From Myxococcota bacterium (GTDB lineage: Bacteria; Myxococcota_A; UBA9160; UBA6930): 64,000 nt of DNA. Below are positions 1-64,000 of this stretch, one piece after another. Where the stretch lies: assembly GCA_965223415.1 (NCBI GenBank), contig OZ245002.1:4896001-4960000 (forward strand). Reading direction: 5' to 3'. Under the pieces are notes generated by a model. The model had not been told where the DNA came from. It worked only from the letters and a program-made list of their open reading frames with translations, and made no database searches. The position numbers and the translations under genes are program-made. Position 1 is the stretch's first letter. Every line of letters begins with the position of its first letter.

Positions 1-343
1 CCGCCAGGTCGAGCTCCGGCGCCATCAGGAGCGACATTCCCAGGTGGCAGTGCATGTCGATGGCCGGGGGGAACTCGTCCGCCACGCAGCGCAGGGTCCC
101 GGCCGCATCGACCTCGAACCAGGGGAGCTCAGCGAGGCCGCGGTAGCCCGGGTAGCGCTGCGGGCCGAACGGGCCTTGCCCCGAGGACGCCACCTCCCGG
201 GCCCATTTCTCGGCCAGGCTGGCGATGTCCGCGTCGGTGTAGCGGCCCGGCTCCGATCGGCCGCCACAGCCGTGCAGCAGGAAGCCCGCCGTGCCCGCGG
301 CCAGCAGTCCGAGGAAGGCTCTACGATCGATCGGGTGCGCCAC
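1..343 (-). CDS. Tat-exported lipoprotein, probable amidohydrolase family (partial, runs off the window)
   Basis: Manual translation from GTG at 343: MAHPIDRRAFLGLLAAG...LHGC (twin-Arg signal plus lipobox-like Cys), later IDMHCHLG (DxHxH metal motif); not in the ORF track. Confidence 0.6.
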   Translation of the reverse strand, partial: MAHPIDRRAFLGLLAAGTAGFLLHGCGGRSEPGRYTDADIASLAEKWAREVASSGQGPFGPQRYPGYRGLAELPWFEVDAAGTLRCVADEFPPAIDMHCHLGMSLLMAPELDLA

Positions 344-485
344 GGCCGGAACGATAGGGCATGGCGCGGGGCGGCTCTTGTCGGCCCCTACACCGGGGAA
401 GCGAGCGCCCCGTCGCAGAGCGATCGACCGCGCCTAGGCACTGGCCGCGGAGGGCGAGGTGCGCGCTCCCCCCGGTCGGATGGAC

Positions 486-1196
486 TCAGGACAGAAACCG
501 CGCGCGAACCGCGAAGGCGTACCAGCGCAGGTACGTCGGCAGCCATTTCATCAGCCGGAACCGGCTCTCACCGGCGGTGCGATCCCGCCAGGTCGCCGGC
601 ACCTCCTCGACTCGTCCGCCCCCGTAGTGTGCCTTCACGGCGAGCTCCATGCCGAGCGCGAAGCCCGCCTCGGTCTCGATCGGGGTCCGCGCGAGGAAAT
701 CGGCTCGGTACGCCTTGAAGCTGTTGGTCGGGTCGTGCGTCGGCAGGCCGCACAGGGCGTGCAGAGACACACCCGCCACCCGCGAGAGCAGCCCCTTCAG
801 CCGAGGCCCACCGATCTGACGGCCCCCGCGCATGTAGCGACTCGCGCACACGACGTCTGCGCCCGCCTCGGCACGCGCAACCATATCCTCGAGCCGGACC
901 AGATCGTCGGAAAGGTCGGCCATCGCGACGACAACCACCGGGGCCCGCGACGCCCGCATCCCGGCCTCGATCGCGTGGCGGACGCCGGGCCCCAGGTCGT
1001 TTCTGATGAAGCGAAGCGTCTCCGGACGCGCTTCCGCAGGCACCGCCCGGGCGACAGGCAGCGTCGTGTCGATCTCGTGGTCGTAGCAGAGCAGCACCTC
1101 CCCGGCGTCCGGGAGATGCTCCCGCAGCCGTCGCAGCGTCTCCTCGATGAGCTCTGCCTCGTTGAAGACTGGGATCACGACCGAGTAGCGGAGCAT
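486..1196 (-). CDS. Glycosyltransferase family 2 (DPM-synthase-like)
   Basis: YSVVIPVFNE start, MADLSDD, VVCASRY, HDPTNSFKAYR motifs. Confidence 0.9.
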   Translation of the reverse strand: MLRYSVVIPVFNEAELIEETLRRLREHLPDAGEVLLCYDHEIDTTLPVARAVPAEARPETLRFIRNDLGPGVRHAIEAGMRASRAPVVVVAMADLSDDLVRLEDMVARAEAGADVVCASRYMRGGRQIGGPRLKGLLSRVAGVSLHALCGLPTHDPTNSFKAYRADFLARTPIETEAGFALGMELAVKAHYGGGRVEEVPATWRDRTAGESRFRLMKWLPTYLRWYAFAVRARFLS

Positions 1197-1197
1197 C

Positions 1198-1944
1198 TCA
1201 GGGCTCCGCCGGTCGGCGCCCAGCGGTCACCACGAACGAGCCGAATACCCGCCCCGCACCGGAGAGGTGCATCGCGCGGTCGAGCGCATTGTAGACCCGC
1301 AGCACCGCGTTGAGACCGCCTGGTGCAACCTTCCGATACGGAATGCCGGCCTGCGCGTGCTGCATCACCGGCCCGAGGCCCGCATCCTCGAATGCGCGGC
1401 GAAGCTCTCCCGGCGTGAGCGGCCGCTCGTTCGGGCTCACGCCCTCGGCCCGGTAGAGCGGGCTCTTCGGATGCCGAAACAGCGCCATCGCGGGATGCAG
1501 CAGATTCGGATCGAACGCAAAGACCGCGCCTCCCGGCCGAAGCACGCGCCGGGCCTCCCGCAGTGCCAGAGCGAATTCGGGGATGTGGTGCAGCACGCTC
1601 GAGAACGCCACCGTATCCACGCTCGCCTTGGCGAACGGGAGAAGGCAGGCGTCCGTCCGAAGGTGGTCGTCTCCGGGAAAGCGCGCCTGCGCGTGCCGCA
1701 ACGCCGCGCCAGACAGGTCGATCGCCACCCTTCGCTCGAAACGCCCGGCATAGACGGGATGCGCGCTCCCCGTGCCACAGCCCACCTCGAGAAGCAGGTC
1801 CACCGGAACTTCACCGACGAGCTCCCCGAAACACCTGCGCAACGTGTTCCATCCCGTCGGCAGGAACGGGTCGAAGCCCCCTTCTGCTTCGATCAACCCG
1901 TCGAAGTAGTCGCGTTCGATCTCGGCGACGTCCGGGGGGGCCAC
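1198..1944 (-). CDS. Class I SAM-dependent methyltransferase
   Basis: LLEVGCGTG motif I, VLHH, RVLRPGG; start uncertain (GTG 1944 chosen, ORF extends to 1983). Confidence 0.85.
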   Translation of the reverse strand: MAPPDVAEIERDYFDGLIEAEGGFDPFLPTGWNTLRRCFGELVGEVPVDLLLEVGCGTGSAHPVYAGRFERRVAIDLSGAALRHAQARFPGDDHLRTDACLLPFAKASVDTVAFSSVLHHIPEFALALREARRVLRPGGAVFAFDPNLLHPAMALFRHPKSPLYRAEGVSPNERPLTPGELRRAFEDAGLGPVMQHAQAGIPYRKVAPGGLNAVLRVYNALDRAMHLSGAGRVFGSFVVTAGRRPAEP

Positions 1945-1946
1945 CG

Positions 1947-2978
1947 TCAGATCCGCCCCAGCCCGATCTCCTCGCGGACCCAAGGGATCACCTCGTCGAG
2001 GACCTGCTCGATCGGCGTGCTCGCCTCATAACCGAGGACGCTCTTTGCTTTCGACACGTCGGGAATGCGCCGCTGCACGTCGTGCGCGAAGGGCTCGTCG
2101 GAAACGGTCACGAACGCCGGCGCATCGGGGCCCTCGCCATGGACCTTGTGCCAGATCGCCTCGGCGAGCTCGAGCACCGTCGTCGGTACCGGCGTCGAGA
2201 GGTTGAAGTCCTCGTTCTTCGCACCGGGATGCGTGAGCGAGCCTACGATGCCCCTCGCCAGATCGCCGCCGTAGGTGTAGCAGCGAACCTGGCTGCCGTC
2301 GCCGAGGATGTGCAGCGGATCCTGCCCCTTCAGCACCTTCTGCACAAGATCGGGTACGACGTGGCTCATGGCCAGGCTGACGTTTCCGCTCGGAATCTCC
2401 CGCCCGCCGAGCGCGCGGCGCTCTCCGATACCGATGCAGTTGAAGGGACGCAGGATCGTGTACGGGAGGCCGTACTGCTCGAGCGCACCCTTCGCGAAGT
2501 ACTCCACTGCCAGCTTCTGGAAGCCGTAGGTCGAGAACGGCACCGGACACTCGTCCACGTGGCTCTCCGGCGTCGGGAAGACCCCTGCATTCTCGAAGAC
2601 CATGCTGCTCGAGAGAACCGTGATCTTCTGGAGCACCCCGTCCCGGTGGGCGGCGACCGCAGCATCGAAGGTCGAGGCGGTGATCCGCTCGTTCTCGGCG
2701 AGCAGATCATAGGCGTACTCGTGGAAGTAGGAGATGCCGCCGATCATCGCGGCGCCGGCGACGAGCTGGTCGCAGTCCATCGCGAGCTCGGTGAGCAGCG
2801 GCACGTCCTTGGCATCCCCGAGCACGAAGCGATAGCGGGGATGACCCTGGTAGCTCTTCTCGATCGGCCCGTACTTCGAGTGGTTGTCCACGCCCACCAC
2901 CTCGTGGCCCGCCTCGAGCAGCTCGTGGACCAGGTAGCCGGAGATGAAGCCAGCGGATCCCGTCACGAGCACCCTCAC
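1947..2978 (-). CDS. NAD-dependent epimerase/dehydratase
   Basis: VLVTGSAGFIS Rossmann motif, YGFQK (YxxxK), RPFN. Confidence 0.9.
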   Translation of the reverse strand: MRVLVTGSAGFISGYLVHELLEAGHEVVGVDNHSKYGPIEKSYQGHPRYRFVLGDAKDVPLLTELAMDCDQLVAGAAMIGGISYFHEYAYDLLAENERITASTFDAAVAAHRDGVLQKITVLSSSMVFENAGVFPTPESHVDECPVPFSTYGFQKLAVEYFAKGALEQYGLPYTILRPFNCIGIGERRALGGREIPSGNVSLAMSHVVPDLVQKVLKGQDPLHILGDGSQVRCYTYGGDLARGIVGSLTHPGAKNEDFNLSTPVPTTVLELAEAIWHKVHGEGPDAPAFVTVSDEPFAHDVQRRIPDVSKAKSVLGYEASTPIEQVLDEVIPWVREEIGLGRI

Positions 2979-4147
2979 CGGATACAGCCCCACACGTCGA
3001 CGACGAGCTTGTCTTCCGGGATCGCCAGGCCGCGATACTCAGCGTGGGGCGTGGCGACGAAGAGCACATCAGCCTCTTCCAGCACACGGGAGAGCGTCAC
3101 GAAGGTGGGATCGGCGACCAGTGGATCGTGGCAGAGAACGCGCCTCGACTCCATCGTGAGCAGCTTGCGCAGCTTGTAGCTGAGTGAGTCGCGGGGATCG
3201 TCCGAGCCGGCCTTGAACGCCATCCCCAGCACACCCGTCGTGGCCTCCCACAGGTCTCGCTCGCGTTTCGCGAGGCGAACGAGGTGTGCCGGAAGCCCCT
3301 CGTTCACGAGCATCGCGGCGTGGCCTAGCGCGAAGCGGTCCTGCGAGAAGGCCGCGAGCTGCATCGTATCCTTCACGAGGCACGGCCCGGCCGTCAGGCC
3401 CGCGCTCGGCATGTGCTCCATGCGTGGATAATCGGTCCGGCAGCCATCGAGGATGCGATCGAAATCGAGACCGTGCTCCGTCGCGATCATGTAGAACTGG
3501 TTGACCGTAGCGAACTCCACATAGCGCCAAGCGTTGGTCATGAGCTTGCAGAGCTCTGCCTCCATCGGCGCCATCTCGATCATGCGGTTCGTCAGACGCG
3601 AGAAGAGCAGGCGTACCATGTCCAGCGTGCCTTCGTCGAAGGCAGAGATGATCTGAGGCAGCTCGCGAAACTCACGGAGGCTATCGCCCTGCGCGACGCG
3701 CTCTGGACAGAACGCGACCCGGACGTCCAGACCGCGATCCCGCAGGTAGCGCTGGGTGTGCTCGCTGATTCCGGGATACACGGTGCTCCGCAGGACCAGC
3801 ACCTGGCCATCGCGCAGGTGCTCGACACAGCCGTCGATCGCGCGTCGCATCTCCGTGAGACCCGGGTTCAGGTGCTCGTCGACGGGGGTGCCGATCACAA
3901 CGATGATCACGTCGCACGCCGCGAGCCCTTCGGGATCGGAGCCCGCCGTCAGCGTTCCGGCCTTCAAGGTGCGCTGGAGCAGGGGTTTGGCGCCGTTCTC
4001 CAGGAATGGCATCTCGCCGGCCCGGATCACCTTGATGCGGTCGTCATCGATATCGTGGATGTAGGTGGGAAGACCGCTGTCCGCGAAGGCGAGCGCCAGG
4101 GGCAACCCCACGCGGCCGCCGCCCCCAATGATCCCGAGACGTGTCAA
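2975..4147 (-). CDS. Nucleotide-sugar (UDP-glucose/UDP-ManNAc) dehydrogenase
   Basis: GGGGRVGLP, RSTVYPG, FCPER, AGPCLVKD, GMAFK motifs. Confidence 0.9.
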   Translation of the reverse strand: MTRLGIIGGGGRVGLPLALAFADSGLPTYIHDIDDDRIKVIRAGEMPFLENGAKPLLQRTLKAGTLTAGSDPEGLAACDVIIVVIGTPVDEHLNPGLTEMRRAIDGCVEHLRDGQVLVLRSTVYPGISEHTQRYLRDRGLDVRVAFCPERVAQGDSLREFRELPQIISAFDEGTLDMVRLLFSRLTNRMIEMAPMEAELCKLMTNAWRYVEFATVNQFYMIATEHGLDFDRILDGCRTDYPRMEHMPSAGLTAGPCLVKDTMQLAAFSQDRFALGHAAMLVNEGLPAHLVRLAKRERDLWEATTGVLGMAFKAGSDDPRDSLSYKLRKLLTMESRRVLCHDPLVADPTFVTLSRVLEEADVLFVATPHAEYRGLAIPEDKLVVDVWGCIR

Positions 4148-4174
4148 GAGCGTGGTCCTCCGCCGCGCAACCGA

Positions 4175-6121
4175 TCAGAGTACCGCGAGGCCTGCGGGAT
4201 CGCAGGTCGGCCCGTCGTGAGGCATCGGCGGAGGCCGGACCTCGAGCTCGATGTCGAGCACGTCACCGATCCCGCCGGCCGAGGCTTTCACGGGCAGGAA
4301 CGCAACCCGCGTGACCGCGCTTCCAGGCCAACGCCCGGCGGATAGTGCGGCGGCGTCCTCAGCGGTCTCGAGCAGGGGACTGAGCAGAAACCCCGGCTCG
4401 CCCATTCCGGCCGGCAGCCGATAGGCGCGCGCCCGCGAGCGACCCACGCTCCTGACCTGGAGTCGGATGTCGGGACGTCGATGCAACACTCTGCGCACGG
4501 CGCCCCAAGGGGTCGTCCGGGTGCCCACACGAAGCCACACGAGGCAGCCGCGCAGCTCGCCGAGCGCGATCCCCGTACCGAGGTTCAGCGCGAGTGTCCG
4601 CGTGGCGAGCGGCTCGGCGGGCGTCACGCCCGCCCGGCGCTGCATCAGCCAGAAGCCGTTCTCGGTGAAGAGCGGTTCGTAGCGGTGCAGGACCTCCCAC
4701 CAGGCCAGCGCGTCCGCGAGCAGCGGCGGCCGACCGTCGATCGGCTGGAATCTCGTCATCAAGTAGGGAGGCGCTGAGGGGCGGCGGTACCAGGCCGCGT
4801 TCCGCTCCATCAGGCCGCTGGAGTATGCCGCGTAGCTCTGAAACACCGGCGGGTGCACGATCCGGAGCCCGTTCAATAGCGCTGCCCCCTGCAGGTTGCC
4901 CTGCACGACCACGGCGCTGGTCCCGACACGTGCGGCGATCCGCGGAAGCTGGACGCGCGCGCCAACCTCGGCTTGGCGCCGCTCAGCGGCGGCCTGCCAG
5001 GACGACGGGGACGCCACCGCCCCGACCACCCCGGCGACGCGCCGTGCTGGAGCTGAGGCGCCTGCGCGCCAGGTGAGAGGAGCCTCCGCGACCAGGGTCG
5101 ATGCACCGATCGCTGCGCATGCCACGAGGGCCGTAGCTGCGCCGCGCATCGCCGTGCGCGGCTCCGGGAACGCGATGCAAAGGGCTCCGGAGAGGAACGG
5201 AAGGGCCCCGAAGAAGAAGATCGCATGATCCTCTCGCGTGAAGCCGAACTTCCACCACTGGATCGTGAAGAGGCAGATGAGCCCGGCCATGAGGATCTGC
5301 CGGCCGGCCAGGGCGGGCCCGGCGGATCGCAGCGGAGCCAGCGCGATGATCTGGGCAACCGCAGCGATGGCCAGCGCTGCGAACGCGAACTCGAACACCC
5401 GGCGCGATACACCGGCGCCGCCCATCGCCTCATAGCCGGACGTGATCTCGACCATGCCGCGAACGAAGTCCGGGAACGCCCCCGGCGGCTGGCCTGCAAC
5501 GATCCAGAGGGCGGCCAGCGCGGCGCTGGCGCCCGCGATCGAGGCCACACTGGGCCACACCCGACGCCGACGGAAAGGAGCCACCGCGAGCCACCAAGCG
5601 AGGCAGATCGGACCCAGGACCAGAAAGGTCGTCTTCGTCAGAGCCAGCCCGAGTCCGAGCACGACGAGCGCCGTGCCCAGGACGAGGCTCGTCGCTCCCC
5701 CAACGCCCACGAGGGTCACGAGACCGAGGAGGAGCGCCGCCTGATTGCCGACATCGAACTGGGCGCCTGCATACACCACGCCCGCGGCGATGGCGATGCG
5801 CGGCACCCATCCCGGCGCCCGCAAGAACGCCACCGCCAGGATGCCGCTGACGAGGACCGCACGGGCAACACCGAACGCGACCTTCCACGGAAGCCACGTG
5901 GCGTCGTACAGGGGCGTGATCAAGTGGCCGTACGGGCCGTAGCTGAAAACGAGATCGCGTCCGAACGTGAGATCCGTGCTGGCGGCGTTCGCGAGGAGCC
6001 CCATCCACGACGGATCCAGCCGGGCTGTCAGCACATCCCCGGGAAACGAGAGGACGAACGGCAGGAACACCACGGCCACCGCGGCGCCGGTGCCCGCGCG
6101 TCTCGGCCACGGCTCCATCAT
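4175..6121 (-). CDS. Polytopic membrane protein, probably glycan-modification associated
   Basis: Many hydrophobic segments, LDPSW..FGRDLVFSYGPYG N-terminal motif, location in a glycan gene cluster. Confidence 0.65.
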   Translation of the reverse strand: MMEPWPRRAGTGAAVAVVFLPFVLSFPGDVLTARLDPSWMGLLANAASTDLTFGRDLVFSYGPYGHLITPLYDATWLPWKVAFGVARAVLVSGILAVAFLRAPGWVPRIAIAAGVVYAGAQFDVGNQAALLLGLVTLVGVGGATSLVLGTALVVLGLGLALTKTTFLVLGPICLAWWLAVAPFRRRRVWPSVASIAGASAALAALWIVAGQPPGAFPDFVRGMVEITSGYEAMGGAGVSRRVFEFAFAALAIAAVAQIIALAPLRSAGPALAGRQILMAGLICLFTIQWWKFGFTREDHAIFFFGALPFLSGALCIAFPEPRTAMRGAATALVACAAIGASTLVAEAPLTWRAGASAPARRVAGVVGAVASPSSWQAAAERRQAEVGARVQLPRIAARVGTSAVVVQGNLQGAALLNGLRIVHPPVFQSYAAYSSGLMERNAAWYRRPSAPPYLMTRFQPIDGRPPLLADALAWWEVLHRYEPLFTENGFWLMQRRAGVTPAEPLATRTLALNLGTGIALGELRGCLVWLRVGTRTTPWGAVRRVLHRRPDIRLQVRSVGRSRARAYRLPAGMGEPGFLLSPLLETAEDAAALSAGRWPGSAVTRVAFLPVKASAGGIGDVLDIELEVRPPPMPHDGPTCDPAGLAVL

Positions 6122-6262
6122 GCCGCCCTCCGGAAAGCACGGCTCACGATCTCCGCGACCATTCTGCGAGGCGCGAGCCCGCTGGCAGCGAACACGACTC
6201 TCACCCTCGAAAGGGCACGGGAGCGGGCTCCGAGGTTTTGGCGTTCGGCTAGACTCTCGACC

Positions 6263-7714
6263 ATGTCTTCGATGCGCTGGTGGCTCGCGGCGTCATGCCT
6301 TGCAATCACGCCCCTGCTCTCGACCCATCGTTCCACGGCGGCATCCGCAGAGCCGGAGCCGCCCAATGTCGTGCTGATCTCCATCGATAGCCTAAGGCTC
6401 GATCACCTCGGCGCCTATGGCTACACCCGCCCTACCAGTCCGACGATCGACCGCCTCGCCCGGGAGGGCGTGGTCTTCGAGCAGGCGATCTCGACTTCTT
6501 CCTGGACGCTGCCTTCCCATGTCTCGCTGCTCACGTCTCAGGACGTGTCGACCCACGGAGTGGACGAGCCTCACGACAAGCTCTCGGCGGGACTCCCTTT
6601 CCTGGCGGAGGCGATGCGAGCGGCCGGCTATGCCACGGCAGGCTTCTACAGCGTCGCCATGCTCGGCGCCGACTACGGTTTCGCTCGCGGGTTCGATCGC
6701 TACTACAACTGCACCAACCTCGTCAAGCCCGAGGACCACGCCCTGGAGGAATTCAAGAAGGCGTTCGCCCCCGGAAGCCCACAGAGGAAGCGGGCCGCCT
6801 TTCTCGACGTGAGCAGCCCACGAATCCATGAGAGCGTGGCGCATTGGTTCGGGCATGAGCGCAGCGAGCCCTTCTTCCTCTTCGTCCACTACTATGACGT
6901 CCACTGGGATTTCATCCCGCCGCCTCCCTACGACTCGATGTTTCGTGGGCTCCCCGCTCCGGCCACCGCCGGAAAGCGGCGATTGCTGCGCAACACCGGC
7001 TACCGCGCGAATCCATCCGTTCCGAGCATCGACGAGTTGATCGCTCTCTACGATGGAGAGATCCGTTGGACCGACGATTGGATCGGGAAGTTGATGGGGC
7101 TGCTACAGGACGAAGCGTTGCTGGCCAACACCCTCGTGGTCCTGACCTCGGACCACGGCGAGGAGTTCGGCGAACACGGCGCGATGTACCATGGCAACAA
7201 CCTCTTTGACGACTCGATTCGCGTTCCGCTCATCATGCGGCTTCCCGGCAAGTCCCGCGCCGGCCAGAGGGTCTCGCAGCAGGTCCGGTTGATCGACGTC
7301 GCCCCGACGATCCTCGACATCGCGGAAGTCGAGGCCGGCCCGGATCTTCAAGGAACGAGTCTCGTGCCCCTTCTCGAGGGGCGCGATCTGGCGCTCCCGC
7401 CAGCGCATGCCTCCCTCGTGAAGATCCCGTGGCACCGGAAGAACGTGCCCAGCGAATCCCTTCGCACCGAGGGTGCAAAGCTCATTCGAAACACCGAAAC
7501 GGGAGAGGTGCTCTTCTTCGACCTCCTGACGGATCGAGGAGAGCAGGCGGGGACCCAGATCCGCAAGCAAGGCGAGGTTCCGGCACAAGCCGAGGCGCTT
7601 CTGCACCTCCTGCGCTCCAGAGACGAATCGCCGCGGAACGATCGGGCGCACGAGAAGGTCGACATGAGCCCGGAAGTGCGCGAGCAGCTGCGCGCCCTTG
7701 GGTATGTGGAGTGA
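6263..7714 (+). CDS. Secreted sulfatase-like hydrolase/transferase (alkaline phosphatase superfamily)
   Basis: Signal peptide, PNVVLISIDSLRLDHLG, SWTLPSH, TSDHGEEF; true start lies within ORF 5225..7714. Confidence 0.85.
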   Translation: MSSMRWWLAASCLAITPLLSTHRSTAASAEPEPPNVVLISIDSLRLDHLGAYGYTRPTSPTIDRLAREGVVFEQAISTSSWTLPSHVSLLTSQDVSTHGVDEPHDKLSAGLPFLAEAMRAAGYATAGFYSVAMLGADYGFARGFDRYYNCTNLVKPEDHALEEFKKAFAPGSPQRKRAAFLDVSSPRIHESVAHWFGHERSEPFFLFVHYYDVHWDFIPPPPYDSMFRGLPAPATAGKRRLLRNTGYRANPSVPSIDELIALYDGEIRWTDDWIGKLMGLLQDEALLANTLVVLTSDHGEEFGEHGAMYHGNNLFDDSIRVPLIMRLPGKSRAGQRVSQQVRLIDVAPTILDIAEVEAGPDLQGTSLVPLLEGRDLALPPAHASLVKIPWHRKNVPSESLRTEGAKLIRNTETGEVLFFDLLTDRGEQAGTQIRKQGEVPAQAEALLHLLRSRDESPRNDRAHEKVDMSPEVREQLRALGYVE

Positions 7715-8055
7715 GCGTGGCGAGCCAACCGGCGCTCCCGACGCCCCGGGACTTCCGGCGACGTCCCGAGCGACGCGCCCGCTGGGGATCCCTTGCACAG
7801 AGCCCCCAGATCCCCGCATGTCCCACTCTCGCTCGAATCCGGTTGCGGTCACACCGATGGCCGTTCCGGATCGAGGAGCCCCGGGCCAGCCCTCAGGGCC
7901 AATCGCCGGAGCCACGAGAGTCACACTGCCGCCGACACCGAGGAGGAGCAGCGCGCCCGGTTCGGGGGTGAGGCTGAGTGCAAGGCTGACCTGCGTCCCG
8001 CCTAAGCCTCCCGGATCGGCTGGCCGAAACGGCAGGAACCGGGAGGGACACGGAC

Positions 8056-9465
8056 ATGTGGCGGCTGCGCGCGACGACGCGGATCGGATGGCTGGGGGCG
8101 CTGCTGCTGGCGCTGGCGACCGCCTCGGGAGCGGAGACGGACCCGGGCAGGGTCCTGCTGGTGCTCGACGCCTCCGGCAGCATGTGGGGCCAGATCGGCG
8201 GCGAGCCGAAGATCGGTATCGCGCGCGAGGTGGTGCGCGACCTGATGGAGGACTGGGACGAGAGCCTGGCCCTCGGTCTCAGCAGCTACGGGCACCGGCG
8301 CGAGGGCGACTGCGAGGACATCGAGCTGTTGATCCCGACCGCCGCCGGCAACGCCGCGGCGGTGGCCGAGCGGGTGGAGGCTCTGAGCCCGAAGGGGAAG
8401 ACGCCCCTCAGCGAGGCGGTGAAGCGTGCCGCCGAGCACCTCGCCTACACCGAGGATCCGGCGGTGGTCGTGCTGGTCAGCGACGGCGAGGAGACCTGCG
8501 GCGCCGATCCCTGCGCGGTGGCCGAGGCGCTCGAAGCCGCCGGCGCGGACTTCACCGCCCACGTGATCGGCTTCGACGTGGCCCTGGAGAAGCAGGCCGG
8601 ACTGCGCTGCCTCGCCGAGGCCACCGGCGGTGAGTTCCTGGCGGCTGCCGACGCGGGGGAGCTGCGTACTTCCCTGGGACGGGCCCTCGAGAAAGCGAAG
8701 GAAGGCGTCGGCCCCCCGCTCCACTTCCAGGCGTCGCTGGTGGAGGGCGGGCCCGCGCTCCGCAAGGAGGACCTGACCTGGATGGTCGCCTGGAGCGTCG
8801 CCCGCGACGACGGAGCCGGCGCACCGGCCAAGGCTCGCGACGCGAAGGTCGGCTTCGAGCTCGAGCCGGGTGCCTACACGGCGGAGCTCCAGTGGGACGT
8901 GGTGAGGCGCAGCCTTCCCTTCGACGTCGTGGAGGGAGAGCGTGCGACCCACACGATCGCGATGGAGGCGGGTGTCGTGAGCTTCGTCGCCGCCCTGACC
9001 GACGGCGGCCCCCGGATCACGGAGCCGCTCGGCTGGACCTTCTACGCGGCGAACCCTGACGGGAGCCTCGGCGAGAAGCTGGCCTACAAGAGCGGATCGA
9101 CGCGCTCCTTCGTCGTACCCGCGGGCTCGAACACGGTCGTGGCGAAGCTCGGCGACGCCGTGCGTCACTACTCCTTCTCGATCGAGGCGGGCGTCCGGGA
9201 CGAGCACGTCGTGTCGCTGCGAGCCGGCCGGGCCCGCTTTTCTGCCGTCGCGTCCGACGGCACGGGCCGACGCGGCTACAAGACCTGGACGATCCGCGCC
9301 GAGCCGGACGGACAGCGGGCCGGCTTCAAGGCCGACGAGAGCCCCACGTTCGTGCTCGCGGCCGGGCGTTATGTCGCCGAGCTCGGCTTCGACGGGCAGA
9401 AGATCACGCAGGTGTTCGAGGTGAAGCCCGGCGAGACGGGCGAGCACCAGCTCACGCTGCCCTAG
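8056..9465 (+). CDS. Secreted VWA (von Willebrand A) domain protein
   Basis: Signal peptide, VLDASGSM MIDAS motif, GKTPL, VSDGEETC. Confidence 0.85.
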   Translation: MWRLRATTRIGWLGALLLALATASGAETDPGRVLLVLDASGSMWGQIGGEPKIGIAREVVRDLMEDWDESLALGLSSYGHRREGDCEDIELLIPTAAGNAAAVAERVEALSPKGKTPLSEAVKRAAEHLAYTEDPAVVVLVSDGEETCGADPCAVAEALEAAGADFTAHVIGFDVALEKQAGLRCLAEATGGEFLAAADAGELRTSLGRALEKAKEGVGPPLHFQASLVEGGPALRKEDLTWMVAWSVARDDGAGAPAKARDAKVGFELEPGAYTAELQWDVVRRSLPFDVVEGERATHTIAMEAGVVSFVAALTDGGPRITEPLGWTFYAANPDGSLGEKLAYKSGSTRSFVVPAGSNTVVAKLGDAVRHYSFSIEAGVRDEHVVSLRAGRARFSAVASDGTGRRGYKTWTIRAEPDGQRAGFKADESPTFVLAAGRYVAELGFDGQKITQVFEVKPGETGEHQLTLP

Positions 9466-9469
9466 CAGG

Positions 9470-10264
9470 CTACTCGGCGTGAGGCTCGCACCCGGGCCGG
9501 TTGCAGCCGACCTGCATGCGGGACGCGAACTCGTTGCGGTAGCCGTCGAAGATGAAGCCCATCACGCGCAGGTCGCTCTCGTAGCGGGGCAGCACGGCGT
9601 GCTCGTACCAGAGGGCGATCTCGCGCTTCGCGAGGGCGTTGCCGATCAGGTCCCGCATGCGGTTGCTCTCGCGGATCGCGGTTCCGACGCCCGCCAGCGC
9701 GGAGGTGGTCGCGCTGATCGCGCCCACCACGGGGACGCATCGCGAGCCGTCCGCGAGCCAGCCGAGCAGCCGACCCGCGCCGATGGTCCCGCCCTTGTTG
9801 GCCGCCGCGCTCTGGAACTCGATCAAGGGGAGTTCGACGAGCTGGTCGATCTCGTACTCGTGCTCGTCGATCTCCCGACGGATGAAGGCGAGGTCGTCGA
9901 TCGCCTGCTGGTGCTCGGCCTCGAGCTGGCTGCGGATCTGCTGGAGGCTGCTCATGGCGTCGGCGTAGATCTGGCTGTCGCAGCGCTCGATCCCCTGCTT
10001 GACGATGTCGGCCGCGAAGAAGTAGCTCGACCAGAGCGCGTCGAGGCCGCCGAAGTTTCGGTCCGCCGCCGCGCCGGCCGCGTTGCCGCGCGTGCGGTTC
10101 CAGAAGCGGCCACCCCGGTCGCTGATCGTGACGCCGAGCGGGATGCCGCGGAACTCGGGGGCGATGGTGTAGCCGTCCATCCGGCCGGACTGATACCGCA
10201 GCGTCTCGGCGGACGCGGGGCCCGTCAAGAGCGCGTAGACGACGAGCAGGAGGGCCGCTCTCAT
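9470..10264 (-). CDS. Secreted hypothetical protein
   Basis: Signal peptide; 4-nt overlap with upstream ORF. Confidence 0.65.
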   Translation of the reverse strand: MRAALLLVVYALLTGPASAETLRYQSGRMDGYTIAPEFRGIPLGVTISDRGGRFWNRTRGNAAGAAADRNFGGLDALWSSYFFAADIVKQGIERCDSQIYADAMSSLQQIRSQLEAEHQQAIDDLAFIRREIDEHEYEIDQLVELPLIEFQSAAANKGGTIGAGRLLGWLADGSRCVPVVGAISATTSALAGVGTAIRESNRMRDLIGNALAKREIALWYEHAVLPRYESDLRVMGFIFDGYRNEFASRMQVGCNRPGCEPHAE

Positions 10265-11064
10265 TCCGCACAGGTCTCCGCGGCGGCGGCCAGCTCCAGT
10301 CGCTTGGCCTCGTGGAAGGCGCGCACCTGCTCCTCGACATAGGCGCGGTAGTCGGTCGCCTGGTAGGGCGGAGGCTCCTCGCAGGTCTCCTCCTCCTCCG
10401 CGAGGGCGATGCGCTCCTCGGCTTCCAGGGCGGAGAACAGCTCGAGACCCGCGTAGTGGCGGTGGAGTGCGTCCGCCTCCGAGCGCAGGGTGTCGACGAC
10501 GCGCTGGCGTTCCGCGGAGACGCGCCGGGTCTCGGCCTGGATCCGCTCGCGCTCCTCGCTCCCGGCGTCCCGGTAGCGCGCGTGGAGCGCCATCACCTGG
10601 GCCTGGAGCTGGCCCCGCTCCTGTGTGCGGCGGACCTGGCCCTCGAGGCCCTCCCGCATCGCGGCGTGCTCACGCTCGAGGGCCTGCATCCCCTGCTCCA
10701 GGTAGGCGATGTCCTCGGGGTCCGCGAAGCCCTGCCTCGTGAGCGCGGTGAGCGAGCGGCGGAGCCTCCCGCAGTGGGGCTCGACGAACGACTCCTTGAG
10801 CGCCTGCCAGCGAAGCCAGAGGCCATTCGTCCCCCAGTCCCTCGCGTACTTCTCGCCGACCTCGGCGGGGAGAACGGCGCGCAGCGTGGCCTCGGCGGCG
10901 GTCGGGCCGAAGCGCTCCTGGCAGCTGGCCACGAGGCCGTCGCAGGTGCGGATCAGCTCCCGGACCTGCGCGGTCCCCTCCTCCAGGGGCATCGGGTCCC
11001 GGGCGCCGGCGGGGGTGGCGCCCCACAGGCCGATCATCAGGCAGGCGAGAGCGCCACGCATCAT
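10261..11064 (-). CDS. Secreted coiled-coil hypothetical protein
   Basis: Signal peptide, helical charged sequence, overlaps next gene. Confidence 0.65.
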   Translation of the reverse strand: MMRGALACLMIGLWGATPAGARDPMPLEEGTAQVRELIRTCDGLVASCQERFGPTAAEATLRAVLPAEVGEKYARDWGTNGLWLRWQALKESFVEPHCGRLRRSLTALTRQGFADPEDIAYLEQGMQALEREHAAMREGLEGQVRRTQERGQLQAQVMALHARYRDAGSEERERIQAETRRVSAERQRVVDTLRSEADALHRHYAGLELFSALEAEERIALAEEEETCEEPPPYQATDYRAYVEEQVRAFHEAKRLELAAAAETCAE

Positions 11065-11208
11065 GAACGGCGCTGTCGGGAGGCCGGCGGAAATTCTTGA
11101 ATGGCCGCCGGCCTCCCGGTGCGGACCTACTCGTAAAGGATGCCCTTCTTTGCGGCCTGCTCGTGTCGCGGACGAAGTCCATCGACCAACGCTCGTTCGG
11201 GCCCAGGG

Positions 11209-12070
11209 ATGAACGCCTCCGCTTCGTAGCTCGCCTCCTCGAGGGCGAGAAGATGGCGCCGCTCTGCCGCGAGTTCGGGATCTCCCGGGTCACCGGGTAC
11301 TAGATCTACCAGCGCTACAAGGCTTGCGGCCTGGAAGGCCTCCAGGACCGATCCCGGCGCCCCGATCGCCACGCAACCAGCTCCCGTACCAGCTCGAGCG
11401 GGCGATCCTCGGGATCAAGAAGGAGCATACCTCCTGGCGCGCCGAAGATTCGCGACAAGCGGATCCGCGACTTCCCGATGATCAGGCCTCCGGCGGTGAG
11501 CACGGTGCATGCCGTGCTGGATCGCAACGGTCTCGTCAAGCGTCGCAGACGCGGTCGCCCGACGGCGATCCGCACCGACACCGGGGTTCCCTTCGCATCG
11601 CCCAACGCACTCGGTCTCTCGAAAGCTCTCCCTCTGGTGGCTCAAGCTCGGCATCCAGATCCAGCGCATCAAGCCGGGTTGCCCTCAGCAGAACGGACGG
11701 CACGAACGCATGCATCTCACGCTCAAGAAAGAAGCCACCAAGCCCGCGTCGTTCAACTTCCTGCAGCAGCAGGAGCGCTTCGACCGGTTCACGGGCGTCT
11801 ACAATCACGAGCGACCGCATCAGGCCCTGGGCGGTGCGTACCCCGGCGACCTCTATACATCTTTGCCGCGCGCCTACGAGCCACCCGACGAGCCGGAGTA
11901 CCCGTTCCACGACCGGTCCGTTCGGGTGACTCAGTGCGGCCGCATCTGCATGGGGCGACGCAAGATCAACCTCAGCACGGTCTTCCGAGCCGGCTCCGAA
12001 CCCCTTCGGGCCCCAGAAAGTGTCAACCATGTCCCCGGAATGATCTGTAAACCATGTGCCCGGAATGGAC
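11209..12070 (+). pseudogene. Degraded IS481-family transposase with terminal repeat
   Basis: DERLRFVARLLEGEKMAPLCREFGISRVTGY-stop, then frameshifted pieces (PQQNGRHERMH, YNHERPHQAL); repeated tgt-aaccatgt-cccgga end at ~12021-12065. Confidence 0.85.
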
Positions 12071-12081
12071 CCGCGAAAACC

Positions 12082-12126
12082 TGGCGCCCCCGGCACGACT
12101 CGAACGTGCGACACCCGGTTTAGGAA
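12082..12126 (-). tRNA. tRNA-Arg(CCU) 3' half only (att-site remnant)
   Basis: Reverse complement TTCCTAAACCGGGTGTCGCACGTTCGAGTCGTGCCGGGGGCGCCA: anticodon loop, T-arm and CCA end; 5' half absent. Confidence 0.8.
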
Positions 12127-12269
12127 GTGCCGGACCGTAGCCCTCCCACGCCGTTGGTTGCCCTACCCCGCAGCAGATTCCAGGATTGCTCGCGTTCAAT
12201 GCCATACCGAAGACGGCCGATGTTGTACCTCGCCGCCTTCCCATGGCCTTACTCGCGAGGACCTCGAGG

Positions 12270-12726
12270 ATGCCCGGCCGCAACAAGCTCAAGCTGACGA
12301 AGACCGCCGTCGAGACGCGCTGCCGCTTGCCGGAGGGGCGGCGCCAGGCCATCTACTGGGACACGGAGATCCCGGGCTTCGGGCTCCGGGTCGGTCAGAG
12401 GACCCGGACCTACATCCTCCAGCGGGACCTTCCGGGAGGCCGGACCCGGCGCGTGACGATCGGCCGCCACGGCGCCTGGACCGTTCAGCAGGCGCGGAAG
12501 AAGGCCCGCGAGCTGATCGCCCGCATCGACGAGGGCGAGGACCCCAACGCCACCCGGCGGGCCCGGGCGGCCCGGGGCGTCACACTCCGGCAGGCCCTGG
12601 ACATCCACCTGAGGCGGCTGGAGGCAAAGGATGCAAGCGAGCGAACGAAAGAGACCCTCCAGGACGAGGTCCCCCGCCACCTGGGCGACTGGCTGGACCG
12701 GCCCCTGATCGAAATCCGGCGACAGC
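12270..12726 (+). pseudogene. Tyrosine integrase N-terminus (arm-DNA-binding/DUF4102-type), truncated by IS21
   Basis: YWDTEIPGFGLRV...RRVTIGRHGAWTVQQARKKAREL..GEDP motif; no catalytic domain; reading frame runs into the IS end at 12727. Confidence 0.85.
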
Positions 12727-12861
12727 TGTCGAGGGACGTCATCTCTTGCGCGCTAAGAGGACGGCTAGTTTTGCGCACCCCCCTGGGTTGATGTTCGGTT
12801 CTTCCTTCTTCTCTTCCGCTCTCCGAAGGAGAGCACGGCCGTCAGGCCGCCCTCTGGGGCC

Positions 12862-13662
12862 TCAACGCTGGGCGCTTTGCCCCGCGGCCTGCTCGAGCTC
12901 GCGGAGCCGGTAGCTCCGCCCCGAGATGTTGAGCACCTGGCTGTGGTGGAGGAGGCGATCGAGGATGGCGGTGGCCAGCACCTCGTCGCCCGCCAGCACC
13001 TCGGGCCAGTCGGCGATGCCCTTGTTCGTGGTGATCAGGATCGAGCCCCTCCCATAGCGGTAGGAGACGAGCCGGAAGAAGAGGCTCGCCTCCTGGCGCG
13101 TCATGGGCTCGAAGCCGACCTCGTCGATGACGAGGAGCGCCACGTTCATGTGCTTGCGCCGCCGCAGCCGTTGCGGGCTGATCTCGGCGTCGCGCTTGAG
13201 GGCCGCCAGCAGGTCCTCGAGGCGATGGAAGGCCACGGAGAAGCCGTTCTCCACGGCCCGCACCCCCAGGGCCACCGCCAGGTGGGTCTTGCCCACTCCC
13301 GGCGGACCCTGGATCAGCAGACTCTCCTTGGCCCGGATCCACGCGCAGGTGCCCAGCGTCTCGATCCGGCTCCGCTCCACACTCGGCTGGAAGGCGAAGT
13401 CGAAGTTGCCGAGGGTCTGCCCCGTGGGAAGGCCCGAGAGACGGAGCGAGGTCTTCATCCTCCGCTCCTCGCGGTGCTGCAGCTCGGCCTCGAGCAGCAG
13501 GTCGAGGAAGCGGTGGGGCACGAGGTCGTCCTTGGTCGCTCGGGCCAGCTCCTCGCCGATGTGCTCGGCCGCGTGATGGAGGCCGAGGCGCACGAGCCGC
13601 TCGCGGGTCGGGTCGAGATCCACCTTGCCGCCCTTCTTGGGCACCGGGTTTCCCGCCGTCAT
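12862..13662 (-). CDS. istB: IS21 helper ATPase IstB
   Basis: GPPGVGKTHLA Walker A, LLVIDEVG, AILDRLLHH; ATGA overlap with istA. Confidence 0.95.
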   Translation of the reverse strand: MTAGNPVPKKGGKVDLDPTRERLVRLGLHHAAEHIGEELARATKDDLVPHRFLDLLLEAELQHREERRMKTSLRLSGLPTGQTLGNFDFAFQPSVERSRIETLGTCAWIRAKESLLIQGPPGVGKTHLAVALGVRAVENGFSVAFHRLEDLLAALKRDAEISPQRLRRRKHMNVALLVIDEVGFEPMTRQEASLFFRLVSYRYGRGSILITTNKGIADWPEVLAGDEVLATAILDRLLHHSQVLNISGRSYRLRELEQAAGQSAQR

Positions 13663-14945
13663 CGCGCCACCTCCGCCAGATCGGCATAGAGGTCGATCGG
13701 CCGCTGCTCCGGCTCCATCGCCCACAGCTCCTGGAGGCGTCGACCCATGCGCCCGAGCGGTACGGGCGCCTCCACCCCCTCCGTGCTCGGCCCCTCGTAG
13801 TGGCTCGGGTCCAGCAGCAGGCGGCTTCGCGTGTGGCGCGGGTGCGCGGCCACCACCGAGCCCTCGGCCCAGACCTGCACCTGCCGGGCGCAGCCGCGCA
13901 CCTCGACGCTCTGCTCGACGAAGCGGAAGGGGACGCTGTAGGTACGCCCCTCGAAGCGCACCGTGGCGTCGCGCCCGACACGTCGCATCACGGCCAGGTC
14001 GAAGGGCTCGGGAAGCCGCTCGGGCAGGGCCCCGAGATGGGGCTTCTCCGCCTCCCACGCCTGGAAGACCGTCGTGCCCGTCGCCGGGCACTGCCGCCGG
14101 TGGCTCGAGCGCGCCACCTGGCCGTCCGTCCACGCTTGCAGCGACTCCAGGCTCTCGTGCTCCCGCCGACGCGGATCGAAGCCCCGCCGGTGCCCCAGGA
14201 TCCGACGCTCCACCTTCCCCTTCTCCTGCGGCTGGCGGGGACGGGTGGCGTCCACGTGGAAGCGAAGGGCCCCGGCATAGCTCGCGTAAGCCGGGTTCAC
14301 CGTCCCCCATGGCCCCGCCCCCTTCGCCACCGCTGTCTTCACGTTGTCGACCCGCAGCACCGCCGGCACCCCGCCCAGCCGCTCGAAGGCCCGGTTGTGC
14401 ACGTCCAGCCACGCCAGCGTGTCCGCCCGCTCCGACCACACCACCGCTTCTCGCCGCGAGTGCGAGAGCACCAGGTGGAAGGCATGCAGGTCCACCTCCT
14501 GGCCCCCGATCCGCACGCCCGGAAACTCGCCCCAGTCCACCTGACCCTGCGCCCCGGGCGGTGTCTCCACCCGACGCCGGCTCCGCACCTTCGGTCTCGG
14601 GAACCGGGCCCGCACGTACCGCTGCACGCTCTTGGAGCTCCCCGTGTACCCGTGCTCCTCCACCAGGAACTCGTGAAGCTCCTGCAGGTTCACGCCACGG
14701 CCTCCCGAGCTCGCCTCCAGCCACTCCGCGATCACCTCGTGGACCGCCTCGGCCAGGAAGGGCTTCCCGCTCCGGCCGTCTCGCGCCCCCTCCGCCAGCC
14801 GCTTCAGCCGGTAGCGCACCGCGCTCTCCCGGATCCCCAGCTGGCGGGCGATCTCCCGGTTCGAGCACCCCCGCTCGTGCAGCACTTCGATCGTCATCAC
14901 TTCCTCCTGCCTCAGTCGCCGCTGCCCCACGCCCCCCTCCCTCAC
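13659..14945 (-). CDS. istA: IS21 transposase IstA
   Basis: HTH, ETPPGAQGQVDWG, VDNVKTAV, EKGKVER. Confidence 0.95.
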   Translation of the reverse strand: MREGGVGQRRLRQEEVMTIEVLHERGCSNREIARQLGIRESAVRYRLKRLAEGARDGRSGKPFLAEAVHEVIAEWLEASSGGRGVNLQELHEFLVEEHGYTGSSKSVQRYVRARFPRPKVRSRRRVETPPGAQGQVDWGEFPGVRIGGQEVDLHAFHLVLSHSRREAVVWSERADTLAWLDVHNRAFERLGGVPAVLRVDNVKTAVAKGAGPWGTVNPAYASYAGALRFHVDATRPRQPQEKGKVERRILGHRRGFDPRRREHESLESLQAWTDGQVARSSHRRQCPATGTTVFQAWEAEKPHLGALPERLPEPFDLAVMRRVGRDATVRFEGRTYSVPFRFVEQSVEVRGCARQVQVWAEGSVVAAHPRHTRSRLLLDPSHYEGPSTEGVEAPVPLGRMGRRLQELWAMEPEQRPIDLYADLAEVAR

Positions 14946-15028
14946 GGGGAACGTGCCGCGCAGCGGCTCAACAGGAGGTGCGCAAATCTACGTGTCCTCT
15001 TAGCCCTCGAATATCACGTCCTGCGACA

Positions 15029-15520
15029 ACGCTCGAAGCGCACGGCATCTCGGTCGTGCTCTCGGGTGGAGCCGTCGTCTCGATCTACTCCGATGCGGAG
15101 TACGTCTCGTACGATCTCGATTTCATTCCCACGGGCCTCGCACGGAAAGTCGACACCGCCATGGAATCCCTCGGCTTCAAGAAGACCCAGCGGCACTGGA
15201 CGCATCCAAAGAGCCGCTACTGAGTCGAGTTCCCACCCGGCCCGGTGGCGATCGGAGACGAAACGATCCGCAGCTTCGCCGAGCGCGAGACGCGAATGGG
15301 GACGCTGCGACTGCTGGCTCCGACCGAGTGCGTCATGGACCGGCTCGCCGGGTACTTCCACGATGCGGACACGCAGTGCCTCGAACAGGCGATCCAGGTC
15401 GCGACGCGGCATCCCGTCGATCTGAAGCGCATCGCGAGGTGGGCGCGCGCTGAGCGGCCTCATGGTGAGGAACGCTACCGGGAGTTCGAGCGGCGGCTAC
15501 GCGAGACCGCGGGTCGGTAG
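15029..15520 (+). pseudogene. 5'-truncated, nonsense-interrupted paralog of the nucleotidyltransferase-like gene at 28244-28795
   Basis: TLEAHGISVVLSGGAVVSIYSDAEYVSYDLDFIP nearly identical to the paralog; TGA at 15221-15223 where the paralog has TGG. Confidence 0.85.
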
Positions 15521-15599
15521 CCGCTCTGACTGGCAGGATTCGAACCCCCGACCCTTGTATCTACTCCACTCACCCGGATCTGGTTCAATAGGGTCAGAA

Positions 15600-15790
15600 C
15601 GGGTTTCGGGGGAGGGTCGCCGTCCCGACCCAGAGGCATGGTCCTCGTACCTGAGAGAGGCGCCCTCGCCCGATCTCGCAAGCTCGAACGGTATCCCGAG
15701 GCAGCGGTCTGCCGCTCGTCCTCGCATGCACAAGGAAGAGCACCGAGGTCGGCACCGAGGCTCCCGACGCTCCCGTTCGAGGAGGAAGAA
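15600..15790 (+). ncRNA. Predicted IS110 bridge RNA (also present in copies 2 and 3)
   Basis: Target loop CCCGACCC (15624-31) and ACCTGAG (15649-55); donor loop ACGGTATC (15688-95) and ACAAG (15730-34); each loop has an inner hairpin; boundaries approximate. Confidence 0.8.
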
Positions 15791-15794
15791 GGGG

Positions 15795-16970
15795 ATGCGC
15801 TTCGTTGGGATCGACATCGCCTCGGAAACGCACGTCGTCGCGATGGTGGGAGAAGACGGGGGCGTGCTGCTGAAGCCGGTCTCGTTCCGGGAGGAGGCGG
15901 CTGGCTACGCACTGCTGTGGGAGAAGCTGGGAGGCCCCGAGGACACGCTCGTAACGCTCGAGGCAACGGGGCACTACTGGAAGAACCTGTTCGCGGCGCT
16001 TGCGGCGAGGGGTTTTGCCGTGGCGTTGATCAACCCGCTGCGCAGTCGCCGGTTCGCACAAGAAGACTTGGAGCGGACGAAGACCGACGCAATCGATGCG
16101 CTCGGCCTGGCTCGCTTCGGAGCACAGAAGCGTCCGAGGGTGACTCGCCTTCCGGACGCGGCGACAGAAGAGCTTCGTGAGCTCGTCCGGCTCCGCGATC
16201 GTCTGGTTCAGGACTTCGGGGACTGCACCCGGCGGCTCCACCGCATGGTCGATCTGGGCTTCCCAGAGCTCAAACGGTACGTGAAGCACCTCGATAGCCA
16301 GCTGTCGACGGGGCTGCTGCGGGAGTACCCCACGGCAAGAGCCTTCCAGGAAGCCTCTGTGGGGCGCGTGGCAAAGCTTCGCTACGACGGTCGTCATCGT
16401 GTAGGCGATGCGCTCGCGAAGCAGCTCGTCGAGGCTGCGCAGAACTCGGTGGGCGCCCATCATGGCCCGGCCTACCAGGTGCAGGTGCGTTACCTGTGCG
16501 AAGACATGGACGTCTTGCGCAAGAGACTCGGCGACATCGACCGCGACATCGCGGATCAGCTATCCGCGCACGAGGTCGGAAGCTTGCTGACGACGATCGA
16601 TGGGATCGGGCCGACGACGGCAGCACGGCTCATCGCGGAGCTCGGTGACCCGGCCGACTTCGCCACGGCCGCAGCCCTCGCCGCCTACGTGGGCGTCGTT
16701 CCAGGCCTAAAGCAGTCGGGCAAGCGCCAAGGCAAACGCGGGAACCTCTCGCCAATCGGTCACGCGCGGCTACGTCGCGCACTGTGGATGCCGACGTTGG
16801 TCGCCGTTCGGAAGAACCCCTGGGTGCGGGCCCACTACGAGCGGCTGCGCGACAACGGCAAGCCCGCAAAGGTCGCGCTGATCGCCTCGACGAGGAAGCT
16901 GCTCATCGCGGTTCACGTCGTGGCGAGGACCCGCAAGCCCTTCGTTCCACAGCTAGAGACCAACCCATGA
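15795..16970 (+). CDS. IS110 recombinase/transposase
   Basis: FVGIDIAS, LEATGHYW, KTDAIDA (DEDD); GVVPGLKQSGK (catalytic Ser region). Confidence 0.95.
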   Translation: MRFVGIDIASETHVVAMVGEDGGVLLKPVSFREEAAGYALLWEKLGGPEDTLVTLEATGHYWKNLFAALAARGFAVALINPLRSRRFAQEDLERTKTDAIDALGLARFGAQKRPRVTRLPDAATEELRELVRLRDRLVQDFGDCTRRLHRMVDLGFPELKRYVKHLDSQLSTGLLREYPTARAFQEASVGRVAKLRYDGRHRVGDALAKQLVEAAQNSVGAHHGPAYQVQVRYLCEDMDVLRKRLGDIDRDIADQLSAHEVGSLLTTIDGIGPTTAARLIAELGDPADFATAAALAAYVGVVPGLKQSGKRQGKRGNLSPIGHARLRRALWMPTLVAVRKNPWVRAHYERLRDNGKPAKVALIASTRKLLIAVHVVARTRKPFVPQLETNP

Positions 16971-17605
16971 ACCGAGAAAACCGGGCCCAGCCCCTTGCTG
17001 AAGATCACGGTATCTCAGGTTCGAAGCCTGATGCTCGATGTCGAGCCACCGGACAGCGCACTTCGAAGAACCGCGTGCATCCAGGCGTCAAGGGTCCGAG
17101 ATCAGGCGCTCCGCGCAACAACCAAGCACGACCAAAGTGCGGAACCAAGCACCGCCAGAACGCGAATTCCTCAGCGAATCCGGCGGCTTCTGGCGGGGCG
17201 GACGGGACTCGAACCTACAACCTCCGGCTGTAAGTCCGCGGAAACGCAGGGGTCCGAAGAGGTGAAGCTTGTATCCCGTTGTATCCCAACCGGGGCACGC
17301 CGGGCCAGGTAGGGCGATGGGGCGGCGGCGGGTAGCCGCCATCCCTCGGGTCCGCGAGCGAGCCCCCTTGCCAGCGCCTCGACGTGAGCTAAATCGGCAT
17401 TGGATCGCACGCAGACATCCCGGGGTCGAGGCCAAGGCGGCGTAGCCCCGGCATGGCTCTTGCGCGCGCCTTGTTGAGGATGTCGCCCGGGTCCGGGTGA
17501 GCTTCGCGTCCCCGCACTGCGGGGGCACGCATCTCCATCTCTTCAGGGCGCCACCGGTCCGCGATCGCGGCGCCCTGTCCCCTCGGCCGGGCGACGTGGG
17601 CCGGC

Positions 17606-18886
17606 TTGCGCGTCTTCTCCGTCTCGCTCTCGCTGCTCGTCGCCGTCGGGCTCTCGCTCGCAGGCAACGGCCTCCTCGGTACGCTGTCGGCACTTCGCCT
17701 CGCCGACGCAGCCCTGCCCGACGAACTGACCGGCCTCGTCCTCGCGGCGTACTTCGCAGGCCTCATGGCCGGCACGCTCGGGCTCGGGAGGACAGTGGCT
17801 CGGGTCGGTCACATCCGGTCCTTCGCGGCCTTCACGGCACTCGCCGTGTTCGCGGCGCTCGCCCAGGGCCTCACCTCGCCGGGCATGCTCTGGCTTCCGC
17901 TTCGGGCGATGACCGGACTGTGCATGGCCGGGACCTACCTGACCGTCGAGTCCTGGCTCCACGCGGAGGCCGGCCCGGAGAGCCGCGGCCGTGTGCTGGC
18001 CGCCTATCTCGTCGCACTCTACCTGGGTACCGGGGCCGGTCAGCTCCTGCTGCCGCTCGCGCCTACCGAGACCCTCGACGCGTTCGCGCTGGCTGCCCTG
18101 CTGACGAGCCTCGCAGTGGTCCCGGTCTGTCTGACGCGCGTTTCTGCACCTCGCCTCGAGCAAGCGGCGACCAGGGCGACCTCCGGGCTCGTGCGCGACG
18201 CGCCCCTCGGGCTCGGCGGGGCCCTCGTCTCGGGATTCGTCGCGGGCACCATCTACGCGAACGCACCGCTCCTTGGGCGCGCGACCGGCATGGAGTCGAC
18301 CGACGTTGCCGGCCTGATGGCCGCCTTCTTCGCGGGCGGCCTCGCCGGACAATGGCCGCTCGGCCGGCTTTCGGACCGCATGGATCGTCGGCTCGTTCTC
18401 TTGGGGGCGATGTTGGGTCTCGCTGGGCTCTGCGCCGCGTTCCTCTTAGTGGCCGCCACGCCTTCCACCATCTGGTGGGCGCTCGCCTTCGCGTTCGGCG
18501 CCCTGGCCTTTGCCCTCTACCCGCTGGCCGTGGCGCACACCATCGACCGGGTGGGTGCGAATCACTCGCTCCCGGCAACGAGTCAGCTCCTGCTGGCTTC
18601 GTCGATCGGCGCGTTCTCGGCACCGGTGCTCGTCGGCGCGGCGAGCCCCTGGCTCGGTGCTTCCGCGTTCCTCCAGCTCGACGCGCTGCTTCTGGTCGGC
18701 TTCAGCCTCGCGGCCTCGCTGCGGATCCTCCGTGTCGATCCGGTCCGCCAGGGTCCGTTCCAGCCCATGGCGAGGACGACACAAGCGGCGCACGAGCTCG
18801 ATCCGCGCCACAGCGGTGACGCTTCATCCCCCGGGCACCAAGCCTCGGTTCCCGCTCGACCCGCGACGGTCGGAGACACCCCATGA
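17606..18886 (+). CDS. MFS transporter (YcaD-like)
   Basis: ~12 TM segments, RVGHIRSFA, ESWL, GRLSDRMDRR. Confidence 0.85.
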   Translation: MRVFSVSLSLLVAVGLSLAGNGLLGTLSALRLADAALPDELTGLVLAAYFAGLMAGTLGLGRTVARVGHIRSFAAFTALAVFAALAQGLTSPGMLWLPLRAMTGLCMAGTYLTVESWLHAEAGPESRGRVLAAYLVALYLGTGAGQLLLPLAPTETLDAFALAALLTSLAVVPVCLTRVSAPRLEQAATRATSGLVRDAPLGLGGALVSGFVAGTIYANAPLLGRATGMESTDVAGLMAAFFAGGLAGQWPLGRLSDRMDRRLVLLGAMLGLAGLCAAFLLVAATPSTIWWALAFAFGALAFALYPLAVAHTIDRVGANHSLPATSQLLLASSIGAFSAPVLVGAASPWLGASAFLQLDALLLVGFSLAASLRILRVDPVRQGPFQPMARTTQAAHELDPRHSGDASSPGHQASVPARPATVGDTP

Positions 18887-18944
18887 AGAACCGCCGGCCC
18901 GGCGACATCCCCCTCAGCCAGATTGCGAGCGCGAGGGCGGCAGC

Positions 18945-20132
18945 GTGAAGCTCGCCATCCTCTCGAGAGAACCGCGGAGCTACAGCACGCGCCGCCTGAA
19001 GGAAGCCGCGCGGGAGCGCGGCCATCGGGCCCGCGTACTCGATCCGACGCTGTTCTCGATCGAAGTCGCGAGCGGGAACCCACACCTCTACTACAGAGGG
19101 CGCGCGCTGGAGCGTTTCGACGCGGTGATCCCGCGTATCGGCGCCTCCATCACCTTCTTCGGAACGGCGGTCGTGCGTCAGTTCGAACAGATGGGCGTGT
19201 TCTGCGTGAACACGTCCACGGCCATCTCGACGTCGCGCGACAAGCTCCGGGCGCTCCAGATCCTGAGCCGGCACCACGTCGGCATCCCGAAGACGTCCTT
19301 CGTTCGCGAGAAGAACGCGATGCTCGAAACGGTGGAGCGGATGAAGGGCCCGCCGGTCATCGTGAAGTTGCTGGAAGGGAGTCAAGGTCTGGGTGTGATC
19401 CTCGCCGAGACGAAGAAGTCCGCGGAGGCGATCGTCGAAACGCTCCAGTTTGCGACGGGCAACAATGTCCTCATCCAGGAATTCGTGGCCGAGTCGCGCG
19501 GCCGCGACATCCGCGCCTTCGTTGTCGACGGCCGGGTCGTCGCGGCCATGCGGAGAACGGCGCAGGAGAGCGAGTTCCGGAGCAACGTCCATCGCGGCGG
19601 GCTGGCCGACGCGGTGGAGCTCGATCCTGTGTACGAGCGCACCGCCATCCACGCTGCCCAGATCCTCGGGCTCCGGGTCGCCGGCGTGGACATGCTCGAG
19701 GGCGCCGATGGCCCGATGCTGATGGAGGTGAACTCGTCGCCCGGCCTCGAGGGCATCGAAGGGGCGACTGGCGTCGACATCGCGGCGACCATTCTCGAGA
19801 TGATCGAAGATCAGGTGCTCTTCCCCGAGATCGACATCCGGCAGCGACTCACACTGCAGAGCGGGTACGGCGTGCTCGAGATCCCGATCGACCGCGGGTC
19901 CGAGCTGTGCGGGCGGACGATTCGCGAGTCCGGTCTGAAGGGTCGGGACGTCCTCGTCCTCCAGATCCAGCGTGGCAGCGTCACGATCCCCAACCCGAAG
20001 ACGAGCCGGGAGATCCTGGCTGGCGACGTGCTGCTCTGTTTCGGCAAGACGTTGACCCTCCGCACCCTGGCGCCGGCACCGCGACGTCGCAATCGGCGTC
20101 GCGGCTCGGCCGTGGGGGCCGCCGATGGCTGA
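18945..20132 (+). CDS. rimK: RimK-family alpha-L-glutamate ligase with C-terminal TrkA-C domain
   Basis: KLAILSR..YSTRRL, DAVIPRIGAS, FRSNVHRGG, EVNSSPGLEGIE. Confidence 0.85.
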   Translation: MKLAILSREPRSYSTRRLKEAARERGHRARVLDPTLFSIEVASGNPHLYYRGRALERFDAVIPRIGASITFFGTAVVRQFEQMGVFCVNTSTAISTSRDKLRALQILSRHHVGIPKTSFVREKNAMLETVERMKGPPVIVKLLEGSQGLGVILAETKKSAEAIVETLQFATGNNVLIQEFVAESRGRDIRAFVVDGRVVAAMRRTAQESEFRSNVHRGGLADAVELDPVYERTAIHAAQILGLRVAGVDMLEGADGPMLMEVNSSPGLEGIEGATGVDIAATILEMIEDQVLFPEIDIRQRLTLQSGYGVLEIPIDRGSELCGRTIRESGLKGRDVLVLQIQRGSVTIPNPKTSREILAGDVLLCFGKTLTLRTLAPAPRRRNRRRGSAVGAADG

Positions 20133-21156
20133 ATGCGTCGAGATCGCGGGAGAGACGATTCGGCGCGGGGAACGTCGGCGAATCCAGATCCCGCTGGCGC
20201 TGCGGCCGACACAGGCCGAGGTCTCGATGTCCGCGGAGGTCATCTGCGGGGCCCGGGACGGGCCGCAGCTCTTCGTGTGCGCCGGCATTCATGGGGACGA
20301 GATCAACGGGGTCGAGATCATCCGGCGCGTGTTGCGCCGCTCGTTCCGGGGGCTTCGGGGGACGCTCCTGGCGGTTCCGATCGTGAACGTCCACGGATTC
20401 GTGGCCCACAGCCGAACCCTGCCCGACCGGAGGGATCTGAACCGCGCCTTCCCGGGCTCGCCCCGAGGATCGCTCGCGGCGCGGCTTGCGCACCAGTTCA
20501 TGGAGAACGTGGTCAAGGCTTCGACGCATGGCATCGATCTCCACACGGCGGCGATCCACCGGGAGAACCTCCCGCAGATCCGCGCCTGCCTCGACGACTC
20601 CGAGACCGAAGAGCTCGCGCGAGCGTTCGGTACGCCCGTTCTGCTCAACTCCGACCTGCGCGACGGGTCGCTCCGCGAGGCGGGACAGGAGCACGGGGTT
20701 CCGGTCCTCGTCTACGAGGGCGGCGAGGCGCTGCGATACAACGAGGCCGCCATCCGCGCCGGCGTGCGCGGGGTGCTTCGCGTGATGCGCCAGCTCAGGA
20801 TGCTCCCGGATGCGGGCGATCGGGGTCGTATCATCGAGCCGTTCGTCGCCCGCAGCAGTGCCTGGGTACGTGCGCCCGAAAGCGGGCTGCTGCGGGTCCG
20901 CGCCAAGCTCGGTGCTCGCGTCAAGAAGGGGTTCGTCCTCGGCGTCATCTCCGACCCGCTGGGCACGGAGGATACGACCGTCAGCGCGAGCCGCGCCGGA
21001 ATCGTGGTGGGCCGCACGCGTCTTCCCGTCGTGAACGAGGGCGATGCACTCTTCCATGTCGCGAGCTTTGACGCGGTGCAATCCGTGGCGCGGGAGGTCG
21101 AGTCCTTCCACGATGAGCTGTTTGATTCCGGCGTTTCGCCCCCCATGGCGGACTGA
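20125..21156 (+). CDS. Succinylglutamate desuccinylase/aspartoacylase family (M14-like)
   Basis: GIHGDEING, DLNRAFPG, IDLHT. Confidence 0.9.
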   Translation: MAECVEIAGETIRRGERRRIQIPLALRPTQAEVSMSAEVICGARDGPQLFVCAGIHGDEINGVEIIRRVLRRSFRGLRGTLLAVPIVNVHGFVAHSRTLPDRRDLNRAFPGSPRGSLAARLAHQFMENVVKASTHGIDLHTAAIHRENLPQIRACLDDSETEELARAFGTPVLLNSDLRDGSLREAGQEHGVPVLVYEGGEALRYNEAAIRAGVRGVLRVMRQLRMLPDAGDRGRIIEPFVARSSAWVRAPESGLLRVRAKLGARVKKGFVLGVISDPLGTEDTTVSASRAGIVVGRTRLPVVNEGDALFHVASFDAVQSVAREVESFHDELFDSGVSPPMAD

Positions 21157-21170
21157 GAAGGAGCAGATCG

Positions 21171-22361
21171 ATGCGCGGTTGGATCCTCGACGGCAAGCCC
21201 GTCCCGGACCCCTCACTCGAAGGCTACGAAGTTCGTCGGTTCCTGGAGGTCGGCGAGAGAGTCGGCATCGATGTCGACCTGGTCACGCCCGAGCAGCTCG
21301 ATCTCGTGGTGACGAGCAGTGGCCGCCCGAGCATCGCGCGGAACGGCAGATCCGTTCCGCTCCCCGACTTCCTGCTTCCGCGCATGGGTGCTTACACGAC
21401 CTACTTCGGGCTTGCCGTGATCCGGCACCTGGAACGCCTGGGAGTGCTGACGGTCAACTCGGCCGAGAGCATCGACACCGTGAAGGACAAGCTCTTCACC
21501 CACCAGATCCTCGCTCAGAACGAGCTGCCGATCGCGCGAACGATGCTCGCCAAACATCCGCTCGACGTCGCCTTCGTGGAGAAAGAGATCGGATTCCCGG
21601 TCGTCGTGAAGACGATCACCGGATCCCAGGGGGCCGGTGTCTTCCTTTGCGAGGATCGTCACCACTTCGAGGATCTGATGGAGCTCGTTCTCGCCGCGCG
21701 CAGCAACGCGAACCTGATCCTCCAGGAGTACGTGGCCTCGAGTCGAGGGCGCGATCTCCGCGTGTTCACGGTCGGCGGCCGCGCCGTGGCCGCGATGGAA
21801 CGTTCTTCGCAGGACGGCTCGTTCAAGGCGAATGTCTCGAGGGGCGGACGGGCCACCGCCTACTCGTTGGACGCCGAGAGCGAGTGGCTGGCGCTCGAAG
21901 TCACGCGCTTGCTGGGTCTCGACGTGGCGGGGATCGATCTGCTCTTCGACGGCGACCACTACCTCGTCTGCGAGGCGAACTCGTCGCCCGGTTTCCGCGG
22001 TCTCGAGTCGTGCTGCGCCGTCAGCATCCCGCACGAGATCCTGCGCTTTGCTGCGCTCCGCCTCGGTCGCCACGACGTCGCCGACCGGCTCGAGGTGGAT
22101 CTCGCGGAGTCGTTCGGCGACCCGCCGGTCGGCGTTGCGAGCACATGGTCCAACGCGCACTGTGCGGTGAGCGCTAGCGGCACCAGCGACGCAGAGCGCG
22201 CGCTCGCCGAGGTGGGCGCGGTCAAGGGCCAGGGTGGCTGCATGGCGATCGATGGGCGGGGTCGCATCACGACGGTCCTGAACAGCCCGCAGATGGTGCG
22301 AGCATCGCTCGTCGAGGGCGAGCCCATGCGTCTCGGGATCTGGACGGATGACGATGCGTGA
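21171..22361 (+). CDS. Second RimK-family ATP-grasp ligase with C-terminal extension
   Basis: LPRMG, GSQGAGV, FKANVSRGG, CEANSSPGF. Confidence 0.85.
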   Translation: MRGWILDGKPVPDPSLEGYEVRRFLEVGERVGIDVDLVTPEQLDLVVTSSGRPSIARNGRSVPLPDFLLPRMGAYTTYFGLAVIRHLERLGVLTVNSAESIDTVKDKLFTHQILAQNELPIARTMLAKHPLDVAFVEKEIGFPVVVKTITGSQGAGVFLCEDRHHFEDLMELVLAARSNANLILQEYVASSRGRDLRVFTVGGRAVAAMERSSQDGSFKANVSRGGRATAYSLDAESEWLALEVTRLLGLDVAGIDLLFDGDHYLVCEANSSPGFRGLESCCAVSIPHEILRFAALRLGRHDVADRLEVDLAESFGDPPVGVASTWSNAHCAVSASGTSDAERALAEVGAVKGQGGCMAIDGRGRITTVLNSPQMVRASLVEGEPMRLGIWTDDDA

Positions 22362-22765
22362 CCACGACCTGCCTGGGCTGCCGCCCGGACTCACCCGCCG
22401 AACCCGACTTGGAGGCCGCCGTGGAAATCGCAAGAACTGGTGAGATCGTCCACATCATCGAGCGGCGCCTGTTCGTCGGTGATGTCCGCCGCCACTTCGT
22501 CGGAGAGGTCGAGGCGTGCGCCGACCGTGCGCTTCGGGTTCGTGGTTATCTCTTCGTCTATGACTCCTCCGAGAGCGCGTTCACGAAGAAGCCCGAGCTC
22601 CGCACTCGAATCTTCCCGCTCGACAATCGGCTGATCCTGAGCCTTTTGCCGCAGGGGACACACCTGGAACAGGTCCGATACGACCACGACGACGAGGGCA
22701 ACCTGTCCCTGGTCGACGGAGCCGACCTCGAGCTCGACATCAGCGAGTTCAGCTCCCGGGAGTAA
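22358..22765 (+). CDS. Hypothetical protein
   Basis: GTGA overlap with the upstream gene; plausible coding composition. Confidence 0.65.
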   Translation: MTTTCLGCRPDSPAEPDLEAAVEIARTGEIVHIIERRLFVGDVRRHFVGEVEACADRALRVRGYLFVYDSSESAFTKKPELRTRIFPLDNRLILSLLPQGTHLEQVRYDHDDEGNLSLVDGADLELDISEFSSRE

Positions 22766-22847
22766 CGGCCGCTCCGGAACCCCTCAGGCCGCGCGGGGCG
22801 TCCGTTGCACGGAGGCCTTCACCCCGCGTGCATGGAAACGGGGCACC

Positions 22848-23140
22848 ACCCCCAGGTTCGAAGCCTGGTGCTCAACCTCGCTCCGCGCGGACACGAGCGC
22901 GCGTGTCGGCGAAGCTGGAACCCGCTTGGTTCCCGGATGTATCCCGCGCGCGTCGCGGCTCGACAACCGCTGCTCGCGCGTGGACTTACGCGCGAAGCGT
23001 GCGGGTTCCGAGAAACCCGAAAAGCTGAATGAAATCAGCTTGATGGCGGGGCGGACGGGACTCGAACCTACAACCTCCGGCTGTAACCTCCCGGAAACAC
23101 AGGGGTCCGAAGAGATGAAGCTTGTATCCCGTTGTATCCC
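22848..23140 (-). repeat. Junction repeat J2
   Basis: acccccaggttcgaagcctggtgctc (22848-73); tRNA-Asp-like half 23044-23086; ttgtatcccgttgtatccc 23122-23140. Confidence 0.85.
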
Positions 23141-23258
23141 GACTTCGCCGGATCGCCATCGGGATGCTTGGCCACCGGCCTTCCGCCAGGACCGAGCCCG
23201 TGCGGAGCCGTGTGGCGCGCGCCTTGCCGTCATGACTGAATCCAACTATCGTACGTAC

Positions 23259-23486
23259 ATGACGAAGAGGCTGACGCGCTCTGGAAACAGCCTGGCCCTC
23301 GTGATCGATCGGCCTCTCCTGGAAGCGCTGGAAATCGACGCGGACACGGAGCTGGAGCTCTCCACCGATGGAGACGTCCTAGTCGTGACCCCGCTGCGCG
23401 ACCCCAAGCGGAGGCGTCGGGTCGCCGAGCTCGTTGCCGAAGCCCACGAGCAGTACGGCGGCGTGTTCCGACGCCTCGCCGAGTGA
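23259..23486 (+). CDS. AbrB/MazE-type antitoxin
   Basis: MTKRLTRSGNSLALVIDRPLLEAL swapped-hairpin motif; overlaps the toxin gene. Confidence 0.9.
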   Translation: MTKRLTRSGNSLALVIDRPLLEALEIDADTELELSTDGDVLVVTPLRDPKRRRRVAELVAEAHEQYGGVFRRLAE

Positions 23487-23875
23487 CCGACCCGCTCTTC
23501 CTGACCCTCGACGAGGTTCTGGCGATCCACGCCGATCAGATCCGGCGCTACGGCGGGCGGACTGGGCTGCGAGACATCGGCTTGCTGCAATCGGCGTTGG
23601 GCATGCCCGAGGCCACCTTCGAGGGCGAGTTCCTTCACGGGACGGTCTTCGAAATGGCCGCCGCCTACCTGTTCCACATCGCCCGCAACCACCCGTTCGT
23701 GGACGGCAACAAGCGAACAGCACTCATGTGCGCACTGGTGTTCCTCGGACTGAGCGGTTGGCGACTCGAGGCGGAGTCGGAGGCGCTCTACGAGCTGGTC
23801 GACGGCGTTGCCGCGGGGTCGATCGACAAGGCCGGGGTCGCGGTCTTCCTGCGCCAGAACTCCGTCAGCCGCTAG
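23483..23875 (+). CDS. doc: Doc/Fic family toxin
   Basis: HPFVDGNKRTA Fic motif. Confidence 0.9.
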   Translation: MTDPLFLTLDEVLAIHADQIRRYGGRTGLRDIGLLQSALGMPEATFEGEFLHGTVFEMAAAYLFHIARNHPFVDGNKRTALMCALVFLGLSGWRLEAESEALYELVDGVAAGSIDKAGVAVFLRQNSVSR

Positions 23876-23917
23876 TCGGGCCCAGCGCACGGGTGATTCG
23901 CTTGCCCCAACGCAGGC

Positions 23918-24190
23918 GACTCGAACCCCCGACCCCCCGGTTCGAAGCCTGATGCTCAACCCCGTGCGGCGAGTCGCGTGGATGCAGGCGTCAGGAGTCC
24001 GAGATCAGGCGCTCGCCGCGACAACCAAACGCAACCAAAGGCCGGAACCAAGCACCGCCAGAATGCGAATTCCCCTGCGAATCCGGCTACTTCTGGCGGG
24101 GCGGACGGGACTCGAACCTACAACCTCCGGCTGTAACTCCGCGGAAACGCAGGGGTCCAGGGAGCTGAAGCTGGTATCCCGTTGTATCCC
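23918..24190 (-). repeat. Junction repeat J3 (most complete uninterrupted copy)
   Basis: gactcgaacccccgaccccccggttcgaagcctgatgctc; accaa repeats; tRNA-Asp-like half 24094-24136; gtatccc x2. Confidence 0.9.
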
Positions 24191-24241
24191 GACCTCCGAT
24201 CGCGCTCCGACATCTGATAGCCAATTGGCTATTATTCGAGC

Positions 24242-24568
24242 ATGTCGATCGCGAGCATCGTCCGCGAGGCCCGCCGCCGCGCGGGCCTCACCCAGGCCGC
24301 GTTGGCGGAGAAGGCGGGCGTTCCCAAGTCCACCGTCGGCCGGATCGAGTCTGGGGCGCGAACACCTTCGGTGGAGCTCGTGGAGCGACTCGTCGAGGCG
24401 GCTGGTCTGGAGGTCACGATTGCCCTGTCGGAACCCGATCCCGGCACCGACTCGATGTTCGAACGCACGCTGCGCCGCACCCCTGCAGAGCGGCTCGCCG
24501 ATGCGACGCGAGTCGCGCGCTTCGTCTTGCGCGGCAAGCGCCAGATCGCGGCCGCTTCCGATGGCTAG
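24242..24568 (+). CDS. XRE-family HTH protein (putative antitoxin)
   Basis: ARRRAGLTQAALAEKAGVPKSTVGRIESG. Confidence 0.9.
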   Translation: MSIASIVREARRRAGLTQAALAEKAGVPKSTVGRIESGARTPSVELVERLVEAAGLEVTIALSEPDPGTDSMFERTLRRTPAERLADATRVARFVLRGKRQIAAASDG

Positions 24569-25076
24569 CGCCGACTTCGACCCGGAGAGAATGCTCTCCG
24601 CTCTGGCCGCGGAAGGCGTGCAGTTCGTGCTGATCGGTGGGATGGGGGCCATCCTGCACGGCGACGTCGGCGTCACCGTCGATCTGGACGTGGTCCCCGA
24701 CCGCGACGCCGCGAACCTCCAACGTCTCGCGCGAGCTCTCCGGACACTTGGAGCGCGCATCCGAACCGAGGGCGAGCCGGAGGGACTGGCCTTCGACTGC
24801 TCGGCACAGTTCTTCGCCAACCTGTCACCCGACTCGATCGTGAACATGACCACGGAGGCGGGCGATCTGGACGTCACGTTCTGCCCGAGCGGAACCCAAG
24901 GCTTCAAGGACCTTCGGCGCGATGCGATCGAGATCGAAGCGGCGAAGCGCCTCCACATCCTGGTCGCATCACTCGGAGACATCATCCGCTCGAAGGAAGC
25001 CGCCGGCCGCGACAAGGACCGCCTCGCCCTTCCCCGCCTTCGCAGGCTGCTGGACCGCCTCGGCGAGAGCGAGTAG
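24561..25076 (+). CDS. Nucleotidyltransferase-fold protein (putative toxin)
   Basis: VLIGGMGAILHG..TVDLD (GG...DxD), KEAAGRDKD. Confidence 0.8.
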   Translation: MASADFDPERMLSALAAEGVQFVLIGGMGAILHGDVGVTVDLDVVPDRDAANLQRLARALRTLGARIRTEGEPEGLAFDCSAQFFANLSPDSIVNMTTEAGDLDVTFCPSGTQGFKDLRRDAIEIEAAKRLHILVASLGDIIRSKEAAGRDKDRLALPRLRRLLDRLGESE

Positions 25077-25104
25077 CCGCGACCTGGGACTCGAACCCCC
25101 AACC

Positions 25105-26566
25105 CTTGTATCTACTCCACTCACCCGGATCTGGTTCAATAGGGTCAGAACGGGTTTCGGGGGAGGGTCGCCGTCCCGACCCAGAGGCATGGTCCTCGTA
25201 CCTGAGAGAGGCGCCCTCGCCCGATCTCGCAAGCTCGAACGGTATCCCGAGGCAGCGGTCTGCCGCTCGTCCTCGCATGCACAAGGAAGAGCACCGAGGT
25301 CGGCACCGAGGCTCCCGACGCTCCCGTTCGAGGAGGAAGAAGGGGATGCGCTTCGTTGGGATCGACATCGCCTCGGAAACGCACGTCGTCGCGATGGTGG
25401 GAGAAGACGGGGGCGTGCTGCTGAAGCCGGTCTCGTTCCGGGAGGAGGCGGCTGGCTACGCACTGCTGTGGGAGAAGCTGGGAGGCCCCGAGGACACGCT
25501 CGTAACGCTCGAGGCAACGGGGCACTACTGGAAGAACCTGTTCGCGGCGCTTGCGGCGAGGGGTTTTGCCGTGGCGTTGATCAACCCGCTGCGCAGTCGC
25601 CGGTTCGCACAAGAAGACTTGGAGCGGACGAAGACCGACGCAATCGATGCGCTCGGCCTGGCTCGCTTCGGAGCACAGAAGCGTCCGAGGGTGACTCGCC
25701 TTCCGGACGCGGCGACAGAAGAGCTTCGTGAGCTCGTCCGGCTCCGCGATCGTCTGGTTCAGGACTTCGGGGACTGCACCCGGCGGCTCCACCGCATGGT
25801 CGATCTGGGCTTCCCAGAGCTCAAACGGTACGTGAAGCACCTCGATAGCCAGCTGTCGACGGGGCTGCTGCGGGAGTACCCCACGGCAAGAGCCTTCCAG
25901 GAAGCCTCTGTGGGGCGCGTGGCAAAGCTTCGCTACGACGGTCGTCATCGTGTAGGCGATGCGCTCGCGAAGCAGCTCGTCGAGGCTGCGCAGAACTCGG
26001 TGGGCGCCCATCATGGCCCGGCCTACCAGGTGCAGGTGCGTTACCTGTGCGAAGACATGGACGTCTTGCGCAAGAGACTCGGCGACATCGACCGCGACAT
26101 CGCGGATCAGCTATCCGCGCACGAGGTCGGAAGCTTGCTGACGACGATCGATGGGATCGGGCCGACGACGGCAGCACGGCTCATCGCGGAGCTCGGTGAC
26201 CCGGCCGACTTCGCCACGGCCGCAGCCCTCGCCGCCTACGTGGGCGTCGTTCCAGGCCTAAAGCAGTCGGGCAAGCGCCAAGGCAAACGCGGGAACCTCT
26301 CGCCAATCGGTCACGCGCGGCTACGTCGCGCACTGTGGATGCCGACGTTGGTCGCCGTTCGGAAGAACCCCTGGGTGCGGGCCCACTACGAGCGGCTGCG
26401 CGACAACGGCAAGCCCGCAAAGGTCGCGCTGATCGCCTCGACGAGGAAGCTGCTCATCGCGGTTCACGTCGTGGCGAGGACCCGCAAGCCCTTCGTTCCA
26501 CAGCTAGAGACCAACCCATGAACCGAGAAAACCGGGCCCAGCCCCTTGCTGAAGATCACGGTATCT
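25105..26566 (+). mobile_element. IS110-family element copy 2
   Basis: Same sequence as copy 1; CT cores at 25105-06 and 26565-66. Confidence 0.95.
25346..26521 (+). CDS. IS110 recombinase/transposase
   Basis: Protein identical to copy 1. Confidence 0.95.
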   Translation: MRFVGIDIASETHVVAMVGEDGGVLLKPVSFREEAAGYALLWEKLGGPEDTLVTLEATGHYWKNLFAALAARGFAVALINPLRSRRFAQEDLERTKTDAIDALGLARFGAQKRPRVTRLPDAATEELRELVRLRDRLVQDFGDCTRRLHRMVDLGFPELKRYVKHLDSQLSTGLLREYPTARAFQEASVGRVAKLRYDGRHRVGDALAKQLVEAAQNSVGAHHGPAYQVQVRYLCEDMDVLRKRLGDIDRDIADQLSAHEVGSLLTTIDGIGPTTAARLIAELGDPADFATAAALAAYVGVVPGLKQSGKRQGKRGNLSPIGHARLRRALWMPTLVAVRKNPWVRAHYERLRDNGKPAKVALIASTRKLLIAVHVVARTRKPFVPQLETNP

Positions 26567-26887
26567 CAGGTTCGAAGCCTGGTGCACAAGCCGGTTCAGA
26601 GAGGCTCGCGGATGCAGGCGTCAGGGGTCCGAGATCAGGCGCTCGCCGCGACAACCGAGCGCGACCAAAGAGCGGAACAAACCGCTGCCAGAGCGCGAAG
26701 CGAAAAGCTGAATGAAATCAGCTAGACGGCGGGGCGGACGGGCTCGAACGCGCGGAGCCCGGCGATAAGGGCCCGGAATCGTGAGGGTTTTCCTCGCCGG
26801 TGCTCAAGCTGTGCTCAAGGAAGCCTCGGAGGCCAGGCCGGCGGGATCGTGTTGTTGGAGTACGGTCCTGACGATATGGTTACCCGT

Positions 26888-27133
26888 ATGAAGACGACAG
26901 TCGAGATTCCGGATCCGCTGGCCGACGAAGCCAAGGCCGTCGCGCAGCGCGACAAGACCACGCTTCGCGAGCTCATCGAGACGGGACTTCGACTGGTGCT
27001 TCGAGAGCGACGGCGCAAGACCCGCTTTCGCCTTTGCGACGCCAGCTTCCGAGGACGCGGGCTTCAGCCGGAGTACCAGGACGAAGACTGGCAGCGGATT
27101 CGAAACGCTGCCTACAAGGGCCGCGGCGGTTGA
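26888..27133 (+). CDS. VapB-like RHH antitoxin (DUF2191-like)
   Basis: MKTTVEIPDPL..AKAVA..TTLRELIETGLR. Confidence 0.85.
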   Translation: MKTTVEIPDPLADEAKAVAQRDKTTLRELIETGLRLVLRERRRKTRFRLCDASFRGRGLQPEYQDEDWQRIRNAAYKGRGG

Positions 27134-27564
27134 TCGCCGTCGACACGAATCTCCTCGTCTACGCCCACCGCGCAGAATCCGATTGGCACGGTCGAGCTGC
27201 GGCATGCGTTCGCGAGCTCGCAGACGCGAGAGCGCCGTGGGCCATCCCGTGGCCATGCATCCACGAGTTCCTCGCCATCGCGACCCATCCCAGGATCTGG
27301 GACCCGCCCTCGCCCACGGAGGCGGCGCTCGACCAGGTCGAAGCCTGGATCGAATCGCCCGGGCTGGTCTTGCTCGCGGAGGGCGCGGATCACTGGAGCG
27401 AGCTTCGCGGCCTGGTCGAGGCCAGTCGCATCGTGGGGCCGCGGGTCCACGACGCGCGCATCGCAGCTCTTTGCCGCGCGCATGGCGTACGCGAACTATG
27501 GACAGCGGACCGCGACTTCAGCCGGTTCTCGAGCCTCGTCACGGTGAACCCGCTGACTCGCTAG
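27130..27564 (+). CDS. vapC: VapC/PIN-domain toxin
   Basis: IAVDTNLLVYA, HDARIAAL, TADRDF. Confidence 0.9.
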   Translation: MIAVDTNLLVYAHRAESDWHGRAAACVRELADARAPWAIPWPCIHEFLAIATHPRIWDPPSPTEAALDQVEAWIESPGLVLLAEGADHWSELRGLVEASRIVGPRVHDARIAALCRAHGVRELWTADRDFSRFSSLVTVNPLTR

Positions 27565-27589
27565 CCGGGGCATCGCACGCTGCAACAGG

Positions 27590-27796
27590 CGATCCCCAAC
27601 CCTCGGGGTTGGAGCCCAACCAGGCGCTCGTGGCGACAACCGAGCACGACCAAAGCGCGGAACCAAGCGCCGCCAGAACGCGAATTCCTCAGCGAATCCG
27701 GCGGCTCGTGGCGGGTCGGACGGGACTCGAACCTACAACCCCCGGCCGTAACCCCTCGGAAACGCAAGGGTTCGTAGGACTGCAGCTTGTATCCCG
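27590..27796 (-). repeat. Junction repeat J5 (degenerate Arg half, conserved spacer and Asp-like half)
   Basis: caggcgctc..acaaccgagcacgaccaaagcgcggaaccaag..; tggcgggtcggacgggactcgaacctacaacc 27709-51. Confidence 0.85.
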
Positions 27797-27840
27797 CCAT
27801 CGCCCCGCCCTCCCTGGGCCTTGCGCCCGGGCTTGGGCCA

Positions 27841-27882
27841 ATAACCCAAGAATAAGGTTATAAAACCTATTATTTGGGTTAT
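27841..27882. promoter_or_regulatory. AT-rich inverted repeat, likely promoter/operator of the downstream pair
   Basis: ATAACCCAA...TTGGGTTAT with inner AATAAGGTT/AACCTATT arms. Confidence 0.7.
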
Positions 27883-27914
27883 ACTTCACGCCGGAATCGA
27901 CGGGTGGACCCAGC

Positions 27915-28247
27915 ATGCTCGAAGGCATCTTCGGAAACGCCAGCGCGGAAAAGGTCCTCCTCTATCTGGAGCAGTACGAGGAAGGGTACGCGACGGCGAT
28001 GGCTCGAACTTTCGACGACCTCTCGCTGAACATGGCCCAGCGGCAGCTCGAGCGGTTCGAGCGGGCCGGTGCGCTTGTGAGCTCACTCCGAGGCCGAACC
28101 CGCCTCTACACATGGAATCCTCGCTACCCGTTTCGCCGGGAGCTGCGGGCCCTGCTTCGCAAGGCCCTCGACCAACTGCCCGCCTCCGAGCGGAAGCGCT
28201 ACTTCACCGAGCGCAGACGGCCGCGCCGTGCGGGCAAGCCACTGTGA
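27915..28247 (+). CDS. Winged-HTH protein (putative antitoxin/regulator)
   Basis: EKVLLYL..YATAMARTF..AQRQLERFERAG..GRTRLY. Confidence 0.8.
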   Translation: MLEGIFGNASAEKVLLYLEQYEEGYATAMARTFDDLSLNMAQRQLERFERAGALVSSLRGRTRLYTWNPRYPFRRELRALLRKALDQLPASERKRYFTERRRPRRAGKPL

Positions 28248-28795
28248 ACGCGCAGCATCGGATCGACGAGGACACCTCCCTCGAGGAGGTCGCCGCTCTC
28301 GTCTGCACGACCCTCGAGGCGCACGGCATCTCGGTCGTGCTCTCCGGCGGCGCCGTCGTCTCGATCTACTCCGACGCCGAATACGTCTCCTACGACCTGG
28401 ACTTCATCCCGATCGGACTCGCTCGGAAAGTCGATGGCGCCATGGAGTCACTCGGCTTCGAGAAGCGGCAGCGCCACTGGACGCATCACCGAAGCCGGTA
28501 CTGGGTCGAGTTCCCTCCCGGCCCCGTCGCCATCGGGGAAGAGACGATTCGCAGCTTTGCGGAACGCGAGACCCGGGCAGGGACCCTGCGCCTCCTCGCT
28601 CCGACCGAGTGCGTGATGGATCGGCTGGCCTGGTATTTCCATGACGCGGACACGCAGTGCCTCGAGCAGGCGGTTCGTGTTGCGACGCTCCAGCCGGTGG
28701 ACCTGAAGCGCATCGAACGGTGGGCGCGCGGCGAAGGGCCTCGTGGCGAGGAGCGATTTCGGGAGTTCGAGCGGAGGCTGCACGAGAAGAAATGA
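28244..28795 (+). CDS. Nucleotidyltransferase-fold protein (putative toxin)
   Basis: VLSGGAVVSIYS..SYDLDF; GTGA overlap with the wHTH gene. Confidence 0.75.
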   Translation: MNAQHRIDEDTSLEEVAALVCTTLEAHGISVVLSGGAVVSIYSDAEYVSYDLDFIPIGLARKVDGAMESLGFEKRQRHWTHHRSRYWVEFPPGPVAIGEETIRSFAERETRAGTLRLLAPTECVMDRLAWYFHDADTQCLEQAVRVATLQPVDLKRIERWARGEGPRGEERFREFERRLHEKK

Positions 28796-28816
28796 CGCGG
28801 ACTTGCGCGTCGTCGC

Positions 28817-29047
28817 GGTGCAGGGGGGTGCAATAGGGTGCAGGGAGGTGTCGTTTCGACGGCACCGAACCGCGGGACGGCACCATACAGAGCGCGAACG
28901 GGTAGGTTCCGGACCTGCCCGAGCGGGATTCGAACCCCCGACCCCCAGGTTCGAAGCCTGAACGGACCCGTAGGAAATCCAAATGGTTGCGCGATTCCGA
29001 GCGGGAATGAACGGGAATACGCGGGAATACGGGCACAAAATGGTCAC
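28817..29047 (-). repeat. Junction repeat J6 (GGTG x4, tRNA-Arg(UCG) half, GGGAAT x3)
   Basis: gggattcgaacccccgacccccaggttcgaagcctg 28925-60; flanking repeats phased at 10 bp. Confidence 0.85.
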
Positions 29048-29209
29048 GCGAGAGAGAGCGTTCCGGGACCTTACTCGATGACCCTTTTGCGCGGCGACTC
29101 GGCGTGAGTCACGCCTCGGAGCGAGAGTCCTGGCCGATGATTCACGGGTGCCGCACGGCGAAGAAGGCGAGGCCCGGCCGAGCAGTAAGTAAGGCGTTGG
29201 TACGGTCCC

Positions 29210-29674
29210 CTATCCGTCCCGGGACTTCGAACGCACTTGCTCGAAGGCCTTCTTGATATGTGGCGAACTGTCCGCGCGAACCTGCGGAACGCCTTCCTGC
29301 AGTTGTATCCAGCCCGGGAGATGGTCCTCGACCCCGAAATAGAACGAAGGGGACTCGATCTCGAGCGGCTCATCCAGCGTGCCGATAAAGATGCTCTCGA
29401 GGTTGCTCATGTCCCCGGTCGCATAGCTGTGCCCGATGTGCGTCCCACACTCCGGACAGAAGTGCCTCTCGAGAATTGGTGAGGTCATGAACCGGGCCGG
29501 TTCCCCCTTCGTGAACCGGAAGCTGTCGAGATCGAAGAAGGCGCCCGTTCCTGCAGCCATCCCCGTCCAACGCTGGCACATCCGGCAATGGCACATGCCG
29601 GTCGTGACGGGCGATTCCGTCGATTCATATCGGATCGCCCCACAGTAACAGCCCCCGGAGAATGTTCTGGGCAT
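29210..29674 (-). CDS. GFA/CENP-V family Zn protein
   Basis: GGCYCGAIRY, CHCRMCQR, FCPECG. Confidence 0.9.
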   Translation of the reverse strand: MPRTFSGGCYCGAIRYESTESPVTTGMCHCRMCQRWTGMAAGTGAFFDLDSFRFTKGEPARFMTSPILERHFCPECGTHIGHSYATGDMSNLESIFIGTLDEPLEIESPSFYFGVEDHLPGWIQLQEGVPQVRADSSPHIKKAFEQVRSKSRDG

Positions 29675-29862
29675 GGCTCTCCCCGATGCGACGTCTATTC
29701 GTAAGTCCTCGTCCATTGTCGCCTCTGCACCGGCAGCCTGTCCACCGGGGTTGCTTCTCACGCACTGATGGTTCGGACGAGGCCTTCCTCGGCGTGCGGA
29801 GATGAGTCACCGCGGGCGGGTGCCGAATCCCTTCGGACCTCGGTGACGGGTTGGTCATCGCT

Positions 29863-30522
29863 TCAGGAGCTTGGTCCCTCCTCGTAGTCGAGCGCATCGC
29901 GCGCCCGCTCGGCGATCGCTTCGTACACCGAGCGCGCCCAGGCCTCCTTCTCGTCATCGAGCTCGATGGTCTCCCAGTCTGAGACCGCCGCCTGGGCCCA
30001 CTCCCCCCACTCGCCGAGCGCGGTCGCCAAACGCGCGACCAGCTCGGCCACGAGCGCCGCCGTGTGGATCCGCTCGGGCACCGCGAAACCGTCTTCCAGC
30101 AGCGCCTCGGTCCCCGCGACGGCCTGGTGCAGCCACTCGGACCGACGTTGCCGCCCGCGCGCGAGCGTCTCGCGAAGCTGTTCGATGTCGCTGGCGGTCG
30201 CGTAGGCAATCTTGAGCGCGAACTCGAGTTCGAACGAGGCGGGGGGCGCCGGAACCGAGAGCCAGTGCGCGAGAGCGCGACGGCCGGCCGGCGTGATGCG
30301 ATACACGGTGCGCTCGCGTGCTCCCGAGCGCTCCTTGCGGCTCTTCGCGTAGCCCGCTGCCTCGAGGTCCTTGGGCGCCTGATAGATCTTGCTCTCGGCT
30401 CGCGGCCAGACGAAGCGGAGATTGCTGCTGGTCTTCATGTGGCGCGCGAGCTCGTAGGCGGACCAGGGGCGCGCGGCGAGCAGGCCGAGGATCGCGTAGG
30501 CGTTCGGACTCAGGTCGGGCAT
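29863..30522 (-). CDS. PadR-family transcriptional regulator
   Basis: YAILGLLA.RPWSAYEL, SKIYQ..LE..GY, YRITPAGRRAL. Confidence 0.9.
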   Translation of the reverse strand: MPDLSPNAYAILGLLAARPWSAYELARHMKTSSNLRFVWPRAESKIYQAPKDLEAAGYAKSRKERSGARERTVYRITPAGRRALAHWLSVPAPPASFELEFALKIAYATASDIEQLRETLARGRQRRSEWLHQAVAGTEALLEDGFAVPERIHTAALVAELVARLATALGEWGEWAQAAVSDWETIELDDEKEAWARSVYEAIAERARDALDYEEGPSS

Positions 30523-30532
30523 CGCAGAAATA

Positions 30533-30575
30533 TACTCCCTTAGGGAGTAATCTGTGTATACTCCCAATGGAAGCA
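30533..30575. promoter_or_regulatory. Palindromic operator(s) in a divergent promoter
   Basis: TACTCCCT-T-AGGGAGTA perfect palindrome at 30533-49 plus an imperfect second copy. Confidence 0.7.
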
Positions 30576-30606
30576 GATCTTCCAGCCCTCCGAGGAGGCG
30601 ACTGCG

Positions 30607-32070
30607 ATGACGAGCCCCGAGTCGATGATCCCGCCCGCCGTGGGCGATTATGAGGTCGACCGCCAGCGCCATTGCGCAGCGATGGGCGCGGGTCTTGGCG
30701 AGGAGGTCGCCCGGCTCGGTGCCGGCCCGGTCGAGATCGCCCGGATCCGGGACGAGCGCCTGCGCGGCCTGCTGGCCCACGCCCGCACTCACTCGCCGTG
30801 GCATCGCGAGCGCCTCGCCGGGCTCGAGGTCGACCGTATCTCTGCGGCCGACGTGAGCGCGCTGCCCTCCATGACGAAGGCCGACCTCATGGAGTACTGG
30901 GACGAGATCGTCTGCGACCCGCAGCTCGACCTGAAGCAGGTCGAGGCCCACATCGAACGCATCGCACACGACGGTCCGTCTTACCTGCACGACCGGTACC
31001 ACGCGCTCGCGACGGGCGGGTCGACGGGCAGGCGGGCCGTCGTCGTCTGGGACTTCGACGGCTTCAGGATCACCGGAACACGCTCGCCGGCGTGGAGCCT
31101 GTCGTGTAGCGTGCACCTGGGTCTGCCGACATCGTTGCCGATCGTCGCCTGCATCGTCGCGTCCAAGGGCGCGACACACCTCGGCGGCGCGGTGAACGCC
31201 TGCTTCTCCAACCCCGAGAGGGCAACCTACGTCTCGGTCGCCGCGTCCCAGCCGATGGAAGAGATCGTCCGGATCCTCGAGGAGGCGCAGCCGGTCGTCC
31301 TCAGCGGCTACGCGTCGACGCTGCAGCAGCTCGCGGAGCTGAAGCTCGCCGGTCGCCTCGATATCGCGCCGGCCCAGGTTGTCCAGGGAGGCGAGCCCTT
31401 CCTTCCCGAGGCGCGCGCCGCGGTCGACGCCGGCTTCGGATGTCCCGTACGCGACCAATGGGGAGCGTCGGAGATCGGCTGGGGCGGCTCGTCGTTCCCC
31501 GGGACGGAAGGCATCGTGCTCTGCGAGGATCTCGTGACCGTCGAGCCTGTCGATGGCGACGGGCGCCCTGTCGGCCTCGGTGAGCCGGCCGCGAAGCTGT
31601 TCGTCACCAACCTCGTCAACCGCGTGCTGCCGGTCATCCGCTACGAGATCAGCGACGAAGCGACGATGGTCGCCCCCGATCCCGACTGCCCCTGGACGGG
31701 GCATCGCCTCCTCGCGATTGAGGGCCGACGGGACGACGTGTTCACGTACGGCGATCGCACGGTCCATCCCCACGCGTTTCGCAGCGTGCTCACGACCCAC
31801 GGAGCCATCGCCGAGTACCAGGTGCGACAGACCGAGCACGGAGCCGATGTCGACGTCGTCGGAGCCGCACCCGGCGCGTGTGATGCGCTCGAAGGGTCGA
31901 TCGCGGGCGCGCTCGCCCGCGCGGGCCTCGACTCGCCCCTCGTCCGCGTCACGCCGGTCGAGTCGATCCCACGCCAGCCGAATAGCCACAAGCTGAGGCG
32001 CTTCGTTCCGCTCTCCCGACCGAACGCCTCCGGGGCGCCAGACAGTCGTTCTCGGAGAGACTGCGGATGA
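30607..32070 (+). CDS. Phenylacetate-CoA ligase family (adenylate-forming) protein
   Basis: ATGGSTG P-loop, WGASE, IRYEISD, GRRDD. Confidence 0.85.
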   Translation: MTSPESMIPPAVGDYEVDRQRHCAAMGAGLGEEVARLGAGPVEIARIRDERLRGLLAHARTHSPWHRERLAGLEVDRISAADVSALPSMTKADLMEYWDEIVCDPQLDLKQVEAHIERIAHDGPSYLHDRYHALATGGSTGRRAVVVWDFDGFRITGTRSPAWSLSCSVHLGLPTSLPIVACIVASKGATHLGGAVNACFSNPERATYVSVAASQPMEEIVRILEEAQPVVLSGYASTLQQLAELKLAGRLDIAPAQVVQGGEPFLPEARAAVDAGFGCPVRDQWGASEIGWGGSSFPGTEGIVLCEDLVTVEPVDGDGRPVGLGEPAAKLFVTNLVNRVLPVIRYEISDEATMVAPDPDCPWTGHRLLAIEGRRDDVFTYGDRTVHPHAFRSVLTTHGAIAEYQVRQTEHGADVDVVGAAPGACDALEGSIAGALARAGLDSPLVRVTPVESIPRQPNSHKLRRFVPLSRPNASGAPDSRSRRDCG

Positions 32071-32987
32071 CGGACACGACCACAGCCCTCGCCGAGCACC
32101 TCTTCTACCCCGTCTTCGTGTACGGGCGGGGCATCCTCATCTTCTGGCTCTGCGTTGCGTTCGGCGCCGACAACCCGCAGCTGTTGCCACTGCTGATGCT
32201 GGCCTTCCTGATCGGCAGCCTCGCGATCCTGGCCGTTGCAGAGCGCCTGCTTCCCTACCGGACCGACTGGCTCGAATCCGGCGACCCACAGATCTGGAAC
32301 GACGTGGGCCACTCGTTCGTCTACCTGGTGGTGGGGACGCGTCTCGGCCAGATCCTCGTGCTCTCCACCGCCATCGCGCTCGTGGGCAGCGCCGAGGCGC
32401 GGCTCTGGACGGGCGTGTGGCCCGACGCCTGGCCGCTCGGCGCCCAGATCGCGCTCGTGATCGTCCTAGGCGACGTGCTCGAGTACGGGTACCACCGGCT
32501 CTCGCATACCCTCTCGTGGATGTGGCCGATCCACGTGCTGCACCACACGCCGGACCGCATCCACGCGCTCAAGACGTACCGGCACCACTGGCTCTACTCG
32601 CTGCTACGAAGCCTCTTCGTGGGCCTGCCCCTCATGCTCGCGGGCGCACCACTGGGCATGCTGGTCTGGCCCGCAGTGGCGATCTCCATCGTCGGGTCGA
32701 TCTCACACGCCAACGTCCGTCTTAGGATGAGCCCCTTCTGGTACCGCGTGCTCAACACGCCGGAGCTCCACCGTATCCACCACTCCGTCGATCCCGCGCA
32801 CCACAACGCCAACTACTGCTTTGTGCTGCCGATCTGGGACCTCCTCTTCGGCACCTTCGTCGCACCCGAGCAGACGACGGTCCGTACTACCGGTCTCACC
32901 GACGATCCCGTTCCCAACGGCTTCCTGCGCCAGCTCGCCCTGCCACTGACCCTTCGACGCGAGAATACCTCCGAGATAGATCACTAG
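32067..32987 (+). CDS. Sterol desaturase/fatty acid hydroxylase family
   Basis: YHRLSH, HVLHH, HRIHH His boxes. Confidence 0.9.
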   Translation: MTDTTTALAEHLFYPVFVYGRGILIFWLCVAFGADNPQLLPLLMLAFLIGSLAILAVAERLLPYRTDWLESGDPQIWNDVGHSFVYLVVGTRLGQILVLSTAIALVGSAEARLWTGVWPDAWPLGAQIALVIVLGDVLEYGYHRLSHTLSWMWPIHVLHHTPDRIHALKTYRHHWLYSLLRSLFVGLPLMLAGAPLGMLVWPAVAISIVGSISHANVRLRMSPFWYRVLNTPELHRIHHSVDPAHHNANYCFVLPIWDLLFGTFVAPEQTTVRTTGLTDDPVPNGFLRQLALPLTLRRENTSEIDH

Positions 32988-33079
32988 GGCGGCGTGGGGT
33001 CGTACTCCATGAGGTGGCGCGTGCGTGCTCGGTGTGTGCGGACTCACTGGCACGCCGGGAGGGATTCGAACCCCCGACC

Positions 33080-34541
33080 CTTGTATCTACTCCACTCACC
33101 CGGATCTGGTTCAATAGGGTCAGAACGGGTTTCGGGGGAGGGTCGCCGTCCCGACCCAGAGGCATGGTCCTCGTACCTGAGAGAGGCGCCCTCGCCCGAT
33201 CTCGCAAGCTCGAACGGTATCCCGAGGCAGCGGTCTGCCGCTCGTCCTCGCATGCACAAGGAAGAGCACCGAGGTCGGCACCGAGGCTCCCGACGCTCCC
33301 GTTCGAGGAGGAAGAAGGGGATGCGCTTCGTTGGGATCGACATCGCCTCGGAAACGCACGTCGTCGCGATGGTGGGAGAAGACGGGGGCGTGCTGCTGAA
33401 GCCGGTCTCGTTCCGGGAGGAGGCGGCTGGCTACGCACTGCTGTGGGAGAAGCTGGGAGGCCCCGAGGACACGCTCGTAACGCTCGAGGCAACGGGGCAC
33501 TACTGGAAGAACCTGTTCGCGGCGCTTGCGGCGAGGGGTTTTGCCGTGGCGTTGATCAACCCGCTGCGCAGTCGCCGGTTCGCACAAGAAGACTTGGAGC
33601 GGACGAAGACCGACGCAATCGATGCGCTCGGCCTGGCTCGCTTCGGAGCACAGAAGCGTCCGAGGGTGACTCGCCTTCCGGACGCGGCGACAGAAGAGCT
33701 TCGTGAGCTCGTCCGGCTCCGCGATCGTCTGGTTCAGGACTTCGGGGACTGCACCCGGCGGCTCCACCGCATGGTCGATCTGGGCTTCCCAGAGCTCAAA
33801 CGGTACGTGAAGCACCTCGATAGCCAGCTGTCGACGGGGCTGCTGCGGGAGTACCCCACGGCAAGAGCCTTCCAGGAAGCCTCTGTGGGGCGCGTGGCAA
33901 AGCTTCGCTACGACGGTCGTCATCGTGTAGGCGATGCGCTCGCGAAGCAGCTCGTCGAGGCTGCGCAGAACTCGGTGGGCGCCCATCATGGCCCGGCCTA
34001 CCAGGTGCAGGTGCGTTACCTGTGCGAAGACATGGACGTCTTGCGCAAGAGACTCGGCGACATCGACCGCGACATCGCGGATCAGCTATCCGCGCACGAG
34101 GTCGGAAGCTTGCTGACGACGATCGATGGGATCGGGCCGACGACGGCAGCACGGCTCATCGCGGAGCTCGGTGACCCGGCCGACTTCGCCACGGCCGCAG
34201 CCCTCGCCGCCTACGTGGGCGTCGTTCCAGGCCTAAAGCAGTCGGGCAAGCGCCAAGGCAAACGCGGGAACCTCTCGCCAATCGGTCACGCGCGGCTACG
34301 TCGCGCACTGTGGATGCCGACGTTGGTCGCCGTTCGGAAGAACCCCTGGGTGCGGGCCCACTACGAGCGGCTGCGCGACAACGGCAAGCCCGCAAAGGTC
34401 GCGCTGATCGCCTCGACGAGGAAGCTGCTCATCGCGGTTCACGTCGTGGCGAGGACCCGCAAGCCCTTCGTTCCACAGCTAGAGACCAACCCATGAACCG
34501 AGAAAACCGGGCCCAGCCCCTTGCTGAAGATCACGGTATCT
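33080..34541 (+). mobile_element. IS110-family element copy 3
   Basis: Same sequence as copy 1; CT cores at 33080-81 and 34540-41. Confidence 0.95.
33321..34496 (+). CDS. IS110 recombinase/transposase
   Basis: Protein identical to copy 1. Confidence 0.95.
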   Translation: MRFVGIDIASETHVVAMVGEDGGVLLKPVSFREEAAGYALLWEKLGGPEDTLVTLEATGHYWKNLFAALAARGFAVALINPLRSRRFAQEDLERTKTDAIDALGLARFGAQKRPRVTRLPDAATEELRELVRLRDRLVQDFGDCTRRLHRMVDLGFPELKRYVKHLDSQLSTGLLREYPTARAFQEASVGRVAKLRYDGRHRVGDALAKQLVEAAQNSVGAHHGPAYQVQVRYLCEDMDVLRKRLGDIDRDIADQLSAHEVGSLLTTIDGIGPTTAARLIAELGDPADFATAAALAAYVGVVPGLKQSGKRQGKRGNLSPIGHARLRRALWMPTLVAVRKNPWVRAHYERLRDNGKPAKVALIASTRKLLIAVHVVARTRKPFVPQLETNP

Positions 34542-34688
34542 CAGGTTCGAAGCCTGGGGCTAAATCGAGACGGAGCAGGTAGTTGGCCGGCTGCGATCGG
34601 GAATGCTCGGGAATCTACGGGAATGCGGGCACGATCTGGTCACAACCCGAGTGAGATCGATCTGGCGCACAGGATGGGCCAACGATCT

Positions 34689-35144
34689 TCAGTGCTTGTG
34701 TTGATGCTCGTGAGAATCCTCTTCTCCGAAGGTCGCGACAAGTCCGCTGATCACGTCAGCGCGGTCATCATCCGAAAGCCGTGCGCCCGGATGTAGCGGT
34801 AGATAGAACCAAGGTGGCATCTCGCCGTCCCGGACGAGCTCCCCGGCCTTGTCTCCGTGGTTCTCCTTCTCTCCCCACTCGGAGACGTTGAAGTGCGAAC
34901 GGCCTTCTTCGACGTCCCATTGGACTAGCCAGGAGGACGGCGCTACGAGGCTGTACCACGGCCACTCAGTCTCGTTGCTGTGGCAATCCTTGCACGCTCG
35001 AAAGAAGAGCTCTCGCGTGCGAGGCCGGTCCCAAGCTGGCTCTCGAATGATCTCCGGATTCGATCGATCGCGCCCGTACGGAACGACCTGAACGACCAGC
35101 AGGAGACCGGCGATCAGCGAGAGGGAGAATCGGATCTTCCGCAT
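34689..35144 (-). CDS. Heme-binding domain (Haem_bd) cytochrome c
   Basis: ACKDCHSNET.WPWY, GEMPPWFY. Confidence 0.9.
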   Translation of the reverse strand: MRKIRFSLSLIAGLLLVVQVVPYGRDRSNPEIIREPAWDRPRTRELFFRACKDCHSNETEWPWYSLVAPSSWLVQWDVEEGRSHFNVSEWGEKENHGDKAGELVRDGEMPPWFYLPLHPGARLSDDDRADVISGLVATFGEEDSHEHQHKH

Positions 35145-35210
35145 GGATGCTCCTCGGTCCGACGATAGAGGACCGAACGCCACTCCGGCAGTGACCGGTG
35201 GCCTCAGGGG

Positions 35211-35486
35211 TCAGGCCCGTCGCGTGAAGGGCTCGAAGAACGACAGCAGTCGATGCTTCACGACGACGAGCACGACGAAGACCAGCACCTCCTCGATGAA
35301 GAACTGCATGCCGGAGATGAAGCCGGCCAGGACCAGCCCAAGAAGGGTCACCGAGACCCACACGAAATCCTGAACCTGGTCGCAACAGATGTCGCAGACC
35401 GGGAGTCGAAAGAGTCGCACGCCGGTGCTCATACGGCAGAAGAGACAGCGCCAAGAGAGTTGGTCGGAATCCGTAATGGCTCGCAC
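35211..35486 (-). CDS. Small Cys-motif membrane protein
   Basis: CLFC..CDIC followed by two TM segments; start uncertain. Confidence 0.45.
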   Translation of the reverse strand: MRAITDSDQLSWRCLFCRMSTGVRLFRLPVCDICCDQVQDFVWVSVTLLGLVLAGFISGMQFFIEEVLVFVVLVVVKHRLLSFFEPFTRRA

Positions 35487-35686
35487 CTCGGAATGGGAAC
35501 GCCTGCGGCGGGAGAGTGACGACCCGCCGGGTTCCGCTGTCGATACCCGCGCGACGCTCGCCAGGTCAAGGCCGGAGAGCCTCGATCCGGCACTTCGTTC
35601 CGTTGTACCTCGGTGGACGTCTGAAAACCGGCCAAAGGTGGACGTCTCAAAGGCGGCCAAAGGGCCGCGCCCAGGACAGAGGGGTT

Positions 35687-36448
35687 CTACCGCGCCGGGG
35701 CCTCCTTCGGCAAGGCGGTGGTCTTCTTGGTGCGCCAGCTGCGGGGTCCGCACTTGAGCAGGTGGCCGTGGTGGAGGAGGCGGTCGAGCATGGCGGTGAC
35801 GGCTGCCGTGTCGCCGAGGAGCCGGCCCCAGTCGTCGACGGGTCGGTTCGAGGTGACGAGGGTGCTGGTGCGCTCGTAGCGGCGCATGATCAGCTCGAGG
35901 AGGTCCTCGGCGGCCGTGGTGGGGAGCTTGCGCATGCCGAGGTCGTCGAGGATGAGCAGCGGCACGCTCGCGATCTCGGCCAGGTACTCCTTGCGGGTGC
36001 CGTCGAGGGTCGCATCAGCGAGTTCCTCGAGGAGGACGTGGACCTCGCGGTAGGCGACGCGATGGCCCTGGTGGATGACGGCGAGGCCGATCGCCTGGGC
36101 GAGATGGCTCTTGCCCGTGCCCGGCGGGCCGAGGAAGACAGCGTCCTCGGCTTGCTCGAGGAAGCGGCCCGTGGCGAGCTCGAAGACCAGGGCGCGATCG
36201 ATCTTCGTATTGAAGCGGAAGTCGAAGCCGTTGAGGGTCCGGTTGGCGTCGCGGAAGCGGGCCTGCTTGATGCGCCGGGCCAGCAGTCGGTCCTGCCGGC
36301 GCTCGAGCTCGTCCTGGACGAGCGCCGAGAGCAGGTCGATGGCCGCCCACTCGCCCTTCTGGGCTTCGAGGAGCCGCATCTCCAGATGCTCGGCCATGCC
36401 CGAGAGCCGGAGCTTGCGCAGTGCGGGATCGAGTTCAGTCAGATTCAC
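35687..36448 (-). CDS. istB: IS21 helper ATPase IstB
   Basis: GPPGTGKSHLA, LILDDLG, AMLDRLLHH. Confidence 0.95.
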   Translation of the reverse strand: MNLTELDPALRKLRLSGMAEHLEMRLLEAQKGEWAAIDLLSALVQDELERRQDRLLARRIKQARFRDANRTLNGFDFRFNTKIDRALVFELATGRFLEQAEDAVFLGPPGTGKSHLAQAIGLAVIHQGHRVAYREVHVLLEELADATLDGTRKEYLAEIASVPLLILDDLGMRKLPTTAAEDLLELIMRRYERTSTLVTSNRPVDDWGRLLGDTAAVTAMLDRLLHHGHLLKCGPRSWRTKKTTALPKEAPAR

Positions 36449-38024
36449 GAGAGGTCTCCTCGGTGCGGCGATCGATGAGATCGCGGTAGTGGGTGAGCTG
36501 GCGGATGAGCGGGTCCACCTGCTTGAGCGAGAGCGGCAGCTCGGGCTGACGCTCCAGGTAGCGCTTGACGAACGCGTAGGTGGGCAGCTCGAGGGCCAGG
36601 GCGGTGGCGCAGGCATCGTCGACGCGAGGGATGCCGTGGCGCTTGCACAGGGAGAGCACGCCCAGGATGCGACGCACCCCGGGCTCGCCGTCCAGGCGAT
36701 GGATCGCCTCACACACCTCGCCCACGTGGACGCCGGCGCGCCGGGCCCGCGCGAGCAGCTGGAGGGTCGTGGCCGGCGTCCGCTTCGGGCGGTCCTCCTC
36801 CCGCATCCTGCGGCGCCCCCGCCTCTGGCGGACGTGCTCGCGCAGCAGCTCCCCCGTCTGCAGATCGAGCATCCGCACCCGCAGCCCGTCCCATTGGACG
36901 GCCACCCGCCGCCCCAGCCAGCCCGGCGGCGCGTGGTAGTAGGCCCCCTCCACCTCGATGGCCCCGTCGAGGTGCACCGTGCGCTCGCCGTGCTGGTAGT
37001 AGCGGAAGGGCTCGATGGGAAGCCCGAGCAGGTGCGGCTTCTCCTCTTCGTACATCGCCGCCACCTGGCGCTTGGTCGTGCCGTGGATGCGGGTGTCGGC
37101 CCATCGGCGCTCCCAGCGGTCGAGGTAGGCCTGGGCCTGCTCGAGCGACTCGAAGCGCATCCCGCGGACCTTCTGCTGCGCGTGGCGCACCCCGGACTCG
37201 ACCTTCCCCTTGCGATCGGGGTGGCGCACCCGGCACGGAAGCGCCGTCACGCCGTAGTGGGCGAGCACATCGCGGTAGAGGGGGTTGAGCGCGGGGTCGT
37301 AGACGTCGGGCTTGAGAACGCCCTCCTTGAGGTTGTCGAGGACGACGGTGCGCGGTGCACCGCCCAGCCGGCGGAAGGCCTTCTCGTGCAGCTCCGACCA
37401 GACCTGGCTGCTCGACTTCCACACGAGCAGCCGAACGCACTTGCGGCTGTAGCCCAGGGTGAAGACGAACAGCCTCGTGCGCCGGTACTTCCCCGACCCG
37501 GGATGCCGCACCATCGGCCCGTCGCCGTAGTCGACCTGGCCCTCTTCTCCCGGTGCCGTCTCGATCACCGGGTGCGCCTCGCGCGGCGCCGCGGCTCGCT
37601 GCTTCGCCACGAAGCGCTTCACACTCGCATAGCTGAAGGCGAAGCCGTGGTCATCGACTAGGTCCTGCCAGATCGCCATCGCCGTCCGGCCCTGGCGCAC
37701 GCCCGCCTCGATCCACTCGCGGTAGGGCTCGCAGGCGCTGGCCTGGGGGCTCCGGCCCGGCATCGGCGGCCAGGCCGGATCGGTGGACGCCTCTTTGGCC
37801 GCTTTTGCCGGGGCCTTCGAGTCGGTGGACGCCTCTATGGCCGGGTTTGGGGCCCCGTGCCCCCAGCGACCAGGAGATCGCACCGCGATCCCCGCGGCCC
37901 GGAGGTAACGGCTCGCCGTCTCCCGGCGCACGCCCGTCGCCTCCTCGATCCGCCGAAGCGACCAGCCGAGGCGGCCAAGTGCCAGAATCTGCTCGCGTTT
38001 CTCGTTGCCCAGAAGGTTCGCCAT
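36435..38024 (-). CDS. istA: IS21 transposase IstA
   Basis: ETAPGEEGQVDYG, LDNLKEGV, RKGKVESGV. Confidence 0.95.
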   Translation of the reverse strand: MANLLGNEKREQILALGRLGWSLRRIEEATGVRRETASRYLRAAGIAVRSPGRWGHGAPNPAIEASTDSKAPAKAAKEASTDPAWPPMPGRSPQASACEPYREWIEAGVRQGRTAMAIWQDLVDDHGFAFSYASVKRFVAKQRAAAPREAHPVIETAPGEEGQVDYGDGPMVRHPGSGKYRRTRLFVFTLGYSRKCVRLLVWKSSSQVWSELHEKAFRRLGGAPRTVVLDNLKEGVLKPDVYDPALNPLYRDVLAHYGVTALPCRVRHPDRKGKVESGVRHAQQKVRGMRFESLEQAQAYLDRWERRWADTRIHGTTKRQVAAMYEEEKPHLLGLPIEPFRYYQHGERTVHLDGAIEVEGAYYHAPPGWLGRRVAVQWDGLRVRMLDLQTGELLREHVRQRRGRRRMREEDRPKRTPATTLQLLARARRAGVHVGEVCEAIHRLDGEPGVRRILGVLSLCKRHGIPRVDDACATALALELPTYAFVKRYLERQPELPLSLKQVDPLIRQLTHYRDLIDRRTEETSRESD

Positions 38025-38225
38025 GGCGGCGGGGGATCGCAGGTCCCTCGCCGTCGTCAACGTCCTGGGCGTCAGCCCCTATGGCCGCTTTTCAGACGTC
38101 CTTCTATGGCCGGTTTTGGGTGTCCACCGAGGGAGAGAGTCGAGGCGGGCGACGATCCCTTCGCGGTCGTCGAGGTCGAGGACGGGAGGCTCGGGCTGGG
38201 ACATGGCTCAGGAGTTCGCGGTGCG

Positions 38226-38752
38226 GAGCTTCCGGCGATTCGGGAGCGACCCTAGGCCCCGCTCGATAGTCTCAGTTCGGAGTTGCCTCTGCCAGCTGAG
38301 GAGGCGTCTGCGATGGAGACGCGCTCGGATGATGCGCAGCTGGGGTCCTTTCTGAACCTTCTCTTTGCCGCGGACTCGGCGGTTCTCGCTTTCTTCCTGT
38401 TCACGAGACCGGGGAACATGCTTCCTGCGAAGCTACCCTTCACGTTGGGGCCGGTGCTCCCCCTCAAACACCAGGCTGCTGCCTTGGCGGTCTGCGCCGC
38501 GGTTGCTCTGATCCTCCGGGCACTGACTCTCTTTCCCGGGCGCCACGAGCGACTCCGAGCCAGCGAGCGCTGGATTGCCGTTGTGGTCTTGGCCGTGAGC
38601 CTGGTCGCGATGGGCACGGGTGGCGTAGCCATTGCAGGTGATCCGTCGCTCCTTCCTGGAGGCTGACTCCGCGCGGAACGGCAGACCAGGCCGGCGAGCT
38701 TCCGGGCCTTCCGGAGCGACCCTAGGCCCTCGGTCGAGGTTCTCAGTTCGGA
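38226..38752. repeat. Pair of ~56-bp imperfect direct repeats (38226-38281, 38696-38752)
   Basis: gagcttccgg..ggagcgaccctaggccc..tcga..tctcagttcgga occurs twice. Confidence 0.75.
38313..38666 (+). CDS. Small membrane protein
   Basis: GAGGAGG RBS, three hydrophobic segments. Confidence 0.55.
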   Translation: METRSDDAQLGSFLNLLFAADSAVLAFFLFTRPGNMLPAKLPFTLGPVLPLKHQAAALAVCAAVALILRALTLFPGRHERLRASERWIAVVVLAVSLVAMGTGGVAIAGDPSLLPGG

Positions 38753-38821
38753 ACCAGCATTGCCAGGCGGGCAAAAGCGCGGAGCGTCCCGAGGGACCTC
38801 TGGACGAGTGGAGGACCAGTC

Positions 38822-39535
38822 CTAGCCGGAGGCTGCCCGGACGCCGTGGTGACGGTAGGCAGGGTACTTGAAGAGCGGCTCAAGCTTGCCCGCCGCACGG
38901 CCTTCTTCCTCCGTTGGGAAGCCCTCACATCCGATCCTCACCGTACAGACAAAGAAGGTCGCCGCCCCGCCTTCGAAGTGCCACACGGCGCCCTGGACGG
39001 TCAGTAGTTCTCCGCTTCGGCCTACGGCCAGCTGAACGATCGGACGCTCCGCTCCATCGACGACCTCAAGGAATCGGCCATCAGAGTTGATGTCGTATCC
39101 GAGCCCGGGCAGGAGATAGAGGGCTGAGTCCTGCACGAACGCGATCGTCGCACCTCCTTCGTTGACCAGCTTGCCGGACAGTGTCGCGCCCCGGCCACGA
39201 AGTACCACTGCAAGCCCTGGCAGAACTGGGAAGGTCCCTTCTGAGATCCGGATGCTGCTCTTCCCCACCGAGATCGTATCAACGTTGGCGCCCGCGATTT
39301 CGTGACCGAACGCAGTCGCGTACGCGATCCTTGCGCTGGTGTCATGAGAACGTTCTTCGAAGAACAGGCTCGCCCCGATGGTGACTGCGACTCCTATGAG
39401 AAGCGTGGCGATTGGGAGGCCCCAGTCATGGCCGCGTGGGTAGTGGAAGAAGCAGAAGCGCGACCTTGGGAGCGGGCGCTTCGAACACGGTTTGCGCTTC
39501 CGCGTTACAGCCCGGCAGTAGTCATCGGAACTCAT
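38822..39535 (-). CDS. Hypothetical protein with N-terminal Cys/His cluster and one TM segment
   Basis: CRAVTRKRKPC..RFCFFH, then a hydrophobic helix. Confidence 0.65.
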   Translation of the reverse strand: MSSDDYCRAVTRKRKPCSKRPLPRSRFCFFHYPRGHDWGLPIATLLIGVAVTIGASLFFEERSHDTSARIAYATAFGHEIAGANVDTISVGKSSIRISEGTFPVLPGLAVVLRGRGATLSGKLVNEGGATIAFVQDSALYLLPGLGYDINSDGRFLEVVDGAERPIVQLAVGRSGELLTVQGAVWHFEGGAATFFVCTVRIGCEGFPTEEEGRAAGKLEPLFKYPAYRHHGVRAASG

Positions 39536-39579
39536 TGGGACTTGAACATGGTTACATCTTCCGTCCTGCGAATAGCTCG

Positions 39580-40239
39580 CTACGTCGAGCGGCTCGCATT
39601 CGCAGGAGGCGGGTAGCTCGCGCCGCCGGCGCTTCGATGCGTGCTAAGGAACTTCAGCGCACGCTCAAGCGTTCCGAAGCAAGGTAGCGCCGCACCACGG
39701 ACAGTGTTGAAGTCGATCATCCTCGTCATCGGTAGCTGGTCCAGGGTGGGCTTGTACGAACGACCGGCGGGAAAGTGTCGTGAGAGCCATCCCTTCGCGC
39801 CGCGGATCGCCTGAGGGTCATCGGGTGGGAGAGCGTCTTCGACGAGCCCTGGGCGCTCTTGACCGGACGAGCCAACAAGAGGGCGGCCTGCCATCTCTGC
39901 GACACATGGCAGGAAGAGCACCTCGTACTCGCGGTGGAGGAGGACAACTGCGACCGGAAAGGAGAGCCCGAGGCCGGCTGTCCATGACGCTACGAGAGGG
40001 CCGATCTCTGCCGGGCACCCGTCGTCTTCGTCGTGGAGAATCAGCAGCGCGTCCGCGTTTTTCTTCGTCGCTACGACTCGACACCCCCGCTCGATGCTCT
40101 CCTTCAGGGTGATCTTGGACCAACGCATCGGGTTGGACCATGGCATGTAGGGAAGGCCGAGATCAGCCCACAAGCGGCTGAGTAGGTTGCCGACTGCCTC
40201 GACCTCACCGCGTCCTTCAACTAGCACGTAGCCGGGCAT
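39580..40239 (-). CDS. DUF4276-like (TOPRIM-related) protein
   Basis: VLVEGRGE, ILHDEDDGCP, REYEVLFL, YKPTLDQ. Confidence 0.75.
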   Translation of the reverse strand: MPGYVLVEGRGEVEAVGNLLSRLWADLGLPYMPWSNPMRWSKITLKESIERGCRVVATKKNADALLILHDEDDGCPAEIGPLVASWTAGLGLSFPVAVVLLHREYEVLFLPCVAEMAGRPLVGSSGQERPGLVEDALPPDDPQAIRGAKGWLSRHFPAGRSYKPTLDQLPMTRMIDFNTVRGAALPCFGTLERALKFLSTHRSAGGASYPPPANASRST

Positions 40240-40256
40240 GGGTCTTCTTGCGCCGT

Positions 40257-41390
40257 TCAGTCCTGCGGAAAGCCCAGTTCTTGCTGGAAGCCTTCGACCC
40301 GAAGAACTTCGCCGAGGGTCATCAGCCCCGCGGTGACTGCCTGTCGCTGTGACTCCTGCATTGGGGCGATCGTGGTCTCACTTCCGCGGCGAGCAACGAC
40401 TCGAACGTGGTCGGCATCGAAGCGGTCGAGGAGGTCTGGGCTGTGCGTAGTCACGACAATCTGGCTGTAGTTGGATGCCTCAGCGATGTAGTCATAGATC
40501 AACGGGAGGGCACCTGGATGGACGGTGAGTTCCGGCTCCTCGATGCCGATAAGCGCGGGGCGTGGCTCCTGCTTCAGCGCAGTGATGATTCCTGCGACGC
40601 GGAGCGTCCCGTCGGATTCCTGCGCAGCGTCTAGCCACTTCAGCTTCTTCTTGAGGCCGGCACGGTGGTGGTGTTTGAATGTGACAGTGAGATACCCACC
40701 CGCCTGCTGGACTTTGATGTCCTCCACGTCGCCAGCGAGCTTGTTGAGTGCCTCGACTAGGTCGGGCTTCCAGTCACCCTGTTTCATGTCTTTGAGAATC
40801 GACACCCAGTTCGAGCCGTGCTGGTCCATCGGACGCGTCGCATCGTAGACGTGTGGCGTCCGAAGGGTGTCGGGGAAGATCGAGTAGACCGCGATGCTCC
40901 TGAGAACACGGGCGAGCGGTGCGAAACGTGTGTCCCCGGCGACGAGAGGGAGCACGAGACTCATCGGGTCAACTTCAGGGCGCAGATCGCTAGGCATATC
41001 TCGCCATTCCTGCTCAACGCGATGAATCCGGTGGGACCCACTCTCCCCGGTTACCGAGGCGACCTCGGACTTGACGCGATAGTCCTCGGTTCGGTCGCCC
41101 CCCAACGTGAACTGGTAGATGCCCGAGAACGAGGTGTTCTTGATCGTCAGCTGCACATTGAGGTCGAAGGGGGCACCAGAGCTGAACCGTCGGACCCTTC
41201 CGATGCCGCCGCGGCGGCTGATGGCTCCCTCAAGGCCGATCTGCACGCACTCGGAGACGAAACGGAGGAGGTCAACCGCGTTGCTCTTTCCAGAGCCATT
41301 GGGTCCAACGAGCGCCGTCAGGTTGTCCAGCTTCAGCCGAACGTCTCGCCCGAGGCTTCGGAAGTTGGATGCGCGGAGTTCCGTGATCAC
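40257..41390 (-). CDS. ABC/AAA_21-type ATPase
   Basis: NFRSLG, GPNGSGKSN, ESDGTLR, IEEPE, VTTHSP. Confidence 0.9.
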   Translation of the reverse strand: MITELRASNFRSLGRDVRLKLDNLTALVGPNGSGKSNAVDLLRFVSECVQIGLEGAISRRGGIGRVRRFSSGAPFDLNVQLTIKNTSFSGIYQFTLGGDRTEDYRVKSEVASVTGESGSHRIHRVEQEWRDMPSDLRPEVDPMSLVLPLVAGDTRFAPLARVLRSIAVYSIFPDTLRTPHVYDATRPMDQHGSNWVSILKDMKQGDWKPDLVEALNKLAGDVEDIKVQQAGGYLTVTFKHHHRAGLKKKLKWLDAAQESDGTLRVAGIITALKQEPRPALIGIEEPELTVHPGALPLIYDYIAEASNYSQIVVTTHSPDLLDRFDADHVRVVARRGSETTIAPMQESQRQAVTAGLMTLGEVLRVEGFQQELGFPQD

Positions 41391-41637
41391 CTGGTTCGGT
41401 CCAGAAGCGGCGCCCCACAATAGCCGGATTCCCCGGGGGACGCTCAAGCGGCCCACGGCAGCCGCAGTCGCGTCCCGAAGCGGTCCCCGCTACCACGTCC
41501 GCTCCCCGGGGGCCAGGGCTCCCGGTCATGGGGGCACCGCAGCCGCGCGGCCCTCTCCTTGGCTTTCCCGCGACCGAGAATCGTCTCAACCCGGCTCGTG
41601 CGGGCTGCCGATAAGGGGGCGAGGAGGTGGCGCGACC

Positions 41638-42108
41638 GTGGGGACGACGACTCGGCGATGGCTTGCCCAGCTGGCGGTGTGCCTTCTCTTCGCAGTGGCC
41701 CCGGCTTCGGCTGAAGACGAGGCGCTATGCGAAGGCAAGAACCCCCAGCACTGCAACGACGGCACCAACCAGGAGAAGAGCTGGGAGGAGGGTGCGCCGC
41801 CGGCCGCTTCCGAGAGCCCCACTGCGCCCTCCGATGGCGAGGTCGCGGTCGAGAAGTCCGAGGAACGCTGCGCGGGGAGGAACCCGCTCCACTGTGGCGG
41901 TCTGAGCGTGAAATCCCGCGACGAGGACGAGGTGGCGACCGACATGCCGCCCGGTGCGTGCGAGGGCCGGAACCCGAAGTTCTGCCAGGAGGTCGAGCCC
42001 GAGCCGGAGGTCGAAGAGGAGCCGCGAGAGCGCGAACGCTCGAACCCCAACAGCCGAAACCCCAACCGGAATCCCAACCGGAGGTCTCGGAAGGGCGGAG
42101 GAGACTAG
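41638..42108 (+). CDS. Secreted acidic protein with three CxGxNPxxC repeats
   Basis: Signal peptide; CEGKNPQHC, CAGRNPLHC, CEGRNPKFC. Confidence 0.65.
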   Translation: MGTTTRRWLAQLAVCLLFAVAPASAEDEALCEGKNPQHCNDGTNQEKSWEEGAPPAASESPTAPSDGEVAVEKSEERCAGRNPLHCGGLSVKSRDEDEVATDMPPGACEGRNPKFCQEVEPEPEVEEEPRERERSNPNSRNPNRNPNRRSRKGGGD

Positions 42109-42662
42109 GCCTCCCGCTGCGGCTCGGGGGGCTGGCCGGGTCGGATGCCGCGGTAGGTGAGCACGCCCGAAGCCGGATCCGTGCTGGCGCCCTGGATTCG
42201 CGGCAGGACGGCCGTCGCATACTCCCGAAACGCCTCGTCGTCGGCGAGCTGCTCGAGACGTCGGCCGATCGTCGGGAAGGTGCCGAAGGAAGCGGAGATC
42301 TGGACGATCTCCTCCCGGTAGACCTCGTCGTTCACGCTCTTCGCGCCCTGGAAGCCGCGCCAGAGGCCGAAGAGGAGCTCGTTCATCAGCTGGACGAAGC
42401 GCTCCGCGTCGGTGTCGTCCAGCGGCTCTCCAGCGCAGCCCCTATGCCAGATCGCCGTGAGGTCCGGCTGCTCGACGAGCAGGGTCCGCCAGCGCGACAG
42501 GTCCTTGAAGTTGCGATCGGCGACCGCACGTCGCGCGGTGCGGCTGTTCTCGTCCAGGGCCCGGGTGTTCTGACGCAGCTGCGCCAGCAGGAAGATGAGG
42601 GTGACGACGACGGCGGCCGCGCCGACGACTTCACCGATCGCGCCGATCGCTTCCCAGCTCAT
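42105..42662 (-). CDS. Hypothetical membrane-anchored protein
   Basis: MSWEAIGAIGEVVGAAAVVVTLIFL..QLRQNT N-terminus. Confidence 0.75.
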   Translation of the reverse strand: MSWEAIGAIGEVVGAAAVVVTLIFLLAQLRQNTRALDENSRTARRAVADRNFKDLSRWRTLLVEQPDLTAIWHRGCAGEPLDDTDAERFVQLMNELLFGLWRGFQGAKSVNDEVYREEIVQISASFGTFPTIGRRLEQLADDEAFREYATAVLPRIQGASTDPASGVLTYRGIRPGQPPEPQREA

Positions 42663-42734
42663 GAGGGTTCCTTCAGCAAGGGTTCTGCGAGCTCGCGGGG
42701 AGCCTAGGCCATCGAGCCGGGTGGCTCCGGGAGC

Positions 42735-45068
42735 TCACGATTTCGGGTGGGCGATCGCCCGGGCCAGCGGCGCCAGGACGAACGAGAGCGCCACGCCGAC
42801 GCCCGTCGTCACGCCGATGGCGCGCAGCGCCGGATGGGAGGAGAGCGCGAGGGTGCCGAACACGAAGACCGTCGTGAGGCACGAGAGCAGCAGGCTCAGC
42901 AACGTGGCCTCCAGGCCGGGACGGTCCCGCGCGTCCACCACGAAGATGCCGTAGTCCACGCCCATGCCCATCACGAGGAGCAGGCTGATCGCGTGGAGGA
43001 GGTTCGCCTCCTGCCCCAGCAGGCCCAGCCCGCCGAGCAGCAGCACAGCCGTGGCCACCGAGGGGAGGAGCGCGGCAACGGTCGGGCGCCAGCGGCGGTA
43101 GCGCGCCGCCAGCAGCAGGACGACGAGGCCGGAGCCCACGGCCATCTGCCGCAGCGTCGTGGCCCGGAACTCGCCGAACAGGTCGTCGATGAGGGCGGTC
43201 TGGTCGAAGAGGCGGGCGCCGGGCACCTCGGCCACCGCCGCCGCCACGCGACCCTCCTGCCGCACGCCGCGCAGGTAGGTGATCAGGGCCAGGTCGTCGC
43301 CGACCGGTGCGACGAGGGAGTCGACGAGGGGGGCCAGGGGCGAGGCCTGCAGGCCGTCCAGGGTGAGGGGCGCGGGGGGTGGTGCGGCGAGGGTCTCGAG
43401 GAAGGGCGCGACGGCGCCAGCGCGGAAACCCTCGGCGACGAAGGCCGCCTCGATGCGCGCACCCAGCTCCGGATCCCCGCGCACGGCGGCCTGGCTCTGG
43501 CGCTGCAGCTCCGCCGGCCACAAGAGGGCGTGGAGCGAGCGGATGCCGTCGAGCGCGCCGTGGCCGACGGCCTCTTCGAGGCGCTCGGACAGCTTGCGGT
43601 TGCGCTCCAGGGCCGTCGCCTCGTCGCCGGCGCGCAGCAGGACCAGGCGGCTCGTATCGAACTGGGAGAGGCGTTCGCGCACACGCCGGTCCTCCGCCAC
43701 GAGCTGCGGGTCGAGCTGGGAGAGGCCGCGGAGATCGTTGCTCCAGTGCAGGCGGGGGAGGCCCATCGCTGCCACCGCCAGGCAGGCCACCAGCACGAGC
43801 AGGCTCGCCGGGCGTCGCGCGGCCAGGCGCTCGGCGCCGCGGGCCAGGCGCCCGGCCAGGCGCTCGGCGGCCGGTGCCGGCCGCTCCGGCCCGAGCAGGA
43901 CGGGGAGCACGCCGAGGGTGACGGCCAGGGCGACCGCCACCCCGATCATCGCGATGAGCCCCATCTCGCGGAAGCCCGGGAAGTCCGTGAGCGCGAGGCC
44001 GGCGAAGCTGGCGATGGTGGTGAAGGCGCCCAGGGCGAGGGTCGGGCGGAGCGCCCGCCGGGTGGCGGCCGGGGTCGTGCCCGGTGGCGCGAAGGCGTGG
44101 TGGTTCACCAGGTGGATCGCGTAGTCGATGGCGACGCCGGTCAGGCTGGTGCCGAACGCGAGAGTGAGGACGTCGAGATCCCCGAGCAGGACGATCCCCG
44201 CGCAGACGGCGACGAGCATGCCGAGGAGCGGGGGAAGGAAGGCCAGACCCAGGAGTCGCGGGGCTCGGAGCAGCCCGACGAAGAGGAGCCCCAGCCCGGC
44301 CACCGAGACGAGCGCGATCCGCAGGGCATCACCGCGGATGGTGCGCTCGATGCGCACCGCGAAGCGGTTGATGCCGCTCGCCTCGAGGACGAGATCGTCG
44401 CCGGAATGCGCCAGGCGAAGCGCCGCGAAGGCGTCGCCGATCGCGGCGACGAGCGGGGCCTGGCGGGCGGTGTCGAAGGCCGGTGGCCGGGTCTGGACGA
44501 GGAGCAAGGCGTGGCGGCCGTCCGGGGACACGAACTGCCCCGCCTCCACCCGCAAGCCCGGGTCGGTTCCGCGCACGCGCGCCAGGATGCGCTCGAAGCC
44601 GCCCAGGGGATCGCGGGCGACGAGCCCCGCCCAGGCCGATCCGCCCGGAGCCGCGAGTCGAGCCCGGGCCGATCGGGCGGCTGCGCGCAGGGCGGCGTCG
44701 GCAGTGAGCGCGTCGATCTCCTCGGGCGTCTCGGCCAGGAAGCCCAGGCGATGGTGAAAGTACGTCGCGTGAAGCGCGGCCGGGAGCTCCGGGTCCGGCG
44801 TCACCCGGGCCCAGGCGATCTCCGGATGGGCTCGCAGGCGCTCCGCCAGCTCGCGGGCCGCCGCGCGGGCGCGAGCCGGACGGCGTGCGCCCACGCTCAG
44901 GACCATGCCCCGCGTGGGCGCGGAAGCGGCCAGGGCGCGCACGAGGGCGCCCTCCCCTGCGGCCTGCTCGGGCAGGAAGTGGGTCACGTCCGTGCGCAAG
45001 CCGAGCTGGCTCGTCGCGAAGGCCAGCAGCACGGCCGCCACCGCGAAGACCGCCAGCCAGGCCCTCAC
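42735..45068 (-). CDS. MMPL/RND-family exporter
   Basis: Two TM halves with GVAIDY and GMGVDY motifs. Confidence 0.9.
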   Translation of the reverse strand: MRAWLAVFAVAAVLLAFATSQLGLRTDVTHFLPEQAAGEGALVRALAASAPTRGMVLSVGARRPARARAAARELAERLRAHPEIAWARVTPDPELPAALHATYFHHRLGFLAETPEEIDALTADAALRAAARSARARLAAPGGSAWAGLVARDPLGGFERILARVRGTDPGLRVEAGQFVSPDGRHALLLVQTRPPAFDTARQAPLVAAIGDAFAALRLAHSGDDLVLEASGINRFAVRIERTIRGDALRIALVSVAGLGLLFVGLLRAPRLLGLAFLPPLLGMLVAVCAGIVLLGDLDVLTLAFGTSLTGVAIDYAIHLVNHHAFAPPGTTPAATRRALRPTLALGAFTTIASFAGLALTDFPGFREMGLIAMIGVAVALAVTLGVLPVLLGPERPAPAAERLAGRLARGAERLAARRPASLLVLVACLAVAAMGLPRLHWSNDLRGLSQLDPQLVAEDRRVRERLSQFDTSRLVLLRAGDEATALERNRKLSERLEEAVGHGALDGIRSLHALLWPAELQRQSQAAVRGDPELGARIEAAFVAEGFRAGAVAPFLETLAAPPPAPLTLDGLQASPLAPLVDSLVAPVGDDLALITYLRGVRQEGRVAAAVAEVPGARLFDQTALIDDLFGEFRATTLRQMAVGSGLVVLLLAARYRRWRPTVAALLPSVATAVLLLGGLGLLGQEANLLHAISLLLVMGMGVDYGIFVVDARDRPGLEATLLSLLLSCLTTVFVFGTLALSSHPALRAIGVTTGVGVALSFVLAPLARAIAHPKS

Positions 45069-45703
45069 GGCGACGGGTCGGCGCCGAAGAACCGGGCCCG
45101 CTCCTCGGCGGAGAGGGGACGATCGGTCTCGAGCCCGTGCAGGCGGGTGATCGCGTGGCCGCCGCCGGGCTCCTGGAGCTCGAGGGACACGAGTCCCGTG
45201 CCCCGTCCCCGCAGCGCGAGGCGCTCGACGAAGCGACGGGCACCGGCCGAGCGCGGCACCAGGGCGAGCACCCAGCTGCCGTCCCGGGCCTGGAAATCGA
45301 GCTCGTAGCGCTCGCGGAGGGTGGCGAGGTCTCCGGCGAAGATGGCGCGCAGCTCCTCGGCTACGCGACGTGCCGCCGGCTCGGTGAGGTCTCCCGGGCC
45401 CGCCTGGCCCTCGACCCGCAGCTCGTCCCCGTCGAGCACCAGGCGCGTGGCGCTCGGCGTCTCGGTGGTGCGGGCGAAGCGGTCCGGCGGCACCACGGCG
45501 ATGTGTCCGTGGGACTCGATCGGCTCGGCGAGGAGCGGCAGGGTGCGCACCTCGACGAAGCCGGTGCGCAGGCCCGGGCTCCCGGCCAGGCGATCCATCA
45601 GCGCGTCGAGGCTGGGCTCGGCGGCGGCGCTGCTGGCCGCCGCGAGGGTCGCGGCGGCCAGCACGCCGGCGATGCGGCGCCTAGCCACCGGCCCGCGCCT
45701 CAT
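45065..45703 (-). CDS. LolA-like lipid/lipoprotein carrier
   Basis: Signal peptide, F.E.R..PLL..P..S.G, LALVPR. Confidence 0.75.
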   Translation of the reverse strand: MRRGPVARRRIAGVLAAATLAAASSAAAEPSLDALMDRLAGSPGLRTGFVEVRTLPLLAEPIESHGHIAVVPPDRFARTTETPSATRLVLDGDELRVEGQAGPGDLTEPAARRVAEELRAIFAGDLATLRERYELDFQARDGSWVLALVPRSAGARRFVERLALRGRGTGLVSLELQEPGGGHAITRLHGLETDRPLSAEERARFFGADPSP

Positions 45704-46307
45704 CCTCGGGCGGCGGCCGGAACAGCCGGCGGAAGAGCGGCTCCACGGGCGTGCCCGCATAGCGCCCGAAGCGCCAGGCCCGCACGACGAACTCGGCGGC
45801 GAACAGGAGCCCGATCAGCAGGTAGGACACGAGGCCCGTGTAGAGGGTCCAGAGCCAGGTCGGCCCGACCCAGGCGAGCCGGGCGCAGACGGCACCGTTG
45901 GTGAGGAAGAAGACGCACCAGATCCCGGTCACGCTGCGGCAGTAGCGAACCTCGTCCGGGGGCAGATCCGGGACCTGCATGCGCGCGAAGGTCTCGACGA
46001 GCGGCGGCCCGGTGACGAGGGTGCGGGCGAAGGCCACGAGCAGGGCCAGGTTCACCACGACCGGCACCAGCAGGAGCGCGTGCTCGTCGTTGGCCGCGAC
46101 GGTGAACGCCAGCGCGGCCGCCACCAGGAGGGCCGGCGCGAGCAGGCGGCGAAGGTCCTCGGCTCGGGGGGCCCGGGCCCGCGCGAGCCCGCGCAGCAGG
46201 AGGAGCCCGGCGATGCCCAGCGCCACCCAGCGGGCCTCCAGCAGCCGAAGGCCGGCGAAGACGAGGAACGGGTAGCCGACGCCCAGCGCCACCTGGAGCG
46301 CCTTCAT
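45681..46307 (-). CDS. COG4648-like membrane protein
   Basis: YPFLVF, PPLVETFAR, YCRSVT..W..FF..NG, WTLYTG..SY. Confidence 0.8.
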   Translation of the reverse strand: MKALQVALGVGYPFLVFAGLRLLEARWVALGIAGLLLLRGLARARAPRAEDLRRLLAPALLVAAALAFTVAANDEHALLLVPVVVNLALLVAFARTLVTGPPLVETFARMQVPDLPPDEVRYCRSVTGIWCVFFLTNGAVCARLAWVGPTWLWTLYTGLVSYLLIGLLFAAEFVVRAWRFGRYAGTPVEPLFRRLFRPPPEDEARAGG

Positions 46308-47023
46308 TGCCGGAACCCGAGATGGCGCGCGATCGTCTCGAGCACGAGCCGCGCGTGCAGGGCCGAGATCCGCAGGTTGTCGCGCAGCATCTGGAAGTGG
46401 GAGACGCCGCCCTCTTCCGTCGTCAGGTAGCGGACCCGCGTCGGCAGGTTCACGACCGGGACGCCCCGCCAGACCATGCGGACCGGAAGCTCCTGGTCGA
46501 ACTGCATGCGGTTGCCGCGGGCGCGCGCGGCCAGTGCCGCCTCCGCCGGGTAGACGCGGAAGCCGCACTGGGGATCGGCGATCACCCGCCCCCCGGTCTC
46601 CAGGTCCACCCAGAACCGGCTGATCTGGCGGCCGATCGCGCGGCCCCGGGGCTGGGTGCGGTCGAAGACCGGCTGGCCGAGCACCAGCGCCTCGGGGTGC
46701 GCCCGCGCGGCCTCGAGAAAGCGCGGCAGATCGTCGATGCGGTGCTGCCCGTCCGCGTCGATCTGGATCGCGTGGCTGAAGCCCCGGCGCCGCGCGACGG
46801 CCAGGCCCTCCTTCACGGCGGCGCCCTTCCCGCCGTTCGTCGGGCGCCTGTGGATCGTCGCGAGCTCGGCCAGGGCCTGGACCGCGGCTCGTCCCTCCGC
46901 GCCGCTGCCGTCGTCCACCACGATCACGTCGTCCAGGTGCTTGCGGATCTCGCGCACGACCGTCCCGACGGTGCGGGGGTTGTCGAAGGTCGGGACGAGT
47001 GCGCAGAAGCGGGGCGACGTCAT
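46304..47023 (-). CDS. Glycosyltransferase family 2
   Basis: VVDDGS, GGKGAA, QIDADGQH, QCGFRVYP. Confidence 0.9.
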   Translation of the reverse strand: MTSPRFCALVPTFDNPRTVGTVVREIRKHLDDVIVVDDGSGAEGRAAVQALAELATIHRRPTNGGKGAAVKEGLAVARRRGFSHAIQIDADGQHRIDDLPRFLEAARAHPEALVLGQPVFDRTQPRGRAIGRQISRFWVDLETGGRVIADPQCGFRVYPAEAALAARARGNRMQFDQELPVRMVWRGVPVVNLPTRVRYLTTEEGGVSHFQMLRDNLRISALHARLVLETIARHLGFRQ

Positions 47024-47024
47024 G

Positions 47025-48254
47025 TCAGCCGTCGCGTCGGAAGACCAGGGAGGTGTTCACGCCGCCGAAGGCGAAGTTGTTGCTCACCGCCACCGTCACC
47101 TCCGCCTCCCGCGGCTCGTCGCGCACATAGTCGAGGGACGCGCAGCGCGGGTCGGGCGACGCCAGGTTCAGGTTCGGCGCCAACCAGCCCTCCCGCATCA
47201 TCCCGATCGTGAGCCAGGCCTCGATGGAGCCGCAGGCGCCCAGCGCGTGGCCCAGGTGCCCCTTGAGCGTGCTCACCGGCACCCGGTCCCCGAAGACGGC
47301 CGCGGTCGCCTGGCTCTCGGCGATGTCGCCCACCTCGGTGGCGGTCCCGTGGGCGTTCACGTAGTCGACGGCCTCGGCCGGGAGCCCGGCGCTCGCCAGG
47401 CCCATGCGCATGACCGTCTCCATGCCCTCGGCGTCCGGGTTCGTGATGTGGCGCCCGTCGCAGTTGGTGGCGAAGCCCAGCACCTCGGCGTGGATCGTGG
47501 CGCCCCGCGACAGGGCGTGCTCGCGCTCCTCCAGCACGAAGGTCGCGGCGCCCTCGGAGCACACGAGCCCGTCCCGGTCCACGTCGAAGGGGCGCGGGGT
47601 GGCCTCAGGCGCATCGTTGCGGGTCGAGGCGGCGAACAGGATGTCGAAGACCGCCGCGTCGATCAGCCCGAGCTCCTCGGCGCCGCCGGCCACCATGATC
47701 TTCTGGTGGCCGTGCTTCACCGCCTCGTAGCCATAGCCGATGCCCTGACTGCCCGAGGTGCAGGCGGAGCACGTGGGCACGACCCGGCCGCGCAGCTGGA
47801 AGAACTGGGCCAGGTTGGCGGCGCAGGTGTGGCTCATGAAGCGGATGTACTCGTTGGCCCCGATCCCGCTCAGGCTCTGGCGCCGGTAGAAGCGCTCGGC
47901 CCAGGCGTCGAGGGCGCCGGGGCTCCCGGCGGTGGACCCGTAGGCCACGCCGGTCGTGCCGTCGGAGAGCTCCGCGCCGCCCAGGAGCCCGGCGTCCTCG
48001 AGGGCGGCCTCGGTGGCGCGGACGGCCATGGCCGAATCCCGCCCCATGGTGCGGGTCTTCTTGCGCGGCCAGCTCCGCGGCGTCTCGAAGCCCGGCACCG
48101 GGGCCCCGAGGCGCGTCTTGAGCCCGCCCATGAAGCCCCATTCGTCGAGCACCCGCGTGCCGCTGCGCCCGGCCAGGAGGCCGTCGCGTACGGTCTTCCA
48201 CTCCTGCCCGAGGGAGCAGAGCCCGCCCATTCCGGTGATCACGACGCGGTTCAT
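47025..48254 (-). CDS. Beta-ketoacyl-ACP synthase (FabF-like)
   Basis: SACTSG, NAHGTAT, KGHLGHALGA, NNFAFGG. Confidence 0.92.
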   Translation of the reverse strand: MNRVVITGMGGLCSLGQEWKTVRDGLLAGRSGTRVLDEWGFMGGLKTRLGAPVPGFETPRSWPRKKTRTMGRDSAMAVRATEAALEDAGLLGGAELSDGTTGVAYGSTAGSPGALDAWAERFYRRQSLSGIGANEYIRFMSHTCAANLAQFFQLRGRVVPTCSACTSGSQGIGYGYEAVKHGHQKIMVAGGAEELGLIDAAVFDILFAASTRNDAPEATPRPFDVDRDGLVCSEGAATFVLEEREHALSRGATIHAEVLGFATNCDGRHITNPDAEGMETVMRMGLASAGLPAEAVDYVNAHGTATEVGDIAESQATAAVFGDRVPVSTLKGHLGHALGACGSIEAWLTIGMMREGWLAPNLNLASPDPRCASLDYVRDEPREAEVTVAVSNNFAFGGVNTSLVFRRDG

Positions 48255-49195
48255 GCCCGCGAGGCCTCCCCCCAGTAGTCGTAGAAGTTGAACCACTGGC
48301 GCGGAGCCAGCTTGCAGTAGTGCTCGAGACGACGAGCATAGAGCTGCGCCATCGCGTGGGCCCGGGCCTCTCGCTCGTTTCGCGGCGCGCGCGCCCCGCC
48401 CGGGGCGAGGGGCTCCGCGTGGATGTCGTAGTGCCGCCCCTTCCCGCGCAGGCCGACGACCAGCACCGCCGGACAGCCGAGGACCAGGGGCAGCAGGAAG
48501 GGACCCTCGGGCAGGGCGACCTTGCCGCCCAGGAGCTCCACCTCGCACACCCGGCCGCGATCCCCCGGCTCCACCCGGTCGGCCAGGATGGCGACGAGCT
48601 CGCCCCGGTCGATGCACGCCTTGATCTCGAAGCTCGTCCGCGCGGAGTCGGGATCGGCGCTGATGACGCGGAGCTCCGCGTCCGGTGAGAGCTCCCGGAA
48701 GATCTCGTTGATCTTCGGCGCATGGCGTGTGTACATGAGGACATTCACCGGCACGCGGTCGCGGGAGGAGAGCACGCGGAGCGCGTCGAAGCTCCCCAGG
48801 TGGGCGCCGAGGACGATCGCGCCCTTCCCCTCTACGAGGTGGGGCTCGAAGTGCTCCCGGCCGTGGAAGCGGAAGCCGAACGCGTGGGCCGATCCGCCCC
48901 ACAGGGCCACCCGGTCCGCGATCGAGGTGGCGAAGGCCCAGTAGTGCAGGAAGCACTGCCACAGGCCCGGCTTCCACGAGGGCGTCGGTGAGATGTGCGC
49001 CGCCACCCGGGCCAGGAAGGCCCGGGAGGCGGCGCGGCCCTTCCCATCGGTGACGAAGAAGTAGGCGACCACGCCCACCACGAGTGGAAGGCTCACGAGC
49101 CGCCCGAGGGTGCGCACGCTCCGCACGGTCAGGCGAAGGCCCCACATGGAGCCGCGTTCCTGGACCCGGCTCCAATGGCCGGTGGGCTCGCCCAT
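48251..49195 (-). CDS. LpxL-like acyltransferase
   Basis: HWS..QERGS, AHLGSFD, ILADR, QWFNFYDYW. Confidence 0.85.
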   Translation of the reverse strand: MGEPTGHWSRVQERGSMWGLRLTVRSVRTLGRLVSLPLVVGVVAYFFVTDGKGRAASRAFLARVAAHISPTPSWKPGLWQCFLHYWAFATSIADRVALWGGSAHAFGFRFHGREHFEPHLVEGKGAIVLGAHLGSFDALRVLSSRDRVPVNVLMYTRHAPKINEIFRELSPDAELRVISADPDSARTSFEIKACIDRGELVAILADRVEPGDRGRVCEVELLGGKVALPEGPFLLPLVLGCPAVLVVGLRGKGRHYDIHAEPLAPGGARAPRNEREARAHAMAQLYARRLEHYCKLAPRQWFNFYDYWGEASRA

Positions 49196-49465
49196 CTATC
49201 CGGCGGTCCGCCCGCACCGCCCGTGGATGAGATCGACCACGTCCTGCAGGGTCCGCAGAGCGGCGAGGTCCTCGGTCTCGAACTGGAAGCCGATCTCCTC
49301 CTCCACCGAGACCGCCAGGTCCACGGCGTCGATGCTGTCCATGTCGAGGTCCTCGAAGCCGGAGGTCAGCTGGATCTCGTCCTCGTGGAGGTCGAACTCC
49401 CGCACCATGATGCGCCGGAGCATGGCGAAGATCTCGTCGGGGCGGGTCGGCGCGCCGTCACCCAC
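49196..49465 (-). CDS. Acyl carrier protein
   Basis: DLDMDSIDAVDL phosphopantetheine site. Confidence 0.9.
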   Translation of the reverse strand: MGDGAPTRPDEIFAMLRRIMVREFDLHEDEIQLTSGFEDLDMDSIDAVDLAVSVEEEIGFQFETEDLAALRTLQDVVDLIHGRCGRTAG

Positions 49466-50249
49466 GCGGCAGCTCCAGCTTCTTCTCGAAGTGCTCGCGA
49501 TACACGGCGGTCAGTCTCCGGGAGGCCCGCCCCCGGCTCTCCCCGTTCGCCGGCGGGGCCGGCGAGAGCGCCGGCGTGGGGATGGGCTCCCCGACGTCGA
49601 GGACGAATTGCATGCGGCTCTCGGGGACATCATACCAGGGCTGCCCGCGCATCAGCCCGCGGGGCTCGCAGCGGATGGTCACCGGCCGGGCCGCCACCCC
49701 CGTGGCCAGGGCGATGTGCGCCGCGCCGCGCTGGAAGCGGCCGAGGCCGTCGCGCGGCGACCGGGTGCCCTCGGGAAACAGCAGGACCGTGCGCCCGGCC
49801 CGAACCCGCGCGGAGCAGGCCTCGAGGGTGGCTTCGCCGGTGTCGTTCGGCACGTAGCCCGCGCCGCGGACCGTGCCCCCCGTGAACGGGTTCGACCAGT
49901 GGGAGCGCTTCACGACCACGTCCGCCTGGGGCATGTGGGCCACCAGCAGCACGTAGTCGATCAGCGTGGGATGGTTCGCGATGACCAGCTGCCCCCCCTC
50001 CCCGGCCAGGCGCTCCGGGTGCCGGACCTCCACCGCGATCACGCCGACCGCCTCCATGAAGGCAGAGAACCACCGGAAGGAGCGGTAGATGAGCCACTGC
50101 ATGCGGCGCTCCCGAAGGTCACGCTCGCCGCCCCGGAGCTGGAGCACCGGATAGGCCAGCACGCCCAGGAGCATCGAGCCCACGCCGAACAGCGCGAACG
50201 AGGTGCCCGTTCCGAGGACGCGCTTCCAGCGATCGAACGTCTTCCCCAA
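49458..50249 (-). CDS. PlsC-family acyltransferase
   Basis: NHPTLID, FPEGTRS. Confidence 0.9.
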   Translation of the reverse strand: MGKTFDRWKRVLGTGTSFALFGVGSMLLGVLAYPVLQLRGGERDLRERRMQWLIYRSFRWFSAFMEAVGVIAVEVRHPERLAGEGGQLVIANHPTLIDYVLLVAHMPQADVVVKRSHWSNPFTGGTVRGAGYVPNDTGEATLEACSARVRAGRTVLLFPEGTRSPRDGLGRFQRGAAHIALATGVAARPVTIRCEPRGLMRGQPWYDVPESRMQFVLDVGEPIPTPALSPAPPANGESRGRASRRLTAVYREHFEKKLELPRG

Positions 50250-50426
50250 GAGCTCCGACCCGCTCGGGCACTCTTCCGGGCCCGGCGGCGCAGTGTAGCG
50301 GCTCCCGCCGGCGAGCCATCCATCGCCCGGCCGTCCCGCGGGGACGAGGCGGGGCTGTGAAGCACTTCATACGCCTCACCGTCCCCGCCGGCGGATCCTG
50401 CCGAGGCGGAGCCACGGGGAGGCGGC

Positions 50427-51707
50427 ATGTACCGACGGGACTCGGGATTGCGGCGGCACTCGGGCACGGACCCGGGATGCCAGGTCATCGTCAAGCTCAA
50501 GCGCACGCGACAGGCGCGGCGGGTCCTGCACGCCGCTGCGGCGGACGGCCGGATGCCCCGCACCCGCGGCGTCCTGGACCGATTGCTCTCGGGCCGTCGG
50601 ATCGTTGCCATGGAATCCGTGTTCGGGGCGGTCAAGGACCGGAGTCTGGCCGGCTTCCGACGGCTGGCCGTCGAGGCCGAGCGCGAGGTGGAGGCCGAGC
50701 TCGCGGGCCTCTCGATCCTGTCGACGCGATCCCGGCGGGACGCCGCTCGCGTCTGTGACGAGCTGGGGAAGGACCCGCTGGTCGGGCGCGCTTACGTCGC
50801 GCCGGAGCGCTTCCTGCTCACGGCGCGCCGCTCCCGCTCGCAGGACCCGATGGCGAACCGGCAGTGGGGCCTCCGCGCGATCCAGCTCTTCCAGGCGGAG
50901 CAGCTGGCCTCGTTCCCCGACGCCCGGGACGTGACGGTGGCGGTGATCGACTCTGGAGTCGACTCGTCCCACCCGGACCTGGCCGGGATCTTCGCGGAGG
51001 AGAAGAGCTTCACGTCACGACGGAAGAGGGACACCTCCGGCCACGGCACCCACGTGTGCGGGATCATCGGGGCCGTTCGCAACAATCGGCGCGGCATTCG
51101 GGGGATCAACCAGACCCGCAGCATCATGTCCCTGAAGGCACTCGAGCCCTACGAGCCCCTCGGCTACTACCGTGCCCTGCGGCATGCCACCGACGAGGGC
51201 GCGAGGGTCCTGAACCTGAGCCTCGGCGGGAGTCACGATCCGACCGAGGAGGACCTCGTCCGGCGCGCGATGCGGAGGGGCGTCGTGGTGGTCGCGGCGA
51301 TGGGCAACGACAAGCTGGAAGGCAATCCCAAGAGCTACCCGGGAGCGATCGGCGGGGTCGTCGCGGTGGGGGCGACCGACGAGATCGACCGGATCGCGGA
51401 CTTCAGCCAGACCGGATCCCACATCGACCTGGTGGCGCCGGGCGTGAACGTCCTCAGCACGGTGCCGACCTACCGCACCACCGACGCGGACGGCACCGAC
51501 TACGAGGCGTGGCCGGGCACCTCGATGGCGGCTCCCTTCGTCTCGGCGGCGGCTGCCCTGGTGCTGGCGCGGCGCCCCACCCTCAGCGTGGCGGGGGTAC
51601 GTCGGGCGCTCGTCCGCGGAGCCCAAAAGGTCTCTGGGCAGCGCGGGTTCAATACCACCTACGGGCACGGTCGGCTGAATGTCCGCACCACGTTGCAGCG
51701 GCTGTGA
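50427..51707 (+). CDS. S8 subtilase-family serine protease
   Basis: VIDSG, HGTHVCG, GTSMAAP catalytic triad; no signal peptide. Confidence 0.92.
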   Translation: MYRRDSGLRRHSGTDPGCQVIVKLKRTRQARRVLHAAAADGRMPRTRGVLDRLLSGRRIVAMESVFGAVKDRSLAGFRRLAVEAEREVEAELAGLSILSTRSRRDAARVCDELGKDPLVGRAYVAPERFLLTARRSRSQDPMANRQWGLRAIQLFQAEQLASFPDARDVTVAVIDSGVDSSHPDLAGIFAEEKSFTSRRKRDTSGHGTHVCGIIGAVRNNRRGIRGINQTRSIMSLKALEPYEPLGYYRALRHATDEGARVLNLSLGGSHDPTEEDLVRRAMRRGVVVVAAMGNDKLEGNPKSYPGAIGGVVAVGATDEIDRIADFSQTGSHIDLVAPGVNVLSTVPTYRTTDADGTDYEAWPGTSMAAPFVSAAAALVLARRPTLSVAGVRRALVRGAQKVSGQRGFNTTYGHGRLNVRTTLQRL

Positions 51708-51739
51708 AACCGGCATGGGGTGCAGGCTAGGCTCTCGTC

Positions 51740-51994
51740 ATGGGCGGCAAGACGCTGGTCATCGTCAAGCTCCGCGAGGCGGCTTCCCTGAAGGACGGCT
51801 GCGCTCGCGTTCGGAAGCTGGCCGGAGACGAAGCGGCGTCCGTCGAGGCGGTCTTCCCCGGGGACGAGGAGCAGAGGCTCTTCGCCGTCACGCTCCGGGA
51901 TGCATCGAGCGCCCCGGACGTCCTCGACGCCCTCGAGGGCCAGGTAGACGTCGAGTACGCGCACACCACGCCAGAACGACGTCCCGCGCGCTAG
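51740..51994 (+). CDS. Small protein, possibly an inhibitor-I9/prodomain-like fold
   Basis: LVIVKLR...VEYAH pattern; lies between protease and nuclease. Confidence 0.55.
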   Translation: MGGKTLVIVKLREAASLKDGCARVRKLAGDEAASVEAVFPGDEEQRLFAVTLRDASSAPDVLDALEGQVDVEYAHTTPERRPAR

Positions 51995-52082
51995 TTGCCC
52001 GGAGCACGAGCGCCCGCGCCCTTCCCCGTCCTGCGCTCCGCGCCCCTGCGGGCCGGGCGGAGCCCTAACCCAGGAGGAGACC

Positions 52083-52943
52083 ATGCCCTACGACCCGAGC
52101 TTCATCGCCGACTGTCGGATTCCGCTGCCGGAGCTCGGCGACCGCGTCCGGCCAACGGTCTTCGGCGGCGGCGTGGCGGTGGACCACACGCGCTTCTCGA
52201 TCCTCTTCAACCAGGACCGGGGCTTCGCCGTCGCGACGGCCCACAACATCGACGGGGGCCGGATCATCCCGGAAGGGAGGATCCCGCGCCGCGACCGCTT
52301 CCGTTTCGACCCCGACGTTCCCAACCACCTCCAGGTGGACGATCGCCGGGGGTACTCGGGGCGCCACAATCTCTGGGACCGGGGGCACCTGGTCCGGCGC
52401 CGCGCGCTCCACTGGGGCCCGCTCGCAACGGCCCGGCGGGCGGACAACGAGAGCTTCTTCTGGACGAACATCTCCCCCCAGCACCGGCGCCTCCACCACA
52501 GTGCGTGGGGGCGGATCGAGGACTGGATCCTCGGCGTGGCGGAGGACGAGGACAAGCGGGTCTGCGTCTTCACCGGGCCCGTGTTCACGGCCGAGGATCC
52601 GGAGATCGTGAACCGCCGGGGCGAGGAGCCCGTTCGCATTCCGGCCGGCTTCTGGAAGATCGTCGCCCTGAAGCACCGTCGCCGGCTCCGCGGGGCCTCG
52701 TTCCTCGTGTGGCAGCGCGACTTCGACCGCGATCGGCCGCTCACCTTCGATCCGGTGCTGGAGCAGGTCCGCTTGACCACGGTGGAGTACCTGACTGGTC
52801 TGTCGTTCACGTCACTGCGGCGCTCGGATCCGCTCCGGTTCGGCGCGAGCTTCGAGCGGGTGCGGGGGCAGCGCCGGGTGCGCGTCGGCTCCGCCCGGGT
52901 CCGCCCGGCCGCAGTCACCTGCGCCGAGGACATCGTGCTCTGA
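52083..52943 (+). CDS. DNA/RNA non-specific endonuclease (NucA/EndoG type)
   Basis: WDRGHL, TNISPQ, FTGPVF, IPAGFWKI; AGGAG RBS. Confidence 0.92.
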   Translation: MPYDPSFIADCRIPLPELGDRVRPTVFGGGVAVDHTRFSILFNQDRGFAVATAHNIDGGRIIPEGRIPRRDRFRFDPDVPNHLQVDDRRGYSGRHNLWDRGHLVRRRALHWGPLATARRADNESFFWTNISPQHRRLHHSAWGRIEDWILGVAEDEDKRVCVFTGPVFTAEDPEIVNRRGEEPVRIPAGFWKIVALKHRRRLRGASFLVWQRDFDRDRPLTFDPVLEQVRLTTVEYLTGLSFTSLRRSDPLRFGASFERVRGQRRVRVGSARVRPAAVTCAEDIVL

Positions 52944-53107
52944 TGCCCGGCCGTCGGAGCATCGTGTTGCTCTCGGCGGCACGGGCAACCGCGCAGCCAG
53001 GCTGAATTGGCGGCTCTACTCCACGGGCAACCGATCGGACCATCCCGCGGTAGCCTCTTCGGGCGCCATCCGCCGGCGCCGAACGAGCGCGCCCCGGAGC
53101 GAGGACC

Positions 53108-54613
53108 ATGTCACGCCGCCGCACCCTGATCGCCGTCGCGGCCGTCGCTCTGTTCGGCGGTGGATGCTTCATCGTGGTTCGGGTGCTCGAGGCCGTCATG
53201 CGCGACCCCTTCGCCCCGGTCTACGAGGAGCACTGCACCGAGTGCCATGGCGAGGATCTCCAGGGCACCCCGCTCGGGGTCCCGCTGGTTGGCCGGGAGC
53301 TGCTTCACGGAGAATCGGCGGAGGCCATTGCGGCGAGCATCGCCCAGGGCTTCCCGCTGGCGGGCATGCCGGCCTTTGGGGAGGCCCTGGACGAGGGGAG
53401 GATCCGGGGGCTTTCGATCCTGATCGCGGAGAAACGCGCCCACTACGGCCGCGCCGACTTCAAGGTCGATGCGCCGCTGGTCATGCCGGAGGGCCCGGTC
53501 CCGAGCGAGGAGCACGCCTTCCGGCTCGAGACCGTCGCCAATGGCCTCGACCCCCTGCCCTTCTCCATCGCGCCGCTCCCGGACGGAGGCTTCCTCCTCA
53601 CGGAGAAGATGCGCGGCCTTCGCATCGTCTCCGCGGACGGCGTGCAGTCGGCGCTCGTTCAGGGGACGCCGCCGGCTCACGAGGGTGGCTTCGAGCTGCT
53701 CCAGCTGGTCTACGGCAACGGCTGGATGCTCGACGTGGCGATCCACCCGGCCTACGAGACCAACGGCTGGGTCTACCTGCACTTCGGAGATCGCTGCGCC
53801 GAGTGCGATACCTCGATGAACAAGCTCATCCGTGGGCGTATCCGGGAGGGCCGCTGGGTCGACGAGGAGACGATCTGGAGCGCCGCCGAGGAGACCTACA
53901 CGCGTACCCCGGACATGGGCGCGGGCGGGAGGATCTGCTTCGACGACCGGGGCCACGTCTTCCTGAGTGTCGGGATCAAGGGCACCTCGAACTACCACGG
54001 AATCCAGGACCTGGGCCTGCCGTACGGGAAGATCCACCGCGTCCACGAGGACGGCCGGGTTCCCGCGGACAATCCGTTCGCGAACGATCCGGACGCCCTT
54101 CCCAGCATCTGGACCTACGGCCACCGGAGCCCGCAGGGTCTGGAGTTCGACCCGAGCACGGGTCGCCTGTGGTCGACGGAGATGGGCCCCCGCGGCGGCG
54201 ACGAGCTCAACCTGCTCCGGCCGGGGCGGAACTACGGCTGGCCCCTCACGTCGAAGGGGGTCGACTACGACGGGACGCCCGTCGAGTACGGCAAGGATCT
54301 TGGGATCGCCGTGGATCTCGCGACGATCGAGCAGCCGGTGGTCGACCTGACGCCTTCGCCGGCGGTCTCGAGCTTCGCGTTCTACCGGGGCGAGGCGTTC
54401 CCCGGCTGGCGGGGCCATGCCCTCGTGGGGACGCTCAAGGCCACGGAGCTGTATCGCTGGGTGCTGGACGGGGACCGGGTGGTCCACAGAGAGACGCTGC
54501 TCTCGGGCTTGGCGCGCATTCGCGACGTGGAGATCGGGCCCGATGGGCTTCCGTACCTGCTGCTCGAGCACGCCTCCGGCGGGCGGGTCGTGCGGCTCGT
54601 GCCCGCCGACTGA
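53108..54613 (+). CDS. Cytochrome c-fused PQQ-dependent glucose/sorbosone dehydrogenase
   Basis: CTECH, YGHRSPQGL, GPRGGDELN, NYGWP. Confidence 0.9.
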   Translation: MSRRRTLIAVAAVALFGGGCFIVVRVLEAVMRDPFAPVYEEHCTECHGEDLQGTPLGVPLVGRELLHGESAEAIAASIAQGFPLAGMPAFGEALDEGRIRGLSILIAEKRAHYGRADFKVDAPLVMPEGPVPSEEHAFRLETVANGLDPLPFSIAPLPDGGFLLTEKMRGLRIVSADGVQSALVQGTPPAHEGGFELLQLVYGNGWMLDVAIHPAYETNGWVYLHFGDRCAECDTSMNKLIRGRIREGRWVDEETIWSAAEETYTRTPDMGAGGRICFDDRGHVFLSVGIKGTSNYHGIQDLGLPYGKIHRVHEDGRVPADNPFANDPDALPSIWTYGHRSPQGLEFDPSTGRLWSTEMGPRGGDELNLLRPGRNYGWPLTSKGVDYDGTPVEYGKDLGIAVDLATIEQPVVDLTPSPAVSSFAFYRGEAFPGWRGHALVGTLKATELYRWVLDGDRVVHRETLLSGLARIRDVEIGPDGLPYLLLEHASGGRVVRLVPAD

Positions 54614-54642
54614 GGCCTCGGCGCCCGCGGTATGCTGCCAGG

Positions 54643-55101
54643 ATGCCCATGAGCCTCGAAGAGCTGTCGGACCGGCTGGAGATCGACGACCTCCTGACCC
54701 GCTACGCCACCGGCGTGGACCGCAAGGACTGGGACCTGTGGGAGTCCTGCTTCACGGCAGACGCGCGGATCGACTACACCGCCTTCGGTGGCATCTGCGG
54801 GGGGGTCGCGGAGGTGCGCGCCTGGCTGGAGAAGACCATGGCGATGTTCCCGATGAGCCAGCACATGATCCTGAACAAGGAGATCGCGATCAGCGGGGAC
54901 ACGGCCACGAGCCGCGCCGGCTTCTACAATCCCATGTCGCTCCCGATCGAGGACGGCGAGAACCGGCTCCTCTTCTTCGAAGGCGGCTACTACTGCGACC
55001 GGCTCGTGCGCACCGAGGACGGCTGGAAGATCCGCGAGCGGATCGAGGAGTTCGGCTACTCGACCCGCCTCAACCCCCAGCTCAAGCCCAAGACCCGATG
55101 A
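54643..55101 (+). CDS. SnoaL-like (NTF2) protein
   Basis: DRLEIDDLLTRYA..VDRKDW, GYYCDRLVRTEDGWKI. Confidence 0.85.
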   Translation: MPMSLEELSDRLEIDDLLTRYATGVDRKDWDLWESCFTADARIDYTAFGGICGGVAEVRAWLEKTMAMFPMSQHMILNKEIAISGDTATSRAGFYNPMSLPIEDGENRLLFFEGGYYCDRLVRTEDGWKIRERIEEFGYSTRLNPQLKPKTR

Positions 55102-56114
55102 CCGACCACCCGATCTACCACGACGACGACGCGGACCTGGCCGAACTCGAGGGCGAAACCGTGGCCGTGATCGGCTATGGCAACCAGGGCCGCTCGCAGG
55201 CACTGAACCTGCGCGACGGCGGGCTCCCGGTAGTGATCGGCAACCGGGACGACGAGGCGGCGGCGAAGGCGCGGGCGGACGGCTTCGACGTGCTCTCCGT
55301 CGGCGAGGCGGCGGCGCGAGCCCGGGCGGTGCTGGTGCTGATCCCCGACGAGGTCATGGCCGCGGTCTGCGCGGAGGAGATCGCCCCCGGTCTCGAGGCC
55401 GGCGACCTGCTGGACTTCGCCAGTGGATACAACGTGGCCTTCGGCCTGATCGAGCCCGCGCGGGATCTGGACGTGGTGATGATCGCCCCGCGCATGATCG
55501 GCGTCGGCGTCCGCGACCGGTTCGTGGCCGGCGAGGGCTTTCCCAGCTTCGTCGGCGTCCACCAGGACGCGACCGGGCGCGCCCGCCAGCGCATGCTGGC
55601 CCTTGCCAAGGCGATGGGGTCGACTCGCGCGGGCTGCATCGAGATGTCCCTGGCCGACGAGGCGGCTCTCGACCTGTTCACCGAGCAGGGCTTCGGGCCC
55701 GCCTTCGGGCGCGTGATGATGAGCGCCGTCGAGACCCTGGTAGAGGCCGGCTATCCGCCCGAGGCGGTGCTGCTCGAGCTCTACCTCTCCGGGGAGCTGG
55801 CCTACACCTTCGAGAAGATCCGCGAGGTGGGCATGATGCGGCAGATGGACTTCCACTCCCGCACCAGCCAGTACGGCAGCATCACCCGCGGCGCCCGCTA
55901 CCTCGACCTCGGTCCGGCCCTCCAGGAGAAGATGCGCGAGACCCTGGAGGAGATCCGCTCCGGGGCCTTCGCCAAGGAGTGGAGCGAGGCCCAGGAGCAG
56001 GCCGCCGAGATCTTCGAGAAGGTGAAGGCCGCCCGCGACCAGATGCCCATGGCCCAATGGGAGCAGGCCGCCCGCCGCGCCTTCCGCATGGATGGAGAAA
56101 CGGAGCCAGAGTGA
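55098..56114 (+). CDS. ilvC: Ketol-acid reductoisomerase
   Basis: VIGYGNQG, LNLRD, LIPDE, DLFTEQ, EEIRSGAFAKEW. Confidence 0.85.
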   Translation: MTDHPIYHDDDADLAELEGETVAVIGYGNQGRSQALNLRDGGLPVVIGNRDDEAAAKARADGFDVLSVGEAAARARAVLVLIPDEVMAAVCAEEIAPGLEAGDLLDFASGYNVAFGLIEPARDLDVVMIAPRMIGVGVRDRFVAGEGFPSFVGVHQDATGRARQRMLALAKAMGSTRAGCIEMSLADEAALDLFTEQGFGPAFGRVMMSAVETLVEAGYPPEAVLLELYLSGELAYTFEKIREVGMMRQMDFHSRTSQYGSITRGARYLDLGPALQEKMRETLEEIRSGAFAKEWSEAQEQAAEIFEKVKAARDQMPMAQWEQAARRAFRMDGETEPE

Positions 56115-56118
56115 ATTC

Positions 56119-56859
56119 TCAACTCTGGCCCCGTTTCTTCACTGCGAGGCGGGCGGTGGCGAGGTCGTCGGGGGTGCCGACGTCGATCCACAGGCCTTCG
56201 GCGCGGACGGCGCGGAGCTGGCCGGCGGCGCACCACCACTCGGCAAGGTGGCCCAGGTTGTCCGGCGCGCCGCCCGACGCGAGGTAGGCGGCGACGTCGG
56301 GCAGGTGGGCGCGGGGGATGCCGTAGAGGGCGGTCACCGCGAGGCTGGACGGCGGGTTCGGGTCCTTCTCGACCAGGGCGGCGACCCGTCCGTCCGGGGC
56401 CAGGCGCACGCTTGCGTAGCGGCGCACCCGTGCGGCACTCCCGACGTCGAAGGTCACGACCGTGGGGGCGACGCGGCTCCCGGCGGCCAAGGGCGCGAGT
56501 TCGAAGTCGAACACGTTGTCGGCGGCCAGGACCAGCAGGTCCTCGTCGGGCGACGCCTCGGCGAGATACGCCGCCAGGTCCACCACGGCCCCGCGACGAT
56601 CGCCCAGCCGCGCCACGCCGTTGCCGAGCACGCGAAGCGGGGCGCGTCCGCGTCTCGCTTCCGCCCACCGGGCGAGCGCCGGGCGGCTCGCCTCGTTCGC
56701 CAGCACGTCGACGGCGCGGACCTCGGCCAGCGCCTCGGCCGCGTCGGCGGCCCAGTCGATGGCGCGACGTCCGCCCAGGGGAAGCAGCGCCTTCGCATGC
56801 CCCCGCTCGCCGGCACCCAGACGGGTGCCCCAGCCCGCCGCCAGCAGCAGCGCGCGCAC
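56119..56859 (-). CDS. Sugar-phosphate nucleotidyltransferase
   Basis: LLAAGWGTRL, KALLP, VEKDP, WIDVGT. Confidence 0.85.
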   Translation of the reverse strand: MRALLLAAGWGTRLGAGERGHAKALLPLGGRRAIDWAADAAEALAEVRAVDVLANEASRPALARWAEARRGRAPLRVLGNGVARLGDRRGAVVDLAAYLAEASPDEDLLVLAADNVFDFELAPLAAGSRVAPTVVTFDVGSAARVRRYASVRLAPDGRVAALVEKDPNPPSSLAVTALYGIPRAHLPDVAAYLASGGAPDNLGHLAEWWCAAGQLRAVRAEGLWIDVGTPDDLATARLAVKKRGQS

Positions 56860-56871
56860 CGCCGCCCGCCG

Positions 56872-57831
56872 CTAGCTGCCGGAGCTCCCGCCGCCGTTCG
56901 GCCGCCGGGCGCCGTCCCCGCTTCCGTCGCGCCCGATCCCGGTGGCCAAGGCGATCACCGACGCGATGTCCGAGAGGTTCGAAGGCACGACGAAGGTGTT
57001 GCCCTCCTTCGCCAGGTTCCCGAACTCCGCCACGTACTGCTCCGCGATGCGCAGCTGCATGGCCTCGCCGCCGCCCTGGGCGCTGAGCGCCGCCGCCACC
57101 GCGCGCAGGCCTTCGGCGGTGGCCCGGGCCACGGCCAGGATCGCCTCCGCCTCGCCCTCGGCCTCGTTGATCTGCCTCTGCCGCGCGGCCTCGGACTCCT
57201 TGATCACCTTCTGCTTGTCGCCCTCGGCCTGGTTGATCGCCGCATCGCGGGAGCCCTCGGATTCGAGCACCACGGCCCGCTTCTCCCGCTCGGCGCGCAT
57301 CTGCTTCTCCATGGCCGAGAGCACGTCGTGGGGCGGGTTGATGTTCTTGATCTCGTAGCGCAGCACCTTCACGCCCCACGGGTCCGAGGCCATGTCGAGC
57401 TCGGAAACGACCGAGGCATTCATCTGTGCGCGCTCCTCGAAGGTGCGGTCGAGGTCGATCTTGCCGACCTCGCTGCGCAGGGTGGTCTGGGCCAGCTGGG
57501 AGATCGCGAAGACGTAGTTGCCGATGCCGTAGGAGGCCCGCCGCGCGTCCAGCACCTGCAGGTAGAGGACGCCGTCCACGCCCACCTGGACGTTGTCCTT
57601 GGTGATGCAGATCTGCTCCTGGATATCGATCGCTCGCTCCTTCAGCGAGTGCTTGTAGGCCACCCGATCGACGAAGGGCATGAGAATGTGGAAGCCGGCC
57701 TGCAGGGTGTCTGAGTACTTGCCCAGCCGCTCCACCACATAGGCACTCTGCTGGGGCACGACCACCGCCGTCTTGGCCAGGACGAACAGGACCAGGGCGG
57801 CCAACACGCCGACACCGATGAGCGTCTCCAT
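56872..57831 (-). CDS. SPFH/stomatin (QmcA-like) protein
   Basis: VVERLGKY, ITKDNV, QMRAEREKRA. Confidence 0.92.
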   Translation of the reverse strand: METLIGVGVLAALVLFVLAKTAVVVPQQSAYVVERLGKYSDTLQAGFHILMPFVDRVAYKHSLKERAIDIQEQICITKDNVQVGVDGVLYLQVLDARRASYGIGNYVFAISQLAQTTLRSEVGKIDLDRTFEERAQMNASVVSELDMASDPWGVKVLRYEIKNINPPHDVLSAMEKQMRAEREKRAVVLESEGSRDAAINQAEGDKQKVIKESEAARQRQINEAEGEAEAILAVARATAEGLRAVAAALSAQGGGEAMQLRIAEQYVAEFGNLAKEGNTFVVPSNLSDIASVIALATGIGRDGSGDGARRPNGGGSSGS

Positions 57832-57850
57832 GCGAATCTCCTTCCGTGGA

Positions 57851-58288
57851 TCAGGTGCGCGGAGCGCGGACGCGAAGAACGACTCCGTCGACGCCGTCGA
57901 CCTGGGCGACGGCCTGGGGCGGGAGCTCCTGGGTTCCCTCGTTGCGTGCGCGCCAGGTCGAGCCGCGCAGCTCCACCTGGCCCATGCCGCCCGGCGCGAT
58001 GGCCGCGCCGACGACCCGGGCTCGCTCTCCGAGAAGCTCCGGCGCCAGGTCCTGGGTCCCGGCCATCAGGCGCTCGTAGGCGGGACCCCGCACGAACACC
58101 GCCAGGAGGACCGAGAGACCGGCGAAGACGAGCCATTGGACCCAGATGGGGGCGTCGACGCCGAACAGCCCGAGCAGCGACGTGCCGAAGGCGGCGGCGC
58201 CGATCACGGCGAGCCAGAAGTCGGCGCTCACGCCGAGCTCCGCCGCGAGCAGTGCCGCGCCGACCACCATCCAACCCCACCAGGGCAC
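57851..58288 (-). CDS. NfeD-family protein
   Basis: TM N-terminus, GQVELRGSTWRA; adjacent to the SPFH gene. Confidence 0.88.
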   Translation of the reverse strand: MPWWGWMVVGAALLAAELGVSADFWLAVIGAAAFGTSLLGLFGVDAPIWVQWLVFAGLSVLLAVFVRGPAYERLMAGTQDLAPELLGERARVVGAAIAPGGMGQVELRGSTWRARNEGTQELPPQAVAQVDGVDGVVLRVRAPRT

Positions 58289-58384
58289 GTCGACCCTCCC
58301 TCTGGTCCGCGCCAGTCAGTCTAGGAAGTGTTCGGACGAACGGGGGGCCCGCTGGAGGAACGGCGGGCCTGCTACCCTGCCCTC

Positions 58385-59143
58385 GTGTCGTTGGGGGGAA
58401 GCGCCCGCACGCGAGGAGGGTTCGCGGTCTGCTGCGCGCTCCTGCTCGGTGTGGTCCCGGCCGCCGGCGAGAGCGCGGCTCGGCTCCTTCCCGAGCCCGG
58501 TGAGGAAGCGTGGGTCCCGCTCACCTTCCCGAGCATCGACCGCCACACCCGCTACGAGGTGGCGCGGCCCGAGGACCTGCCGGGCCGCCGCGCCTTCCGA
58601 AGCCGTGCCGATTGCTCCGCCTCGGCGATGGTCCTGCGCCTCGACGGCGTCGACCTCGCGCGCACGCCGCGCCTCTCCTGGCGCTGGCGCATCGACGAGC
58701 CCATGGACCTCCCCGGCGAGGAGACCCGGGCCGGCGACGACTTCGCTGCCCGCGTCTACATGATGTTCCGCTTCGAGCCCGAGCACGCGGGCATGATGCG
58801 GCGTGCCCAGCAGGGCCTGGGTCGGGCGCTCTACGACGAGGAGCTGCCGGGGGTCGCGCTCAGCTTCGTGTGGGCCAGCCGGCTCTCGGCCGGGCGTCGC
58901 TGGCGCAACCCCTTCGCCGAGGATTCCGCCATGCTGGCCCTGCGCTCCGGCCGCGCACCCGACGATCGCTGGGTGCGTGAGGACGTCGACCTGGACGCCG
59001 AGCACCGGCGCGCCTTCGGTCGCGCGCCCGGCGTCCCCGCGGCCCTCGCGGTGATGACCGACAGCGACGGCAGCTGCAGCCGAGCGGGCGCCGGCTTCGC
59101 CGATTTCCGTCTGCTTCCCGCCCGCGAGGAGGCCACGCCGTGA
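58385..59143 (+). CDS. DUF3047 domain protein
   Basis: LSWRWRI, DDFAARVY, AVMTDSD; start uncertain. Confidence 0.8.
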   Translation: MSLGGSARTRGGFAVCCALLLGVVPAAGESAARLLPEPGEEAWVPLTFPSIDRHTRYEVARPEDLPGRRAFRSRADCSASAMVLRLDGVDLARTPRLSWRWRIDEPMDLPGEETRAGDDFAARVYMMFRFEPEHAGMMRRAQQGLGRALYDEELPGVALSFVWASRLSAGRRWRNPFAEDSAMLALRSGRAPDDRWVREDVDLDAEHRRAFGRAPGVPAALAVMTDSDGSCSRAGAGFADFRLLPAREEATP

Positions 59144-60555
59144 GCGGTCTCGTGGCGGAGGGCTGGATCGACGACCTCTGGGAGCGGTCCATCGTCCCAG
59201 CCCTCGAGAGCTACATCCGCATTCCCAACAAGTCGCCGCTCTTCGACGCCGACTGGCGGGCCCACGGGCACATGGATCGGGCGGTGGCCGAGGTGGCGGC
59301 GTGGTGCCGGAGCCGCCAGGTCCCCGGGCTCAGCATCGAGGTGATCGAAGACCCGGAGCGCACGCCGCTGCTGCTGATGGAGGTCCCGGGCCGCGGCGAG
59401 GACACGGTGCTCCTCTACGGCCACCTGGACAAGCAGCCGGAGATGACCGGCTGGGAGGACGGCCTCGGCCCGTGGGCGCCGGTGCGGCGCGGCGATTGCC
59501 TCTACGGCCGGGGCGGCGCAGACGACGGCTATGCGGCCTTCGCCTCCCTGGCGGCGCTGGAGCTCCTGGCCCGGGAAGGCGTCCCCCACGCCCGCTGCGT
59601 GCTGCTCATCGAGTGCTGCGAGGAGAGCGGCAGTCCGGATCTGCCCCACCACGTGCGGCGGCTGCTTCCCCGGATCGGCCAGCCTTCGCTGGTGGTGTGT
59701 CTCGACTCCGGCTGCGGGAACTACGACCAGCTCTGGGGAACGACCTCCCGGCGCGGCATGGTCACCGGCGAGCTCACGGTCGAAGTGCTGCGCGAGGGTG
59801 TGCACTCGGGGGATGCGGGCGGGATCGTGCCCTCGAGCTTCCGCCTGCTGCGCCAGCTGCTTTCGCGGCTCGAAGAGGAGGAGACCGGACGCATCCGGCC
59901 GAAGGAGCTGAACCCGCCGATCCCCGAAGACCGACGGTCCCAGGCGCGCCGGGTGGCCGACGAGATCGGCAACGCCGTGTGCTCGCGCTTCCCCTTCGTC
60001 GACGACACCCGCCCGATGGCCGGAGATCCGGTGGAGGCGATCCTGAACCGGACCTGGCGGCCCGCGCTGGCGGTCACAGGGCTGGGCGGAGCGCCGGCCC
60101 CCGGCGACGCGGGCAACGTCCTGCGCCCGGCGACGACCGCGAAGCTCTCCCTGCGGCTGCCGCCAACGGTGGACGGCGAGGCGGCCACGGCCCAGGTGAA
60201 AGCGCTCCTCGAAGCCGATCCCCCGAGCGGCGCCGCCGTCCACTTCGAGCCGGAGCCCGCGGCCACGGGCTGGGACGCTCCGCCCATCGCCGCCTGGCTC
60301 GAGCGCGCGGTCGAGGACGCCTCCCAGGGCACTTTCGGCCGCCCCGCCCTCTTCATGGGCGAGGGCGGCACGATCCCGTTCATGGCCATGCTGGGCGATC
60401 TCTTCCCGGGCGCCCAGTTCCTGATCACCGGCGTGCTCGGCCCCGGCTCGAACGCCCACGGCCCGAACGAGTTCCTGCACCTCCCCACGGCCAAGCAGCT
60501 CACCGTCGCCGTCGCCCGCATCCTCGCGGACCATGAGACAAGGGGACGTTCCTGA
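59140..60555 (+). CDS. M20/M25/M40 metallopeptidase
   Basis: YGHLDKQP, GRGGADDG, EESGS, NAHGPNE. Confidence 0.92.
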   Translation: MSGLVAEGWIDDLWERSIVPALESYIRIPNKSPLFDADWRAHGHMDRAVAEVAAWCRSRQVPGLSIEVIEDPERTPLLLMEVPGRGEDTVLLYGHLDKQPEMTGWEDGLGPWAPVRRGDCLYGRGGADDGYAAFASLAALELLAREGVPHARCVLLIECCEESGSPDLPHHVRRLLPRIGQPSLVVCLDSGCGNYDQLWGTTSRRGMVTGELTVEVLREGVHSGDAGGIVPSSFRLLRQLLSRLEEEETGRIRPKELNPPIPEDRRSQARRVADEIGNAVCSRFPFVDDTRPMAGDPVEAILNRTWRPALAVTGLGGAPAPGDAGNVLRPATTAKLSLRLPPTVDGEAATAQVKALLEADPPSGAAVHFEPEPAATGWDAPPIAAWLERAVEDASQGTFGRPALFMGEGGTIPFMAMLGDLFPGAQFLITGVLGPGSNAHGPNEFLHLPTAKQLTVAVARILADHETRGRS

Positions 60556-60613
60556 TCGTCTCACGGCAGCGCACCGCATGCGTGAGACAGAAAAGAACGT
60601 CCCCTTGTCTCAC

Positions 60614-61486
60614 TCAGAGCTTCTGGAGGATGTCGTGGGCGAAGCGGTGGATTCCGTCGATCTTGTCTTCGAGGGAGGCGGGATCGGCGCCGTAGAAGAC
60701 CCAGGGCATCGTGGTCAGGTGGGTGACGCCTGCGTCGTGCAGGCGCCGGTAGCCGTCGAGATCGGCCGTGTCGCTGCAGGAAGCCACGATGTCGAAGGGC
60801 CGGCTGGCACGGGGGCCTTTGGCGCGCAGCTCGGCGAGGGTGGTGACGAGCTCGGAGAGCTCGGAGGTCGTGTGGAGGTCGGAGATCCAGCCGTCGCCGC
60901 GGGTCGCTGCGCGCCGCAGGGCCGGCTTCGAGAAGCCGCCGATGTAGATGGGCACCGGCGCCTCGGGGACCGGGCTCATCTCGAGGCGCGGGAAGTCGTA
61001 GAGCTCGCCGTGGTGCTCGACCCAGCCGCCCTGCCAGAGCGTGCGCAGCACGTCGATCATCTCGTCCATGCGGCGGCCGCGGGCGGCGAAGGGCTGCTCC
61101 ATCAGGGCGAACTCCTCCGCCATCCAGCCGGCCCCGGCGCCCAGGGCGATGCGCCCGCCGGAGAGAACGGCGGCGGTTCCAATGGCCTTCGCGACCAGGA
61201 ACGGGTTGCGCATGGGCAGGACGAAGATGCTGGTGATGACGCGCAGCCGCTCGGTCACCGCCGTGAGCGCCCCGGCCGTGACCCAGGGATCCGGCCAGTC
61301 CGTGAAGGGCTCCCAGCGCGGTTGGCCGTCCGGCGTGTACGGGTACGGCGTCTCGAGCTTCTCCGGATGGATCACGTGGTCCGAGAGGGCGACGGCGTCG
61401 AAGCCCGCCTGGTCCGCCGCACGGGCGAGGGGCGCCAGATGGGCCGGCGGCTGGAAGGCCAGCGAGATCACGAAGCGTAGGGGCAT
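60614..61486 (-). CDS. LLM-class (F420-dependent-type) oxidoreductase
   Basis: SDHV, DPWV, LSGGRIALGAGAGW..EEF. Confidence 0.9.
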   Translation of the reverse strand: MPLRFVISLAFQPPAHLAPLARAADQAGFDAVALSDHVIHPEKLETPYPYTPDGQPRWEPFTDWPDPWVTAGALTAVTERLRVITSIFVLPMRNPFLVAKAIGTAAVLSGGRIALGAGAGWMAEEFALMEQPFAARGRRMDEMIDVLRTLWQGGWVEHHGELYDFPRLEMSPVPEAPVPIYIGGFSKPALRRAATRGDGWISDLHTTSELSELVTTLAELRAKGPRASRPFDIVASCSDTADLDGYRRLHDAGVTHLTTMPWVFYGADPASLEDKIDGIHRFAHDILQKL

Positions 61487-61564
61487 GGATCCTCCGGTGG
61501 AGCCGGAGTCTGCCTCGGTCCGGCGTCACCGCAAGCTGGAGTACGCTGGGCCGAGGAGGCAGCC

Positions 61565-62413
61565 ATGACCCGCACCCTCACGACCCTGCTCGATGGTCTG
61601 GTCTTTCCGGAAGGCCCGCGCTGGCACGACGGCCGGCTCTGGTTCTCGGACATGCACGCCCGCGCTGTCCTCACCGTCACCCCGGACGGCAAGACCGAGA
61701 AGGTGCTGCGGGTCGAGGAGCGCCCTTCGGGCCTGGGCTGGCTGCCGGACGGACGGCTCCTGGTCGTCTCGATGCACGATCGCCGCCTGCTCCGCCGCGA
61801 GGCCGACGGCCGCCTGGTGGAGCACGCGAACCTCTACGACCTCGCCCGCTACCACTGCAACGACATGGTCGTGGACGCCCGCGGCCACGCCTTCGTCGGG
61901 AACTTCGGCTTCGACCTCGATGCCGGCGACACGCCCGTCCCCACGGAGCTGCTGCGGGTCGACCCGGACGGCTCGGTGCACGTCGCCGCCGAGGAGATGC
62001 GTTTCCCCAACGGTGCGGTCGTCACGCCGGATGGCAGTACGCTCATCGTCGGCGAGTCCTTTGGCGGGTGCCTCACCGCCTTCGACCTGGCGCCGGACGG
62101 AAGCCTGGCGGAGCGCCGGGTCTGGGCCCAGCTCCAGGGCGCCGTGCCCGACGGCATTTGCCTCGACGCCGAGGGCGCTGTGTGGGTCGCTTCGCCGGTG
62201 TCGAACGAGGTGCTGCGGGTGCGCGAGGGAGGCGAAGTCGCCGAGCGCATTCCGACGGATCAGATGGCCATCGCCTGCATGCTCGGGGGCGACGACCGCC
62301 GCACCCTCTTCGTCCTCACCTCGAAGAGCACGAACCCGGAGGAGTGCGAGACGGCGCGGGCCGCGAAGATCCTCACCTGCCCGGTCGACGTGCCCGGAGC
62401 CGGCCTGCCCTAG
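61565..62413 (+). CDS. SMP-30/gluconolactonase family
   Basis: FPEGPRW, CNDM, FPNG, PDGICLD. Confidence 0.92.
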   Translation: MTRTLTTLLDGLVFPEGPRWHDGRLWFSDMHARAVLTVTPDGKTEKVLRVEERPSGLGWLPDGRLLVVSMHDRRLLRREADGRLVEHANLYDLARYHCNDMVVDARGHAFVGNFGFDLDAGDTPVPTELLRVDPDGSVHVAAEEMRFPNGAVVTPDGSTLIVGESFGGCLTAFDLAPDGSLAERRVWAQLQGAVPDGICLDAEGAVWVASPVSNEVLRVREGGEVAERIPTDQMAIACMLGGDDRRTLFVLTSKSTNPEECETARAAKILTCPVDVPGAGLP

Positions 62414-62928
62414 TAGTCGAGGACGACGTGGCAGTCCACGTCGAGCTTGTCGCGGCCGGCCAGGGCCTGGAGCTCGATCAGGAAGGCGCAGCCCACGACC
62501 TCCCCGCCGCACTTGCGCACCAGCTCCACCGCAGCGGCGGCGGTGCCGCCCGTGGCAATCAGGTCGTCGACGATCAGGACGCGCTGGCCCGGCTCCACCG
62601 TGTCGACGTGCATCTCCACCGTGTCGCTGCCGTACTCGAGCTCGTAGCTCGCCGAGTGGCTCTGCCAGGGGAGCTTGCCCGCCTTGCGCACCAGCCCGAA
62701 GCCCGCGTCCAGGGCGAGGGCGACCGGGGTGCCCAGGATGAAGCCTCGGGACTCGATGCCCAGCACTCGATCCACGCGCTGATCGCGGAAGGGAGCCATC
62801 AGCGCGTCGAGGGCGGCCCGCAGGCCGGCCGGGTCCAGCAGGAGGGGCGTGACGTCCCGGAAGAGGATGCCCTCCTTGGGGAAGTCGGGGACGTCCCGAA
62901 TCAGCGCGCGCAGTTGATCGGCAGTCAT
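62410..62928 (-). CDS. apt: Adenine phosphoribosyltransferase
   Basis: PDFPKEGILFRD, IESRGF, VDDLIATGGT. Confidence 0.95.
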   Translation of the reverse strand: MTADQLRALIRDVPDFPKEGILFRDVTPLLLDPAGLRAALDALMAPFRDQRVDRVLGIESRGFILGTPVALALDAGFGLVRKAGKLPWQSHSASYELEYGSDTVEMHVDTVEPGQRVLIVDDLIATGGTAAAAVELVRKCGGEVVGCAFLIELQALAGRDKLDVDCHVVLDY

Positions 62929-63000
62929 GGCTCCAGCACCGCATCGGTCTCCGCGCCGAAATGCCTGAGGTGGATTCGGAGCTCGCACCGGGACGTTCGT

Positions 63001-63690
63001 TCAGGGCAAGAAGAGTAGCGGGTCCTGGGCGATCTCGTCCCGGCGGATCTCGAAGTGGAGGTGGGGGCCGGTCGCGTTGCCGGAGGTCCCGACCTCGCCG
63101 ACGACCGCGCCCTTGTCGACGAAGCCCCCCCGCCCGACCCGGTTGCGGCGGTGATGGGCGTAGACGCTGGCATACGCGGGCGAGTGTCGGATGACGACGA
63201 CGTTGCCGTAGCCGCCCATGCGCCCGCTGAAGACGACCCGGCCCGCCTCGGCGGCGCGCACCAACGAGCCGCGGGAGGCGGCGATGTCCAGGCCTTCGTG
63301 GAGGCGCCGGCCGCGGGGTCCGTAGCTGGAGGTGATGCGCCCGCGCACCGGCCAGGCGAACTGCAGCCCGCCTGCGGCCAGGGCGTCGGCCTCCGCCCGC
63401 GGGCGCGACTGGAAGGGCGGCCGCAGGGCTCGGACCGGCCGCGGCCCCCGGGCGCCGGGGATCCACAACCGCGTTCCGACCGGCATGTCCCGGACGTTCG
63501 GGATGTCGTTCGCCTCGACGATCGCCGACACGGACACGCGATAGTGCCGGGCGATCCGGAACAGGTTCTCGCCGCCCTGCACCGTGTGCACCAGGCCCTC
63601 GCCGCGATGGGCACAGGCCGAGCCCAGCCCCACCAGCAGGAGGAGAGCCACCAGCACCGGGCACAGTCTCGTGCGCGTCAGGCGGCCCAT
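63001..63690 (-). CDS. LysM/M23 peptidase lipoprotein (NlpD-like)
   Basis: Lipobox, LysM, HEGLDI, GPHLHFEIR; downstream of pcm. Confidence 0.9.
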   Translation of the reverse strand: MGRLTRTRLCPVLVALLLLVGLGSACAHRGEGLVHTVQGGENLFRIARHYRVSVSAIVEANDIPNVRDMPVGTRLWIPGARGPRPVRALRPPFQSRPRAEADALAAGGLQFAWPVRGRITSSYGPRGRRLHEGLDIAASRGSLVRAAEAGRVVFSGRMGGYGNVVVIRHSPAYASVYAHHRRNRVGRGGFVDKGAVVGEVGTSGNATGPHLHFEIRRDEIAQDPLLFLP

Positions 63691-64000
63691 CCGTGATCGC
63701 CTACCAGGTCCACGAAGCGACAGGGGCCGAGGCTCTCCCGTCGCAGCTCGTCGGCGGGAGTGCGGCGCACGCGCACGAGCTCCTGGCGTCCCCGGTCACC
63801 GAAGGGGCCGACGAGTCGTCCGCCCGGCCCGAGCTGGGCCAGCAGGGGCTCGGGGATCTCGGGCCCTCCGGCGGTCACCACGATGGCGTCGAAGGGCGCC
63901 TCGGCGGGACGCCCGCGGGTCCCGTCGCCGAGGTGCACCACCACGTTGGTGACGCCGAGGACGTCGAGGGCCGAGCGAGCCCGATTGGCCAGGCCGGGCA
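63678..64000 (-). CDS. pcm: Protein-L-isoaspartate O-methyltransferase (3' part)
   Basis: GDGTRG...APFDAIVVTAG, QLGPGGRLV, CRFVDLVG. Confidence 0.9.
   Translation of the reverse strand, partial: PGLANRARSALDVLGVTNVVVHLGDGTRGRPAEAPFDAIVVTAGGPEIPEPLLAQLGPGGRLVGPFGDRGRQELVRVRRTPADELRRESLGPCRFVDLVGDHGWAA

What the first reader, a model, noticed from the sequence alone, without database searches (positions are those of the whole stretch)
15600..15790. Readable IS110 bridge RNA programmed against the tRNA-Arg(UCG) sequence
Seen: the reconstituted target is CCCGACC-CT-CAGGT and the donor (circle junction) is ACGGTAT-CT-TGTAT. The non-coding left end contains CCCGACCC (15624-31) and ACCTGAG (15649-55, reverse complement of CTCAGGT) around a GAGG/CCTC hairpin. 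It then contains ACGGTATC (15688-95) and ACAAG (15730-34, reverse complement of CTTGT) around a CGAGG/CCTCG hairpin. Known: this matches the two-loop bridge RNA layout of IS110/IS621 recombinases with a CT core. Inference: a natural bridge recombinase directed at tRNA-derived att sites.
Basis: partly seen in the sequence, partly recalled or inferred. Interest (0 to 1): 0.85.

Follow-up and report, generated by a model that had tools for sequence, protein, structure and literature searches.

The report
IS110 bridge RNA aimed at tRNA-like repeats
This is an ordinary member of the known IS110/IS621 class of RNA-guided insertion sequences, and its guide RNA can be read directly: it matches a tRNA-Arg-like repeat that three identical copies have invaded.

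Summary
All four motifs and both hairpins sit at the stated coordinates, and the LTG-hairpin-RTG pattern occurs 3 times against 0.01 expected.

The element is a 1460-bp IS110-family insertion sequence with a DEDD and Tnp recombinase. Its 240-nt left end folds, across 43 relatives, into the two-internal-loop scaffold of the IS621 bridge RNA.

In relatives:
- The variable loop bases track each element's own flanks, with 0 of 10,000 permutations matching.
- The handshake base pairs with target position 7 in 38 of 40 loci.
- A split -35/-10 promoter spans the circle junction in 40 of 43.

The window holds three identical copies, all at the same position in tRNA-Arg(UCG)-like sequences. A fourth site matches perfectly except for a CC core instead of CT, and it is empty.

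This is a new member of a known kind. The tRNA-like target was not found among 42 relatives or in the held text of Durrant's supplementary files. RNA expression and recombination activity remain untested.

The parts
15556..17015 (+). IS110-family element, copy 1 (1460 bp counting one CT core). The left core copy is at 15554-15555.
   Evidence: Junctions read. It is identical to the other two copies over the whole body.
25107..26566 (+). IS copy 2, same orientation. Its left target half is CCCAACC, which would give a G-T wobble with the guide.
33082..34541 (+). IS copy 3, same orientation
15547..15553 (+). Left target half (LT), CCCGACC. It corresponds to the 5' strand of the T stem plus the variable loop of the tRNA-like sequence, read on the opposite strand.
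17016..17020 (+). Right target half (RT), CAGGT. It corresponds to the 3' strand of the anticodon stem of the tRNA-like sequence, read on the opposite strand.
15558..15563 (+). -10-like hexamer TATCTA in the left end. It forms a promoter only when the right end is joined to the left end.
16995..17000 (+). -35-like hexamer TTGCTG in the right end, 17 nt from the -10 across the circle junction
   Evidence: TTG sits at this position in 40 of 43 elements.
15612..15667 (+). Target-binding loop module: basal stem 15612-21 with 15659-67, and inner hairpin 15632-47
   Evidence: Consensus structure and pair counts; coordinates mapped
15624..15631 (+). Left target guide, CCCGACCC. It equals LT (7 of 7) plus the first core base. 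The next base, A15632, is not the U expected for core position 2.
15649..15655 (+). Right target guide, ACCUGAG, the reverse complement of CT+CAGGT
15656..15657 (+). Handshake positions of the target loop (AG). The A can pair with donor T7. Relatives carry AU in 36 of 40.
   Evidence: definition taken from PMC11208158
15670..15752 (+). Donor-binding loop module: three basal helices (15670-86 with 15737-52) and inner hairpin 15698-15723
15688..15695 (+). Left donor guide, ACGGUAUC. It equals the last 7 nt of the right end plus the first core base.
   Evidence: L004 changes both the guide and its own right end at the same position.
15726..15734 (+). Right donor guide, AU-gc-ACAAG: 9 nt pairing discontiguously with CT+TGTAT
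   Evidence: Relatives whose left end starts TGTAA carry UU in place of AU. The published pattern is in PMC11208160 section 7.
15735..15736 (+). Handshake positions of the donor loop (GA). The G can pair with target C7.
   Evidence: the first position pairs with target position 7 in 38 of 40 loci
15795..16970 (+). Recombinase gene, 391 aa (P0001)
   Evidence: Pfam PF01548 3.4e-36 and PF02371 3.3e-28; PDB matches ISCro4 4.6e-37 and IS621 1.2e-35
17007..17013 (+). Left donor half (LD), ACGGTAT, at the right end of the element
28937..28950 (+). Empty paralogous site, CCCGACC-CC-CAGGT. It differs from the target only at the second core base.
23928..23941 (+). Empty paralogous site, CCCGACC-CC-CCGGT (2 mismatches)

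Best explanation
The stretch 15600-15790 is the guide-bearing part of the non-coding left end of an IS110-group insertion sequence of the IS621 type, and it most likely encodes a bridge RNA.

Proposed mechanism, inferred by homology to IS621: the element excises as a circle. Joining right end to left end brings a -35 (16995-17000) and a -10 (15558-63) together, and these drive a roughly 200-nt RNA. The 391-aa DEDD/Ser recombinase binds this RNA.

[quoted passage not shown] The second loop pairs with the element's own junction, ACGGTAT-CT-TGTAT. Strands are exchanged at the CT core, helped by one handshake base in each loop.

The 14-nt target lies in the anticodon-stem, variable-loop and T-stem part of tRNA-Arg(UCG)-like repeats, so the element has filled every suitable copy in this window.

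Shown here: the anatomy, the covariation, the three same-site insertions and the empty CC-core site. Inferred: transcription, RNA-protein complex formation and catalysis.
For: Protein:
- Both IS110 domains are present.
- It aligns with the IS621 and ISCro4 recombinases of solved bridge complexes.
- D7, E56, D98, D101 and S308 are invariant in 18 relatives. They align to IS621 chain positions that correspond to D102 and S241 as named in PMC11208158.

RNA scaffold, from 43 left ends:
- RNAalifold predicts 42 pairs.
- For my 40-pair version, 96.9% of cells are paired against 40-50% for slid partners. 20 pairs show changes on both sides. 0 of 500 shuffles reach any of the five measures.

Guides:
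- In 34 loci with at least 9 nt of flank on both sides, right-target-guide matches average 4.97 of 7 with the element's own flank and 3.46 with other elements' flanks.
- Left-target-guide matches average 4.59 against 3.32.
- 0 of 10,000 permutations reach either observed total.
- The window element scores 7 of 7 (left) and 6 of 7 with a run of 5 (right).
- Donor guides change together with the element ends in L004 and in the TGTAA group.

Handshake: the first donor-loop position pairs with target position 7 in 38 of 40 loci, with 0 of 10,000 permutations matching.

Promoter: TTG sits at the -35 place with a 17-nt spacer across the junction in 40 of 43.

Targeting in the window:
- 3 of 3 copies sit at the same position.
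- The bodies have 0 differences over 1460 bp while the flanks diverge within about 45 nt, so these are separate insertions and not a duplication.
- No exact target is left unoccupied. The 1-mismatch site, with a CC core, is empty. This fits the near-invariant core T described in PMC11208158.
Against: - No transcript, circle junction or activity data exist.
- The left end folded on its own is no more stable than shuffles (z = -0.61; 54 of 200 shuffles fold as well).
- The base after the left target guide is A, where most relatives carry the U of the CT core. The second target-loop handshake base is G, not U.
- In relatives the left-guide match is imperfect. Several loci score 2-3 of 7, possibly because MAG assemblies are chimeric.
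- The second handshake position shows no signal: 1799 of 10,000 permutations reach the observed count.
- 38 of the 80 fetched loci were dropped before any count, because my end patterns (CTTGTA and GTATCT) did not find both ends. The sample therefore leans towards elements with IS621-like ends.
- Rfam has no matching family, so there is no independent model.
Confidence: 0.9

Rival explanations
1. The guide-like matches are chance or carried-over target sequence, and the recombinase finds the tRNA-like DNA by protein recognition alone, for example by recognising its hairpins.
For: The single-sequence fold is not distinguishable from shuffles. The target lies in structured tRNA-like DNA. A preprint reports a target stem-loop as an additional determinant for ISPpu10 (10.64898/2026.03.19.712850; abstract, section 7).
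Against: The joint motif is expected 0.01 times and is found in each copy. The right guide is the reverse complement of the target, not a copy, so carry-over does not explain it. In relatives with unrelated targets the same loop positions change with the flanks, with 0 of 10,000 permutations matching.
Confidence: 0.04
2. The three copies come from one insertion followed by segmental duplication of a tRNA-like module, so they say nothing about target choice.
For: The surrounding region is built from repeated modules (families D4-D8, D19).
Against: The IS bodies are 100% identical over 1460 bp. The flanks differ within the first 20-45 nt on both sides, and copy 2 differs inside the left target half itself. 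The modules themselves are only 73-93% alike. A duplication would leave the flanks as similar as the IS.
Confidence: 0.04
3. The anatomy is that of a bridge element, but these copies are now inert, with the RNA or enzyme no longer working, and are merely resident.
For: The left guide lacks the U of the core. The target-loop handshake is AG, not AU. No activity data exist.
Against: Three copies without a single difference, an intact 391-aa frame and all five catalytic positions conserved point to recent movement. In IS621 the left donor guide also pairs only with the first core base.
Confidence: 0.15

Closest known systems
IS621 of Escherichia coli with its bridge RNA (Durrant et al. 2024, PMC11208160; Hiraizumi et al. 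2024, PMC11208158)
   Same: - Same two protein domains and the same catalytic positions.
- CT core.
- Donor junction that differs by one base. IS621-type ACAGTATCTTGTAT is seen in the supplement text; the window has ACGGTAT-CT-TGTAT.
- RNA in the left end with a target loop followed by a donor loop.
- Left guides read as the top strand and right guides as its reverse complement.
- Left donor guide of 8 nt.
- Right donor guide of 9 nt pairing discontiguously with 7 donor bases.
- Handshake bases directly 3' of the right guides.
- Promoter split across the circle junction.
   Different: - The protein is 391 aa against a 328-residue PDB chain. The matched stretches are query residues 2-139 and 225-384, so residues 140-224 are not matched.
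- The right target guide is 7 nt, against 4 nt in wild-type IS621.
- The left target guide covers only the first core base.
- The target is a tRNA-like repeat. That IS621 targets REP elements is recalled and comes from no call.
ISCro4 recombinase (PDB 9t56)
   Same: Best solved-structure match, E = 4.6e-37, with the same domain order.
   Different: I know only the depositors' name for the molecule. Its RNA and target were not examined here.
ISPpu10 of Pseudomonas putida (preprint 10.64898/2026.03.19.712850)
   Same: It is an IS110 element that inserts into many copies of one repeat, where the left target half is part of a 5' stem-loop in the target DNA. Here the first bases of the left target half belong to the T-arm hairpin of the tRNA-like sequence.
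   Different: The ISPpu10 repeat is a REP element, not tRNA-like. Whether the T arm plays the same role here is untested.
Tyrosine integrases of genomic islands and phages that integrate into tRNA genes
   Same: Site-specific insertion into tRNA sequence, and a neighbourhood with an integrase fragment and repeated tRNA pieces.
   Different: The enzyme is unrelated (DEDD/Ser recombinase). The site is chosen by RNA pairing. No part of the tRNA is restored by the element, so insertion splits the tRNA-like sequence.
IS1111-group elements with seekRNA
   Same: Same family and RNA-guided target choice.
   Different: As recalled, their guide RNA lies in the right end after the gene. Here it lies in the left end, as in the IS110 group.

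Membership tests
IS110 family, IS110 group (IS621-type bridge recombinase plus bridge RNA) | Recombinase with the DEDD RuvC-like domain (PF01548) and the Tnp domain (PF02371) | tested here: met
   124.8 bits (cut-off 29) and 98.3 bits (cut-off 21.3)
IS110 family, IS110 group (IS621-type bridge recombinase plus bridge RNA) | DEDD residues and the catalytic serine are present | tested here: met
   D7, E56, D98, D101 and S308 are invariant in 18 sequences. They align with identical residues of the IS621 chain. D102 and S241 are named in passages of PMC11208158. The PDB chain numbering appears shifted by 2, which is my inference.
IS110 family, IS110 group (IS621-type bridge recombinase plus bridge RNA) | CT core dinucleotide at both junctions and no long terminal inverted repeats | tested here: met
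   CT is at both ends of 3 of 3 copies and of the 42 relatives selected by end motifs. Comparing the left end with the reverse complement of the right end gives at most 15 of 30 matches at any offset within 5 nt.
IS110 family, IS110 group (IS621-type bridge recombinase plus bridge RNA) | Long non-coding left end that folds into two stem-enclosed internal loops, each with an inner hairpin | tested here: met
   7 helices and 20 of 40 pairs with compensatory change
IS110 family, IS110 group (IS621-type bridge recombinase plus bridge RNA) | First-loop segments complementary to the target (left guide to bottom strand, right guide to top strand, core included), changing with the target across relatives | tested here: met
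   The left guide pairs with the first core base only.
IS110 family, IS110 group (IS621-type bridge recombinase plus bridge RNA) | Second-loop segments complementary to the element's own joined ends | tested here: met
   ACGGUAUC and AU..ACAAG. There are two cases of joint change, L004 and the TGTAA group.
IS110 family, IS110 group (IS621-type bridge recombinase plus bridge RNA) | Handshake bases 3' of the right guides that pair with position 7 of the non-cognate DNA | tested here: met
   38 of 40 for the donor-loop base. The target-loop A faces the invariant donor T7 in 39 of 40. The second positions show no signal.
IS110 family, IS110 group (IS621-type bridge recombinase plus bridge RNA) | Promoter reconstituted at the junction of right end and left end | tested here: met
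   Sequence only. TTGCTG, 17 nt, TATCTA. TTG is at that place in 40 of 43.
IS110 family, IS110 group (IS621-type bridge recombinase plus bridge RNA) | The RNA is made, binds the recombinase and is required for recombination through a circular intermediate | not testable with these tools
   Needs RNA-seq, junction PCR and a recombination assay
tRNA gene or tRNA-derived attachment site (as the target) | The restored target folds as a tRNA | tested here: inconclusive
   After in-silico removal of the three copies, ARAGORN calls site 1 tRNA-Arg(tcg), 72 nt, at default settings. The call has a 3-bp D stem and acceptor mismatches. Site 2 is called only at a lowered threshold, and site 3 is not called.
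tRNA gene or tRNA-derived attachment site (as the target) | The repeats are junctions of integrated elements, with an integrase and direct repeats of the tRNA 3' part | tested here: inconclusive
   Six pieces share about 45 nt from the anticodon arm to the T loop. Only an N-terminal integrase fragment lies nearby. The cassettes between repeats carry Fic, HTH and PIN genes.

The most novel reading that the evidence does not exclude
The element has specialised on a family of tRNA-Arg-derived repeats that punctuate a cassette array in a genomic island. The T-arm hairpin that overlaps the left target half would serve as the REP-like 5' stem-loop gate described for ISPpu10. A single C/T difference at the second core base would decide which repeats can be invaded, which might also spare a genuine tRNA-Arg(UCG) gene. 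The three identical, same-orientation copies would then make the cassettes between them substrates for RNA-guided or homologous excision, so the IS would act as an organiser of island rearrangement.
Probability: 0.2. Interest if true: 0.5.

Novelty: new member of a known kind. Interest (0 to 1): 0.3.

Why it matters
The element adds no new principle, because bridge RNAs were described in 2024. It is a clean natural case in three respects.

- The guides can be read by eye, and three insertions confirm them.
- The target class, tRNA-like repeats, was not seen in 42 relatives, nor in the held text of the supplementary files of the founding paper (one file cut, one unreadable).

The aligned set of 43 left ends with known flanks could also seed a covariance model for this RNA, which Rfam 15 did not recognise.

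Tried and rejected
- **Rfam.** At gathering thresholds on the whole window there were 0 matches. At E up to 10 on 15400-17400 there were three weak matches: sX15 at 23.2 bits against a cut-off of 55, skipping-rope at 16.8 against 36.7, and sR42 at 14.6 against 38. I treat these as chance.
- **Single-sequence folding of the left end.** The result was not better than shuffles, so it was not used as evidence.
- **ARAGORN on the untouched window.** It found only one odd call at 27085-27169 and nothing at the target sites.
- **Plasmid collection, distant mode.** 6 records matched. The best was a Sandaracinus amylolyticus plasmid at 67.9% over 92% of the query. Its element has a different target...GAG-CT-CAGTC, and its right guide matches 7 nt of that. 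This was not useful for mapping this IS.
- **Genome-contig scan.** The best relative was 71% identical, and the window's own genome was not returned. Other copies of this IS elsewhere in its genome could therefore not be mapped.
- **Close relatives.** The relatives at 84-99% identity (P0002-P0026) lie on short contigs from sample collections.
- **Second handshake position.** No signal: 1799 of 10,000 permutations reach the observed count.
- **Taxonomic placement of the window.** Not attempted. Only G+C content (69.3% on the excised window) and the Sandaracinus hit are known.
- **Literature.** One search used the terms IS110, bridge RNA, tRNA gene and target site, requiring at least 3 of 4. It returned 50 papers, of which 15 were listed. 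Only one review among the 15 holds 'tRNA gene', once. This is thin ground for saying that a tRNA-like target is unreported.

Full report
**Observation**

These are CCCGACCC 15624-31, ACCTGAG 15649-55, ACGGTATC 15688-95 and ACAAG 15730-34, with GAGG/CCTC and CGAGG/CCTCG stems between them.

The junctions are CCCGACC-CT|TGTATC on the left (core at 15554-55) and ACGGTAT-CT|CAGGT on the right (core at 17014-15). The combined pattern CCCGACCC-N10-30-ACCTGAG occurs three times in the window against 0.01 expected from shuffles.

**The element**

The stretch is the non-coding left end of a 1460-bp insertion sequence (15556-17015). Its single gene (15795-16970, 391 aa) has the DEDD_Tnp_IS110 and Transposase_20 domains.

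The protein's best solved-structure relatives are the ISCro4 and IS621 recombinases, at E = 4.6e-37 and 1.2e-35. D7, E56, D98, D101 and S308 are invariant in an alignment of 18 relatives. They align with identical residues of the IS621 chain. D102 and S241 of IS621 are named as catalytic in passages of PMC11208158.

The ends carry no inverted repeat of note.

The window holds three copies, at 15556, 25107 and 33082, all on the + strand. There is no difference between them over the whole body.

**RNA scaffold**

The left end folded on its own is no better than shuffles (z = -0.61), and Rfam has no matching family. The structure emerges only from comparison with relatives.

A scan of genome contigs with a profile of 18 relatives found 151 related stretches and kept the best 80 as loci, at 55-71% identity. 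In 42 of the 80 loci I could place both ends by the motifs CTTGTA and GTATCT. The other 38 were dropped because contigs were short or ends had diverged.

The 43 left ends align into a conserved scaffold. It consists of a basal stem, an internal loop with an inner hairpin, a second set of basal stems, and a second internal loop with an inner hairpin.

For 40 pairs in 7 helices, 96.9% of cells form standard pairs, against 40-50% when partners are slid by 1-3 columns. 20 pairs show changes on both sides, and 0 of 500 shuffles reach any of the five measures. In window coordinates the target loop module is 15612-15667 and the donor loop module is 15670-15752.

**Guides**

According to PMC11208160 (passages, section 7) and PMC11208158 (passages):
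- The right guides pair with the top strand of core plus right halves.
- The IS621 left donor guide is 8 nt.
- The right donor guide pairs 9 RNA bases discontiguously with 7 donor bases.
- Two bases 3' of each right guide, the handshake guides, pair with positions 6-7 of the other DNA after strand exchange.

The window element fits each point:
- Left target guide CCCGACCC equals the left target half (7 of 7) plus core C.
- Right target guide ACCUGAG is the reverse complement of CT+CAGGT.
- Left donor guide ACGGUAUC equals the right-end terminus plus core C.
- Right donor guide AU-gc-ACAAG matches CT+TGT..AT.
- Donor-loop handshake G faces target C7.
- Target-loop handshake A faces donor T7.

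Across relatives the scaffold is constant while the loop segments vary with each element's own flanks. In the 34 loci with at least 9 nt of flank on both sides, right-guide matches average 4.97 of 7 for the element's own flank and 3.46 for other elements' flanks. Left-guide matches average 4.59 against 3.32. 0 of 10,000 permutations reach either observed total.

The donor-loop handshake base pairs with target position 7 in 38 of 40 loci, again with 0 of 10,000 permutations matching.

Donor guides change jointly with element ends in two cases. L004 has AGGGUAUC with a right end of CGGGTATCT. The group whose left end starts TGTAA carries UU instead of AU.

Points that fit less well:
- The base after the left guide is A, not the U of the core. 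L001 is similar.
- The second target-loop handshake base is G, not U.
- Several MAG loci have poor left-guide matches.
- The second handshake position shows no signal (1799 of 10,000).

**Promoter**

Joining right end to left end places TTGCTG (16995-17000) 17 nt upstream of TATCTA (15558-63). TTG is at that place in 40 of 43 elements, and two more have it one base away. This is the arrangement reported for IS621, where the RNA is expressed from the circular form.

**Target**

All three copies are at the same position of sequences that share about 45 nt. Read on the minus strand, these run from an anticodon arm with loop CUUCGAA (anticodon UCG) through the variable loop to a T loop.

After in-silico removal of the copies, ARAGORN gives three different outcomes:
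- Site 1 is called tRNA-Arg(tcg) at default settings, with a weak D arm and acceptor stem.
- Site 2 is called only at a lowered threshold.
- Site 3 is not called, although it ends in a plausible acceptor 3' strand plus CCA.

Copy 2 has CCCAACC in place of CCCGACC. That would give a guide-G to DNA-T wobble, a pair also seen in the IS621 structure.

The flanks diverge within 20-45 nt while the IS bodies are identical, so these are three insertions and not one duplicated block.

Three further paralogous pieces are empty:
- 28937-50 differs from the target only by CC instead of CT at the core.
- 23928-41 has two differences.
- 22844-57 has three.

No exact target remains free in the window. The empty CC-core site agrees with the statement that the second core base T is almost invariant and is read by the protein.

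**Context**

From about 12 to 38 kb the window is a mosaic of mobile DNA:
- a P4-type integrase N-terminal fragment;
- two IS21-type elements;
- Fic, HTH and PIN genes;
- a RimK/AstE/MFS block.

These are separated by repeated modules that each hold the Arg-like piece and a second tRNA-3'-end-like piece. The outer parts look chromosomal. 'tRNA-derived' is therefore well founded, while 'att site' remains a reasonable inference.

**Comparison and novelty**

The element works like IS621, and it passes every sequence-testable membership feature of the IS110 group.

Its donor junction 14-mer occurs 154 and 507 times in two supplementary files of PMC11208160, so its clade was already in the founding covariation data set. 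Its target 14-mer occurs 0 times there, though one file was cut when stored and one was unreadable.

None of the 42 relatives sits in a tRNA-like sequence after in-silico excision. A literature search found no paper linking IS110 bridge elements with tRNA-gene targets, but that search was narrow.

A preprint on ISPpu10 reports that the left target half of its REP target is part of a 5' stem-loop that adds specificity. Here the first bases of the left target half belong to the T-arm hairpin. This is a lead, not a result.

**Verdict**

This is a new member of a known kind, so interest is modest. The value lies in a tidy natural specificity experiment and an unusual target class. Expression and activity are untested.

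Noticed in passing
window 17191-17290, 23044-23143, 24094-24193, 27709-27808: A second repeat is present in four copies. It starts like the 3' end of a tRNA read on the opposite strand (TGGCGGGGCGGACGGGACTCGAACC) and ends ...GCTTGTATCCCGTTGTATCCC. In three of the four copies its CTTGTATC equals the core plus the first six bases of the IS left end; the 24094 copy reads CTGGTATC. Whether this is a half-site, a relic or chance is unexplained.
   Followed up: partly
window 12186-12788 and 13662-14945: An integrase N-terminal fragment (Arm-DNA-bind_3, 3.7e-15) is followed by an IS21-type IstA on the minus strand (Mu-transpos_C_2, rve). The integrase gene may have been cut by the IS21 element.
   Followed up: no
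window 35690-38060: A second IS21-type element, with IstB (2e-61) and IstA on the minus strand, lies just right of IS110 copy 3.
   Followed up: no
window 23483-23872, 24242-24565, 27034-27561: Small cassettes between the tRNA-like modules carry a Fic/DOC protein, an HTH_3 protein and a PIN-domain protein. These are likely toxin-antitoxin parts.
   Followed up: no
window 27085-27169 (minus strand): ARAGORN reports an 85-nt tRNA-like call with a two-base anticodon, labelled SeC|Leu. It is probably another degenerate tRNA-derived piece.
   Followed up: no
window 15026-15325 and 28307-28606: An 81% identical 300-nt repeat lies just left of two of the Arg-like sites, one occupied and one empty. 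The copy near 15222 appears to carry an in-frame stop. Pfam finds no family for either.
   Followed up: partly
window 15589-15712 (minus strand): There is a weak Rfam match to Xanthomonadaceae sRNA sX15 (23.2 bits, cut-off 55, E = 0.41) on the strand opposite the bridge RNA scaffold. I treat it as chance, but sX15 was not checked for being an IS110 left end.
   Followed up: no
L016, L038, L041, L054 (left flanks): Four relatives from different MAGs share the left flank GGCCCTGCGGCG, with matching left guides. This suggests a common repeat target in those genomes.
   Followed up: no
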